NCBI RefSeq assembly: GCF_006345805.1
Contig: NC_043001.1
Span: 97,650,001 to 97,714,000 of the forward strand
Source of the DNA: Octopus sinensis
Lineage: Eukaryota
Direction: 5' to 3'
DNA: 64,000 nucleotides
The position numbers and the translations under genes were made by a program. The notes beneath the pieces are model-generated. The model searched no databases. It saw nothing but the letters and a program-made list of their open reading frames with translations, and had not been told where the DNA came from. Shown in pieces: positions 1-64,000 of the stretch; the stretch's first letter is position 1, and each line of letters opens with the position of its first letter.

Positions 1-292
1 AAATAAACACAAAAATTATGAATGGATTCTTTTATAAAACTACCATGATAAGCTAAAACTCACAAAACATAAATGATAAAACCTCCCTTTACTAAACACT
101 ATAACATACTTATATAGCAATCCCTTTAACCTATACATTCACACACAAATACACACACGTAAACCACACACCCATAACAAATACAAACACCCACCCCACT
201 CACACACACCCACAAGTACATATAAACCTCAACATATACACCAAACAAAATTACTTTACCAAGGAACTTAACATATGTATAAAAAGTATAAC

Positions 293-3200
293 CGCTCTGG
301 AAACGAAAATCTTTTAAAATAATGAATGGAGAAATGGAATAAATGGAATTAAAAATAATATTCACGTGGCAAAACGAACACCACTCAAAAATTATGAATG
401 AAACAATGTAATAAAACAACCAACAACGAAAATAGACAAATTACCACGAATTCCCTAAAAAAAAACATGATAAACCAAAACTCTTAAAAACATATAACGA
501 TAAAATCTCCCTTTGCTAAACTCTATAACAAACCTATATAGCAATCCCCCTAACCTAAACATTCACACACAAAAAACACACACGTAAACCACAGACCCAC
601 GACTTATACACATACCTATACTAACTTATAAACCTCAATATACACCAAAAACCCACTCCCTCCCCACACAGACAAATTAACACATACATCCAAAACCTAA
701 ATAACAAACCCATATACACATTCACACACAAACACACACACACAACAGATACTTATACTCCCTCACATATACGCATATACATACTCACTAAACTCGATAT
801 ATACAACAATATTTACACACCCACACTCATACAGATAAATAAATTATACAACTAAAAACTCACACACAATCTCATATACATAAACACTCCAATAAAAAAC
901 AACATTAAATACATCGTAATTAACCAGAATATCAAAAATAACAATATGACATAAGGAGAAATAAAATACATACTACAAGTCAGTTTCAAATTATGAAGTG
1001 AAATTAATTCTTAGCCGTTAAAAAAACCAAACCAAAATTACGTTACCATAGAAATATAACTTATGTAAAAAAAGAATACGCGCCATGGAAAGTAAACGTC
1101 ATTTAAAATTATGAATGGAGAAATAGAATAAATGGAACTAAAAACTATATCCACGTGGCAAACCAACACTACTTAAAAAAAATTTATTATGAATGGATTC
1201 TTTAATAAAACTACCATAATAATTATTATATACAATTATGAGCTTTAGCTCATCTTAGCAGCTCTAACAAACAACTTGCAGTAACCCAAATCTATTCTCG
1301 ATACCTGCCTTACTACTACACTATCCCATTCCCAATTCCAAGCAACGCTAGCCCACCATCCGGTTACAATTCCCAACTCCACCCATTTATTCACAATTTC
1401 AACGACGTTCAACTCCACAGCGCTACATATAAGCCTCAACATATACACCGGAGATTCGCTTTCAATCCGTGCGGATGGGTGAGAGTATACATTGAGTGTA
1501 GTGATGGAGCTCCCATTACTATACACATTTGTACCTGTGTGGTAGTCTCCATGTGTATATTCACGCACGAGTATAAATGCAGGGGGTACACGCGCACTGC
1601 ATGCACGTGTACCCCCTCACATGTACATATGCATGCTAGTTGGGCTTGATATGTGCAACAATGTAATCGCGCCCGCATACATGCATATGGGCGAGTTGCA
1701 CAATCAAAATACGCACACGTGTGTGTGTGCGTTCCCTGGTTGTGCAATTCACCCATCTGGGTGTGAATGGGTGTAAGCGTATTGCTGTGGATGTCGAGCT
1801 TGATACGTATGTATATGAGTGTGTATTGGGGGGTTACGGACAAATAAACACATACATCCCCAAAAATGGGCGTAATCACACTCACACCAATCATATGTAT
1901 ACAATTATACACACTAGAATAATACATAACTAACCCAAATATACAGAACATATTAAAAATCACCAACAAACCACCATCACAAATGAAACCTACACCCATA
2001 CAATGACAAAACTCCCCCTCTATACCCAATTACACCCACATAGCAATCCCAATATATTCATCCATACATGGACGCACGTGCGTGAAGCACATGCACACAA
2101 TAAATACGTACAACCCCCCAATACACACTCATATACATACGTATCAAGCTCGACATCCACAGCAATACGCTTACACCCATTCACACCCAGATGGGTGAAT
2201 TGCACAACCAGAGAACGCACACACACACGTGTGCGTATTTTGATTGTGCAACTCGCCCATATGCATGTATGCGGGCGCGATTACATTGTTGCACATATCG
2301 AGCCCAACTAGCATGCATATGTACATGTGAGGGGGTACACGTACATGCCGTGCGCGTGTACCCCCTGCATTTATACCCGTGCGTGAATATACACATGGAG
2401 ACTACCACACAGGTACAAATGTGTATGGTAATGGGAGCCCCATCACTACACTCAATGTATACTCTCACCCATCCGCACGGATTGAAAGCGAATCTCCGGT
2501 GTATATGTTGAGGCTTATATGTAGCGCTGTGGAGTTGAACGTCGTTGAAATTGTGAATGAATGGGTGGAGTTGGGAATTGTAACCGGGTGGTGGGCTAGC
2601 GTTGCTTGGAATTGGGAATGGAATAGTGTAGTAGTAAGGCAGGTATCGAGAATAGATTTGGGTTACTGCAAGTTGTTTGTTAGAGCTGCCAAGATGAGAT
2701 AAAGCTCATAATTGTATATGATAATTTATTATGGTAGTTTTATTAAAGAATCCATTCATAATAAATTTTTTTTAAGTAGTGTTGGTTTGCCACGTGGATA
2801 TAGTTTTTAGTTCCATTTATTCTATTTCTCCATTCATAATTTTAAATGACGTTTACTTTCCATGGCGCGTATTATTTTTTTACATAAGTTATATTTCTAT
2901 GGTAACGTAATTTTGGTTTGGTTTTTTTAACGGCTAAGAATTTAATTTCACTTCATAATTTGAAACTGACTTGTAAGTATGTATTTTATTTCTCCTTATG
3001 TCATATTGTTATTTTTGATATTCTGGTTAATTACGATGTATTTAATGTTGTTTTTTATTGGAGTGTTTATGTATATGAGATTGTGTGTGAGTTTTTAGTT
3101 GTATAATTTATTTATCTGTATGAGTGTGGGTGTGTAAATATTGTTGTATATATCGAGTTTAGTGAGTATGTATATGCGTATATGTGAGGGAGTATAAGTA

Positions 3201-3680
3201 TCTGTTGTGTGTGTGTGTTTTGCGTGTGTGTGTGTTTGTGTGTGAATGTGTATATGGGTTTGTTATTTAGGTTTTGGGATGTATGTGTTAATTTGTCTGT
3301 GTGGGGAGGGAGTGGGTTTTTGGTGTATATTGAGGTTTATAAGTTAGTATAGGTATGTGTATAAGTCGTGGGTCTGTGGTTTACGTGTGTGTTTTTTGTG
3401 TGTGAATGTTTAGGTTAGGGGGGTTGCTATATAGGTATGTTATAGAGTTTAGTAAAGGGAGATTTTATCATTATATGTTTTTATGAGTTTTGGTTTATCA
3501 TGGTAGGTTTGTTAAGGAATTCGTAGTAATTTGTGTCTATTTGCGATGTCTGTTGTTTTATTGCATTGTTTCATTCATAATTTTTAAGTAGTGTTCGTTT
3601 TACCAAGTGAATATAATTTTTAATTCCATTTATTCTATTTCTCCGTTCATAATTTTAAGTGATGTCCGTTTTCTAGAGCG
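293..3680. repeat. Large inverted repeat (foldback): arms ~293-1838 and ~2107-3680, spacer 1839-2106
   Basis: 1784-1838 is the reverse complement of 2107-2163. The mirrored ORF pairs 1245-1568(-)/2379-2702(+) and 1721-1933(+)/2020-2226(-) share near-identical translations. Arms differ by scattered substitutions, more so at the outer ends. Confidence 0.95.
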
Positions 3681-4115
3681 TGAATGTGGGTTGTATGTGT
3701 GTGTGTGTGGGAGTATGAATAAGTATTGTGTTGAAGTATTTAGCTATTTTATTTATTTATAGTTGCCTAGACGTTTTTATGTGTATGTATAGGGATATAT
3801 ATATAGGGGTGTGATTTAGTGTATGTAGTTAGATATGGTTATATATAATTAGGTATATGTGTATGGGTGTATATATAGTTTATTATTATATTATTATTTT
3901 TTTGTTTTGTTTTATATTTTATATTTTATATTTTATATTTTATATTTAATTGTTGATAGGTTTATTTTAGTTTATATATTGTTTATATATTGATTATATA
4001 TGGATTATATATAGGTTATATATGGATTATATATTTATATTTTTTCATTCATACTTTAATTATTTTAAAATTATTATTTTTATATTTTAAAATATTGATA
4101 TTTTAGATTGGAAGT

Positions 4116-4158
4116 CCACCTGAAGATTGTCGATCAAGACAAGAAACAATTGTAGTGG
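4116..4158 (+). ncRNA. Minimal type-I hammerhead ribozyme (intact core)
   Basis: CCAC-CTGAAGA-TTGTC(gatcaa)GACAA-GAAA-CAATTG-TA-GTGG: stem I CCAC/GTGG, stem II 5 bp, palindromic stem III ACAATTGT, GUA cleavage triplet. Confidence 0.9.
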
Positions 4159-4330
4159 CGGTTTTTTTGACTATTTATTAAAATTTTATGTATTGATTAA
4201 GTCTTTCCTTGTTTGTTTTGCAAAATAGTGGTTTTGTCTCTAATAATATTTTATAATATTTTACTATAAAATTGGATTTAATCCTAAATCTGATTTTTTC
4301 CCTGTAAATTTGGATTTATTCCCTAATATT

Positions 4331-4367
<37 letters not shown>

Positions 4368-4368
<1 letters not shown>

Positions 4369-4633
4369 GAGAAGCACTCCGTCGGTCCCAGTTGATACTA
4401 TCAACGGAACAGTTTGCTCGTGAAATTTACGTGCAAGTCACAGAACTCTTCACAAACTCTTCACGTGTAATCTTAACATAATTCTCAGGCGGATTTAGCG
4501 TGACACAGAGTGTGATAAACCTGGCCCTTTGAAATACAGTTTCTTGATCAAGGACACAACGCGCTGACGGTAGTCGAACTCACGACCTTACGATCGTGAG
4601 CGGAATGCGCTAACCACTAAGCCATGCGTCTTC
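4368..4633 (-). mobile_element. tRNA-derived SINE
   Basis: Minus strand begins GAAGACGCATGGCTTAGTGGTTAGCGC...GTGAGTTCGACT (A/B-box-like), then TTGTGTCCTTGATCAAG; flanked by (TA)n. Confidence 0.75.
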
Positions 4634-4660
4634 CCACTATATATATATATATATATAATT

Positions 4661-5000
4661 ATATAAAAGGGCTTAGTAAAATAAATTACTTTGCCACATA
4701 CTGAACTCATTAGAAATAGTAGCCAAAAAAACTTTTTTAAAACTATTTCTAATACTTAAAGAAAATCTCTCTCATATAGTGTTTGCTCAATTCAACTCAC
4801 GAAAGTACTTAGAAATAGTTTAAAAAAAGTTTTTTTGGCTACTATTTCTAATGAGTTCAGTATGTGGCAAAGTAATTTATTTTACTAAGCCCTTTTATAT
4901 AATGTAATAATTTGAATTCGCCTTAAATGGTCCCTTTGCATAGTGAACACTTGGTGAAATTGATTAATAATTAATTAATTTTACCCTCAATTGTTGAAAT
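4661..5000 (+). mobile_element. Short PLE-like insert with 5' inversion in (TA)n; 3' half of an HHR
   Basis: ~96-bp inverted arms 4661-4757 / 4803-4902. CTCAC-GAAA-GTAC-TT-AGAAATAG at 4796-4818 (palindrome AGTACT). The 5' HHR core is absent. Confidence 0.6.
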
Positions 5001-5220
5001 ATATATATATATATATATTAATAAAATATATACATACATTATTAGATATGTACATATATCACAAGGGTACTACATGAGTACCTATGTCGCTAATGATAGA
5101 AGTCAAAAAATTCTTCTGTACCACCGAATAGTCACAAATCTATTAGAGACAAGACAGGAAAAAATATCAGTGAACAATAATAATGTGTTACCTCAAATAG
5201 GTCAGAACAAGTAAATGCTG

Positions 5221-5290
5221 GTCAACTCGGTACCGGTTTCGAAATTTAGAGCCACCTAGTCGCGTGATTTCTCATCAGCCTAAGTCCGAC
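5221..5290 (-). ncRNA. Minimal type-I hammerhead ribozyme (intact core) in a ~320-bp insert (5020-5345) between TA tracts
   Basis: Minus strand: GTCGGACTTAGG-CTGATGA-GAAAT(21-nt loop)ATTTC-GAAA-CCGG-TA-CCGAGTTGAC. Bulged stem I, palindrome ACCGGT, GUA triplet. Confidence 0.88.
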
Positions 5291-5891
5291 AGCAAAACTA
5301 CTAACATTCTCCCCCATCATGTCTGCAAAAGTTTGTTCGTACGATATATATATATATATATATATATTCATGTATGTGAGTGTGTTTGATTGCTTGTGTT
5401 TTTGTGTGTGTGTATGTATGTGCGCGCGTGTCATTATATATTATATGTCTATGTATATGGGGTCATTCATATTTTTGCTTAGGTACTAATATACGATATA
5501 ATGAAGTAGGTATAATTTCACATGACACACATCATTGGTAAATGTGCTAAAAAATATATAGAAACAGTCGTAATACGTTAAGTCTAGCCATTCGCTAGTA
5601 AGATTATATTGCTTTCATCCAACCCAGCGATTCTAAATTCATTAACAACGAAGGAAAAATTTGATCATCTGACATATATAGATATGCATATGTGATATAG
5701 CGAATGATTTCCATTTGATTAATCTGAGGATTGTTTTATTATTGAATTTTTTTTCTCTTCCAAAACAGACAAAAGAAAGCAAGAAAATATCATAATCCGG
5801 CTACGAGGGAAAAAAAAAATATTTCCCCAAAGAAAATAAATTGGAAGAATTTATTAATGCAAGAAAAGTAATAATAATTTTCTGCGACACA

Positions 5892-5894
<3 letters not shown>

Positions 5895-5984
<90 letters not shown>

Positions 5985-5992
5985 ATATATAT

Positions 5993-6035
<43 letters not shown>

Positions 6036-6062
6036 GTATGTATGTTTGTGTGTGCGCGTGTG
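5895..6062. repeat. (TA)n/(TG)n microsatellite; representative of many such tracts (e.g. 6630-6915, 12890-13017, 27790-27990, 32940-33310, 61840-62170)
   Basis: Directly visible; source of the [12 protein letters not shown] ORFs. Confidence 0.98.
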
Positions 6063-6624
6063 AGCAATATGTATGCATGTGCATAATTTTTCCCGTCCTT
6101 TCACTCATAATCTTATCAATTTTTTTCCCCACTACATATTCCAAAATCACATGATAATGAATAGCTGAAAGGGCAGTTCCTTCATAAAAGATATGAGCGA
6201 AAAAAATCTAAACAAAATTAAAGGGAAAAAAACATTCTTTGGAAACGAGAAGAACATTAATATTTTGAAAACATAATCATAGAAAAGAGGAGGCAAAAAT
6301 AAATTAAAGTCAGTGATGTGGCCGTATAATTTCATTAAAAGATGAAAAGCTGTGATAATAATGTATAAAGAAGGTTTAATTTATTATTATTGATTGCTAA
6401 CTTTTACTAGTATTTCTCTTGTCAAAAAACTTATGATAAAAACTCATTACATACATATATACATATATGTTTTAATAATTCATATATTATCCAAATTTCT
6501 TGATGAAAACCATGCACTATTAATACTGAAAATATATCAGTTAAATATTCGTGTATGTGTGCGTATAACTTTACTATCAATAACACTCCCACACATATAT
6601 ATGTCTGAATTGCACATATCAGTT

Positions 6625-6671
<47 letters not shown>

Positions 6672-6748
6672 ATGTGTGTGTGTGTGTGTATGTATATATA
6701 TGTAACGATAGATAGGGATATTGGTAGAAATATGATCTTAAACTGTGT

Positions 6749-6785
<37 letters not shown>

Positions 6786-6793
6786 TATATATT

Positions 6794-6858
<65 letters not shown>

Positions 6859-6870
6859 CATATATACTTG

Positions 6871-6909
<39 letters not shown>

Positions 6910-7399
6910 TATGTACATATGTAGTGATAGATAATTCGATAGGGATGTTGGTAGATGTATGATCTTAAACTGTGTTGCGTTAATGTTTATGTGTGTGCGT
7001 ACTGTTCGTGTATGCGCTTGTGCGTTAAGTATTCCAATGCTAAGCTTCAGACGGATCGAATTTGAAGTATGTACGCTACTAATAATAGTCAGTATAGATC
7101 TGAATGAAACCGCCAAACGATCAGGATATATTAATATACCACATGATTAATGGGAAATGTTGAAGTTCGAAGAATAAGATACGATATATTTCATTGATTC
7201 ATCCAAAAACTACTCTTAGTCTTCAACAGAGATGCAGATAGACAAGCATACTTACGTAACAGTTTCAATTCTTCGAATTATTATTATTTGAGGAAAGTAT
7301 TTAGGAAGTAAAGGACTTTGAATTAGGTACAACTTATTATAAAAAGCATTTACATCGGCTATTTTCAGGCGGGAATGGTAAGTTTACTATTACAACGGT

Positions 7400-7612
7400 A
7401 TACAGTAATCCATCGCCATTTCGCGTTTTACCTGTTTCGGTTCAACTATCGCCGTTTATTATTTAAGCTTACGTGGATTCCTCCGTGGTGTTGCTTTGCA
7501 TTTATATTAAAATAAATGTATACACATTATAAAAATAATTAACAAAAATATACAGTGCAATACTGTCACTACTTCGCGGATTTTCACCTATCACGGGTTT
7601 TTTTGGCTTATT
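7400..7612. mobile_element. Decayed Tigger/pogo-like MITE
   Basis: Begins TA-CAGTAATCCATCGCCATTTCGCG, with an internal repeat CACTACTTCGCGGATTTTCACCTATCACGGG resembling Tigger-type subterminal motifs. Confidence 0.45.
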
Positions 7613-7899
7613 TCTTAGAGGGTCATGGGGCAGATGCTTCAAGCACGCCTTCTGATATATACAACAATTTTCAGTTGATTTGGCTCGATCTCCAAACGGG
7701 ACCAACCGACATCATAGTCATCATTCCAACATCTTGCTCGTGGTCTAATGCTGGTTTCTACAAATTAGTTTTGCTCTTACAGCTTGTCCAGTGAATTTTT
7801 CCTGAGACATTCTTATCACATGTCTGTTGAGGCGGAGCTGTGATCGCTGATTTCGGAGAGGTAGTGACTCTACCCTGAGCGCCTCTATGAACTCCGAGA

Positions 7900-9120
7900 A
7901 GTGCTATCGAGTAACGTTTTTCAAAGTCCCTTTTCCGGACCAAATGGCTACCACAGGTTGTATACTTTTTGTAAGGTTAGTAAATGAAAGAATGCCTATA
8001 AGTTACATGGCGGTAATATTCCCTTCTGTGTAATAGATCAATAATCGTAGAATTTATAAACAGTCCGCCTGTGTGGCGATAATTAAATATACATTTGCAC
8101 TAATGTACTTTTGACTTGATCGCCAATAGTTTTACATAGTTCAAAAAATCTCTGACAATTAGAATATGTATTCGCTCAAGCGATTAGGAGCTATCTTCAA
8201 CTTCATGACTTCTAGTGAAAAGACTCTCCTGAGTACATAGAGAATAAGTTATTTAATTATGACTCTTTCTCCGATTCTCCATACGATGTTTTCCGACTAA
8301 TTTCTTTATGTACGCTACGAGATTTTTGCTCTAAGAATAGAGGAGGCATTTATCCGATTAAGTCCCCACAACACAGATGCAATTGATGTTAGGAATTTCA
8401 GGACAGAGTAAGTTTATAATGAGCATATGAATGTTAGAACATACAGTATTAGAAAATTGCCTGTAGATTTGATTTTGCTTTTACTGTATTCGGTTAATTA
8501 TGTGATAATGATTTCTGCTATGATCAGGTAGTATATGTTTTTCATTTAAGGAAGTGGTTATAAATAAATTGACAATGAACAGAGTTTAGGGTACGTGCGA
8601 CAAAGTGTTTCTCTCACATCCGAATCTTGCTTTCTTCCGAATTTCACTTTCGGTTAAACGGTTTCTTGGTTGTCTTGCACTATTTCCTTTAAATCCTTTG
8701 TTGCTAATATGTCGCTTTTACTTTGGTGGGTATACTTTGAATAGAGTAGCTTCCTAGATACATACGTTACTTTTGAAATTCGGGTTTGTTTCTTAATTGT
8801 CAATTACGTCTATGTCTGGAAATTCGAGGATAGTTGGACAGTAGTATAATCTGTGAAAATGTAACAAGAAACTAATGATGTGTAAGACTATTATTATGGG
8901 TATAACCAAATTATGAGTCATACAATCTATTCTAAAGACTATCGTAATACAAATCTGTTCTAAAGACAATCTCTTTCTTAACCATGGGGAGACGTTTGTT
9001 TTTACTGCTATTAGTGGCAACATCTGTACTTGCGCAGGTATACTCTCAGAATTATATTCCATAGTAGAATGGTTCGTATATATAGGTCGCTGGTGTTATC
9101 TTAGATGTTTAGTAGATTCA
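7900..9120 (-). pseudogene. Highly decayed Penelope-type reverse transcriptase relic
   Basis: Ordered, frameshifted minus-strand motifs: RLYYCPTILE (~LYGLPKIHK), SDV..TLSHVP (~DVxSLYTNVP), NHFLK*KTY (~NYFxFNxKxY), AEIII, KIYRQFSNT (~YRYVDD). Eye alignment only. Confidence 0.4.
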
Positions 9121-10539
9121 GCATCTATCTATTCCTACGGAAATACTTTGATTCGAATCCATAACTTATACCAACAAATTGTAATTTCGATTACTTTCAC
9201 TTCATAAATAGCTGAATTATACTTCCGTTAAGTTCCTCTCATAATCAAATGGATGTTTGACACGTTAAAAATGATATTCAACCCTTGTCAATGGTCACCA
9301 TACCATGTAAGCTGTAGAAGCTTAGAATTCGAAAGGAAGAACGTTGAAAGTCAGAATTCAAGAATCTAAAACATTGTATGTAAAATAAATAATCTAATAT
9401 ACTACAAAGAAATTTTCTTAACTCCGACTAACTGGTCACCTAATTAAATATCCGTGTCAGTAAGAAGATAAAGAAGACAATAACGAAAATATAAGAAATA
9501 TTAAATTTTGAAAATATTTATATACTCCTTGGTAACTGCACCGATCGATGGTATGGAACATTAAATTAATATTTTATAACAACATAACGTGAGCCCCACA
9601 CAGATGCCTTTCTAATTTGCTGTTTAATATCTAAAGTCCTTAAATGCATATAAACACACATTGCTGGCCGAGTGAATATTGATTTTTAATAGGCGAACAG
9701 GCTGACACATATTAGAGCAACGAAATACTTACTTTGTAATGTTCAGGAATTTTATTTGTCTGTTTACAATCTGCGTAAATTGAATTTAGCCGAGAATCAA
9801 AAGTGAGTTGCAAGGTCGGCCTGTTTGAAACCGACTTTATGTTCAACATTGGAGATAAATAAATTTTCTTTGGTGGTGTTTTCAAGAGATTTAAACATGC
9901 AGGCAGATTACTATGCTTTTCCAGTAATCGAAAATTTGCTGTATTCAGATTTTTATCATATGCGTATATATCTGTCTAAACTTTAGTCCTACTTGCAGTT
10001 GAAGTGGAATACTATACCAAATTATGTAAGAAAACTGCACAGACAGATACCAAAGAGGCTGCGTAAAAAAACAAAAACAAACAAAAAACAACAACGAAAC
10101 TATTAAAATTCAGTTAGACAGCACCGATACAGTAGTGGTGCACGAGCAAATCTTATAAAATTACATGAAAATTGATACTTCACAATATTTGAAATGAGAA
10201 AGATAATTGAATAATACATGAATATGCTTCCAGATTCTACATAAAATTTTCCGAAATATAGATAATAATTCCCATATATAAAAGGAATGATTCAGTGTAA
10301 ATTTACTTTTTTTCTGATAGATATTATAATTAATATATTCAGTTACAGTATCTCTCCTTATAATATTAAACAGTATATCTCTAAAAATAACTAGTTCTTA
10401 TAATATTAGACGGCTTTAAGGAAATTGATATGCTAATTTTCAAAGCAAACTTACTTTCCACAGAGAGTCTTTTTAAACAGAAGTTAAAAGATAGATTGCA
10501 GATAGATTACTGAACATACTTGAGAGTTAATTAATAGGT

Positions 10540-11200
10540 GATTAGGATAATGTTTCTCATGAAAAAACAGTTGTTATTGCCGTGTGTTGAAACGTGCAAG
10601 CCGAAAGTTAAATTAAATTTCTTTGTCAGAGGTATTACACTCCATTGATGTATTGTTTTCATATTATATTTATGTTGGAAAAAATCTATTTTGCAGGCGA
10701 CAATTTTCGATACAAAGGAGTTCATAAAATAAATAGACGCTCAACTGTATTTGACTTTTATCGGTGCTTTTCCTTCGTTAAAAATGGCTCTTTTAACACT
10801 ATAATACTCAAGATATTTGTAAGTCTCTTAACCTATTTCATACAAAAGTTTGAGAGAACATTTTCTCGGTAAACTATCGACCGAATCAAATTTCTTGTAT
10901 AACAATACCGCCTAATCATAATAGAATGTTAGTGAATGCTTTCATCACTCACTAGTAATAAGCAGACATCATTGAAATACAAATATTGAATAGTAGATAC
11001 TTTACATAGTATACAAGGAAAAGGTGTAGCAGAAAGTGAATTATCTAATGGCAGATGTCTCACTATCAAATCAATATTGATAAAACAAAAATGCTATTTA
11101 AAGCTGTATTTATACTTGATGTTTGTTTGTTCTCCTATAATGAACGAGTTTATCCAAACGTCGGCAAACCGGATAGAGAAATATCAATTTGCTTTATATA
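10540..11200 (+). pseudogene. Possible very old LINE RT relic
   Basis: Faint ordered motifs DNVSHEK (~FDxVxH), VRGITLH* (~GIxGxxLxW), GVHK (~GVPQG). Confidence 0.25.
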
Positions 11201-12886
11201 AAATCTCAAAGACTTTTCAATCTTTATATAGAAAGTGTTAACAAGAATTATAAAAAGAATCCTTAATAAATGTTGCTAATCGTTTCCTACAGCTTTTATT
11301 CCTATTAATAACATCGTTCCACGTCTTTTTCCTTTTCGTTTTTCTATTATATATTTCCTAACTGTTGATCAAACCCATTGATATTCAGGACTCTTTTATT
11401 CTCCTCTAAGTATTTCGTTCACAGTATTACTCGTTATGTAAAGACTTGTTATATACCTCTACAGCTTAACTTTGTTTTAGACATAACGTTATATATAAAA
11501 TGATATATATGATGTTAACTGATTCACAAAAACGACCCGGCGCAAGAAATACAATACCGGTTCCATACTCGCTATATCTTTTAAATATAGCTTAAATGTA
11601 GGATGTGTAGAAAGAAACATAGACGAATAATATCAAATGATCAATCAATTGAGTATTTTTAACTATGGTAATAAGTGTTTTGTCTTTAAGTTGACTCACG
11701 TTATCAATATCATAGATTTGCTTGTGTAGTTGGTATGTGAGATAGGTTTGGAGCGCCACTTAACGATTTTATCGAATTTATTCTAACATGTCGTTACAAT
11801 AGTTAATCTCTAATATGGGCAGCCGAGATACTTGATATGAGAATCAGACAACAAAACCCTCTCTTTTCTCTTCAAATATTTCTAATTTTTTTTCCTTTCT
11901 TCTATCTTATTTTGACTTTATCATGTAGTTTTCCGCGTTGGTCTAAAAGCCGTCACTTCTCTTCCACGTAAATATATATATATATATAAATAAAATAGTA
12001 AATGGTTTTCTGTATTTTAACCACGTGAGATGAGAGTGGCTATAATTCGAAGCAGAACAAATATCTCAAATCATTTCATTTCAGTAACATTAGCCTTTTT
12101 GCCCGTTTTAAGAATGTTCATATTACTTCCTACTCTACATAAAGTTCAAGGTTACTTCAAAGTGGAAACCTTAATTCCTGATAGAAATTTTGGTATAACT
12201 TATGCCTGTTGTTAATATAGTACTTGTATTTCAATTACTCAATGCTTGCAAAATAAATTGCAGCCTCCACCTAATGACAGCAGAACGAGCCATAAGCCTA
12301 CAACTTATATAGGAGGCACGAGTGGGATATGAAAGGCTCTTTGTCCCATGACCAAGAAGCGGGCCGTGGAGGAAAGTACCGTTAACGTCTGGAAATAAAG
12401 AAGCAGGACGAAAGTTTAGTAACAGTTGCTTCTGTACAGCCCCTGGAGAAGTGATCTAATTGCATAGCTTTGTCTTTGATAACAGGGGTTATTTTTCTTT
12501 TATGATGTTTCATTTATCTAATTTCGAATATGAAACAAAGTAAAGGGTGCAATATCAAATATAAGCCAAAACTAACTCATGTATTCTGCATATCATATAG
12601 TAAATATTCCGTTGTATCCTTAATATTTTGTGGAAAATTACGTTTAGGTCACGGTTATAGTTCCAAAATATTTTCTTTGAAGGTTTACTTGCTTTAAGAT
12701 ATCAAAATTAACAACAAATTCCTAAACTATATATAAAATTAAATCTAAGACTACATAGTTCTTACGAACACTCCCGCTGCGCAGCAGCTTGTGTGATAGA
12801 TTCCAACTGCCCAAAACGTGTTAAGTGGATGTGGTATTCGGGGATAAAAAGATGCTTGATTGGATGAATGTATATATAATTATGTC

Positions 12887-13001
<115 letters not shown>

Positions 13002-13015
13002 CATACATATATATA

Positions 13016-13502
13016 TATGTCGAATTTATCCATTACTTTTGTGGTTTACAGAACCTAGGTGTTCTTTCTAGCGTGTTGAATTCCCTATAAGTGGATTTCT
13101 TATGTGTTTAAATATACACTTTATCGTATGACTAATATATAGTCTTCTTGAATATTTTTTTTGCACGTTAGACCACTGGAAATGTAAATTTTGATTGAAT
13201 GTTTTAATTTTAATTAAATTCCATTTCCCTTTGACGTTTTTGGATAATTTTCGGTTAAAAGTTGGCGGTTTTTCATTGTAGCCAGCGAAGGACTGCGTCT
13301 GCGCAAAAAATTTGAATAGTTAGTTCGTATAACCAATTGATCCAGGGACTAGATGTTAAATGTTTTTCATTTCCAAATTTATTCCTGTCGAATATTATCG
13401 TTATTTTTGTGGTTTACAGAACCTAGCTGTTCTTTCTAGCGTGTTGAATTCCCTATAAGTGGATTCCTTATGTGTTTAAATATACACTATATCGTATGAC
13501 TT
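13016..13502. mobile_element. PLE pLTR-like partial tandem: ~118-bp direct repeats at 13016-13135 and 13386-13502, inserted in (TA)n
   Basis: TGTCGAAT...GTGGTTTACAGAACCTAG...ATCGTATGACT occurs twice, ~370 bp apart; TA tracts on both sides. Confidence 0.7.
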
Positions 13503-13534
13503 ATATATATATATATATATGTATGTATATTTAA

Positions 13535-14130
13535 TAGAGACAGTCGTTGTGCATTGTACTACCAAAAAGAAAACACTGTAATTGTCGCTAAATGTGACTA
13601 GGGTGTTAGAATGCCTACATCGCTAGAAATAAGTGCTAATGCTCTAGTTAAAGCACGTAATAGTATGCATATATACTGACAGGATCTGTAATCGCCCGAA
13701 AACAGCAGTCGAGAACATCCCTATACCGATCGGTTAGTTTCGGCTAATTCCATAGCCTCATTAATAGGCTTCTTTCGGACTTAATTCTCCGTCAGTACAG
13801 AAAAGCCTATGGATCATTTAGCGATAGGCTAATGTGTATGCAAAAAAGTAATATAGACAGTTGTGTGACATGTGTTATCACAAATGAAAACTATACTTGT
13901 CACTAACTATGACAAGGCAGTTAGAATACCTACATTGCTAGAAATAAGAGCTAAACGTCGCTAATTCTGTAGTTAAAGCACACAATTGTACACATATGTA
14001 ATAACGATAACCGTAATCGCCCGAAAACACCGGTCGAGAAATTCACTTTGCTGATCGGTCAGTTCCGACTAATTCTGTTGCTCCATCAGTTGGGACCGCT
14101 CGAGTCCTACTGTTCCATTATTGGTGAGAT
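13535..14130 (-). repeat. Two diverged ~320-bp tandem units, each with a decayed HHR (retrozyme/pLTR-like)
   Basis: Shared TTAGAAT(G/A)CCTACAT..CTAGAAATAAG and TAATCGCCCGAAAACA at ~317-325 spacing; HHR relics at 13720-13768 and 14045-14093. Confidence 0.7.
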
Positions 14131-14283
14131 CAAATAAGATATATTCCAACTAGCGACAGACAATTATCATTTAATATACGAAGAATTTATATGCGAGCTA
14201 CAATTACTTTCATACAGAGCAAGCACAGATAATCTTGTATAGCATGTCGTGTATTCACAACTTATTCTTCATCTTGATATAAA

Positions 14284-15538
14284 TTGGGTTGTCGGGAAAG
14301 TTCGGGCCGATTTATAGTAGCTTCATTTTCAACTTATTTTAGAACATGGTTGAGTCCATAAAATAGGATTTGACTACACCCCCATTTAGAGCACAGTTTA
14401 AGCTATCTTTTCCTGGAAGAAGGTTTACGTTCCTATAACCTGTGTTAATTCTGTAACCCTTTAACATGGAAGATAAGAAAGTTCATTTTCGGCACTTGAT
14501 GCTTTTCTTTTTCCATAAAGGGAAAAATGCCTCACAAGCAACCAAAGAAATACGAGCAGTTTACAGTGATATTTCTTTATCGAAAAGAAGTGTACGGAAG
14601 TGGTTCGCAAGGTTCCGAGCTGGAGATTGTAGCCTTATTGATAAAGAGCGATCAGGCAGACCATCCACTACAGATGATGACGAAATTATGTCATTAACAT
14701 TGCACAACCCGAGAATTGGCAGAAAGCCTCAACCTATCAAAATCCGTCGTTCATGAGCACCCGGTAAAGCTTGAGTACACAAATCGCTACGATGTTAAGG
14801 TACCACATGAGTTGAGTGAGAAGAACCTTTTGGATCGTATTTCCATCTGTGATTCGCTTTATAAACGGAATGAAAACACACCTTTTTTAAAGAAAATTGT
14901 GACAGGTAATGAGAAATGGATTATCTACCGAAATGTTCAGAGAACGATCCTGGTGTAAGCGACATGAGCCACCCTTAGCTACATCAAAAGCGGGTCTTCA
15001 CCCTAAAAAAGTCTTGCTTTGTGTCTAGTGGGATTGGAAAGGAATTTTGTACTATGAGCTTCTCCCAAGTAACCAGACAATTAATTTTGACAAATACTGT
15101 ACACAACTGGACGAGTTAAAAGCAGCAATTCAAGAGAAACGTGCACAATTGGCCAACAGGAAGGATGTTGTTTTCCAACATGATAATGAAAGATTGCACG
15201 TTTCTTTGGGAACCAGACAAAAATTGCTGCAGCTCGGCTGGGATGAGTTAGCCCCCCCCCCCCTCCATATTCAACAAATATTGCTCCTTCGGATTTCCAC
15301 TTATTCAGGTCTCTGCAGAATAGTCTCAATGGTAAAAAATTTAATAACTTGGATGACGTAAAAATATACCTTGTTGAGTTATTTGCCCTGGGAATAGGGT
15401 ATTTTCAAGTTAAAGGAAAGATAGAGACGCATTGTGCAACAAATGGTTCATATTTGGTTGATTAAAAATGTAATGGCAAGTATTTATTGACCTTTTTCTT
15501 TCCTTTAAATATCGGCACGAACTTTCCGGACAACCCAA
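14284..15538 (+). mobile_element. Full-length mariner (DD34D) transposon, inactive
   Basis: TIRs TTGGGTTGTCGGGAAAGTTCG / CGAACTTTCCGGACAACCCAA followed by TA; 1255 bp. Confidence 0.95.
14466..15463 (+). pseudogene. Mariner transposase pseudogene (frameshifts, stops)
   Basis: MEDKKVHFRH..KWFARFRAG..RSGRP, VPHEL, TGNEKW (first catalytic D changed to N), HDN, PYSTNIAPSDFHLF, split across frames. Confidence 0.93.
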
Positions 15539-15769
15539 TAAAATATCGCTAGCCATTTTGGGCAAAAAGAGAGAAAAACTGAGAAGGAACAGGAGGAATG
15601 AAAGAGATGTTTATGTGTCTCTGCAAGTTTCCACAACCACCACCACAACCACTGTCGCCACCACCACCAACGCCAGCACCACCAGCACCACCAACACCAC
15701 CACCACCACTTGGCACGCATCGTTGGTTTGTCTACGTAAAGGTACCAGATAGAAGAAGCACCAGTTTTC

Positions 15770-15860
15770 TATAATAGGCAATGGTCCGATTTTCTCGGCT
15801 AAAGCACTATAAAGTTTTGCTCCAGAATGGCCATAGTACAATGACTGAAACAAATAGAAA
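15770..15860 (+). mobile_element. 3' fragment of the major SINE family
   Basis: TGCTCCAGAATGGCCATAGTACAATGACTGAAACAA matches the tail of 23073-23485. Confidence 0.6.
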
Positions 15861-15891
15861 ATATTATATACTATAGCATATTTATATATGT

Positions 15892-16200
15892 GAAGGCGCA
15901 ATGGCCCAGTGGTTAGGGCAGCGGATTCGCGGTCGGAGGATCGCCGTTTCGATTCCCAGACTGGGCGTTGTGCGTGTTTATTGAGCGAAATCACTTAAAA
16001 GCTCGACGAGGCTCCGGCAGGGTGTAGTGGCGACCTCTGTTGTACTCTTTCACCATAACTTTCTCTCACTCTCACTTCCTGTTTCTTGAGTAACTCTGCG
16101 ATGGATTGGCGTTCTGTCCAGCTGGGGGGGGGGCACATACGCCACAGAAACCGGGAAACCGGGCCCATGAGCCTGGCTAGGCATGAAAAGGGCGACATTT
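15892..16200 (+). mobile_element. tRNA-derived SINE with V-domain-like core
   Basis: Head GGCGCAATGGCCCAGTGGTTAGGGCAGCGG..TTCGATTCCC; core CTGCGATGGATTGGCGTTCTGTCCAG; tail GAAACCGGGAAACCGGGCCCATGAGCCTGGCTAGG. Confidence 0.8.
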
Positions 16201-16532
16201 ATCATATATATATATATATATATATATATACATTACACACTTATAATTACAGTGGGAGTACTCGTTCCTTTCTAGTTTATATTATATTCATACTATTTTG
16301 GTTTATAGTTATGCAATTTGACAATTTATATAATGTTAAGGTGATCTTGAACAAGGAGTATATATGTGCATACAGCTGAAGAATTAATATTGATTTAAAT
16401 TAACTTATAAAATATATGTAATTGTCCATGAAATTTTACAGTTGACTGAATAATGAATTTACATATATGCAGTACAGAATAATTAAATTTTATGGGTTCT
16501 GACATTTTATAGTATGCATTATATTAAATCAT

Positions 16533-16594
<62 letters not shown>
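16533..16594. repeat. (TAC)n microsatellite (another at 34683-34752)
   Basis: Directly visible. Confidence 0.97.
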
Positions 16595-16595
<1 letters not shown>

Positions 16596-18730
16596 AACAG
16601 TGAAAGACACAGAGACCCAGAAAAGCAGTCCCTGATACTAACAGGAGTTAAAACGAAAATGAAATATTTTGTGTAAGTTAAACGCATGCACATTCACAAA
16701 TACACGGAAGTACACTTATCGATATAGATACATACATATATGTATGTATGTATTTTTTTTATTTCAAATCTTTAATTTTCAAATCTTTCATTACTGTACT
16801 GGTTAAAGTCCTTTGTCTGTGGCCAGGCTTGAGGCATCACCTTAAATTTATTTAGTCGAGCAAATGTCCCGCTGTACGGGATTTTTTAAAGTAAACTTTC
16901 CTCGAGGTGCTATGTTCAGCAAAATAACTGTGTATCAAGCAATGATTGATGAATGAAAAGACTACGAAGGAACATGCATACATATACGTATGTCCTCATT
17001 GCTTCTAGTTCCAACACCACTGCAGCCTCCTCCTCCTCCCCTTCTTCTTCTTCCTCTCCCTTCACTTTTCCATTCCTGCAGGAAGTTGAACGTAACATTT
17101 ATCGAAAGTAAATATTTCAGCATATTATTTGAACAAGAAACATTTCTTTCTTTAAACTGATTTTCTACAGAATGGTTATTGTTCATAACGTTAAATATGT
17201 TTTATATGTTATGTGTAATGGTCGAGAACAACCGAATTGTATTAAGTAACCAATTTAATCGATCGTTTATCTATGGCACACACTATTACACCGGGTTAGA
17301 ACATACAGATTTCGCTTTCAATATTTCATTGTTTATCGATCGTGTTTCAAATAACATTACTATCAGAATATCTGGGAAAACCTTTCATTGTAAGTTCGCC
17401 TTTAATACAAATGTCTTACTTCAATGATTATTCTCCTTTTCCTTCCTGCTAAATTATTTTATATGTAGATCTGACCATCCATCTTCGCTGATTATAATGT
17501 CGTCTTTAATTCCTCGCCTTTGATGCATGTTGTTCTTGTAGCCTTTCCAGCTAAGCTCAGATATGCGTCGTTTCTATGAACTGATTTCATGTCAAAGAAC
17601 TTACTGCGGTGGGGGTTGATGGTTATACGTTCGTCTTCGCCTTTGATCAACGGCAATAAATGTTTCTTGCACGATTTTTCCTTCGCTGTTTAAGCATCAG
17701 AGTATATAATAAGTTTGATTTCATTTCATTGAAATGCTGATTGGTCAAAAATCTTTTAACACCTTGCCTTTATGAAATTTTCCTTCCAATTGACTTCAAA
17801 GTAATATCGTTAATGAGTTTCCAGTACCTAACGAGACTTGTGCATTTTAAACGCAAACTACTATAACGGCTGTCTTACATAGTCATGTGATGCAAGCAGC
17901 CAATTACAATAACTTTTCTGTAGTTATTTTCTTTTTTCTGAAGAAGTATATTTATTTCAAACAATATATTCTTTTGAAATTATCTATCGTACACGTAAAC
18001 ATGAAGTTTGGCTTACAAGTAGACAACCTCAAACGCATTCATACAAGCACTCAAACACACAAACACAAACACACACACGCACACAAATTTATAAATAAAG
18101 AGAGAGGGAAAAGTGACTGAGAGTGATGTATATATATATATATATATATACACACACGCACGCGTGCACTGAAACGCACAAACTGGCGCACATATATGTA
18201 TATATTTTAGACAGAACCCACACGCCATTACACACTTCAATAGATATCTTCGAATTTCGACGGAAGTAAAATTAGATTTGAAGCTATGATATCTGGACAA
18301 TATCAAACAAAGAGGTATGAGGTATAAGAAATTAATAAAGATAAAGCCAAACAGGTGCACTTCAAACAGTACATTTCACACTCAAGAGACACTGATACAA
18401 CGAGACGCAAATGAGTTCTATTACACATTTATGCTGCAGTAACAGTGACAAATACATAATGCATCAGTTTCCCATCAGCTTATTAACACTCACACACACA
18501 CACACACGTACGTTTAATTGTGTGTGTACGTGCGGCTGTAATTAGCGTTTAAGTGTTTCGTTTACAAATCTCGTGTTTTCGGTTTCAGTTCAATATGGCG
18601 CAGTGTGGCTAAACGGGTTCTACTAAACGTATCTATCAAATTACTGAGATCTGAAGTTTACATGGGAAGTGCAAGAAAACCGTCCTGTACACATATCCAT
18701 GTATGCATTCCTCCATCAATTCATCCATTC

Positions 18731-18734
<4 letters not shown>

Positions 18735-18779
<45 letters not shown>

Positions 18780-18788
18780 ATCAGTATG

Positions 18789-18863
<75 letters not shown>

Positions 18864-18905
18864 ATCTATCTATCTGTCTGTCTGTCTGTCTGTCTGTATA
18901 TCTGC

Positions 18906-18971
<66 letters not shown>

Positions 18972-19040
18972 GTCTGTCTGCCTGTCTGCCTGTCTGTCTG
19001 TATATCTATCTATATATCTGTCTGTCTGTCTATCTATCTA

Positions 19041-19082
<42 letters not shown>
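18735..19082. repeat. Compound (TC)n/(TCTA)n/(TCTG)n/(TA)n microsatellite (similar at 46253-46705)
   Basis: Directly visible; source of the LSIY ORFs. Confidence 0.97.
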
Positions 19083-19085
<3 letters not shown>

Positions 19086-19524
19086 CTATCTAACGGCGGT
19101 GACCAGGCGGAGAAGCAGCCTTCGAGGTGAAACTAATAAAAAGAAAAGAGACGACAAATATATATACACGTGCGCGAACGTGTGTGTGTATATGTGTGTG
19201 TGTGCATGAGTGTTGTGAAGCACGTATGTTTTTTTGCGTTTGACCCTGTCCCTGTGTGCTTGTTTACAATGGAGATAATTTATTGTTTTGCCGTTGCCAT
19301 TTCTACGAATGTCCTCCAACCTAACTCTGATGTACTGAAAAAAAATATTAAGGAACTGAGAAAATAAGCAACACAACACATTACCCTATGAAGGAATGTG
19401 ATTTGAGGGACATCGAGAAAAACAGCTTCAATTCTCCGCCGAATAATGTATTTATAAAAATGTAACTGAACGTTACTCAATTAAATTAAAAGTCCCCAAC
19501 TGGCCTGGGGCCCTGCAAAATAAT

Positions 19525-20838
19525 ATCACGGAATTAATTCTTGAAAGGTTTCTCAAGCTTTCCTCCAGTCTATGAAGAGATCAGTAATCTCCCAGAATTT
19601 TTTCGGTCTATCTAACGTATCTTAAATCGGTGTACGAGAGATATTCATGAAACATAGCCCTGATCCACTTCCGGTTATTCCACGAACGGCAACTTGTATA
19701 GGTATAATCATACATGTCTCTACATGTCACTTTGTAAAATACAATTTCCAACTAGTAATCGTTTGTCTTTTACGGCTACTGAAGTGGACTACAGTCATAA
19801 TTGAGGCAGCTGAATACAGATCACTGATTAGGTTCCTATACAGGAAAGTTTACAAACCAAAAGAGAGCTTCGATGATATGAAAGGAGTTTATGGTGACGA
19901 AGTGAAGCACAAGCAGTGCCGGTTCTAATGTGGTCGAATATCGGTTGAAACTGCTCCTATTAATAGACGACTACATTCTGCCATTGATGATGATACCATC
20001 CATAAAGTGGAAGCCGCCACTTAAGAGGATCACCGCAAAATTATTGTACAACAGTCCCAAGAGGTGAAGTTAAGTGTAGGCCCCGTGGAAAAATTATTCA
20101 CGAACATGTGAACATGAGGAAGTTGACTACACGATGCATTTCCTGGTTGCTCACACCTTTTCGGAAGCAGGAACGAGTCCGTTGTTCCTAGGCTCTTTTG
20201 GCAATATGCCAAGAAAACGAGGAGGGCTTTTTTAGGCAGGCTTATCACACAAGATGAAACATGGGTCATAACTGTGATCCTCCGATTAAAGTGCAGCCGT
20301 AGCAGTTGAAATATGATAACTTACCACCTCCAAAGAAGGCTCGTGTCCAACCGTAAGCTGGCAAGTTAGTGCTCATAGATTTGGGAACCAGCGACGAGTA
20401 GTGATGGCAAATTTTCAGGGCACATTATGCTTCTCTGCTGCAGAAATTGCGGGAAGCCATCAAAGGAGAGGTGTGGCATGCTGATCTACCTTCTTTAAGA
20501 TATCGCTCTGGTTCACAATGCGCATGTTGCCCAGATGAAATCACACTCTTACGGCTATGAAATCCTTCCTCATCCCCCATACTCTTCAAACCTCTCACCA
20601 TATGATTTCAACCGCTTTCCAGTCATGAAGCCTTTTTTGAAGGGGAACCATTTTCGGTTCCAGACGCAACGTACCGACTTCTACAGGCAAGTTCTTCACA
20701 GCTGCATAAAGCGATCGGAGATGTGTGTCAACATAGGTGGTGGATATGTACAGAAGCACTAATAATTCTGCAAGGTTTCGGTAATCCATGTCTTTGGGAA
20801 GTGGCTCAGGGGAAATCTTTAATGAACGCCACTCGTAT
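19525..20838 (+). mobile_element. Older decayed mariner element
   Basis: EYRSLIRFLYRK..MKGVYGD, ITQDETWV, HPPYSSNLSPYDF (~HPPYSPDLAPSDF); right end GAACGCCACTCG-TA; left TIR eroded; ~1.3 kb. Confidence 0.85.
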
Positions 20839-21240
20839 GTTGTACCGATTTTGGAAGCATACGATACTCTTCTTCAGAGGAAGCGAACATTTGATGAACC
20901 TATTAAAGATAAGAAACGCATCCCACTTTCAAGGAGTGAAAGAGCAAACACACTAGACGATTATTAGGGCACAACAGAAAAAAAGGTGGAAATATGAAAC
21001 AGTGGCGACGCAAGCGTTGGTTGACTCTCGCCCAATTTTCGAAGGCAACTTCCTGAGTCAAGTAAAGTGTTTTCGTAACCGTCTCACAGTTCATATTACA
21101 ACTTTTAAAAAATGAGAGACTCTACAAATGTTTGAAGATATTTAAGAATTTCTTCTTCGATATTTCTTGAGAACGACGAATTACTCTCTTTTCCTTCTCT
21201 CTTAAAGGAGTACCAAGATATGTACACGGAAATGTGTACA

Positions 21241-21311
<71 letters not shown>

Positions 21312-21879
21312 GGAAAACAAAATGTGTACAAGGATACGTACACGAAAATAAATAGCGGAGAAGTTATTCACGCTATTTATTGTTATATATTTGAAAACAG
21401 GGCACTCAAACATTTGGCTAGAATTTATATCTATAGAAGAATATATAATATATTTCCACTCCTTAAGGATTCATGAAATTCTCTTCACTGATAAATTAGT
21501 TCCACTGTTTTTTCCCCAGAAGATATACAAACATGCAGGCATTAGGTTGTAGGAATATTGACAGCATTCGATCTATAAATAAATGAAAAATAATTGGAAG
21601 GCATGTATGAACAGGCAGTTGAATGTGGTAGAACATGAAATTCCGAACTTCATAATCTAAGATTTGTCTTTACATGCGGGAATATGTTCACACATTTAAA
21701 TTGTACAATTTCCAGTTACAAGAGCATTGAAGTCTATAGGTCTGTTGGAAAATATTTACTCAGTTGGCTTTGCCAATTCTTCAGAGAAAGTAAACATGTG
21801 ACCGTCCTGACTTACCTTAGGTTAGAGCAGATATTTATTATTTACCAGTGAAAGAGCAACAATGAGTATTGTGGAAATT

Positions 21880-22300
21880 ATCGAAAGAAAACCTATGTAC
21901 ATCCAAAATTTAAATCAAACGCAAATTCCAGTAAAGCTCGTTATGTTACCCATTATGATAAATTTCGAGCAAGTCAAGGACCGTCTTTGTTAACACCTAG
22001 GCTTAAAATTGTTAGGAACATGCAAAACGTACCCACAAATAGTAATATTCTCAATGTTACTTTCTGCCGTTGTCTAAATCCTGAATAGTCGATACATCGA
22101 ACAGCTGATGAGCTGCCATTTGAGTCAGCTTTAATAAGATACGATTATTTCTTGAAGAGAATAAATCTCCAATTATCACGTCAAACAGTGCGAATATACT
22201 CTCATTATCGTTTCGGAACGTATGATTTCTTACTGAGTCCGATGTATGATCTGTATGAAGATAATTAGGATATCAAAATTGATGCCCTAGAATAAAGTGA
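21880..22300 (+). pseudogene. Possible Ty3/Gypsy RT relic
   Basis: PKFK..KAR, RCLNPE*SIHR...LP (~RICLDPxxLNxAIxRxxxxLP), RFGTYDFLLSP (~PFGRYxFxRMP) in the expected order. Confidence 0.3.
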
Positions 22301-22679
22301 AGTGTACAAGCCGCCAAAGAAGAACACCGAAACCCTTCCACTTATGTTCCCTCAAATACTATGTCAATGAAGCTTATCGCCCAATTATAGGAAATAAGTC
22401 AGCAAAAGGGCTGCAAAAAAGTGTGTAACAATTGCCCATTTTACTGCAGGAAACATCATAAACAAAAGGGAGAAAACGCTAGAACGGGATGCACTATAAC
22501 AGTTTCGTAAATATAATATTGATGAATGTGCTTGATCAGTATCGTGTCAACGCCATCCGATTATAATATTGTAGAAGAATGAATATCCTTGCGGAAGTGC
22601 ATTCTATTGAGGGGAAGCGATAATCTTGGAAAACCATGAATCTGCTCCAGAAAAGCTTGTTTTAGTCATATTGGCAGAG

Positions 22680-23030
22680 TAATGTCTGTTATTTCGTTTG
22701 GGGATTTGGTTTGCAAGTTTCTTTATGTGAGTTCGCGTGTTGAAGCATACTCTATTGTGTCTGAGGAGAGTCATTCTCTTTTAGTTCCTTATAATTTAAC
22801 AAACTCACCGGCAATATTTCCACCTATTTCTTTTTTATATTTCTAAAATATTCGTTGCGTATTGCAAACTTTTCAATAGATTTGACTCCCAAAACTATTA
22901 AAAAAGGTTGCAAGACGCAACAAAAATTTTAGAAAAATATGAAAGGAATAAAGGGAAATTTTACCGGTGACTGTGTTAAATTATAAGAAACTAAAAGAGA
23001 ATGACTCTCCTCAGAGGCAACAGAATGCCT
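22680..23030. mobile_element. PLE-like foldback insert, arms ~22752-22879 / 22895-23027, with variant HHR relics at the centre
   Basis: CTGAGGAGAGTCATTCTCTTTTAGT.. / ..ACTAAAAGAGAATGACTCTCCTCAG; two-copy consensus CTA-TTGAAAA-G-GTTGC(aagac)GCAAC-GAAA-ATTT-TAG. Confidence 0.7.
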
Positions 23031-23072
23031 GTTATGATTGTAGAGATACATACATAGGTGTATCACTACATA

Positions 23073-23197
23073 GGCGTGGGAGTGGCTGTGTGGTAAGTAG
23101 CACTTCGGACAAGTGTCTTCTACTATAGCCTCGGGCCGAGCAAAGTCTTGTGAGTGGATTTGGTAGACGGAAACGGAAAGCAGCCCGTCGTATATAT

Positions 23198-23276
<79 letters not shown>

Positions 23277-23485
23277 GTGTGTGTGTGTGTATGTGTGTGT
23301 GTGTGTTTGTGTTTGTCCACCCAACCTCAATTGTGTGTTTACGTCCCCGTAACTTAGCGGTCGGCAAAAGAGACCGATGGAATAAGTGCTAGGCTTACAA
23401 AGAATAAGTCCTGTGGTCGATTTGCTCGACTAAAGGTGGTGCTGTAGCATAGCCACAGTCACATAACTGAAACAAGTAAAAGAGT
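23073..23485 (+). mobile_element. Major tRNA-derived SINE with internal (TA)n(TG)n
   Basis: GGAGTGGCTGTGTGGTAAGTAG..GTGTCTTCTACTATAGCCTCGGGCCG..GGATTTGGTAGACGGAAAC..CGTCCCCGTAACTTAGCGG..CTGAAACAAGTAAAAG; several copies in the window. Confidence 0.88.
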
Positions 23486-24074
23486 AACGAGTAAAGGGTA
23501 ATAGAGATGCACAAGTAGTGTGTGATATTTCTGGTCAAAATGTCGCTCACGCGTATCCCAATGACTTTTTTCCGTCGGATGTGCTCTTCTACGTCACCAT
23601 ACCACAATCAATACAGCTAATCGTGCATTTTAAAAGTTGAAGTTGCTCGTGTCTGCTTCAGCCTCCTATAGGAGTGAAAAAAGGTATGTTCGTCCGTACA
23701 ATTCAGATTTCATGCTAAGGGTGTCCATGACACTTTTGATATCCTTACAACAAGCTTGGTATTCAATTGTTTTCTTTTACTTGTCAATACAGACGTAGAG
23801 TAAGGTGGAAGATGATTTTCTTAACTACTTAACTACAGTTTTCCCTCTGCTTTGGTTTGTATGTTTTAAAGCAACAAAACAGTGGTAATATGTTTTATGA
23901 ATTTTGCAAGTTCCATAATACACGAGTCATCAAAAACATTCAGACACGTATATTTCATTGCATATATATATATATATTTCGGAATGGTCATTTTGCCAGT
24001 TTAGCCAATAATAACACACGCACTATATATTTGGTGTTACTTTGCTTTTTTGGTATTTATTTTTTACGTTAATC

Positions 24075-24136
<62 letters not shown>

Positions 24137-24138
<2 letters not shown>

Positions 24139-24500
24139 GCCACTGCGTGGTGCCTAGGACTCCAAATTTGCCATCAAGATGTAGGACAAGATACTGTGAT
24201 AGCCTGGGCTTCCGAGGCCCACAGCTCTTCAATATCCTCCCGAAGAACCTAAGAGACCTGCATGGGGTGGATGCAGATGTCTTTAAAATGAAACTGGATC
24301 TCTTCTTGTCAGGTATCCCAGTTGAACCAACTTCACGGCAGGAGGTGCAGATGAGGGCAGCTGCATCGAACTCTCTCATGCACCAAATGGCAGTTGCTAA
24401 AAAGCATTCGTGAAGTAAAACCATGTAGCAACACTAAATGGCGGTGGTGCCCCAGCATGGCCACAGCTCATGAGCTGAAACTAGAATCAATCAATCAATA
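24137..24500 (+). mobile_element. 5'-truncated CR1/L2-group LINE 3' end
   Basis: Open frame to stop at 24413: SLGFRGPQLFNILPKNLR..FKMKLDLFLSGIP..RAAASNSL; 3' UTR stem-loop and (AATC)n tail. Confidence 0.85.
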
Positions 24501-24513
24501 TATATATATATAT

Positions 24514-24690
24514 GGAGGCGCAATGGCCCAGTGGTTAGGGCAGCGGACTCTTTCTCTCACACTTTCATCTGTTGGCCTGCTCGCTTAGCCAGCGTGGTGG
24601 CGTCATTTGAAGGCTAAAACAATGCGAACGCATTGTGACCAGCGGTGTGTAACAACATCTGGTGGTCTGGTCGGTCTCGTGATCGGGATC

Positions 24691-24695
<5 letters not shown>
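24514..24695 (+). mobile_element. Internally deleted SINE (same head as 15892, different tail)
   Basis: GGAGGCGCAATGGCCCAGTGGTTAGGGCAGCGGA, then GCGTCATTTGAAGGCTAAAACAATGCG.. Confidence 0.7.
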
Positions 24696-24721
<26 letters not shown>

Positions 24722-24725
<4 letters not shown>

Positions 24726-26417
24726 CTGAGAATGTGCATCAGACTGTCTCTATGTGTGAATCCCTAAAACTCGAAGGGAACCGAACCGATTTCATTCAAA
24801 TTTTATACATGCATTACTTACGGTGTCTGGAGTGTCATGCTTTAAAATATTTTCAACTTCCTGCCTTATGTGGGCCAGAGCAATCTTTTAGACTGGATCG
24901 GTATTACATGTCAAAATTTAATATTGTTTCACTTATATTCTTTCACTTTTAATTCTAATGCCATATCATTATAACTTTATTTCAATTTTATTCTTACATT
25001 TTAAATTCTGATGTGATAACGCTAAGATCCTCTTATTTCTATTATATTTGAAATAAATGAATAATTTATATCTTAATGGGAACAAAATAACGCGTCGGCA
25101 ACTTTCTCTCTTTACGTCCACGACAGCGGGATGTTGTTTTAATATATGTGTGTTGACTGCCATAACGAACGGCTGGGGATGAAACTCTTGAGAACAAAAA
25201 TAAATAAAGAGGGGGCTTGTCCAAGGTATATCAAAATACGAAATTACCGTTCAATTACCAGTCAATAATTAGCACAGCAGTTGCAAGTTTGTAAGATATT
25301 TACAGTTGCATATTAATCTTTATCATTTAATGTATGCGCTTCATATATATATATATATGTATGTATATATATATATATATATATAATGAAATTTATCTTT
25401 ATAATTATTGTGGCAGTTACTGTTCAATTAGCAGTTCATACATGTGCTTCTTTTTGGTTAATTTGCTTATATTTGGTTAATTTATACTGCAAACACAAAT
25501 GAAGACATACAACTGCTTACAAAAATAGAGATTAACGTATAATTTTTCTATGTTCATAATATTTTGTTTACAATATTTAAAAATATGTCAACAAAGAAAA
25601 GTAGTAATTTCTACAGAAACAAGTATAAAGGACAGAGGATTGTAGAAGACAGACGGCGAGAGTCTTATCTGAGAAAGGAGATGACATTTTATCATGATCA
25701 GCAAAGACATGCTGCAGCACGTCAGATAGAGTCTCAATACAGAAGGGAAATGGAACTTTCCCAAGAACAGCAAATGCATGCTGCAGTGCTTAACGCTGAA
25801 TTTTTAAAACAACGTTTAATGATTAGACAGAGGTCAAATAGAGAAGCCCTCAGAAACGGAACACGTACATATTTGTTCTTCACAACTCCTGGAGCTGCTT
25901 TCAAGTATTGTTATCGGATGACCTCTACTCAACTCCACTTTTCTCTCCGGGCTAGTCTATTTCATCGTCTCGGGGCGTCCACAGAACAGATATAATCCGC
26001 CCCATTCTTATAAAATGATAATTCCGGGGTGCTAAACGCAAATTGTCGTTTCTGCAAAATTTTAAAATTTCCAAATGAAACTAATAGCATATGCTGTTCA
26101 GGCAGTAAGCTAAGATTGGCCGCACTACCAGCTCCCACTCAACCTGTTATAGGTCTTCTGGAAGGCACTTTCAGCTATTCAAAGCATTTTCTGAACAATA
26201 TCAGACAATACAATTCTGCATTTCAAATGGCACTGTTTGGTGTAACTAAGGAGATAGCTGAACATGGATTTTTAAGTTCAAGGGCAATGCTGTCACCTCA
26301 TTGGTTCCCTTTTACCCACAAATCAACAACCAAAGTTCTCCCAAATTTACTTTATGAGTGATGTAGGACACCAGACCCAAATGAGGTGTCAAAACGTCAG
26401 ACGACGGGTCATGCTAG
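24722..26417 (+). mobile_element. Internally deleted Helitron
   Basis: 5' AAACTGAGAATG..AACCGATTTCATTCAAATTTT; RepHel N-terminal coding relic; ends ACGACGGGTCATGCTAG. Confidence 0.7.
26029..26361 (+). pseudogene. Helitron RepHel N-terminal fragment
   Basis: CRFCKILKFPNE..CCSG..SKHFLNNIRQYNSAFQM..FG, then in a shifted frame KVQGQCCHLIGSLLP..PKFSQIYF. Confidence 0.88.
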
Positions 26418-27818
26418 GTGCAGCGCTCGATCGCCGCAAAGAAGATTATACCCACTGACAGCTTTTCGATGCGTTCAAAAATCACATACCACCCGTCCCT
26501 AATTATCAATAGCAGGCTAGTCCCTGGAATCCTCCAAATAGATGCATGACATGTCGCTTAATTGGATTAGGGTATCGTTTGCTCCACTAATGATTTTTTT
26601 TAGTGTAGTAACTTTAGATAATTTATACACAGTGCAGTAATACGCAATGAATAGGAAGGACTATTAGGGTTTAGTAAAAATAATTTAGTTACCTACCAAA
26701 CAAGAATTACCAAGATAATCTCATTTATTACAATTCTTCAATGAGAATATGATTTACACATTTATTTGAAGAGTCAGTATTACCTAATACCATAGTGAAA
26801 TTAGCTTAATCGGTTAAGCAAAATAATGACGGGCTATTTACTGCATCAAGTGTTACGTTTGAATATTTACTGCATTAAATGTTAGTTTTGAATATTTTGT
26901 TTATGTTTTATACATTATATATAACCACGATGACCTTGTTGCAAGTTGAAACCAAAATTAATGGCGTTTTTTTTTTGCAGACTGTTCTTAATATAAGATA
27001 TAACACGTCACACTTACACAGCTTTTAAATAACAAGAACTAAACGAAGAAAGAAAAAGAAAAAAATGCGCAATAAATGTTCCAATGATACAACATATATG
27101 GAGTGAAACAGCCGTTTAAAGTAAACTATTACCATATATATTTCTGTTTCGTCTGAGAATAATTTAACATAGGTATTTTTATATCTCGTAGTAACATTTA
27201 AATTAGTTTCTACTCACATTGTAAAAGTATTTCTAATTCTAATGAAGCTAAGACTCCATTACATTTTATATTCCTTTCTTTTTATGGAGAAGCTCAATAG
27301 TTTACGTTTGATTGCATCTTTATTGATGTGTATTTCTATGTATGCTTGGCTTTGTCTATAGCATATAGGAATGGAATTGATAAATGTTTTCGTGTTTCTG
27401 GCTTCCTCTCACTATATGTTTCTGAGGTGAATATATATCGAGAACTTCTTCTAAGTGTATATACGCAAATGCACACACATCCACGCATACACACACACAC
27501 ATGCAGACACGTACACGCTCAGAAAGAGAAGACGAGAGGAAGATATATATATATATATACACACATGTATACATACACATGATCGGTTTCCTCATAGACA
27601 CTCCATACGTCTGCGTGTCGTTGCGAGATTTATTTAAGGCCGTGTCAATACTTACAATCTTCTATATGTTTCTCTACGAACACATCTCCATATATCTCAT
27701 ATATATGTTTGTGGCCTGTATTTGTAAATTATGTGTTAGTATCTACATACATACATATATACACACACACGATCACACGCTCAACACACACACACACACA
27801 CACACGTATATATATATA

Positions 27819-27900
<82 letters not shown>

Positions 27901-27935
27901 TATGTGTATTTATATTTATATATATATATATATAT

Positions 27936-27969
<34 letters not shown>

Positions 27970-28742
27970 ATATATATATAATATATATATCTGTGTGTGT
28001 ATGCTTTGGCAGTATTTTTCTTGTAATATCTCTTTCTGGCCTTCTGCACATCATACTTCTATTCTGCCCATATTTTATTATCTGCTCTACTACTTGTAAA
28101 ATGTAGACTTTGCTAGCAATTATCGTACATCTATGACAAAGAATTTCACAGTGCTGCAAATTTCCCTAGCGCTTGGTCGTATCTTAGGTTTTATTGCTTG
28201 AAATTAATATATTGTTAGAAAGCCGAGTTGCAGATAGTCGAATTTTTCGCATGGAAGCTTGATGCATGCTTGGGAAATCAATAGTAACTATTACACACTT
28301 TTGAACTCTAGCTCCAAGATTCAATTCTTCTTTGGGAAAAGTCTTCTTTGATTCTGCTAGCTCACAAGCTATTACTTTTCAACGTAAAATATTTTACCCA
28401 CTTTCATAGCTACAACTAATAATATGGCTTGTTAGAAGCACTTACTTTTAAATGGTGCGAAATAAAAATAACAATATAAATAAGCAAAAGTATCAGAGAG
28501 TGTAAAAGTGAAAATCTTGTGGACTGAAGTGGGGTGACGTCACAAAACTTCAGCACTTCCGGATCTTTTTTTGTTTGTTTGTTTTATCGTCTTGTCTGAC
28601 ATATATAATAAAAGCAATCTTCAAAAGAATTTACTTTTCCTTAACATAGTCATATTTTTCAAGTTAGTGCTGAAAGTATGTAATGAATTAACGTTTTCTT
28701 TTCGTTACCATATGTGGAAACTCATACAAGTACATACACACC

Positions 28743-28775
<33 letters not shown>

Positions 28776-28917
28776 ATGAGTGTATGTGTGTGCGTGTTTG
28801 TGTGTGTTTGTATGTGTATATTTGTGTCCGTGCACATATGCACAGACACGTGTTATGTATATAATAGACACACACATACATATGTATAATTCGTATACAT
28901 ACATACGTGTATATATA

Positions 28918-29010
<93 letters not shown>

Positions 29011-29039
29011 ATATATATATATATATACAGAAATGTACT

Positions 29040-29203
29040 TGCATAGCAAGTGACCTGATCTCAGATCGCGTGCTGAAACAAAAAGAATTGCAGCGTGGAA
29101 GGCGTTTATAATCCTTTAAATTAAATTTAAATGCTTAAGTGAATATAACGGTTTTTTGTGTATCTTTAAATGGCTTATAAACACCTTTCATGCTGCAATT
29201 GTA
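29040..29203. mobile_element. Short PLE-like insert with inversion between TA tracts
   Basis: Arms AATTGCAGCGTGGAAGGCGTTTATAA (from 29087) / TTATAAACACCTTTCATGCTGCAATT (to 29200). Confidence 0.55.
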
Positions 29204-29210
29204 TACATAA

Positions 29211-29296
<86 letters not shown>

Positions 29297-29462
29297 CTGT
29301 GTGTGTGTGTGTGTGTGTTTGTGTGTGTATAATTGTTAATGAGGAGGGTAAAACGTTAATGCAAGGCAAACATCGCAAGTCGTATACAATATTATTATTG
29401 GAAAAATTTGTTTTCAATAATACGTCAATGGATTAGGTATTTTCTAACAAACACTACCCAGC

Positions 29463-30490
29463 ATGTTGTGGTTGATGCCATCTACTCAAGACCAGCGAAT
29501 GTCATCAGCTGAGTCCGGCAGGGTACTGTGCGGTGTTCACCTTTTTATTTACTGTATCAATGGTATTGCAGATTCCATTGGACATAACACCATTAAAATA
29601 TTTTCAGATGACTCTAAGCTCCAGAATGTCATTATGGAAGAATATGATCGAACGATGCTTCAATCGGACCTATGCGCAGTAACCCAGTGAGCACACACAA
29701 AAAAACAACATGCAGTCAAACGAAGAAATATTTGAGCTCATCCACTTTCAAAAAGTTGGCACACTCAAACGACAATATACACTACGTTCGGGAGACCTAT
29801 TTGAACTCTCGGATAATACGAGAGACTTAGCTGTAACTGTCGGCAGCAACCTTACATGGATTGCGCATATCAACAAAAAAGTCGATGTTGCCAGTAGAAT
29901 GCGTTCACGGATCCTCAAAACTTTTCAAAGTGGTGATCATAAAAACATCTCCCTTCTCTTCACCACATTCGCTGGGCCCCAACTCGAATACTGTTGCCCA
30001 TTATGCCCTCCTATAAAAGGCAATACATAATGAGGATCGAAGCGTCAAAACGATCAATCACTACAAAAAATAAAACACATGTTGGGGCTTGATTATTGGG
30101 CTCGATTTAAACAGCTGAAAGTCTATTCTCTGCAACGCCTCCGTGAGCGACACATTACTTGCACCATGTGGAAATATTCATCCAATATTATCCAAATGAT
30201 ATAGTATTATGTTTAAAATTCACCCACGTCTACGCCCCTTTGCAATTCGTCCCCTACAAAGGTCGACATTGCATCACATAAGAAATTCGCGACACAATTT
30301 CTTCACTGCAAATTTTCCTGCTCTTTTCAATGTTATCTCCTAAAGAAATTAAAGTAGAAGAAACACCACAACTTTCAAATGGTAACTAGACAAATTTCTC
30401 CAGGAAATACCATATAAACCACCTACACTTGGATATGTCTCAACCAACAGCAACTCTCTTCTTGAGTGGTCCACGTTGTCGGACCTTGTG
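29463..30490 (+). pseudogene. Decayed CR1/L2-group LINE RT 3' part
   Basis: LFIYCINGI..IKIFSDDSKL (~FADD), RDLAVTVGSNLTWIAHI, PQLEYCCPL, YSLQRLRER, LDKFLQEIP..NSL. Confidence 0.88.
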
Positions 30491-30534
30491 CTGTTGAATT
30501 CTAACACAGCCTAGGACCGATTAAAGCCTATCTG

Positions 30535-30742
30535 TGTGTGCGTTGGCTTTGTCTCCCATCACATCTTGACAACTGGTGTTGTGCTTTTTACCTCCCCGTT
30601 ACCTAGTTACTCGGCAACAGAGATGGTAGAATAAGTACCTCGGCTTTAAAATTGAATCCTGGAAGTGACTTGTTCGATTGAAACCCTTAAAGGTGGTGCT
30701 CCAACATCGCCGAATTCCAATAACTGAAACAAGTAAAAGAAA
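30535..30742 (+). mobile_element. Major SINE, 3' half
   Basis: CCCCGTTACCTAG..AGAATAAGTAC..AAGGTGGTGCTCCAACATCGCC..CTGAAACAAGTAAAAG. Confidence 0.8.
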
Positions 30743-30846
30743 ACAATAAATACAAAGGCAAAATTTATATCCAAGTTAACATGGATGTCTTAGGTGAATA
30801 CAGAATACTGCATTATTAGCCATGAGATATCCTTTCGTATGCCTAC

Positions 30847-31620
30847 ATGGTGATATCCTTTCATGTAGTTACTATACACACAGAGCGTAGCAAACCAGAA
30901 TTGTCGGTCATTCTTATATATTATCTCATTCGTCTGGAAAACATCAATTCGATGCATACGGTCATCGCTTACCTTTCAAATGACGTTACAATGATATACC
31001 GAGCATCAACATCTTTTCAGATAGAATGTGTTTGTTTTTATGGCCCAAGCGCCAATGTGAGAGGATCTCACAAGGCTATTAACGCAGTATTCGTTGTTAT
31101 AATAAGACAAATATGTTAAAATTGATATAAATATTCTGTTTGTTCATTCAGCTATCCTCGTTAAGAATTTATTTTTAACACGCTTACTGGTTATTGGCGA
31201 CATCAGTGCTCTCTCACATAGAAGGGTCCCATTTAAACTGGTTTCTGATAAAAAAAAAAAAGCGAACAGTGTGAATCTGTTTCTACACTAAAATTCAACC
31301 GTGCCCCCACCCGAACCAAAGCTGCAGACCTACAATGTTAAATCTCAAACAAAATAGAGCAGATATAGTGAAATAAATGGCAAAAGCTGTCATATCAAGC
31401 GGCGCCTCAAAACTGTAGCATACGGTGGCGATCCGCCATCTTTAGGCAAACGACTGCATCTACAAAGCTCGAAATGTGAAAATGTTTTTCTTAAACTACC
31501 CTACGTGAACGACAGAACAACTGCAGCTACACAACATACAAACAACAAGGAGGAACTCAACATAGAGACGGTGCACGTCGCTCCATCCCAGTCAGGCCTG
31601 AGTCAAGCATTCAGTTATTC
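30847..31620 (+). pseudogene. Decayed Penelope-type RT/thumb region
   Basis: Ordered motifs ISFHVVTIHT (~SLDVVSLYT), FQIECVCFY (~FxFxxxxY), NLFLH*NS..P (~LHxxSxHP), LKLPYVNDRT..KEELNI (PLE thumb-like). Confidence 0.55.
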
Positions 31621-32805
31621 AAGAAAAAAAACCTACACTGTTACTTATTTCTTTATCTTTTCCCTGTTACAAGCTTTTCAGTTCCTTTGGGAAAACCAAA
31701 CAAAATCCCAAAGACATGCTCTATTGCGTTAAGTATACAGTATCAATTTATAAACTTAACAAAAACTATTTCAGTGTCTTTTTTCAAGCTTGCAACTGCG
31801 TATCATATTTTCTAAGTTTTATAAACAATCTTCCAAATAATCACACTAACATCGGGGAAGACCGGATGGAATCTGTAGTTATCAGTGAATTACTTTAATG
31901 GGACTAATCTATCACGTAAGATGAATTGTCCTGTTTTAGATCGTTAACATTCGTTCACTGAAAAATTACTATTTCTGAACCAGCGTATTTAATTGGAAAT
32001 TGGTTTTTAATTGTTGTAAAATATGTCGTATATCAGATTAGTGCTTCTTAGTTAAAATTAATCTTCATTTAGCTTCCGAATAAGAGTATTTATTTCCCCC
32101 ACGGTTTTAGATTCCAGTTTATTCTCATAAAGAAATAATGTTAGTTTGACGTGAGCTTGTGGTTCACTAACTTGTATCGGTGGTTAAAATTCCCCGCATG
32201 AACAAAAGATATTTTTATGATGTGCAAACAAAACTTTCACTAATGTATAAATGGGTGTATGTAACATTTGATCAGTCCTTGCTTATATTGATTGAAACTA
32301 ATGCAATGTTGGGAAAGTTTAACCTATGTGTGAGTGTGTGTGTCTGTGTGTAAGTGTGTATATGTTAATAAGAGAAAACAGAAGTGAAACGTTATCAGAA
32401 TTGTAGCAGTTGCACTGATAAATGAAAATGATAAGATATGAAGAAAATATATCAGGAAATTCATTGCAATACTAAGTATACAGTTATATATTTTGGGTGC
32501 CACACATACGATTTTACATGCATCCCAAAAATTGAAGCAGGGAACTGTTTCATCGAACAAGACATCACATTCTGATTTTTCATATGCCTATCAATCTAGA
32601 TTATATTTCAAGTAACAGAATATTTGATTGTTGCCACAAAGCAGAATTGTTTCGGTACACATTAATTTCTGAATTGATAAAAATGATGCATTCGTTCAAA
32701 TTTAGAAAAATCTTTTATATGACAGATCATAGATACATCTATATATTAATGTGATCTTGTATGAGTCAATACATGCATATGCATAAGGTATCGCCTATGA
32801 TGATG

Positions 32806-32849
<44 letters not shown>

Positions 32850-32960
32850 GATAATAATAATAATAATATTGATAATAACCTGTATGTATATACATGTATA
32901 AATGTGTGTGTACGTTTGCTTATATTCATATATACGTCTATACACACACACACATATATA

Positions 32961-32992
<32 letters not shown>

Positions 32993-33022
32993 TAGTCAGT
33001 AACTGGTGGGGTTGTTTCCTCT

Positions 33023-33206
<184 letters not shown>

Positions 33207-33212
33207 TTATAC

Positions 33213-33253
<41 letters not shown>

Positions 33254-34682
33254 TATCTATACATATATATATCCTACTATATTATAATATATATATTATA
33301 TATATATATATAAACCTATACTCTAACATATATGTATACATGTGCAGAGATGTATGTATCTACGCATACAAGTGCATGTAAGTGTGTACGCAAGAATTTC
33401 TTTATATGTATATAAAAGAACGCATTTTTGTAATTCTTTAGGTCTCAATATACATCCATTTTCCTGTACGTTGTGTAGCTTTTTGCATAGAATCTTACGT
33501 TAACGTACATGTCAAGTGTTTCCCATACATATGAGTGCTTCGTTCGAGTTATATTCTGTTCTTTCTACTACTTTTGTATCTAACACGTAAAGAACACAGT
33601 GACGGGGTGGGCAATGAAATCAAAAGTTGTTTTAATGCTCTCTGAAAACAAATTGATTTAATCACAGGTTTTTTTTTCTTTTTTTTTTTAGTTTTCGTTT
33701 ATTCCAGTCACCATCAAATGTGTTTTAGCAAGCAGTCCTTCACGTCCTGTTTCTTTGTATCGTTTCATTTCTTTTGTTTTTCTTTTTGTTCAGGCGTTTT
33801 ACCTTTTGTCATGAATGATAGTTTGACTCGAATATAACTGGAAAATATGGCTCTTGAGAACTTTTATGTCCGAGTTTATTTGATCAAGATAGATTATATT
33901 GTAGTTCAGCTTATTTGCTTTCCACTGTAACTTATCGTTTGACATTGTGAAAGCATATAAATTGACATTCCACTATCATAATCCGATTGCATGAAATGGA
34001 TTTACTTGGCTGACACTATTTCTTTGTTGTAGAATATCGTGTCTCTCTACATCCGTAAAAGATTTGTGATACGCAAGAAGTAATATCTATATTATATATA
34101 TTTTATTTGTGCAGTACGTTCTGAAGTTTCTGCTGCTGTTTAGCTTCAGTTCAGTCATGAACAAGCGGGTTCGTGATCAAAAGCGCTTTTCTCGTGCCTA
34201 TCTAATTTATTTTCCAGATATATTCTATCAAGGACTACACTATCCAGTATGACATTCCAATAATGCCATGTGACGATGATCGGTTTACTATTCATGGCAG
34301 ATCGAGTGACCGAAAGCAGACTACCACACTGGCTTTTAAATCCTGTTTTTGCGTGATATTCTATTGTAATATCTGATAATAAATATTGGTACTTTATTTA
34401 TTACAGTGACATGTTAGAGGAAATATGAATCTAAACTACTTCTCCTTTTGCTAAGGATAATTGCAGAAATAAAATATGATAAACGATTTTGTAGGGACAT
34501 CGAACCCACCACGTTGGATAAAAATAATTTAGTAGCAGTTATTCCGTTCAGTTATGCTCTGAGATTAAATTATACTAAGGGCAGCTTTGTCTTTCATCCA
34601 TTCGAGCTCAATAAAATAAAGTGCAACTCAAATACCCGACTATTCCGCCTCAATATATTGTATGCCTTGTGACTATAGTATA

Positions 34683-34762
<80 letters not shown>

Positions 34763-35324
34763 CACCACCACTATCCCGTAATGGTTGTCGGAGACGTAAT
34801 CTTGTATATGTCGTATTTTTATTTTAAACTAGACAAGCGTCTTATGAAGGCAAAATATTAAGACTTATTAGCAAAAAACAACCACAAGACACCATCCACG
34901 AAATTTCTGGTGTTCTTATTAAAAAAATATATTGAAACAAATGTTACACATGCAATAATTACAAAGTAGTGGAAGCAACCAGTATAAGAGATACTCACGT
35001 TTGAAAGTGCATCTATACTACTCTGCAGTAAATATATCACTGTGCAGTAAATATACTACTACTACTCAAAGTATTAACAGGATACATAGAAGAAAGGCCA
35101 TGCTCTTCATGCTCCTGTTCTTTGCATTCTCTGTTCAAATTCGACATTGTGACTTAGCATTGAAGCTAACAGAACTTTTTTACACCTATACCCAATCGTA
35201 AGGTAATATTACTGCTCACGTATTAGATGTCAACGCATTTGCCATCCCCACATCTCTGAGGAATTACTATCTTTCTGCCTATATCACAACCATTACTTAC
35301 TAAACCTACAGCATTCTTTTATTA

Positions 35325-35632
35325 TTTAACTTATTTCGGTCATTTTACTGCAGCCATACTGGAGCATCACCTTGAAGGCATTTTTAGTCGATTAAATCGA
35401 CCCCAGGACTTACTTCTTTAGCCTAGTACCTATCCTATTGTTTTTTTTTCGATGAACTACTAAGTTACAGCCGGGTAAACATATCAACCCCAGTTGTCAA
35501 TTAGTGATGGGGACAAACACACACACACATACACACACACACGCACGCACGCACACATGTATTTATGCATACGACGGGCCTCTTTCAGTTTCCGTCTACC
35601 AAATCCACTGACAAGTCCTTGGCAAGCCCGAG
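35325..35632 (-). mobile_element. Major SINE, partial
   Basis: GTCGATTAAATCGACCCCAGGACTTA..TTTCAGTTTCCGTCTACCAAATCCACT on the plus strand is the reverse complement of the 23073 family. Confidence 0.82.
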
Positions 35633-36250
35633 AACTCATCAGTTCTCATTTGGCCATAAATTTTAAACCAATTTATTTTCAGCCGTAGGCTAACAGTCTC
35701 CGACCAGACACTAGATATATGCATTCTTATTTCAGACTGTATTCTTTTAGATTTATACTGAGTTTTAAAATGTAAACTTTTACTAAGATGGTGTGGTAAT
35801 ATTTGCAGTCATTTCTCCGATATTTCTCCTTTCTTTAGCAGCCGCAAACTGTTTGCTTTAGTCAAGGTAACGTGAAAATCACAAGAAAAAAAGAGAGAAA
35901 TAATCCAGCTTAATATTAAAGCATCGTTATGTCATTGAATAATCGTTGCAACGGGAAATTGATACATCGTCAAGATGTCGCCTTTCTGCAAATACTATAA
36001 TGCATCTGATTAAATTACCAGGGAAGACAGTGATATGGTCACAGCTATTTTCCGAATTAAATGAAAGAAAAGAAAGTAAGAATACAAAAATGTGTCTGAT
36101 TTTGTGATGACATAATGAGACCGCCATGTCTCGCTTTCAAAATCATTAGCGGGGTAAGAATAATTAATCTGTTTCCCATTAAAAAAAAATTGACGCAGAC
36201 TATCTTTGAATGCGCATTCTTAAAATATCAAGCATGTACAAAAGCATTTG

Positions 36251-36350
<100 letters not shown>

Positions 36351-36510
36351 ATAGGTAATGTTTATCGTCACATCAGTATAGCTGTTCGGCGTTGCCACTG
36401 TTTAACCCTAGGAGGAGTTAGCTGGTTATCGATGCAATCTCCACCCAGTGCCCAGTATATATTGTAAACAGGGGAGCAAACCGCGACCAGCTTCTAGCAG
36501 ACGGCAGGAT

Positions 36511-36557
36511 CACCAGACTGAACGGTTTCGGACTATTTATGCTCATCTTCAGTGGAG
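36511..36557 (-). ncRNA. Hammerhead ribozyme with intact core and eroded stems, in a pLTR-like element (36352-37182)
   Basis: Minus strand: CTCCA-CTGAAGA-TGAGC(ataaata)GTCC-GAAA-CCGTTCAG-TC-TGGTG. Direct repeats 36352-36400/37133-37182 and 36561-36578/36993-37010. Confidence 0.65.
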
Positions 36558-37329
36558 AAAATCCGGCCGCTAGAAGTAAACTCTTTATTATGATCATTTG
36601 ATCGAATATAGAAAAGAGAGACAAATACAAAAATGTTACATGAGTTCGAATGAGACTTTTAAGAATTTAATTATACTATGAAATAAACGAATAATTGGCT
36701 TACTTTTGCATTTACATAGAGAACTTTAGTGGGTTTTTTTTTTAAATTAAAACTAGAGAATATAACGTTTATAAAGGGTAAAAGAATAGCAGGTTCAAAA
36801 AATTGAACCCGGCAGTCAATAAGGCCCAGCAACTAGTTTCACTTTCTTCGATGATTAAGCTGGGTTACTAACATTCACCTTTCTCATCACATCCTTCCAT
36901 CGTTTTCCCTATTCACTCGGTGGCAGGGTCTTCCTCTCCAATCCCATCTTGCTCTTCAGATGATATCTAAAGTAATCTAGCAAACCGGGGCATCCGGCCG
37001 CTAGAGGTAGTAGGAATTCGCTCCAGCTCGCAATATAGACAAAAGCACGCTACAATCACTCAATGATCTTGGAACAAGCAAACTAGCTAGTTAGAAAACC
37101 TCTATAAGAGATGAAAATAGAAATTATACTGAGAGGTAATGTTTACGTCAAATCAGTATGGCTGTTCGACGTAGCTACCATGTTCATACTCATAACTGGT
37201 ATTCTTTGAAACAGCAAATACTCCGATAGTTAATTCTGGGCGTGTTGTTAGTTGTAGAAATATTTAGGTCTACTTTCATTAAGTAGTAAGAAAGTTAAGA
37301 TGGAAATTACTATTGGACTGAGGTAGGGT

Positions 37330-37850
37330 TGTACCATGCCACTCTTCCTATTTCTGTTGGCGATTGATTTCAAAATGCACGAAGCGTGGATAACCACAGT
37401 TTTTAAATAACCGGTTTGGAAAAACACTGCAGTTGTAGGCGAATGTTGATCTATGCATTAGTGCAAAAGGAAAAAAAACGCCAAAGCTATATGAATTAGT
37501 GGAGCCCATGTACAAGCTGTCCATCTCGGACATGACCTAACCGTGTACGTCAATATGTTTTTATATTTCAGAAGCTGTACTTCTAACGAGAGTTATGTAG
37601 GAGTGCATTCAAGATCAGGAACTCAGTGTTCCAACGTCTTTGTGATAAAAGATAATCAGTAAGATACAGGTATATTTCTATAAAACAACCTGCGAAACTT
37701 AGAAGGAAAGACAGCGAAAATCTCTCAGTTTCTGACCGTATTCCATCGACACTAACGATGTTCAGTCTTGGGCATCTCTGGTCACGACAGATTGAGCAAC
37801 AAATAGTTTATAATATTAGCTGCATGCGAAGTTTGCAAACCATGTTGACT
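37330..37850 (+). pseudogene. Possible BEL/Pao integrase relic
   Basis: AIDF, QAVHL (~RAVHLE), FRS..HSRSGTQ (~FRRF..SDNGTNF), WASLV (~WERLV) in order. Confidence 0.33.
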
Positions 37851-40589
37851 AAGTGGCAAAAACATTTATTGGACATGAGCTTCGATTACTAAAAGAGAGA
37901 GACATACTACGATCGCAACAATATGGACCTCATGCTATTGATGAGAAACAAAACGGGTCTCTCTTTGTTATCCTGTTAAATAACTTATGCCTACATTAAT
38001 TTGTTTGATGGTAAAATCACTAGCGTTATATAAATGGTAACTAAACACTCTTTCATGATCTCTAAACCTTGAGGTATATCAGTACTGATCAACATTATAA
38101 AAGCTCTGGTATTCTCCCTGATGGGACGTCTAAGTGTTGTCGTTGACGATCTATTTGAAACTTAAGTGCTAAGTAGCAACAATGAAACGTTTTCTGTTAT
38201 ATTTTCAGTCCTAATATAATTCATCAGTCAATAGTAATAGGATAATGATTTTATTGTTCATGGCTATTTTCACAATTGCTGTAAAGAAGGTATAATGAGT
38301 TCAGCATTAATAGAAAATTGTCGAAGTTGCGACAACATTTATGTCTCAAGAAGCTAATATTCCCTGAAGCTCTTAGGACTTTGTTACTGACTACAACAGA
38401 CTGGCAAATTTTGTTAATGATTCTTGTCAAGATGGTCGCTTTTGACTGTTGTCTCGGCTTCTCTTTCTACTCTCACCATCTCACACGTATATTCTCTTCA
38501 TTTCCGAAATACCCCCAATATAACCCTTCGTATATCTTTGCAGGTATCTAAATGAAGTGGAAAAATTGAATAGGATCCTACTGGATATTATCCCATTTTT
38601 ACCACTTCATTTCTTAAATATATATGACTTTTAATTTAGTACCGCATAATAGTATAGAACATCTCATAAAGTAATGGAATCTTACATATTTCTGACATCT
38701 TGGGAAAAAATCGACTTTCGTGTGATTTGACTTCCGAACACATAGGAGTCGACATAAATATTATCTGTCGATAACACTATATCGATATTGCCACTCTAAT
38801 TTCTTCTTAGACAAACAAAAGAAAAACAAAGAAACCCCTTTGTCGAAATACGATCCCTGTATCTATCACTGGCCAGAAGATCTGTTGTTAAGAATACCAC
38901 ACTGCGTTCATTTCTGCAGTTGTCTCATTTTCTTACTTGAAAATTATCATTTCTTTCTTTTCCTCACACTTCTTTTCTATGTCGTAAGCGTATGAAACTG
39001 AATAAACACCTGCCGACTGCTTCTATAGAAACTGAGGAAGGCAAACCTGCAAACCGAATTTGATTACCGAATTCGACTTGATCTGCATCTTTAATATTCT
39101 CTGGAAAAGTTTGAAAATCACAAATTCTATTTCCTTCCATCACTAACAGGAATACAGCCATTCTGACTTTTGATGGATACTCGTGCTTAGGAATAGTCAG
39201 TGAGAAAATGTACAGCTTTAATGGTTTAAATCTACTTATTCTCTCTTTTTTGTGTGAAATAAATATTCACGAACTTTTAACCTCTACACCATTTCTAGTA
39301 CTCAGAACTAGTTAGTGTAAAGAATTAAGCATCATTCGCTATCAGACCCTCCAACGTCTCCTCCTGTCTTTTCTGACGTAATATTAAATAAAGTTGTCTT
39401 TCTTTTTTTTAAATTGTTTTTTTTTTTATTTTTGTATATCTTCTGGTTTGTTACAATGAAAGGATTTTCTGATCGTATTTTTTTCTTTCAAATTCAGTAA
39501 TTTTATTTCGTACGAAATAGAAGCCACATTTAAACAATTTTATTCCTGTGTTCCTTAAAACTTGTAAATCACACGTTAGGCCTTTTTTAAGTACATTTAT
39601 TCGCTCGTAAAATTCGCTTGCAATTTCGCTTTTATGATAGCTAGCTAAAGAATTCAATCGGCATTTTTCAACATACGACAGTTCCTGTCATTTTTCATTC
39701 GAAGTTTACTCACGAAAACTATTTCATTGTAGGTAAAAAAATAAATAAATCAAAACATGAGAACTTATACAATGCACGTAATCTGAAATCGGTTTTCACA
39801 GAGTTGTTTTGATTTTCTGTATATTTTTATTGCTAGACAGGCGTGTTTCGAATTTAAACCAAGGTAAAACGTTTCATATATAACGTTCTTTTATGTTTCT
39901 TTATCTATGATATCGTTAATCCACATTAACTTATTTTGATTGTTTATATTTTTGTTTTTCACCTTGAACGATATCAATCGTTATTTGGTGTTTAAGTAGA
40001 TCACGATATTTAAAAGGAGAGAGGCAATAATCAGTGGCTTGTTGTCAGTATATTGTGACTGCCTACTACATGGAAGAAAATGTAACTCTCGATAGGTCAG
40101 TGGATCTAGATGTTGGAGAAGTGGCGTGTTCTTTAGTCAAATAGTATATACTAGAATAGAGTCTCGTTAATTTGATGTGCCAAAATATCCTGTGGACGTT
40201 ACAACACGGTTTTTATTTGAACATCGCGTTTAACAAGGAAAATTTAAAGCACCATTCAAACATACATCAGTACGCAGCTTAAAGTTTGATTGCAGAGTAC
40301 TTTTATAAGTTATAAGAGTATTGAACAAGAAAAAGTTGAAATTTTCGACACACCGTAAAGAATTTTCCGTTTTCTGTGTTCCGTTATGTCGTCCCTTTGG
40401 CAGAATTGTAAATGTATCGTAGAAACTAATCGTTACTGTACCAAATGCTTCTTTATTTCAAATCACACCGTGATTATACACGCTTTTGATTCCTCCTGCT
40501 TCAAAAGAACAAAGTAATAGTCAAATACTACAGGAGATCGATTCGACAAACTCACTTCCACATAATTTCCGAAACTGAACGGTACAGCA

Positions 40590-40710
40590 CCTGTGTTTTT
40601 CGATACAGTTCAAATCCCGTCGTGTTCCACTTTTATTTTTCATCCTTTCGTGACGGACAAAATAATGCATTGTTAGCCAAGTACTATGGTCGATATAATC
40701 GGTTAATACA
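40590..40710 (+). mobile_element. Old SINE fragment (same family as 63745-63942; another at 34545-34640)
   Basis: GTTCAAATCCCG..TTTCATCCTTTCG..AAAATAA..AGTACT..GGTCGATATAATCG. Confidence 0.6.
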
Positions 40711-40949
40711 CTCCACTTATAATCTTCCACTGATTATAATCTACTTATAATCTCCTGATTTTGTAATAATCTACATATGATCTGTGAGGTATACTTGCCA
40801 TCTCAATATGGCTAACCACTAAGGGTGGGTGTTACAGTAGCTTGTAGCCCCAGGAGAACACCGTCTCCAGCTGGCTTTAGGCACACTATCTGTGCCCTTG
40901 TGGTATTTGCAAAGGGAGGTCATCCGTCCCTCGTCAACCTAACTGATAC

Positions 40950-40992
40950 GCACGGACTGCAGTTTCTAGGTTTTGACCTGTCATCAGCGTAC
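40950..40992 (-). ncRNA. Minimal type-I hammerhead ribozyme (intact)
   Basis: GTACG-CTGATGA-C-AGGT(caaa)ACCT-A-GAAA-CTGCAG-TC-CGTGC; palindrome ACTGCAGT; GUC triplet. Confidence 0.9.
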
Positions 40993-41241
40993 GACAATCA
41001 CTGGTTTTCGATGAAAGGAGGTTCCAAAGCAAATACTTATATCGTTTTTCCAGTACCTTTTCATCTATCCATATTGAGATGGCAAGTATACCTCACATTG
41101 TCGTGCAGTTACTGTTTATACCTCGTTCAGAGATTTATTATTGCTTGCATACAGTTTTTCAAGATCACTGACCAAAAGTTACTGGAAAAACGATATAAGT
41201 ATTTGCTTGGGACATTCTTTCATCGAAAACCGGTGATTGCC

Positions 41242-41284
41242 GTACGCTGATGACAGGTCAAAACCTAGAAACTGCAATCCGTGC
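41242..41284 (+). ncRNA. Hammerhead ribozyme, second copy (one stem III substitution)
   Basis: Same as 40950-40992 except CTGCAA-TC (G to A breaks the palindrome). Confidence 0.82.
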
Positions 41285-42088
41285 GTATCACTTATGTTGA
41301 CGAGGGAAGGATGACCTCCCTTTGAAAATACCATAAGAGCACAGATAGTGTGCCTAAAGCCAGCTGGAGACGGTGTTTTCCTGAGGCTACAAGCTACAGT
41401 AACACCCACCCTTAGTGGTTAGCCATATTGAGATGGCAAGTATACATCACATCGTCGTGCAGTTACTGTTTATACCTCGTTCAGAGATTTATTATTGCTT
41501 ACATATGATCTGCTCCACGTGTAATCTGTTGATCTGGTACGTAATTACAAAATATTTACTGAAATATAAATATTTAGATCACCAAAGAAAAGAACACTCC
41601 ATATCCTGTACCGATTCATTAAATTCTGAATCCGAAACCTACTTTGTATGGCCTTCTCCCACATTTTTTTAGTATTGATAAATTAAAACTAAAATACTGC
41701 AGTCGGTGTATAATACTAACCGACTTATGCCAATGTTCGTAACTTATGCCGAAGTCAGACACCATTCCGATAACCACTCTGATAATGATAATGTTATTAA
41801 AACTGTATGAATTATCTGTTTTCACACGGTTGGATGCTCAATCCGCAAAGATGTTAGCTCTTGCCTTTCAGTTTTCGCGATCGGAATATAATTACTAGTG
41901 ATATACTGTTGTCGAATTTAAGCGAATTTGTTTGTTTTTTTCTGCTATTTGTTCAAACGTGAGAAGTCGATAAGTTAACATTAATATAATTTTCTATCAC
42001 TGTTAATATGTAATCACTAGTATTATTTTTTATTTAATACCTTCAAAACATACAACTCAATATGCCTTTAGTATGTCCAGATTATGCG

Positions 42089-42315
42089 GATGTGCGTGGC
42101 TTAGTGGTTAGGCTGCTTAGTGGTTTCGATTCCTGGACGGACGACGCGTTATGTTCTTGAGCAAAACACTTCATCTCACGTTGCTCCAGTCCACTCAGCT
42201 GGCAAAAATGAGTAACGCTGCAATGGACTGGCTTCCCGTCCAGCTGGGGAACACATACGCCATTGAAACCGGGAAACTAGGCCCATGAGCCTGGCTAGGA
42301 TTTAAAAGGTCGCAG
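42089..42315 (+). mobile_element. tRNA-derived SINE
   Basis: GCGTGGCTTAGTGGTTAG..TTCGATTCC..TTGAGCAAAACACTT..GCAATGGACTGGC..tail shared with 15892-16200. Confidence 0.8.
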
Positions 42316-44408
42316 TTATTTATATTTTTGTGTCCATATTTACTGTCTTAGCATGTTGCACAGTTTGTCGTTTGCTGCATTCATGAGTTTCTTCCTTCCC
42401 AGCGAGGAATATTTCGTTGTTCAGCATAATTAAAATCACTTCATTCTTAGCTATGACCTTTGGACCAACAGGATATCATGTGCTGATTTTCACCTAATCA
42501 GATACATTATTTCCAGTTACACCGTATATTAGATGTGGAGGCTTCATCTTATTTCTGGCATATTCAGTATGGCAGTCTTTAATTATAATTCATTTTAAAA
42601 ATTTGCTTCATTTTAATGCTATCTCTTAAATTTATCCTCGTCATTTTCATAGCGGCCCCTTAGCACAGCATCAGTTATACATGTATTTGTCTTCTGGAAA
42701 TGGGAAAACCGCCCTGCTTATTTAGGTCGTGAATTGTAGGGGTTCAAATTTGTTGTATTAGTGTTCTTTATCTGTTTACTGAAAAGGATTTTCGCGTTAT
42801 GCTGGAGATATTTTACAATAACTTTCTTGTAAGAAACGATCCATACATTCATGTGTTCGAACACCTAATATTTCTCTCCATTTTCGTGTGATATATTTTC
42901 ACAGTTGCAGTTTTCTTTGCTTCTGCTTATGTTTAAGCACACTTCTATTATTTAATTGAATAGGATGTGATCCACGATATAACATGACACCCCCTCCCAC
43001 AAACGTTCAATTCCTCAAAATAACTGATATATTCCATTCTTTAACCTTTACTTTACCTCTTATCTATTAGTTCAATTCTGTTATGTCACTACGAGTTCAT
43101 TAACTCAAATTTTATTATAAAGCAGTTGTCTTTCTAATGTTCATTTCCCTATTCACATGATAGCATTATTTGTTCTTTTGCATTTATTTTTCCTCTCTCC
43201 TGATAACATTAATTCAAATTTCCAAGCTTCTTTTCGTATTAAAATCGTACCCTGAATATAACATGGCTTCTCGTTGTTTATCTCTCCATTTACAAGGTGA
43301 TTTCATCCATATCAGGGTACAGTTGTGTGTCATCGTATCAGAATAGAATACTCTATTCAAATTTGTGTTATACACTTGTAATGAAAGTCTATTTAACTTT
43401 TTTAACTTCTTAATATCCTTTGGCATTAACAGATTAAGTTTTCTGTTCATTTTTGGCATAACTTATTCATGGATCTATTTTACAAAACTAGCGAGTGAAA
43501 ATGGCGTCAAAATGTCATTTCTAATCAATCCATTCTGCGATCTATTCAATTAATTTATTTCCTTTACTATGTATCATTGTATTGCTCACTAACTGAAGTT
43601 TTAGTGCAACTCTGTCAACACAACTCAACACTGGCTTCAGAGAACTATATATTAGTCTACAGTTAACCTACCGTGCCATACGATGCCATGACATCCCCGA
43701 TCACGTTTATATGTGTTTATATAATACTTATAGTCATTTTTCTCTTTTTTGTGTTTGAAACAGAGAGGGAGAGAAAGAAAGAAAGAGAGCGTGTTTGAGT
43801 ATGTGCCTAATCACTATGATGACCGGTTGTTATTTTAGAGAGAATATTGCGACAGAGAGGTAATCTGTGTGTGTGAAACATTGGTAGATAAATAGTTAGA
43901 TAGATAGATAGACAGATAGATAAATAGATAGATAGATAACGCATTAGCAGTGCATTATTAACTTGCCGTACCGCGCGATGCGTATTATAAAGCATTTCAA
44001 TAATAACAGCCGTTATTTTGTAAAGCACATCCATCCAGAATATATAAGGTATAATATTATTTAATGAATATAGTTCTTTTGCAGAATAGGAAAACTTGTA
44101 ATTTAAATAAACATTCGTCTTCAACAGTATTCAAACTGTCATTAATCGTCAACGGGAAAGTCAAATCTAAACATCACTTGAACGATTTATGACGATACGA
44201 GCAAGATTCAAAAACATTTGTATCCAAATGTGTATACGGCCTGGTCTTTAATATTTAAAGGAATCAAATATACATAAGAGCTTATTTCGTAAATCTAGAT
44301 ATATTATTCACCACGTGGTTCTTTCTCAGGTGTTTGCACACCTGTTCTAACAACCAATGTATTACAGTCACAGGGAAAATACTAAATGTTATTGTAGTCA
44401 CTCACTGG

Positions 44409-44940
44409 TACAGGTGTGCATGAAAATTCCCGGAATGCTTCTATATATCTAAACAAAACCGGTCGCTTCAACATGTTGAAACAGATCGACATAAAAGAAG
44501 ATATATTGTCCTCTGTCATGCGGTTCACATCCAGAGGCAACTATTTAAGTTTCGTGTCCAAGAATATTGTCCATATCTCGAGGTCCGCAATGTTCGAAGG
44601 CAGAATCAGCCTGTCGCGAGTCAAGATGTATGGATTGTAAGGGTATATCGCGATCAGCGGCTATACATAAAATTCTTGATTTGGAGGAGTGGTACACCAA
44701 ACGACCTATGTTTAAGCCAACACAAATCAGGACCATATTCAATGACGATTGCCAGCACATCCTTTCGTATATGTTTCGCTTAAGCAAATTTCACGCGCAT
44801 CTCATAGATTATGTTAGGAACTCTCATTCAATGATTTTAGATTTCACGCGCAATCCTCCATCCCCAAAGGCCTTTTCACTGTATCCTTGAAGGATGCCTT
44901 CTCATGATCTTTGTATTTTCTGCTTTCGTTTTGGGGGTAC
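44409..44940 (+). mobile_element. Possible very old mariner relic
   Basis: TACAGGTGTGCATGAAAATTCCCGGAATG resembles a mariner TIR; faint DD..H and P..P..D.LF-like codons. Confidence 0.25.
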
Positions 44941-46032
44941 TTTGCTATCCATATTTTATGTCTTTAGTATATCACATCACATTCATCTTTTGCTGAAGAG
45001 TCGAGTGAAAATATCTGAGACAGTGCAGAGTTGGCCTGTTGTTTGCACATCAGTGCCTAGTATTTTTCCGTGAATTCTTTTGATATTGACAACTGTGCAG
45101 TGCTTGTCTCTCTTAGTTAACGATTTCGACTGATACATCATCACTGTGACGCTTGTAGCCGAATATAAGTGCTGTGCTGTCACTGATGTATTGCTTTCAC
45201 TACACTCAGATTGCATGAGCATGATATGGGCTTCTATAACTATAACAAAATTATTACAGAAATACACGTGCAAATGAATTTATATGAATTTATGTATACA
45301 TACTTTCATACATACATATATACATACATGCATGCTTACATATATACGCATATACATATACCAAGAAACGCACTATAAATTCTTTTACATTTGTGAGCGA
45401 GAGTGTATATATATATACACACACATAATATGAAACATTCACACACATACATACGTGCATATATATATATATGTGTGTTTGTGTATGTATGTATATACAT
45501 GTACGTGTATATGTGTTGCTCAATACATCTGTACGTTTTCGCGAACTCAAACATTCGCTTTACAATTTTGTATACAAAAACATAAGTCTGTCTGTCTTAG
45601 TTTGTTTATGAAATATTCAATATTTAATATTTAATATCTTAACTTTGAAGTACTGGGAATTCTGGATCGATTGTATTTATGACATTTTTAAAGAACTTTA
45701 TCCATTGATTATTAATTTCCCAACATGAGAAGCATTCGGTTGGATAACATCTTTAACATCTACAGTTTCTCGTCGTCTCTTGAATTTTCCACTATTTACG
45801 GAACATTCCAGTGCTCTGTCTCTTTACTAATTTCCATCTTGATAGACGTACTTATCTTGCTGTGCTTCGATTTTCATACACTTCTACTTAACTCTCACTC
45901 TCTATGATCTCATTTTCAATAAAATGAACGTATGTTTATATATTACTATCACTATTATCAGATGTTGCGCTTTCTCTCTTTATATAAGCTATCAAAAATT
46001 ACATAAATACGCAATTATTTGGCTGTGTGCGG

Positions 46033-46079
<47 letters not shown>

Positions 46080-46344
46080 TACGCGTGTGTGTGTATTTAT
46101 ATACGAGTTAGAAATAGCCGCGTAGCGTAAAATGTGAATGCCCATATTGAACTACGTGTTATATATTTTTGAAGATCAAGCGTGCAACGAACAGGGAGGA
46201 TCATTAGCTACTCCTTTCAAAATGTTTAACTGTATTTCGTCCATCTCTATGTTCTATCTATCTATCAATCCATCCATCCATCTATCTATCTATCTATCTA
46301 TCTATATATCTATCTATCAATCTATCTATCTATCTATCTATCTT

Positions 46345-46421
<77 letters not shown>

Positions 46422-46422
46422 A

Positions 46423-46480
<58 letters not shown>

Positions 46481-46555
46481 CCTATCTATCTATCTTTCTA
46501 TCTATCTATATATATATATGTATATGTATATGTATATATAATATATATGTATATG

Positions 46556-46606
<51 letters not shown>

Positions 46607-46623
46607 CATATATATATATATGT

Positions 46624-46663
<40 letters not shown>

Positions 46664-46717
46664 TATATATATGTGTGTGTGTGTGTTGTGTGTGTGTGTG
46701 TGTGTACGCATATATAT

Positions 46718-46905
46718 TCTCTTGTTCTTTTATTTGTTTCAATCATTTGACTGCGGCCATGATGGAGAATCGCGTTTAGTCGAACAAATCGACTACATCG
46801 ACTTATTCTTTGTAAGCCTCGTACTTATTCTATCGGGCTCTTTTGCCAAACTGCTAAATTACGAGGACTTAAACACACGAACGTCGGATGTCAAGCTATG
46901 TTAGC
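46718..46905 (-). mobile_element. Major SINE, 3' part
   Basis: TGTTTCAATCATTTGACTGCGGCCATG..TTTAGTCGAACAAATCGAC..CTTATTCTATCGG. Confidence 0.8.
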
Positions 46906-47748
46906 GTACAATACACACACGCTCACACACACATATTATATATGAAAATACACGTTGTGTACAGGACATGACCCCTGAGTGGAAAATACGTACACACACA
47001 AGAGAAAAGCACATGACAACATATCAAAAGAAGATAACTCCTCATCAATTATCGGACTGTTTATTTATTGCTATTTCATGGTTTTAACTACAATATAGTT
47101 AACTTCATAAGACAGCATCATCCAGAAATTGTTAAAATATAAAAGTCATGGAGTTAGAGCTTCGAACGAACAAATAACTGCACGATGGACGTACAGAGTA
47201 AACAGTCGACGAAGACAAACATTAAAGACATTTAGGTCAAGACAAATTGTAATGACTAACGCCCGGGAGGTATTTTGGTTAAGGAAATAGAATAATAGAA
47301 GAGAAGACAATAGTAAATTATAATAATTAGATGAGAGAAGAAAATGGTAGAAGAAAAAGGCAGAAGAAAAAATCTCGAGAGCCGAGAAAAATGACATCCA
47401 ACCTAATGCACATCTGGTCCAGAAAAGAAAGGGAGCCGAGAAATAGCCTATAGTGACGTGTGAGTATGAGTGGTAGAGGAGAATGGGGACAGAACAAAGG
47501 ATGAGTGAAAGAAACAAAACAAGTGAGGAGGAAGGAGAAATAACGACAGATAGTGGTGTTTCGAAGAAAGATAGATAGGGGAAAGAAAGAAGGTTAAAGT
47601 GGGATAAAGAGAAGTAAAGAAAACCGTGTGTATTTGCAGAAATTATATGTATATAAGCAAGAACTTACTGTGGTCAAGGCTGCGAGGCGTCGATTATGAA
47701 TATGTAAAATGAAAAATGCACAGGACAGCACCAACAAGTGACAAATAT

Positions 47749-47800
<52 letters not shown>

Positions 47801-47811
47801 CATATATACTC

Positions 47812-48177
47812 TTTTACACTTTTACTTGTTTCAGTCATTTGAATGCGGCCATGCTGGAGCACCACCTTTAGTCCAGCTATTCGGCCCCGGGACTTATTTT
47901 TGAAAGCCTAGTACTTATTCTATAGGGCTGTTTTACTGAACCGCTAAGTTACGGGGACGTACACACACCAGCATCGGTTATCAAGCGATGTTGGGGCGAC
48001 AAACACAGACACATATCTACACGCATACATACATATATACATATATACGACGGGCTTCTTTCCGTTTCCATCTACGAAATCCACTCTCAAGGCCTTGGCT
48101 GGCCCGAGGCTATAGTAGAAGACACTTGTCCAAGGTTCCATGTGGTTCGTAAGCAAGCTACTTACCACACAGCCACT

Positions 48178-48180
<3 letters not shown>
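47812..48180 (-). mobile_element. Major SINE, near full length
   Basis: Reverse complement of 23073-23485, from tail (TACTTGTTTCAGTCATT) to head (CTTACCACACAGCCACTC). Confidence 0.9.
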
Positions 48181-48209
<29 letters not shown>

Positions 48210-48210
<1 letters not shown>

Positions 48211-48525
48211 CGAGAAGTTGAGATTATAAGAGATAATGGTGCCATTGATAATTCTAAATAAGTGCTATAGACAGACCATATTTAAGTTCCGGAATCAGTA
48301 ATATTGCGAATAAAGGGTTCAAGTTTGGTTCTATGTCAGCGTGTCTATATATGGATTTTTTGCGTAATGAGATAAAAAAACAAGGCTGTATAGATATTAG
48401 AGCATTTAGAGACAGAAGGTATTACAGCTGTTTCTAGAATATTAATTAATAATAATATGCCTTCATCGGAGACGGTGTGAGAGGAAACTAATATCTATAC
48501 AGTCTTGGTTTTTTATCTCATTACG

Positions 48526-48528
<3 letters not shown>
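48210..48528 (-). mobile_element. PLE-like insert in (TA)n with 5' inversion and CCGAUGA-type HHR (48419-48473)
   Basis: Arms 48360-48400 / 48488-48528. Minus strand GTCT-CCGATGA-AG..A-GAAA-CAGCTG-TA-ATAC. Homologous to 60118-60495. Confidence 0.72.
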
Positions 48529-48584
<56 letters not shown>

Positions 48585-49758
48585 CAATGATATACATAAT
48601 GCACACACAATGCCACACATTGTTGGCATTTGCATACTTTAATCTAGGAACCTGTTGGGAACTTTCGTCGATTGACTTTAGGATGTCAAAGAACGAATTA
48701 GAAGATTCCTTCTCAGAGAATTATCCAGTGAACATGTAAGCTGAACCAACGAACCTCTGCTCTTCGCACACACTGACACACACACTCATTATGTTACTCG
48801 TCATTGTTTCGCTCTCTTTCCGCTCTTCATACCTTGCTGTGTAGTGCTCTAGCTTTTATATTTCTTTATTCATTCCCATCTTAAGATATAAAATATTCAT
48901 ATATTATATTACCTTGATAAACTTGTTCATACTCATACAGAGCCCAAGGTACGCATTTTTTTCATTTTCCCGTACTTTCCTCCCATATCACACTGCTTGT
49001 TCTCTTAACTTTTTCTACCACTCACACCTTCGACTTCATATTCTTCATCTTATTCACTATCGATTTTCCTCATTCCAACCACCCTTCATTCCCCCTTCTC
49101 CCACTCTCTCTCTCTCTTTTATTCCCAATCTAAAATATCGCCTCTATTCCTCTGCAATTTTATCTAGCGTCATATGAATAAAATCGATCATAACAGATTT
49201 ATTAACTTATCTTTCTTAACACATTAATATATATCTCTTCAATAAATTATTCGCCACACAGAAATTTTATATCTTTTTCTCCTATATGATCTTAAGCTAG
49301 AGACTCCTCATTACCTCACGCATTAATTCGACTCCTGTTTAATTGTAAACTACTGTTGCTAAAATCACAAATCTCTAAATCTTTCCTAATTCTCTCTATA
49401 TATTTTTATCTAACAGTCTTCATCTTTCATTTCTCTCCATTCACTCCCTCTAATAAATTATCCTCGTTTCGACACTCTAGCGTTCTGTGTTTCTGTCCTC
49501 CATTCCGCGAAATGTTAATCACCTTTAAAGTAAAGTGATTTACTCTGCTTTTATATTTGTCCCCCACCAACTCACACACACACACACGCACACCCACCCA
49601 CACCCACCCATATATATACATATATATGTATATATATACACATATACATAAATATGTATGTATGCATAAGTATATATATATATGCATATATATGTACATA
49701 TACATATATATATATATGTATGTGTGTGTAAGTACATATAAGTATATATATATATATG

Positions 49759-49822
<64 letters not shown>

Positions 49823-50444
49823 GCATGTATATGTGTATAAGAGAGAAATCTTGTCAAAAAAGGAAGCATTCCTCTCTAATGCGTTTTAATATATACTATT
49901 CGTTTTCTCCAGTATTCTGTCTGAAAGAATTTCGCAGCCCAAATTTTATTTACTTATCTATTTATTTATTCATTCATTTATTTATTTAATTTTACACTCT
50001 ATTTCGCATCTTCCAACATTATTCACAAAACTCTCAACCTTATCTCGCTAAAGTTGCCAACACATACATCTGTTTCAAATCTCGTTCGCAGCTACTCTAA
50101 AGGCGTTATCATATGGAAGACACACATTTCATCTACGAACATTTTCGTTGATCAACGACTACGTCTTATAGAAAGGCAATTAAGCCTATCTAATAATCAA
50201 TACGCAGGGAAAAGGATAATTTCGAATTATTGCTTCTTCCGATGATCATAATTACATTAACAAACTTTCAGTTTGTTAATTAAAATAATGAATGTTTTAG
50301 TTGTTGCTTTTTTTTCTTTCTTTCCTTTTTAGCTTTTATGTATTGGTCTTAATAATTGGCTGAATGAATCCGCTTTAAACTAATTACAGAAGTTCAAACT
50401 TTAATACGAAATGAACTGTTTCGTTTTGTTTTATACGCGTTATT

Positions 50445-50453
50445 TATTATTGA

Positions 50454-50520
<67 letters not shown>

Positions 50521-50775
50521 TTAGTTTCGTTTATTTTGTTTCTCTTCAGAAGATTCATCCGAATGATAGTCAAGAATATTATTCTTCTTTGATTCTGCAT
50601 CTCCTGCTTATTTCTTCTTACTCGTTGTGGTGGTTTTCGTCGAGGTGCTAGTTGTTGTATTAGTAGCAGCAGCTGCAGTAGTAACATTTGTTGGAGTATT
50701 AGCTGTAGTAGCGTCAGCAACATCAGCACACTTGGTAGTACATTATCAAAGAAAACGAAAACCATAAAATATTTA

Positions 50776-50838
<63 letters not shown>

Positions 50839-50880
50839 CATTATTTTATCATTTTAATTGTTATTATTGATATTATTATT
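50445..50880. repeat. (TTA)n microsatellites at 50457-50520 and 50776-50840
   Basis: Directly visible. Confidence 0.95.
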
Positions 50881-51970
50881 CTGTCATAGTACTGATTGAC
50901 ATCAAGGAAAGTAAACTATGATACAAAAAGAAATGCAAATATTATGTATGATATGAGCAGCCATCTGACATTCAGACAACTGCGGGGAGGCTGCTTGATC
51001 TAGTCAAAACAGAACGTCATTAAGCTTTCAATAAGACATTCAAACGTTTGAAGTCTCAAAGTGAGAAAATGTTCAGTGCTCTTTATCAGTAAAGACAGAT
51101 TGTTGTCTGCGTCTTCCGATGGTATTTGGCCCTTTTATTCTTTATTGATGTTTGTGATTCCTAGGTTACACATTAACTAAATATTACCTCCTTGAATCCT
51201 TTATAAATGAACATACCATTTTAGTTTTCTTTTAAATTTCAAATTATTTATTGATTTCTTACTTCGGGCCAAAATTTTATAGATGATTTATAGACGTTGA
51301 TGTTATCAATTTGAGTGAAGCTAAACGTTAACAGCAAAAAGGCGAATGTGTTAAGTGAAAATAGCACGCCTACAGATTCTCTCTACGCCGAGGCCGCTTA
51401 TTTGTCTCGTCGATAAGGTAAATGAAATAAAATTGATCATTTCATTTTTTGCTAATGCACTAAATGCGACATTTACTATGGTTCACAAGAAATAAAACGG
51501 TTGAGCACCATGGTAATTTGTAGGGTTTTTCAGATAGGTGCGTGGTGGGAGATGGGTGTAGCTGAAGCTGAGTCTTGAGTTTCAGTATTTAGGAAGAGAG
51601 TATCAAGATATAGAGCAATACTCATCTCCTGGTTGAAAGAGGGTGAACATTGTCATGATTTATAGAACAGTTTTCTCCGCAAAGTCTGCTTTTGCTAAAT
51701 TTGATTTATTAAGTCCGCTGAACATCTGGATGACCTATAAGTGTTTAGTCAAGCTGTCGCGCATTAAGATTTATACTAAATCAACTGACAACGAAACGTA
51801 CTTCTTAATCTAACATATTAATATCTTTATATAAGACGAATGTGATTTGTAAGTGAATTTCAATGTTATACAATTTGGAATAGAAACAAATGACAACCTA
51901 CTGTACTGATAGTTCATCAGAATAATTCAGTTTCTTATACTTGGGGTAAAAAATTATTTTAAAAATGAAT

Positions 51971-52331
51971 TAATATAACGAAGGCAATACATATAATTTA
52001 GTCATTAATATGCAAAAGTGGACACTTCAATGTAAACAAGTTCGATTTGCAGAGTCGCGAAGGGACAAGAAAAGAAATCAGGGTACAATATGTCATTTTC
52101 TGGTTAATTCAATAAATAACGTGAATAAACATCAGCCAATTTAATCAATTTAATTCTTACCTTACCAAGAATTAATAAAATGTCTATTAGAATTATAATA
52201 ATCAGATGTAACATATTACATCAATAATTTCCGCCTAGCTTTCGGACTTGATAAACGGAATTGTTTATATTAAAGTGTCCACTTTTTGCATATTATTGAC
52301 TAAATTATATCTATTGCCTTCGTTATATTTA
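51971..52331. mobile_element. Foldback insert, ~78-bp arms (MITE or inverted PLE fragment)
   Basis: AATATAACGAAGGCAATA..GTGGACACTT / AAGTGTCCAC..TATTGCCTTCGTTATATT; possible HHR 3' half GTCC-GAAA-GC-TA on the minus strand at 52231-52247. Confidence 0.6.
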
Positions 52332-52344
52332 TTCATTGGTTGAC

Positions 52345-52830
52345 ACAAACCAAACTGGCTAATGTAATCGAAATAATCCCACCTGCTTTAGGAACAAGGC
52401 GTGAAATTTTATGGGACCCCAGTATTCGACTTGTACTTATTTTATCAACCTCCGAAAAGCAAGGTTGATCTCGGTGGAATTTTAACTCAGACGAAATGCT
52501 GCTAAGCGTTTCTTTTCTCGGCCTCCTTTCATAGTCAATAAAATAATTATCAGTTGATCGTTGGGGGTCATTGTAATCGATGAACCCACACACCCAGAAC
52601 ATTCTGGAGTTGTACGAAAATTTGAAAGTAATATGCATTTTAAAATTACCCAGGCGAGTGGGTAGTGTAGCCGCATTACTTCTGGCTTTACGTTCTGATT
52701 TTAATTATGCATGGGATTTGCTTTGCTTTTCCTCCCTTTAATGCTCGTAAAATACGCACCAGAGAAAATCTTGGATCGATGTAGACGGCTAACCTACCCT
52801 CCTAAAGTTTTATCCTTTCTCCATCTAGAA
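52345..52830. mobile_element. Cluster of old SINE fragments in both orientations
   Basis: GACCCCAGTATTCGACTTGTACTTATTTTATCAACCTCCG..GGAATTTTAACTCAG (-); TTTCATAGTCAATAAAATAA..GGGGGTCATTGTAATCG and GGCGAGTGGGTAG..TACGTTCTGA (+). Confidence 0.6.
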
Positions 52831-53037
52831 GAAATAAGATACACGACATGTTGATTAGCAGTGGCTGGAGAGTGTTAAAGAATAAAACGACTCGTGAACT
52901 AATTTCACCGTTAAAAATTATAACCGACGGCTCGGCAAAATATTAGTTATGTTATACATACTATTCGTATATAAATGTTTACTTCAGAACAACCTAAGCA
53001 GTATCCCAGGAAGATGAAGCTTCGGATACATATACGC

Positions 53038-53373
53038 TTTTACTCTTTTACTTGTTTCAAGCATTTAACTGTGACCATGCTCGGGCACCGCCTTTAGTCG
53101 AGCAAATCGACCCCATGACTTATTTTTTGCAATAGTACTTATTCTATCGGTCTCTTTGGCCGAGCCGCTATGGTACGGGGACTTAAACACACCAGCATCA
53201 GTTGTTAAGCGATGTTGGGGGAACAAACACAAACACACAAACACACACACATACATATATACATATATACATATATTCATATATACATATATACGACGTT
53301 CTATTTTCAGTTTCCGTCTACCATCCCACTCACAAGGCTTTGGTCGGCCCGAAGCTACAGTAGAAGACACTTG
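53038..53373 (-). mobile_element. Major SINE, 5'-truncated
   Basis: TTTAGTCGAGCAAATCGACCCC..ACGGGGAC..CAGTTTCCGTCTACC..TAGAAGACACTTGC. Confidence 0.88.
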
Positions 53374-53409
53374 CGTGCCAGTTTCTTTCATTTGTCCACC
53401 CACCCGTGT

Positions 53410-53627
53410 ATAGGACTGGGTGCTGAAAGTTCCTGGCTTTAGTTAAAAAAAATATAGGAATATTTGTTATTCCCGTTTTTTTTTCAACATATTCACTCCT
53501 CAGATTCACACAGTTATTGCAACAGTCCTTCAGTTTTTCTGAGCCCTGTTAAAGAACTCGAAAAGTTGGGATCCCAACCCCGACACTTGCGATACCATTA
53601 ACGCTAGCAATTTTTCAGCACCCCTAT
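53410..53627. mobile_element. Mariner-type MITE
   Basis: Imperfect TIRs GGGTGCTGAAAGTTCCTGGC / GCTAGCAATTTTTCAGCACCC, near TA dinucleotides. Confidence 0.65.
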
Positions 53628-53717
53628 TGAGTGTGTGTGTATACATGCATAGATACATACATAAATATACATACATATATATGTGTATCTCTCTCTCTCT
53701 ATCTATCTATCTCTCTA

Positions 53718-53782
<65 letters not shown>

Positions 53783-53894
53783 ATGTATATATGTATATAT
53801 ATATATGTATATGTATATATATATACATCTATATATATACATACGTCTTTGTATGGATTAATTTGCACACACACACACACACACACAGACATAT

Positions 53895-53938
<44 letters not shown>

Positions 53939-53981
53939 GCAAATTAATCCATACAAAGATATATATATATATACATATATA

Positions 53982-55600
53982 TCTCTTATGATAAAAGGCA
54001 GATTTTCTCTGCCTGTTCCCATGTTTCTTTTTAATACAATTCTGCAATATAAATTTCTTCAATTGGAATTTACCTATGATTTTTCCAAGTAGATTCGATT
54101 GGGTCATGGCATGTAAAGTTTTTTCAATTTTTCACCCTTATTATGTGTGTGTGTGTGTGTGTGTGTGTGTATTAGCAATTCGTATAAAATTGCATCAATG
54201 ACTTGAACTTGAATAAGTGGTTTCACATAAATGGGAATAAATTAAAAAGGTTTGTTATTATTATTCCTGTTTGACTGTTGTAATCACGTTTGTTGGTTCC
54301 TTGTCAGGGAAACGTTGTTGTGTTGCATTTGTTAAATAATTGTAAACCGGAACCATCCCCCTTTCGGAGAAGGGGCTTTGGTTATTGTTTAAAAATTGAA
54401 TCGTGTCCCTGTTTGGGGAAATTGACAATATTTTAACCGTCTTTACGGAACCATTTTTGTTAAAATGCCTTCGATAGAAGAAAGTCCAAAAATGAATTTC
54501 GCTGCAGCCGTACACTTCTATACGAGAGGGTGAACAAGATCCAATTGATCGAAATTGCAAGAGACGGGCCTACAATTCCAGTCTGTTATATATTTTGAGT
54601 ATTGTTATCACTAGCGATATCAAGATATAACTTTGTATTTTGTATTTTATGTGTAGATGTAAGGCCATGTTTCGCAATGTCAATTAACAAAGCGCAGAGT
54701 CAAACACTGTCTGTGGCGGGAATACATTTGGGAGAGCCATTTTTCTCTGATGGTCAGCTTTATGTTGCCTGCTCGCGTGTCGGCCGCAACAGTGTTGCTT
54801 TCGCATTCGTTCCACAACGAAAAACAAAAAACATTGTGTACAAGGGGGTTTTATAGGATTACTATGTTTCATCATTTTCGAACACGTTAATATTTCACTT
54901 ACATACGACTCTCTTTTATGATGACATTACATTTTTAGGCGTTTCATGACATTAATTCACACTTAACCTGTCCTTCGCTCACCTCTGTTTCTATCCATTC
55001 ATCATCAAACCACCAGCCTCATCTTCTATATCCAACGTACATGACACATCTACCCCCTACATCTACACTCTCACTGTTAAAGTTTATATAAGAGACAACA
55101 CGATCGCAACATAAACGTTGGAAACTAAGCAACAGATCATTTTATACAACAACAAATTTAATCATAACACCCATCAATGAAAACATCTCCACCACTGTGT
55201 TGTGATTCATCTATTCAGTACCACTACAGTCTTGCCGGTCTGACATATGGTGAGTAGATGCTATTGTTCTATATTTTATAAATTACCCATATATACTTAC
55301 CCATACTTAATTCCCCTCTTGCCCACATAGGGCATCCATTCTCTTTTGACACAGCATGAAGTTTTGTAACAGCACATCTGCTGCCGTTCATGGAAAACGA
55401 AGAAACCCTATTCACCTGCGAACGTTTTACACCGCCTTCCACGACTATCAAATTCTCACAATTATGAGAACAATAACATGGCTCTTTTCAAGGCAACCTC
55501 GCATTCAATTCTTACACCATTCTACGAGGGGGTAGGAACCCCTTCACACAGCTTTCTATACACTTACAAATACATTCATTCGCCTTGAACTTATATCAAT
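53982..55600 (+). mobile_element. Helitron remnant (right boundary uncertain)
   Basis: 5' TC after (TA)n; contains the Pif1-like helicase C-terminus. Confidence 0.55.
54657..54856 (+). pseudogene. Helitron Pif1-like helicase C-terminal fragment
   Basis: FAMSINKAQSQTL..G..L..PFFSDGQLYVACSRV..TKNIVYKGVL* matches FAMTINKAQGQT/FSHGQLYVA.SRV. Confidence 0.9.
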
Positions 55601-56108
55601 TCTTGGGCTATTGTTAGAAATATTGTAAATAGTCTTTGTCAGGGATTTTTATATTTCAATTGTCATCATCATCATTGTCAGCACCTTAATTATTGTTGCT
55701 AGTGGTGATGGTGGTGGCAATAGAACTTTTAACCCTAAATAAGATAAATTTCCTGCTATCTTCATCTTGATCACCTTTAGTATTGTTGTTGTTGTTAGTG
55801 GTCATGGTCGTAGCAGTATAAGTAGTACCTCTAAGTATTATTATTATTAATGCTTATTTAGCTTTAAATTCGAACCCATTGCTGCCTCGGCCAGGGTTAA
55901 GATACACGACTCTTGACATGTTCAACAAAGCGTGATGCCTAAACCAACCAATCAGCTTAAGTAATTGAGTGATGCTACACACTGATTGGTCAGAATAAAG
56001 TTTGCAAAACCTAGCAATCTGGAGCCCACAGAGCTGTATTTAAGGCACAGATTTAACCATCTCGCTACAGTCAAAAATTGTGAAGTATGACTGTCACCAC
56101 TACTACAC

Positions 56109-56151
56109 GAACCTGAAGATTGCATAATTTAATGCATGAAAGTACTAGTTC
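56109..56151 (+). ncRNA. Minimal type-I hammerhead ribozyme (intact) in a pLTR-like segment ~55870-56205
   Basis: GAAC-CTGAAGA-T-TGCAT(aattta)ATGCA-T-GAAA-GTAC-TA-GTTC; palindrome AGTACT; CUA triplet. Confidence 0.9.
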
Positions 56152-56262
56152 AATCAGAATGAACATTTCTATTATTTTATTATATTCTATTATCTTATAT
56201 ATATCATTATAAGATTGTAAATAAAACGTGAAAATCAGACACGGTTGGAATTCCTTTTATTA

Positions 56263-56316
<54 letters not shown>

Positions 56317-56329
56317 GTATATATATATG

Positions 56330-56390
<61 letters not shown>

Positions 56391-56479
56391 ATGCAAATAC
56401 ATATGTATGCATGTATGCAGGTATGCATATATATAATTTTTACGTATGTATGTGTATATGGGTGTGTTTGCGTGTGTGT

Positions 56480-56546
<67 letters not shown>

Positions 56547-56962
56547 TGCCTGGCTGTGTACAAGCAATTGTCTTTACACGAATATATATAGAAATTCGAA
56601 ATAGATTTATTCATGAGTATAGAAACGCAGAGAGAATAAGAAATCCAGATATATTTATATAGGTAGCTGGAGGCCGTTGAAGCTTTCACATCCTATGCAA
56701 TACCAAATAGTATTTGCAATAGGGTAATATGAAATTAAGAATACCTTAACATGATAACGAAACCATTTTATATGGCAACAGTAAACCGAATCGTATCAAA
56801 ACTATTTTCTTATGTATGTTTATAAATTATTTCCTAATGGACAGTTATCTATTTTAATTCTCGTTTATAATTTCATATGCTTGTTTTGATATTCCAACGA
56901 GTTGTCTTCTATATCTCGAAGCTGTAACACCATTTATAGTCAGCTTTACAAAATTACAGTTG

Positions 56963-57035
<73 letters not shown>

Positions 57036-57212
57036 GTATATATATATAACGAAAATATTTACATTGCTAAGGAATCGTTTAAAAATGAACTCTATGCTAC
57101 TTGTATAAGAATATTCAGGCAACAGATGATGATATCAATCTTGTATTACCAGTAAGTTAATTACATATGTACAACTTCCGTATTTATTTTAAATTTTCAA
57201 TAATTTATAAAA

Positions 57213-57512
57213 GCGGAGGTGTAGTGATATGATGAGAAGTTTGCTTCTAATCCATATAGTTCTGGGTTCAGTCTCAAGCCTGGTAAATTCGGCAAATGCC
57301 TTTCATTATAACAAGTTCCAATATGTGCATACGTGCTTGCGTTTGTATCTCAACACCGTTGGTTTGTTCGTCCTCATGACCTAGCTAAAAGAGACCAAAT
57401 ATATAAGACCCACGCTTTATAAAATTAGTACTAGGCTGAATTCCTGGGACTAGACGCCTTCAACGAGACGCCTAAGCAAGGCCGAAATCTAATAAATGAT
57501 ACCTGAAAGATA
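57213..57512 (+). mobile_element. Strongly decayed copy of the major SINE
   Basis: GGGTTCAGTC..GGCAAATGCCTTTCATTATA..AAAAGAGACC..CTGAAAG. Confidence 0.5.
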
Positions 57513-57766
57513 AAAAGCCAAGACTATTTTGTGATCTTATGCCAGAGATACTCATAATGTTTATGTTTAAATTATATAATAGTAAGAACCTAGAGCGAAC
57601 TAGTAACGGTGTAGACCGTCTTCTTCAAAGTTTGTATTTTGTAGACCTTAGATTAGCTTTTCAGAAGTTAGATAATTTCATTCTTAGGAAATGGTAGTTT
57701 TCATTTCTCTAATACAATATGAAAATATCGTATAATACTTATTTGATCAGTCCAGTTCAATATAAT

Positions 57767-57856
57767 CTTCTTCTTCTTCTTCTTCTTCTTCTTCTTCTTC
57801 TTCTTCTTCTTCTTCTTCTTCTTCTTCTTCTTCTTCTTCTTCTTCTTCTTCTTCTT

Positions 57857-57887
<31 letters not shown>

Positions 57888-57916
57888 TTATTATTATATT
57901 ATTATTATTATTATTA

Positions 57917-57949
<33 letters not shown>

Positions 57950-57990
57950 CATTATCATCATCGTTATTATTATTATTATTATTATTATTA

Positions 57991-58032
<42 letters not shown>

Positions 58033-58151
58033 TATTATTATTATTATTATTATATTATTATCATCATCATCATCATCATCATCATCGTCGTCGTCGCCGT
58101 CGTCGTCGTCGTCATCCTCCTCCTCATCATCATCATCATCATCATTATCTC

Positions 58152-58181
<30 letters not shown>
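57767..58181. repeat. Compound trinucleotide tract (CTT)n-(ATT)n-(CAT)n-(CGT)n-(ATT)n
   Basis: Directly visible. Confidence 0.97.
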
Positions 58182-58182
<1 letters not shown>

Positions 58183-58295
58183 TTCTTTGCACAGCTTCTA
58201 ACGTTGGAGATGTGCTACGGTGTCAGGTGTACACTACCAGTAAACTAAGGTAACATCTCTTATTTTTAAAGCACCTTCCGGAGTATTCGAGTATT
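58182..58295 (-). mobile_element. Dong/R4-type LINE 3' end abutting (TAA)n
   Basis: Minus strand encodes RILRKVL* (~LLGTARILRKVL), then a short UTR running directly into (AAT)n. Confidence 0.6.
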
Positions 58296-59989
58296 TTTCA
58301 TCGACCATAACTGGTTGATAATTCTGGGTCAATGAATTTGATCGTGGGCCGCCAAGATAAAGCCTTCACTCTCCCACTTTTAATGGTATTTTATGATTCA
58401 GTGCGGTCATGAGATAGAGAATAGTAAGTTAGACATAGTCTTAATTGAGAAAGAAAGTAAACTATGCTGGATCATAGATATAGCATGCTCAGCTGACAAC
58501 AAGGTATGCGATAAGATAGAACAGTCGATAGATATGAAAGGTTAGCTTGGGAGGTTAAGCAGTTATGGTGGTTGAGAATGTAATTGAACGATTGTCGTTA
58601 GATGCTAAATACTTCTTCAGAGTGTACTGGATAGCACTACGATGCCAAATTTTGTCCATTTTCAAGAGACGTGATTAGTAGTTATTTTAAAATTATCTTT
58701 GAAGAGTTAGATGTCAGTTTAACAAGCGAGAAATAATCCATTTATTAACGAAAGGAGTCGACATCATATTATGCGAGATTTCACTGCGCTAGCGTCACTG
58801 TCTCCTAGTCCGCCTATGAACTTTTCAGCACACACTCGTACATAGCTTTTGTTATGCTACCTCACTGATATCTTCGTATGACTGAAGTGAATGGAAATAT
58901 GATACACTGCATTCATCCTGTTTGACTTAACAATAGCACAATGGAGTAAGTATAATAATTTTATACAAAAAAGAAGAACAATAAATAAATAACGAAAAAC
59001 GATAATTGTGCTGTTAAAAATGATACTTCAAGTGGTGTGTCATAATCCGTTTAGGTTGTGGCGAGTCAATTACATGGCATTTATAATTTGCCATTCCACA
59101 AGTAGGCGTCTCCACTTTTGTTTACTCTATCTCAATTCCTTTTAGACTCTTGTTACATGACCTTTGAAAGGAAATCAATGATATAAAAAAATGAATCGTT
59201 TCAGTATGTCTTTTTTTTCTTTCCTGAATGCTTACCATCAATGAAATCAAGGATTTAGAAAACGAAGATTTCTTTAGAAATTCGATTTTTCTGGATATGT
59301 TACATGATTCTATAGTTTTCATATATAATCAAGTATTCACATACTAACATTCTCATAAAAAGAAATGCATCGCATTAGTGTGAGATAGTTATCCACACTT
59401 GCTAGTCGAAAATAAGCTTTAAAAATCGATGGGTCCTTTTTTATTCTCATCAGGTGAGTAGCTTCTATTAAGCATTTAAGTGTGTGAGTTAACGAATATT
59501 AAATGTCTTCTTTAGAGATATTTCTCAATGTTTGGGACGGAATATGTAGCAAAATTAATTTAATAGCATATTAGCATGAGCAAATTTAATGTTATGCAAA
59601 GCTATGTATTCAGATATTGATTTGCGCCGCTAGTAGTACGTTCAATCCAGACTGCTATTTTTTTTTCTCTTTAAAACGTGTACGAGGTTTTCATATTATT
59701 TCCGATTAACTAAATTTGCAAAAAGCGACTTACGCTAATATCTTCGAATGCTGAATGTAGTGTGATAATTTAAAGTATAGTTTAGTGATGCAAAGTTTCA
59801 GATTGAAATTTTGCCAATTCTGTATGTGATAATAAACAGGTGTAGTAGATAAGAAACACACGCACACACACACACGCACAATCACACGCATACAGATACT
59901 CACAAACATACACACACACGTACATTTCTATATATATATATATATCAAAACACAAACACACATATATATGTGTGTTTATATATATATTA

Positions 59990-60027
<38 letters not shown>

Positions 60028-60055
60028 ACATATACTATATATACATACATATGTA

Positions 60056-60117
<62 letters not shown>

Positions 60118-60119
<2 letters not shown>

Positions 60120-60495
60120 TAATGAGAGATAATGGTGTCAGTGAGACACCAAATGTGTCAGATTATGCTGAATAAGTGGTATGGATAGACCAGAGTTTTG
60201 TTCCAGGTTCGGTGATTATGCGAATAAGGGATCCAACATAGGTCATATATCACCGTGTGTATGTAAAAAGGAACATTTCCGCACTGCGATAAAAAAACCA
60301 AAAGCTGTGTAGGTTTTAGAACATTTGTAAATACGATGTCTTACACCTGTTTCTAGGATATTTATTATATTCCATCCCTTCATCTTCTCACACTATCTCC
60401 GATGAAGGGATATAATAAATGTCCTAGAAACAGCTTTTATTTATAAATGTTCTAAAATCTACACAGCCTTGGTTTTTTATCTCATTACGGAAAAA
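60118..60495 (-). mobile_element. PLE-like insert in (TA)n, foldback centred on two partial CCGAUGA-type HHRs
   Basis: Homologous to 48210-48528. Arms 60277-60384 / 60401-60492. Minus copy ..GATGA-AGGGAT..ATCCTA-GAAA-CAGGTG-TA-AGAC; plus copy ATCT-CCGATGA-AGGGAT..GTCCTA-GAAA-CAGCT. Confidence 0.75.
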
Positions 60496-61835
60496 AACTT
60501 TATATATATATATATATATATACACATATATATGCCAACATGTATTTATAGTATACATAAAGGAAATATATGATAAAATGCAATGTTGCTTAACTGCAGA
60601 ATAAACTTGATTGACTCTGTCTTTCAGTAAAAATTTTCCTGTTTAGACAATATGCACCGGTTTTCTCTTCTTTTCGTTTTAATTTGTATTTAGGTATTAA
60701 AGATAAGGGAAGGCCCTAATGCAGACCACATCATACAATGCGTCGTTTTTAAAGACAACTGTGCGAGATTTGCGAGGTGATTCGTTTGTCCGAGACTTTC
60801 TTTAATATATTAAAGTAGTCATTAAGTGAAACATGACAGTGTACGGCTTAAAATGTAATTTGACCTATGCTGGAAAGTTAAGCTTTCACTTCTGTATCAA
60901 TTTCTATATTTTTTATTGAAACAAAGGCGGGCACACATCAAAATCATGAATGTTGTCATTGTTAATATCATATAAACATAGTTCCTGTGTTGTTTTAATA
61001 AAAGAACACATTTTGATCGAGCAAATAGCCATAGTATTTGGTAAATTACTCTGTTTTCATATCTAGTAAAACTAAATACAGTTATGAAATTGGAGAAAAT
61101 GATATGGTTTTAATGTCGAAATTTATTTGTGTAGAAAAAAAACAATAATAAACAAGACATCAAAGTTAAATAATTGTTGCGATGACAATATGATTTCTGC
61201 AGTTGATACAGTTTCAATGACTACCTATGAATGTTATCAACATAATAATTTAACATTTCAACATTTCGTTCACGTTACATTTGTAGCTCCTATCGAAACT
61301 ATCAGCATTATATCTATTTTCAGTTTCCTTAGATCAATTATCTTGTACTGTAATCTTTTTAGAAGTGGTTAAACTCTGTTATGACTGGATCGACATTTAG
61401 CGTTGGTGCCCGTGTGATTCTATTGAGAACTCTTATCACACAATCTTCTATGCACACCTTACCTCTTACTTTCTCCCATTTCTTTTATTCTCTCTAATGT
61501 ATTATTTTGTAATTACTGCAATTATTTTATTTTTCCAATCATTATACTTCACTTTTCTACACTTATTTTCCTCTCTCACTTTAATTTTAACGTATTCGTT
61601 CTATATTTGGCAGACCTCTCTTTCTCACTCATCGTGTCAGCTTCTCATTTGCAATAACTCCTCTCGTTTATCTTAAAAATCAAACTAAGCGCGAGACCGT
61701 TGTACAGCAGACGATTCATTTAAGTCTCCCTTTCAACTAATATCTCTCTTCACTCAATGCATTCTCTCAACCCTTTATGGTTTCTAATATGTGTTATATA
61801 AATAACTATCCCTACTACACTTCAAAAGTATATAA

Positions 61836-61909
<74 letters not shown>

Positions 61910-62015
61910 TATGTATATATATATATATACACACATATTTATGTATGTATATGCATATATATATATGTATATATATTTATGTAAATATACATGTATATGT
62001 GTGCATGCATATGTT

Positions 62016-62049
<34 letters not shown>

Positions 62050-62079
62050 ATTATATATATAATATATATATATCTATAT

Positions 62080-62159
<80 letters not shown>

Positions 62160-63744
62160 GTATATATGTAGGCAGGTAGTTATGTAGGTAGGTATGTAAG
62201 AAAATAGGTAGGTATATTATCTCTACAACATTTACACGCAGACGCAAGCGTGTACGTGTGTGTGTGTGTGTCTCTGTGTGTATGTGTGAATGCATCTAAT
62301 CTTAAACTTTCATGTGAAATTAATTAAATCGGCAAACCTTCGAAGTGAAAATGAGGGGAGATCAAGGTACAAATAATTAAAGTGAGAGATAGAATACACG
62401 GATGGAATAAGAGACAAGGAAAATAATAGTGAATATAAGTGGGAGCCATAAAAGGCTAAGATGTAAACGAAACCTGTAAGGGTTAACACATGTATCGGAG
62501 AGTTGGCAGGGTAAAAAGGAAAGGAAACTACAGAGAGAAGTAAGGAAGGGTAATAATATTGACCAGACACTTTCACGTCACCACACCTCCAGCTATCTCA
62601 TTCTCTCAATCGTACTCTATCAGGTTTCAAAGCTTTAGAAATAAACTAAATATCGACATGAATTGAATACTTCTTCGTAACAGTATCCTAAGATTTACTT
62701 AACATCAAAAAGAAAGATATAATCTTAATTTTATTTTATCAAAAGTTGAGCAAAAGTGCTACACTCTTCTGGGAGATTATAAATATATGTATTGATGTAT
62801 TTATGCAATTACGTATATGTGTATGTATATGAGTACGAATCCAAGTATATATGAGATGAAAAATAATAAACCTCAAGCGGTGTATAACTCAGAGTTGCAA
62901 AAGTCTAGAACAGAGATATTCCTGTGTCAGCAGCCAATGTATCAAATTAGGAAGAAAATATTTCTTTCTTGTAGTGTCCTCTAAAATGTATGAGTTGAAA
63001 CTATTTTACCTGCGATTAATACAAAACTACAAAATATCTCTATATATGAGAATACAGCAATTGTTTGTCTGGTGAAAGTTTATATCATAAAATAATTTCA
63101 GAAATTTTATAATAAATTTTCTTTAAATTCTGATTTAATAGAAACATATTTAAAATATAAAACATTTTCCTGTAACTTATATTTTATTCAAGATTAAAAT
63201 ATATTTTGGTTGGCTTAATAACACTTGCATTTTGATCTTGTTTTGAATTGTACAAAAAGGGAGAGGGCTATAAATAGAGTTATCTCAATAATTATGCCCG
63301 ATATCCATTAACTGCTCAGTTAATTGATATTGATACATGGGGCAACTTTTCTCAGTCAGGGTTAACAAGAATGCATCTGCTAACTGAATCTGTTCTTCCA
63401 TGATCCACTGCCTCAATGTCATATTGCCCTATGTAAACCTTAACCACACTACTACAAAGAAAACCCAGTCTCCATGAAGGATTAAAGAAACATGTTGCAA
63501 ATACACACAGGCAATTCAGTGTGGAAAACTATACTTATCTGATTGCAAATATCCCCCAAAAAATCATCATAAAATCTAGTACCAGGTAGTCCAGATCCAT
63601 GCTGAGTTATTGACCTCGTATTGAAGCAAATGAACTGTTTAGCTGCTTCAATTTAAGTCATAAAAATGAAGCAACATCAGATATTGATTTCCACCGTATT
63701 AAGATGGGTTTTGCCTCTGCCAAATTATGTTTACACATTTTGGC

Positions 63745-63942
63745 ACAGTGCCTGCAATTTGGAGAAAGGGAGTACGTCGATTATATCGGCCACAATTCTC
63801 AACAGGTAATTATTTTATTGACCCTGAAATGGTGAAAGGCAACTTCGACAACGGTGAAATTTTGAACTCAGCTCTTTAAAAAGTACGAAAGATACCTATA
63901 TACATTTTGCCCGGCATGCTAATGATTCTGCCAGCTCGCCGC
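63745..63942 (-). mobile_element. tRNA-derived SINE (Meta-domain-like core)
   Basis: TCGATTATATCG..TTATTTTATTGACCCTGAAATGGTGAAAGGCAA..TTTGAACTCAG..CCGGCATGCTAATGATTCTGCCAGCTCGCC. Confidence 0.7.
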
Positions 63943-64000
63943 ATATTACTCACCATTCTATTTTAGACAAACAAAAACAACTGTCCATAAAGCAAATAAT

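Follow-up and report, generated by a model that had tools for sequence, protein, structure and literature searches.

A decayed 354-nt hammerhead retrozyme in Octopus sinensis: PLE-type insertion anatomy and a family-wide target site for a Tx1-like LINE

Within the stretch of Octopus sinensis DNA analysed here (the window; 64,000 nucleotides, positions 97,650,001 to 97,714,000 of contig NC_043001.1, assembly GCF_006345805.1), the segment 40772..41512 is best explained as a decayed non-LTR retrozyme with a 354-nt unit, which a Neptune-type PLE reverse transcriptase (RT) would have copied in trans from an uncleaved multimeric or circular RNA, and whose family provides a fixed insertion site for a Tx1-like LINE; we put the probability of this reading at about 0.8. 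The element belongs to a family, hundreds strong, of ORF-less 354-nt repeats with a type I hammerhead ribozyme (HHR). This kind of element, the non-LTR retrozyme, and its link to PLEs are already in print. What is new is that a LINE has its target at a ribozyme repeat, a target class that we did not find in print, and that start sites are paired throughout the family. The copy in the window is an ordinary daughter of this known kind of element and is probably dead.

The element is bounded by the direct repeat TACATATGATCTG, which abuts both of its ends (Table 1). A reading made from the letters of the window (the sequence-only reading) had counted all 13 bp of it as TSD; the repeat is there, but the last 2 bp of its left copy also fit the inverted arm, so that the TSD measures 11-13 bp. 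Between the two copies lie, in this order, an inverted arm, a partial forward unit and a full forward unit. The full 354-nt unit, read earlier as ending at 41499, stands with a repeat period of 354, and its numbering, u1-u354, is used throughout. The inverted arm, which matches the forward unit at 93.5% identity across 279 nt, is also real, although it extends beyond the 277 bp (40785-41061) first assigned to it. Likewise, the partial unit exists and is 96% identical, but the ~85 bp given for it before (41067-41151) included 6 nt that belong to the next unit. We agree that the element has no coding capacity: its longest stop-free frame has 144 codons, and a comparison of its frames with PLE proteins gave no match. 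The GC content of the region is 0.38. Of 278 sites compared, 17 differ between the two arms, which is close to the divergence of unrelated loci (6.5%); the arms have two rare letters in common. Elsewhere in the window, 293-1835 and 2112-3680 form an inverted repeat of 1.57 kb that is 95.7% identical and has internal repeats inside.

Table 1. Features of the element and of a second HHR repeat in the window (positions are those of the window).
Feature	Position	Strand	Remark
Left TSD	40772..40784	+	11 bp certain, 2 bp common to the arm
Inverted arm, u306 back to ~u25	40783..41065	-	starts at the inner start site, without the tail
Type I hammerhead, intact core	40944..41000	-	GUC at 40957-40955, palindromic loop 3
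Empty LINE target site (u77-90), inverted arm	40999..41012	-	one mismatch to the common form
5'-truncated partial unit u275-354 (partial tandem)	41066..41145	+	
Full 354-nt unit	41146..41499	+	
Empty LINE target site (u77-90)	41222..41235	+	overlaps the start of HHR stem I
Type I hammerhead, GUC to AUC (41277)	41234..41290	+	likely impaired
48-nt PLE-type tail between the two start sites	41452..41499	+	
Right TSD	41500..41512	+	
Second HHR repeat, LINE-interrupted	36353..37178	-	~349-nt unit, 46-nt terminal repeat, HHR core 36552-36516
Related LINE, 5'-truncated	36561..37005	-	14-bp TSD at 37005-36992 and 36574-36561, ends at HHR stem I

An HHR core is present in each unit, as had been noticed, at 40987-40955 on the minus strand (GUC intact) and at 41247-41279 on the plus strand, but the first reading overlooked that the forward core is mutated: G16.2 is replaced by an A, which breaks the C15.2-G16.2 pair, and 48 of the 49 family loci have a G at this position. 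With its two HHRs on opposite strands and the forward one mutated, the locus is likely unable to release RNA of unit length. An Rfam search of the element reported no hammerhead even at an E value of 10, and only hairpin look-alikes caused by the inversion; single-strand folding of the two HHRs is unremarkable (z of -1.0 and -1.3), and the circular fold of a natural monomer gives a weak signal (z of -2.0 against mononucleotide shuffles). Our HHR call therefore rests on the type I core, which is conserved across the 49 family loci, and on covariation: in a set of 16 hand-picked natural copies from several subfamilies, whose relatedness inflates such counts, 94% of cells were paired and both sides had changed in 10 of 21 pairs, as in 0 of 500 shuffles. 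Some copies have U3-A8 in place of C3-G8, and loop 3 is palindromic throughout; both traits have been described for PLE-linked and metazoan HHRs in the accessible part of PMC4209133.

A search of the 2.72-Gb genome with the unit returned 3411 candidates, of which the best 40 were scored. A 33-nt core word had 28 exact matches and a 23-nt end word 292, while both reversed controls had none, so the family is not a product of chance. Sister families of similar length exist, namely B (97-98% alike and young), C and a distant one, and several of them have the same ORF-less anatomy. The distant HHR repeat family (L331, L367-L396; 2338 candidates, best 40 scored) shows the same two-end anatomy, and one of its copies holds the LINE described below. 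Tandem arrays without an ORF are found at loci L018 (more than five units) and L115. The L018 array (216-2510 of that locus) is the longest; it is bounded by TSDs and both of its ends lie at the inner site described below. Units of 354 nt with low GC and no ORF, present as arrays and as dispersed copies with 11-15-bp TSDs, fit the description of a non-LTR retrozyme, whose repeat unit measures 150-450 bp, carries a type I HHR and occurs both in tandem and as scattered monomers flanked by TSDs longer than 4 bp. Contigs of four runs that we guessed to be RNA cover the unit piecewise, and ends, strand and circles are not readable from them.

The first 100 end-word matches listed (contigs C1-C6) come from 72 loci, and the anatomy of insertion was studied in 62 of these, leaving out seven loci, that of the window among them, and three others. 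The ends of the family cluster at two fixed start sites, 47-48 nt apart, which we classified as inner (u298-310) and tail (u345-354); the flanks are AT-rich or microsatellite targets. At 40 of the 62 loci two arms are inverted relative to each other, with both 3' ends outward. Thirty-two of these pair an inner with a tail end, one has two inner ends, none has two tail ends, and seven have one unclassifiable end. Mixed pairs thus account for 32/33, compared with about half under independent choice (P ~4e-9), and this near-strict pairing implies that the two target strands are primed asymmetrically. A TSD of 11-15 bp flanks about 21 of the 40 two-arm loci, and many of the others lie within (TA)n. 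The arms overlap by at least 3 nt at the junction in 13 of 42 inversions (4.8% expected), several times at internal palindromes, although the three longest overlaps may be inexact; at one 8-bp palindrome, u176-183, seven arms stop and three inversions are joined exactly. Such short microhomology junctions between head-to-head arms resemble those of L1 twin priming. Non-majority letters are shared about five times more often by the opposite arms of one locus than by arms of different loci (1.58 against 0.32 per 100 nt in family A, where the figure is weighted by L018, and 0.73 against 0.13 in family B), so both arms of a locus derive from one source.

A tail, inversion and partial tandems are hallmarks of PLEs according to the accessible text of PMC8557442, and in vitro the tail marks two RT start sites (PMC11167929). 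The earlier view of the element as a non-autonomous HHR repeat with PLE-type integration is thus borne out at family level, by the paired start sites, the inversions, the TSDs and the (TA)n targets. The search for a partner was based on 5029 GIY-YIG candidates, of which the best 150 were scored and 50 loci were read, with two further families added. The genome contains intact ORFs with RT and GIY-YIG domains, some of them 98-99% alike, which carry the extra CxxxCxxC motif described for Neptune/Nematis in the accessible part of PMC8557442, and the PLE ends have tails and (TA)n targets similar to those of the unit. No autonomous PLE with the unit as its pLTR was found among the four families checked: the pLTRs of the 781-aa family (L089 group), the 775-aa family (L095/L097) and the two further families are all unrelated to the unit. 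The likeness of the unit tail to the 781-aa family was matched by 156-389 of 932 control windows and is not significant. Two apparent unit-ORF chimeras were also rejected, since L169 is a nested neighbour and L295 is explained as well by insertion into the (TA)n end of a PLE followed by deletion. Of the genome-wide tandem copies and ORF links that the sequence-only reading had proposed to look for, the former were found, as the arrays L018 and L115, but an RT/GIY-YIG partner was not, in these four families; we infer a mobilising PLE partner.

The 781-codon Neptune-type PLE family (L089 642-5460; L090-L092, L106, L108) is young, with an intact frame and copies 98-99% alike; it has two 3' ends ~40 nt apart and, read by eye, a possible variant hammerhead with a U3-A8 core near its end. 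Two-arm inverted 3' fragments of the 775-aa family, 86-91% identical, lie at 55597-56268 of the window.

The 354-nt repeats are themselves the target of another retrotransposon. At L262 the unit is interrupted by a 5-kb insert, a LINE whose full length is 5.3 kb, with a CCHC knuckle in ORF1, an APE endonuclease, an RT and a C-terminal zinc domain in ORF2, and a 3' end without a poly(A) tail. The closest named relative of its protein is from an argonaut, and no named Tx1 reference was among the homologues listed; we call it Tx1-like on the basis of its domains and target specificity, and not of a tree. A search with the 3' end of the LINE, excluding the unit, returned 552 candidates. Of the best 40, which were scored, 34 continue directly into the unit, four into the target motif and another LINE, one into a later insert and then the unit, and one into a distant HHR repeat with its own TSD. 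The exact end word of the LINE has 41 matches, and the first 30 listed all lie at the target, four of them being new. All 44 ends examined are thus found at one site and on the same strand as the unit, and the accessible part of PMC4494074 sets the threshold for target specificity at more than 20% of copies in one repeat. As a rule the TSD consists of the 14 bp u77-90; it begins 58 nt before the cut site of the HHR and ends at the start of stem I.

Three observations indicate that these insertions are independent and targeted: in nine LINE copies a local, non-canonical variant of the target is present on both sides; the 5'-truncated copies L310, L331, L356 and L360 keep both host halves and a TSD of their own; and at 23 loci the LINE copies are 95-98% alike, whereas their hosts are 67-98% alike. 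We consider it almost certain that this LINE lineage specifically targets HHR retrozymes. In some three LINE insertions, the target copy on the 5' side is nearer to the common form than that on the 3' side, a weak hint that the LINE RNA carries upstream host sequence. Rfam reported no ribozyme at the 5' end of the LINE. The HHR cores beside LINE copies are often mutated, and for this reason nothing shows that the LINE needs the HHR. The same target site also harbours tandemly nested copies of one or more older LINE subfamilies, ~81% identical (L351, L352, L365, L333, L334, L340).

A second HHR repeat, a partial tandem ending in (TA)n, lies ~4 kb from the element (Table 1) and has no detectable likeness to the 354-nt unit. 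It is interrupted by a LINE that is 74% identical to the main LINE subfamily. The 14-bp TSD of this LINE differs in sequence and lies at the equivalent position, 59 nt before the cut site.

As to the RNA that served as template, copying through the cleavage site and over more than one unit length, as claimed before, agrees with the family data. Thirty-nine arms extend as far as u140; in 36 of them copying went past the cleavage site, and three end close to it. Of 99 arms, 13 cross a unit junction into the previous unit. Consequently, the cleaved monomer is not the main template. 5' stops are not in excess at the site (3/39 in u131-140, with ~2 expected from the general stop rate), and no indels were seen there in ~105 segments. 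Whether the template was circular is a nearly balanced matter, as we give a linear RNA, read through from a tandem locus and left uncleaved, slightly less than an even chance. Arms have a median length of 160 nt, and the longest in the 62-locus sample measures 542 nt, so none exceeds ~1.5 units; an uncleaved linear tandem transcript therefore explains such short arms as well as a circle does. The main substrate of the PLE PAc is uncleaved RNA, and HHR cleavage is not needed for PAc insertion in vitro (PMC11167929). The L018 array does not provide clean evidence of rolling-circle copying either, because its forward units are 0-3% apart and yet 3-7% from their own inverted arm; it looks as if it was homogenised after insertion or as if a second template was copied, and later expansion at the DNA level would fit. 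On the other hand, mussel and axolotl have related 350-nt retrozymes that form circles, according to the accessible part of PMC7229834, the HHR is conserved by covariation, and a cycle with linear RNA only would grow shorter in every generation. The homogenised look of L018 might even suggest a satellite-like repeat that spreads as fold-back or rolling-circle DNA with no RNA step. We regard this as very improbable in view of the fixed 3' ends with variable 5' truncation, the TSDs, the paired start sites and the covarying ribozyme.

It is also conceivable, though we think it unlikely, that the copies are 5'-truncated ends of an autonomous PLE, so far unfound, whose 3' end consists of several tandem 354-nt units: arms as short as those observed would rarely reach its ORF, and the 50 PLE loci read stand against 5029 candidates. 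However, what lies upstream of a full unit is the previous unit, and no co-linear RT+GIY-YIG ORF was found upstream at the unit loci examined. PLE protein matches occur in 7 of 188 stored unit loci, some of them overlapping, and the six that were followed up (L125 is the seventh) are neighbours or nested insertions. Moreover, several sister families and both arrays are ORF-less alike, and none of the four PLE families checked ends in the unit, so that, as the earlier reading held, the unit is not simply the truncated end of one of these. Finally, the constant physical association of LINE and unit raises the idea that the LINE mobilises the unit, in a SINE-like manner or by 3' transduction, or that both spread as one composite. 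The identities of LINE and host are weakly correlated (rho 0.18, from non-independent pairs), and at L354 the host halves up- and downstream of the LINE come from different subfamilies, which suggests recombination or 3' transduction. We give this idea hardly any credence, since the ends of the unit are of PLE type, truncated LINEs retain both host halves with their own TSD, near-identical LINEs sit in hosts up to 33% apart, and the TSDs made of local variants weaken it further.

The metazoan non-LTR retrozymes described in the accessible portions of PMC7229834 and bioRxiv 10.64898/2026.07.22.740005 share with our family ORF-less units of ~350 nt, present as monomers to multimers, large TSDs, a type I HHR with a 2-bp stem III and a palindromic loop, and a proposed dependence on PLEs; as far as the latter text goes, its arguments for the PLE link are co-occurrence and pLTR homology, and insertion ends are not among them. 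In contrast, the octopus family consists mostly of two-arm inversions with paired start sites, and no pLTR homologue of its unit was found in four PLE families. With the PLEs PAc/Poseidon (PMC11167929) and Neptune/Naiad (PMC8557442), again going by the accessible text, it has in common a pair of RT start sites separated by a tail, partial tandems, an inverted 5'-truncated copy, AT-rich or (TA)n targets and copying through the HHR; it differs in having no ORF and a tail of 47-48 nt, against 30-40 bp in print. Furthermore, the unit pairs one inner with one tail start almost strictly (32/33), whereas PAc in vitro shows no strand difference.

The LINE resembles Tx1L, Keno, Kibi/Koshi and Tx1-Mar of the Tx1 clade, which, in the accessible text of PMC4494074, have two ORFs, APE and RT domains, a fixed site in a multicopy repeat and nested tandem insertions, their targets including other transposons. 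The targets named for this clade in the accessible parts of PMC4494074 and PMC8869645 are snRNA genes (U2/U5), 5S, microsatellites, satellites and other transposons (DNA transposons and LTR elements), and the former describes none of its targets as an HHR repeat or as derived from a PLE. R2, too, is a LINE within a transcribed repeat, the 28S rDNA, with which it is co-transcribed (PMC4494074, accessible part). It shares with our LINE the orientation of the host repeat and a ribozyme at one end of the RNA; unlike in R2, the ribozyme near our LINE is the hammerhead of the host repeat and lies 3' of the LINE, which may or may not make use of it. No report of a LINE that targets HHR repeats was found in the literature searched, with Repbase entries and most subscription papers lying outside the search, and the accessible main text of the octopus repeat annotation (PMC13282606) does not mention ribozymes or targets.

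Taken together, the life of the unit may be pictured as follows. A tandem locus would be transcribed, and its HHR would probably cut only as a dimer, via the palindromic loop 3. A PLE protein would nick AT-rich DNA on both strands, 11-15 bp apart, and copying would start at the inner site (u306/307) for one end and at the tail end (u350-354) for the other, in keeping with the anatomy. As the arms show, it runs past the cleavage site, in some cases enters the previous unit, and stops at the median length given above. The copies would then join head to head, often at short microhomology, leaving an inverted arm, a partial tandem and a TSD. Independently of this, the LINE inserts in the orientation of the unit at u77-90, with the cut site following 58 nt later, and duplicates the target sequence that it finds there. 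It has no poly(A) tail, and may use the transcription and the ribozyme of the host repeat to define the ends of its RNA.

The anatomy of this family is direct evidence that PLE machinery inserts animal retrozymes, and the pairing of start sites constrains the mechanism of PLE integration, which is unsolved. An insertion of the LINE at the stem-I site would disable rolling of the 354-nt unit. R2 carries an HDV-like ribozyme at its 5' end. It is possible, though we hold it to be doubtful, that our LINE borrows the host hammerhead to cut the 3' end of its own RNA ~58 nt into the target. If so, it would be the mirror image of the 5' ribozyme of R2 and would complete a three-level chain of parasites (PLE, retrozyme, LINE); the LINE would also borrow the transcription of the host repeat, and each LINE subfamily would follow a ribozyme repeat of its own, with the foot of stem I as the constant insertion point. 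The LINE therefore offers a testable case of a retrotransposon that may exploit the ribozyme of another element.
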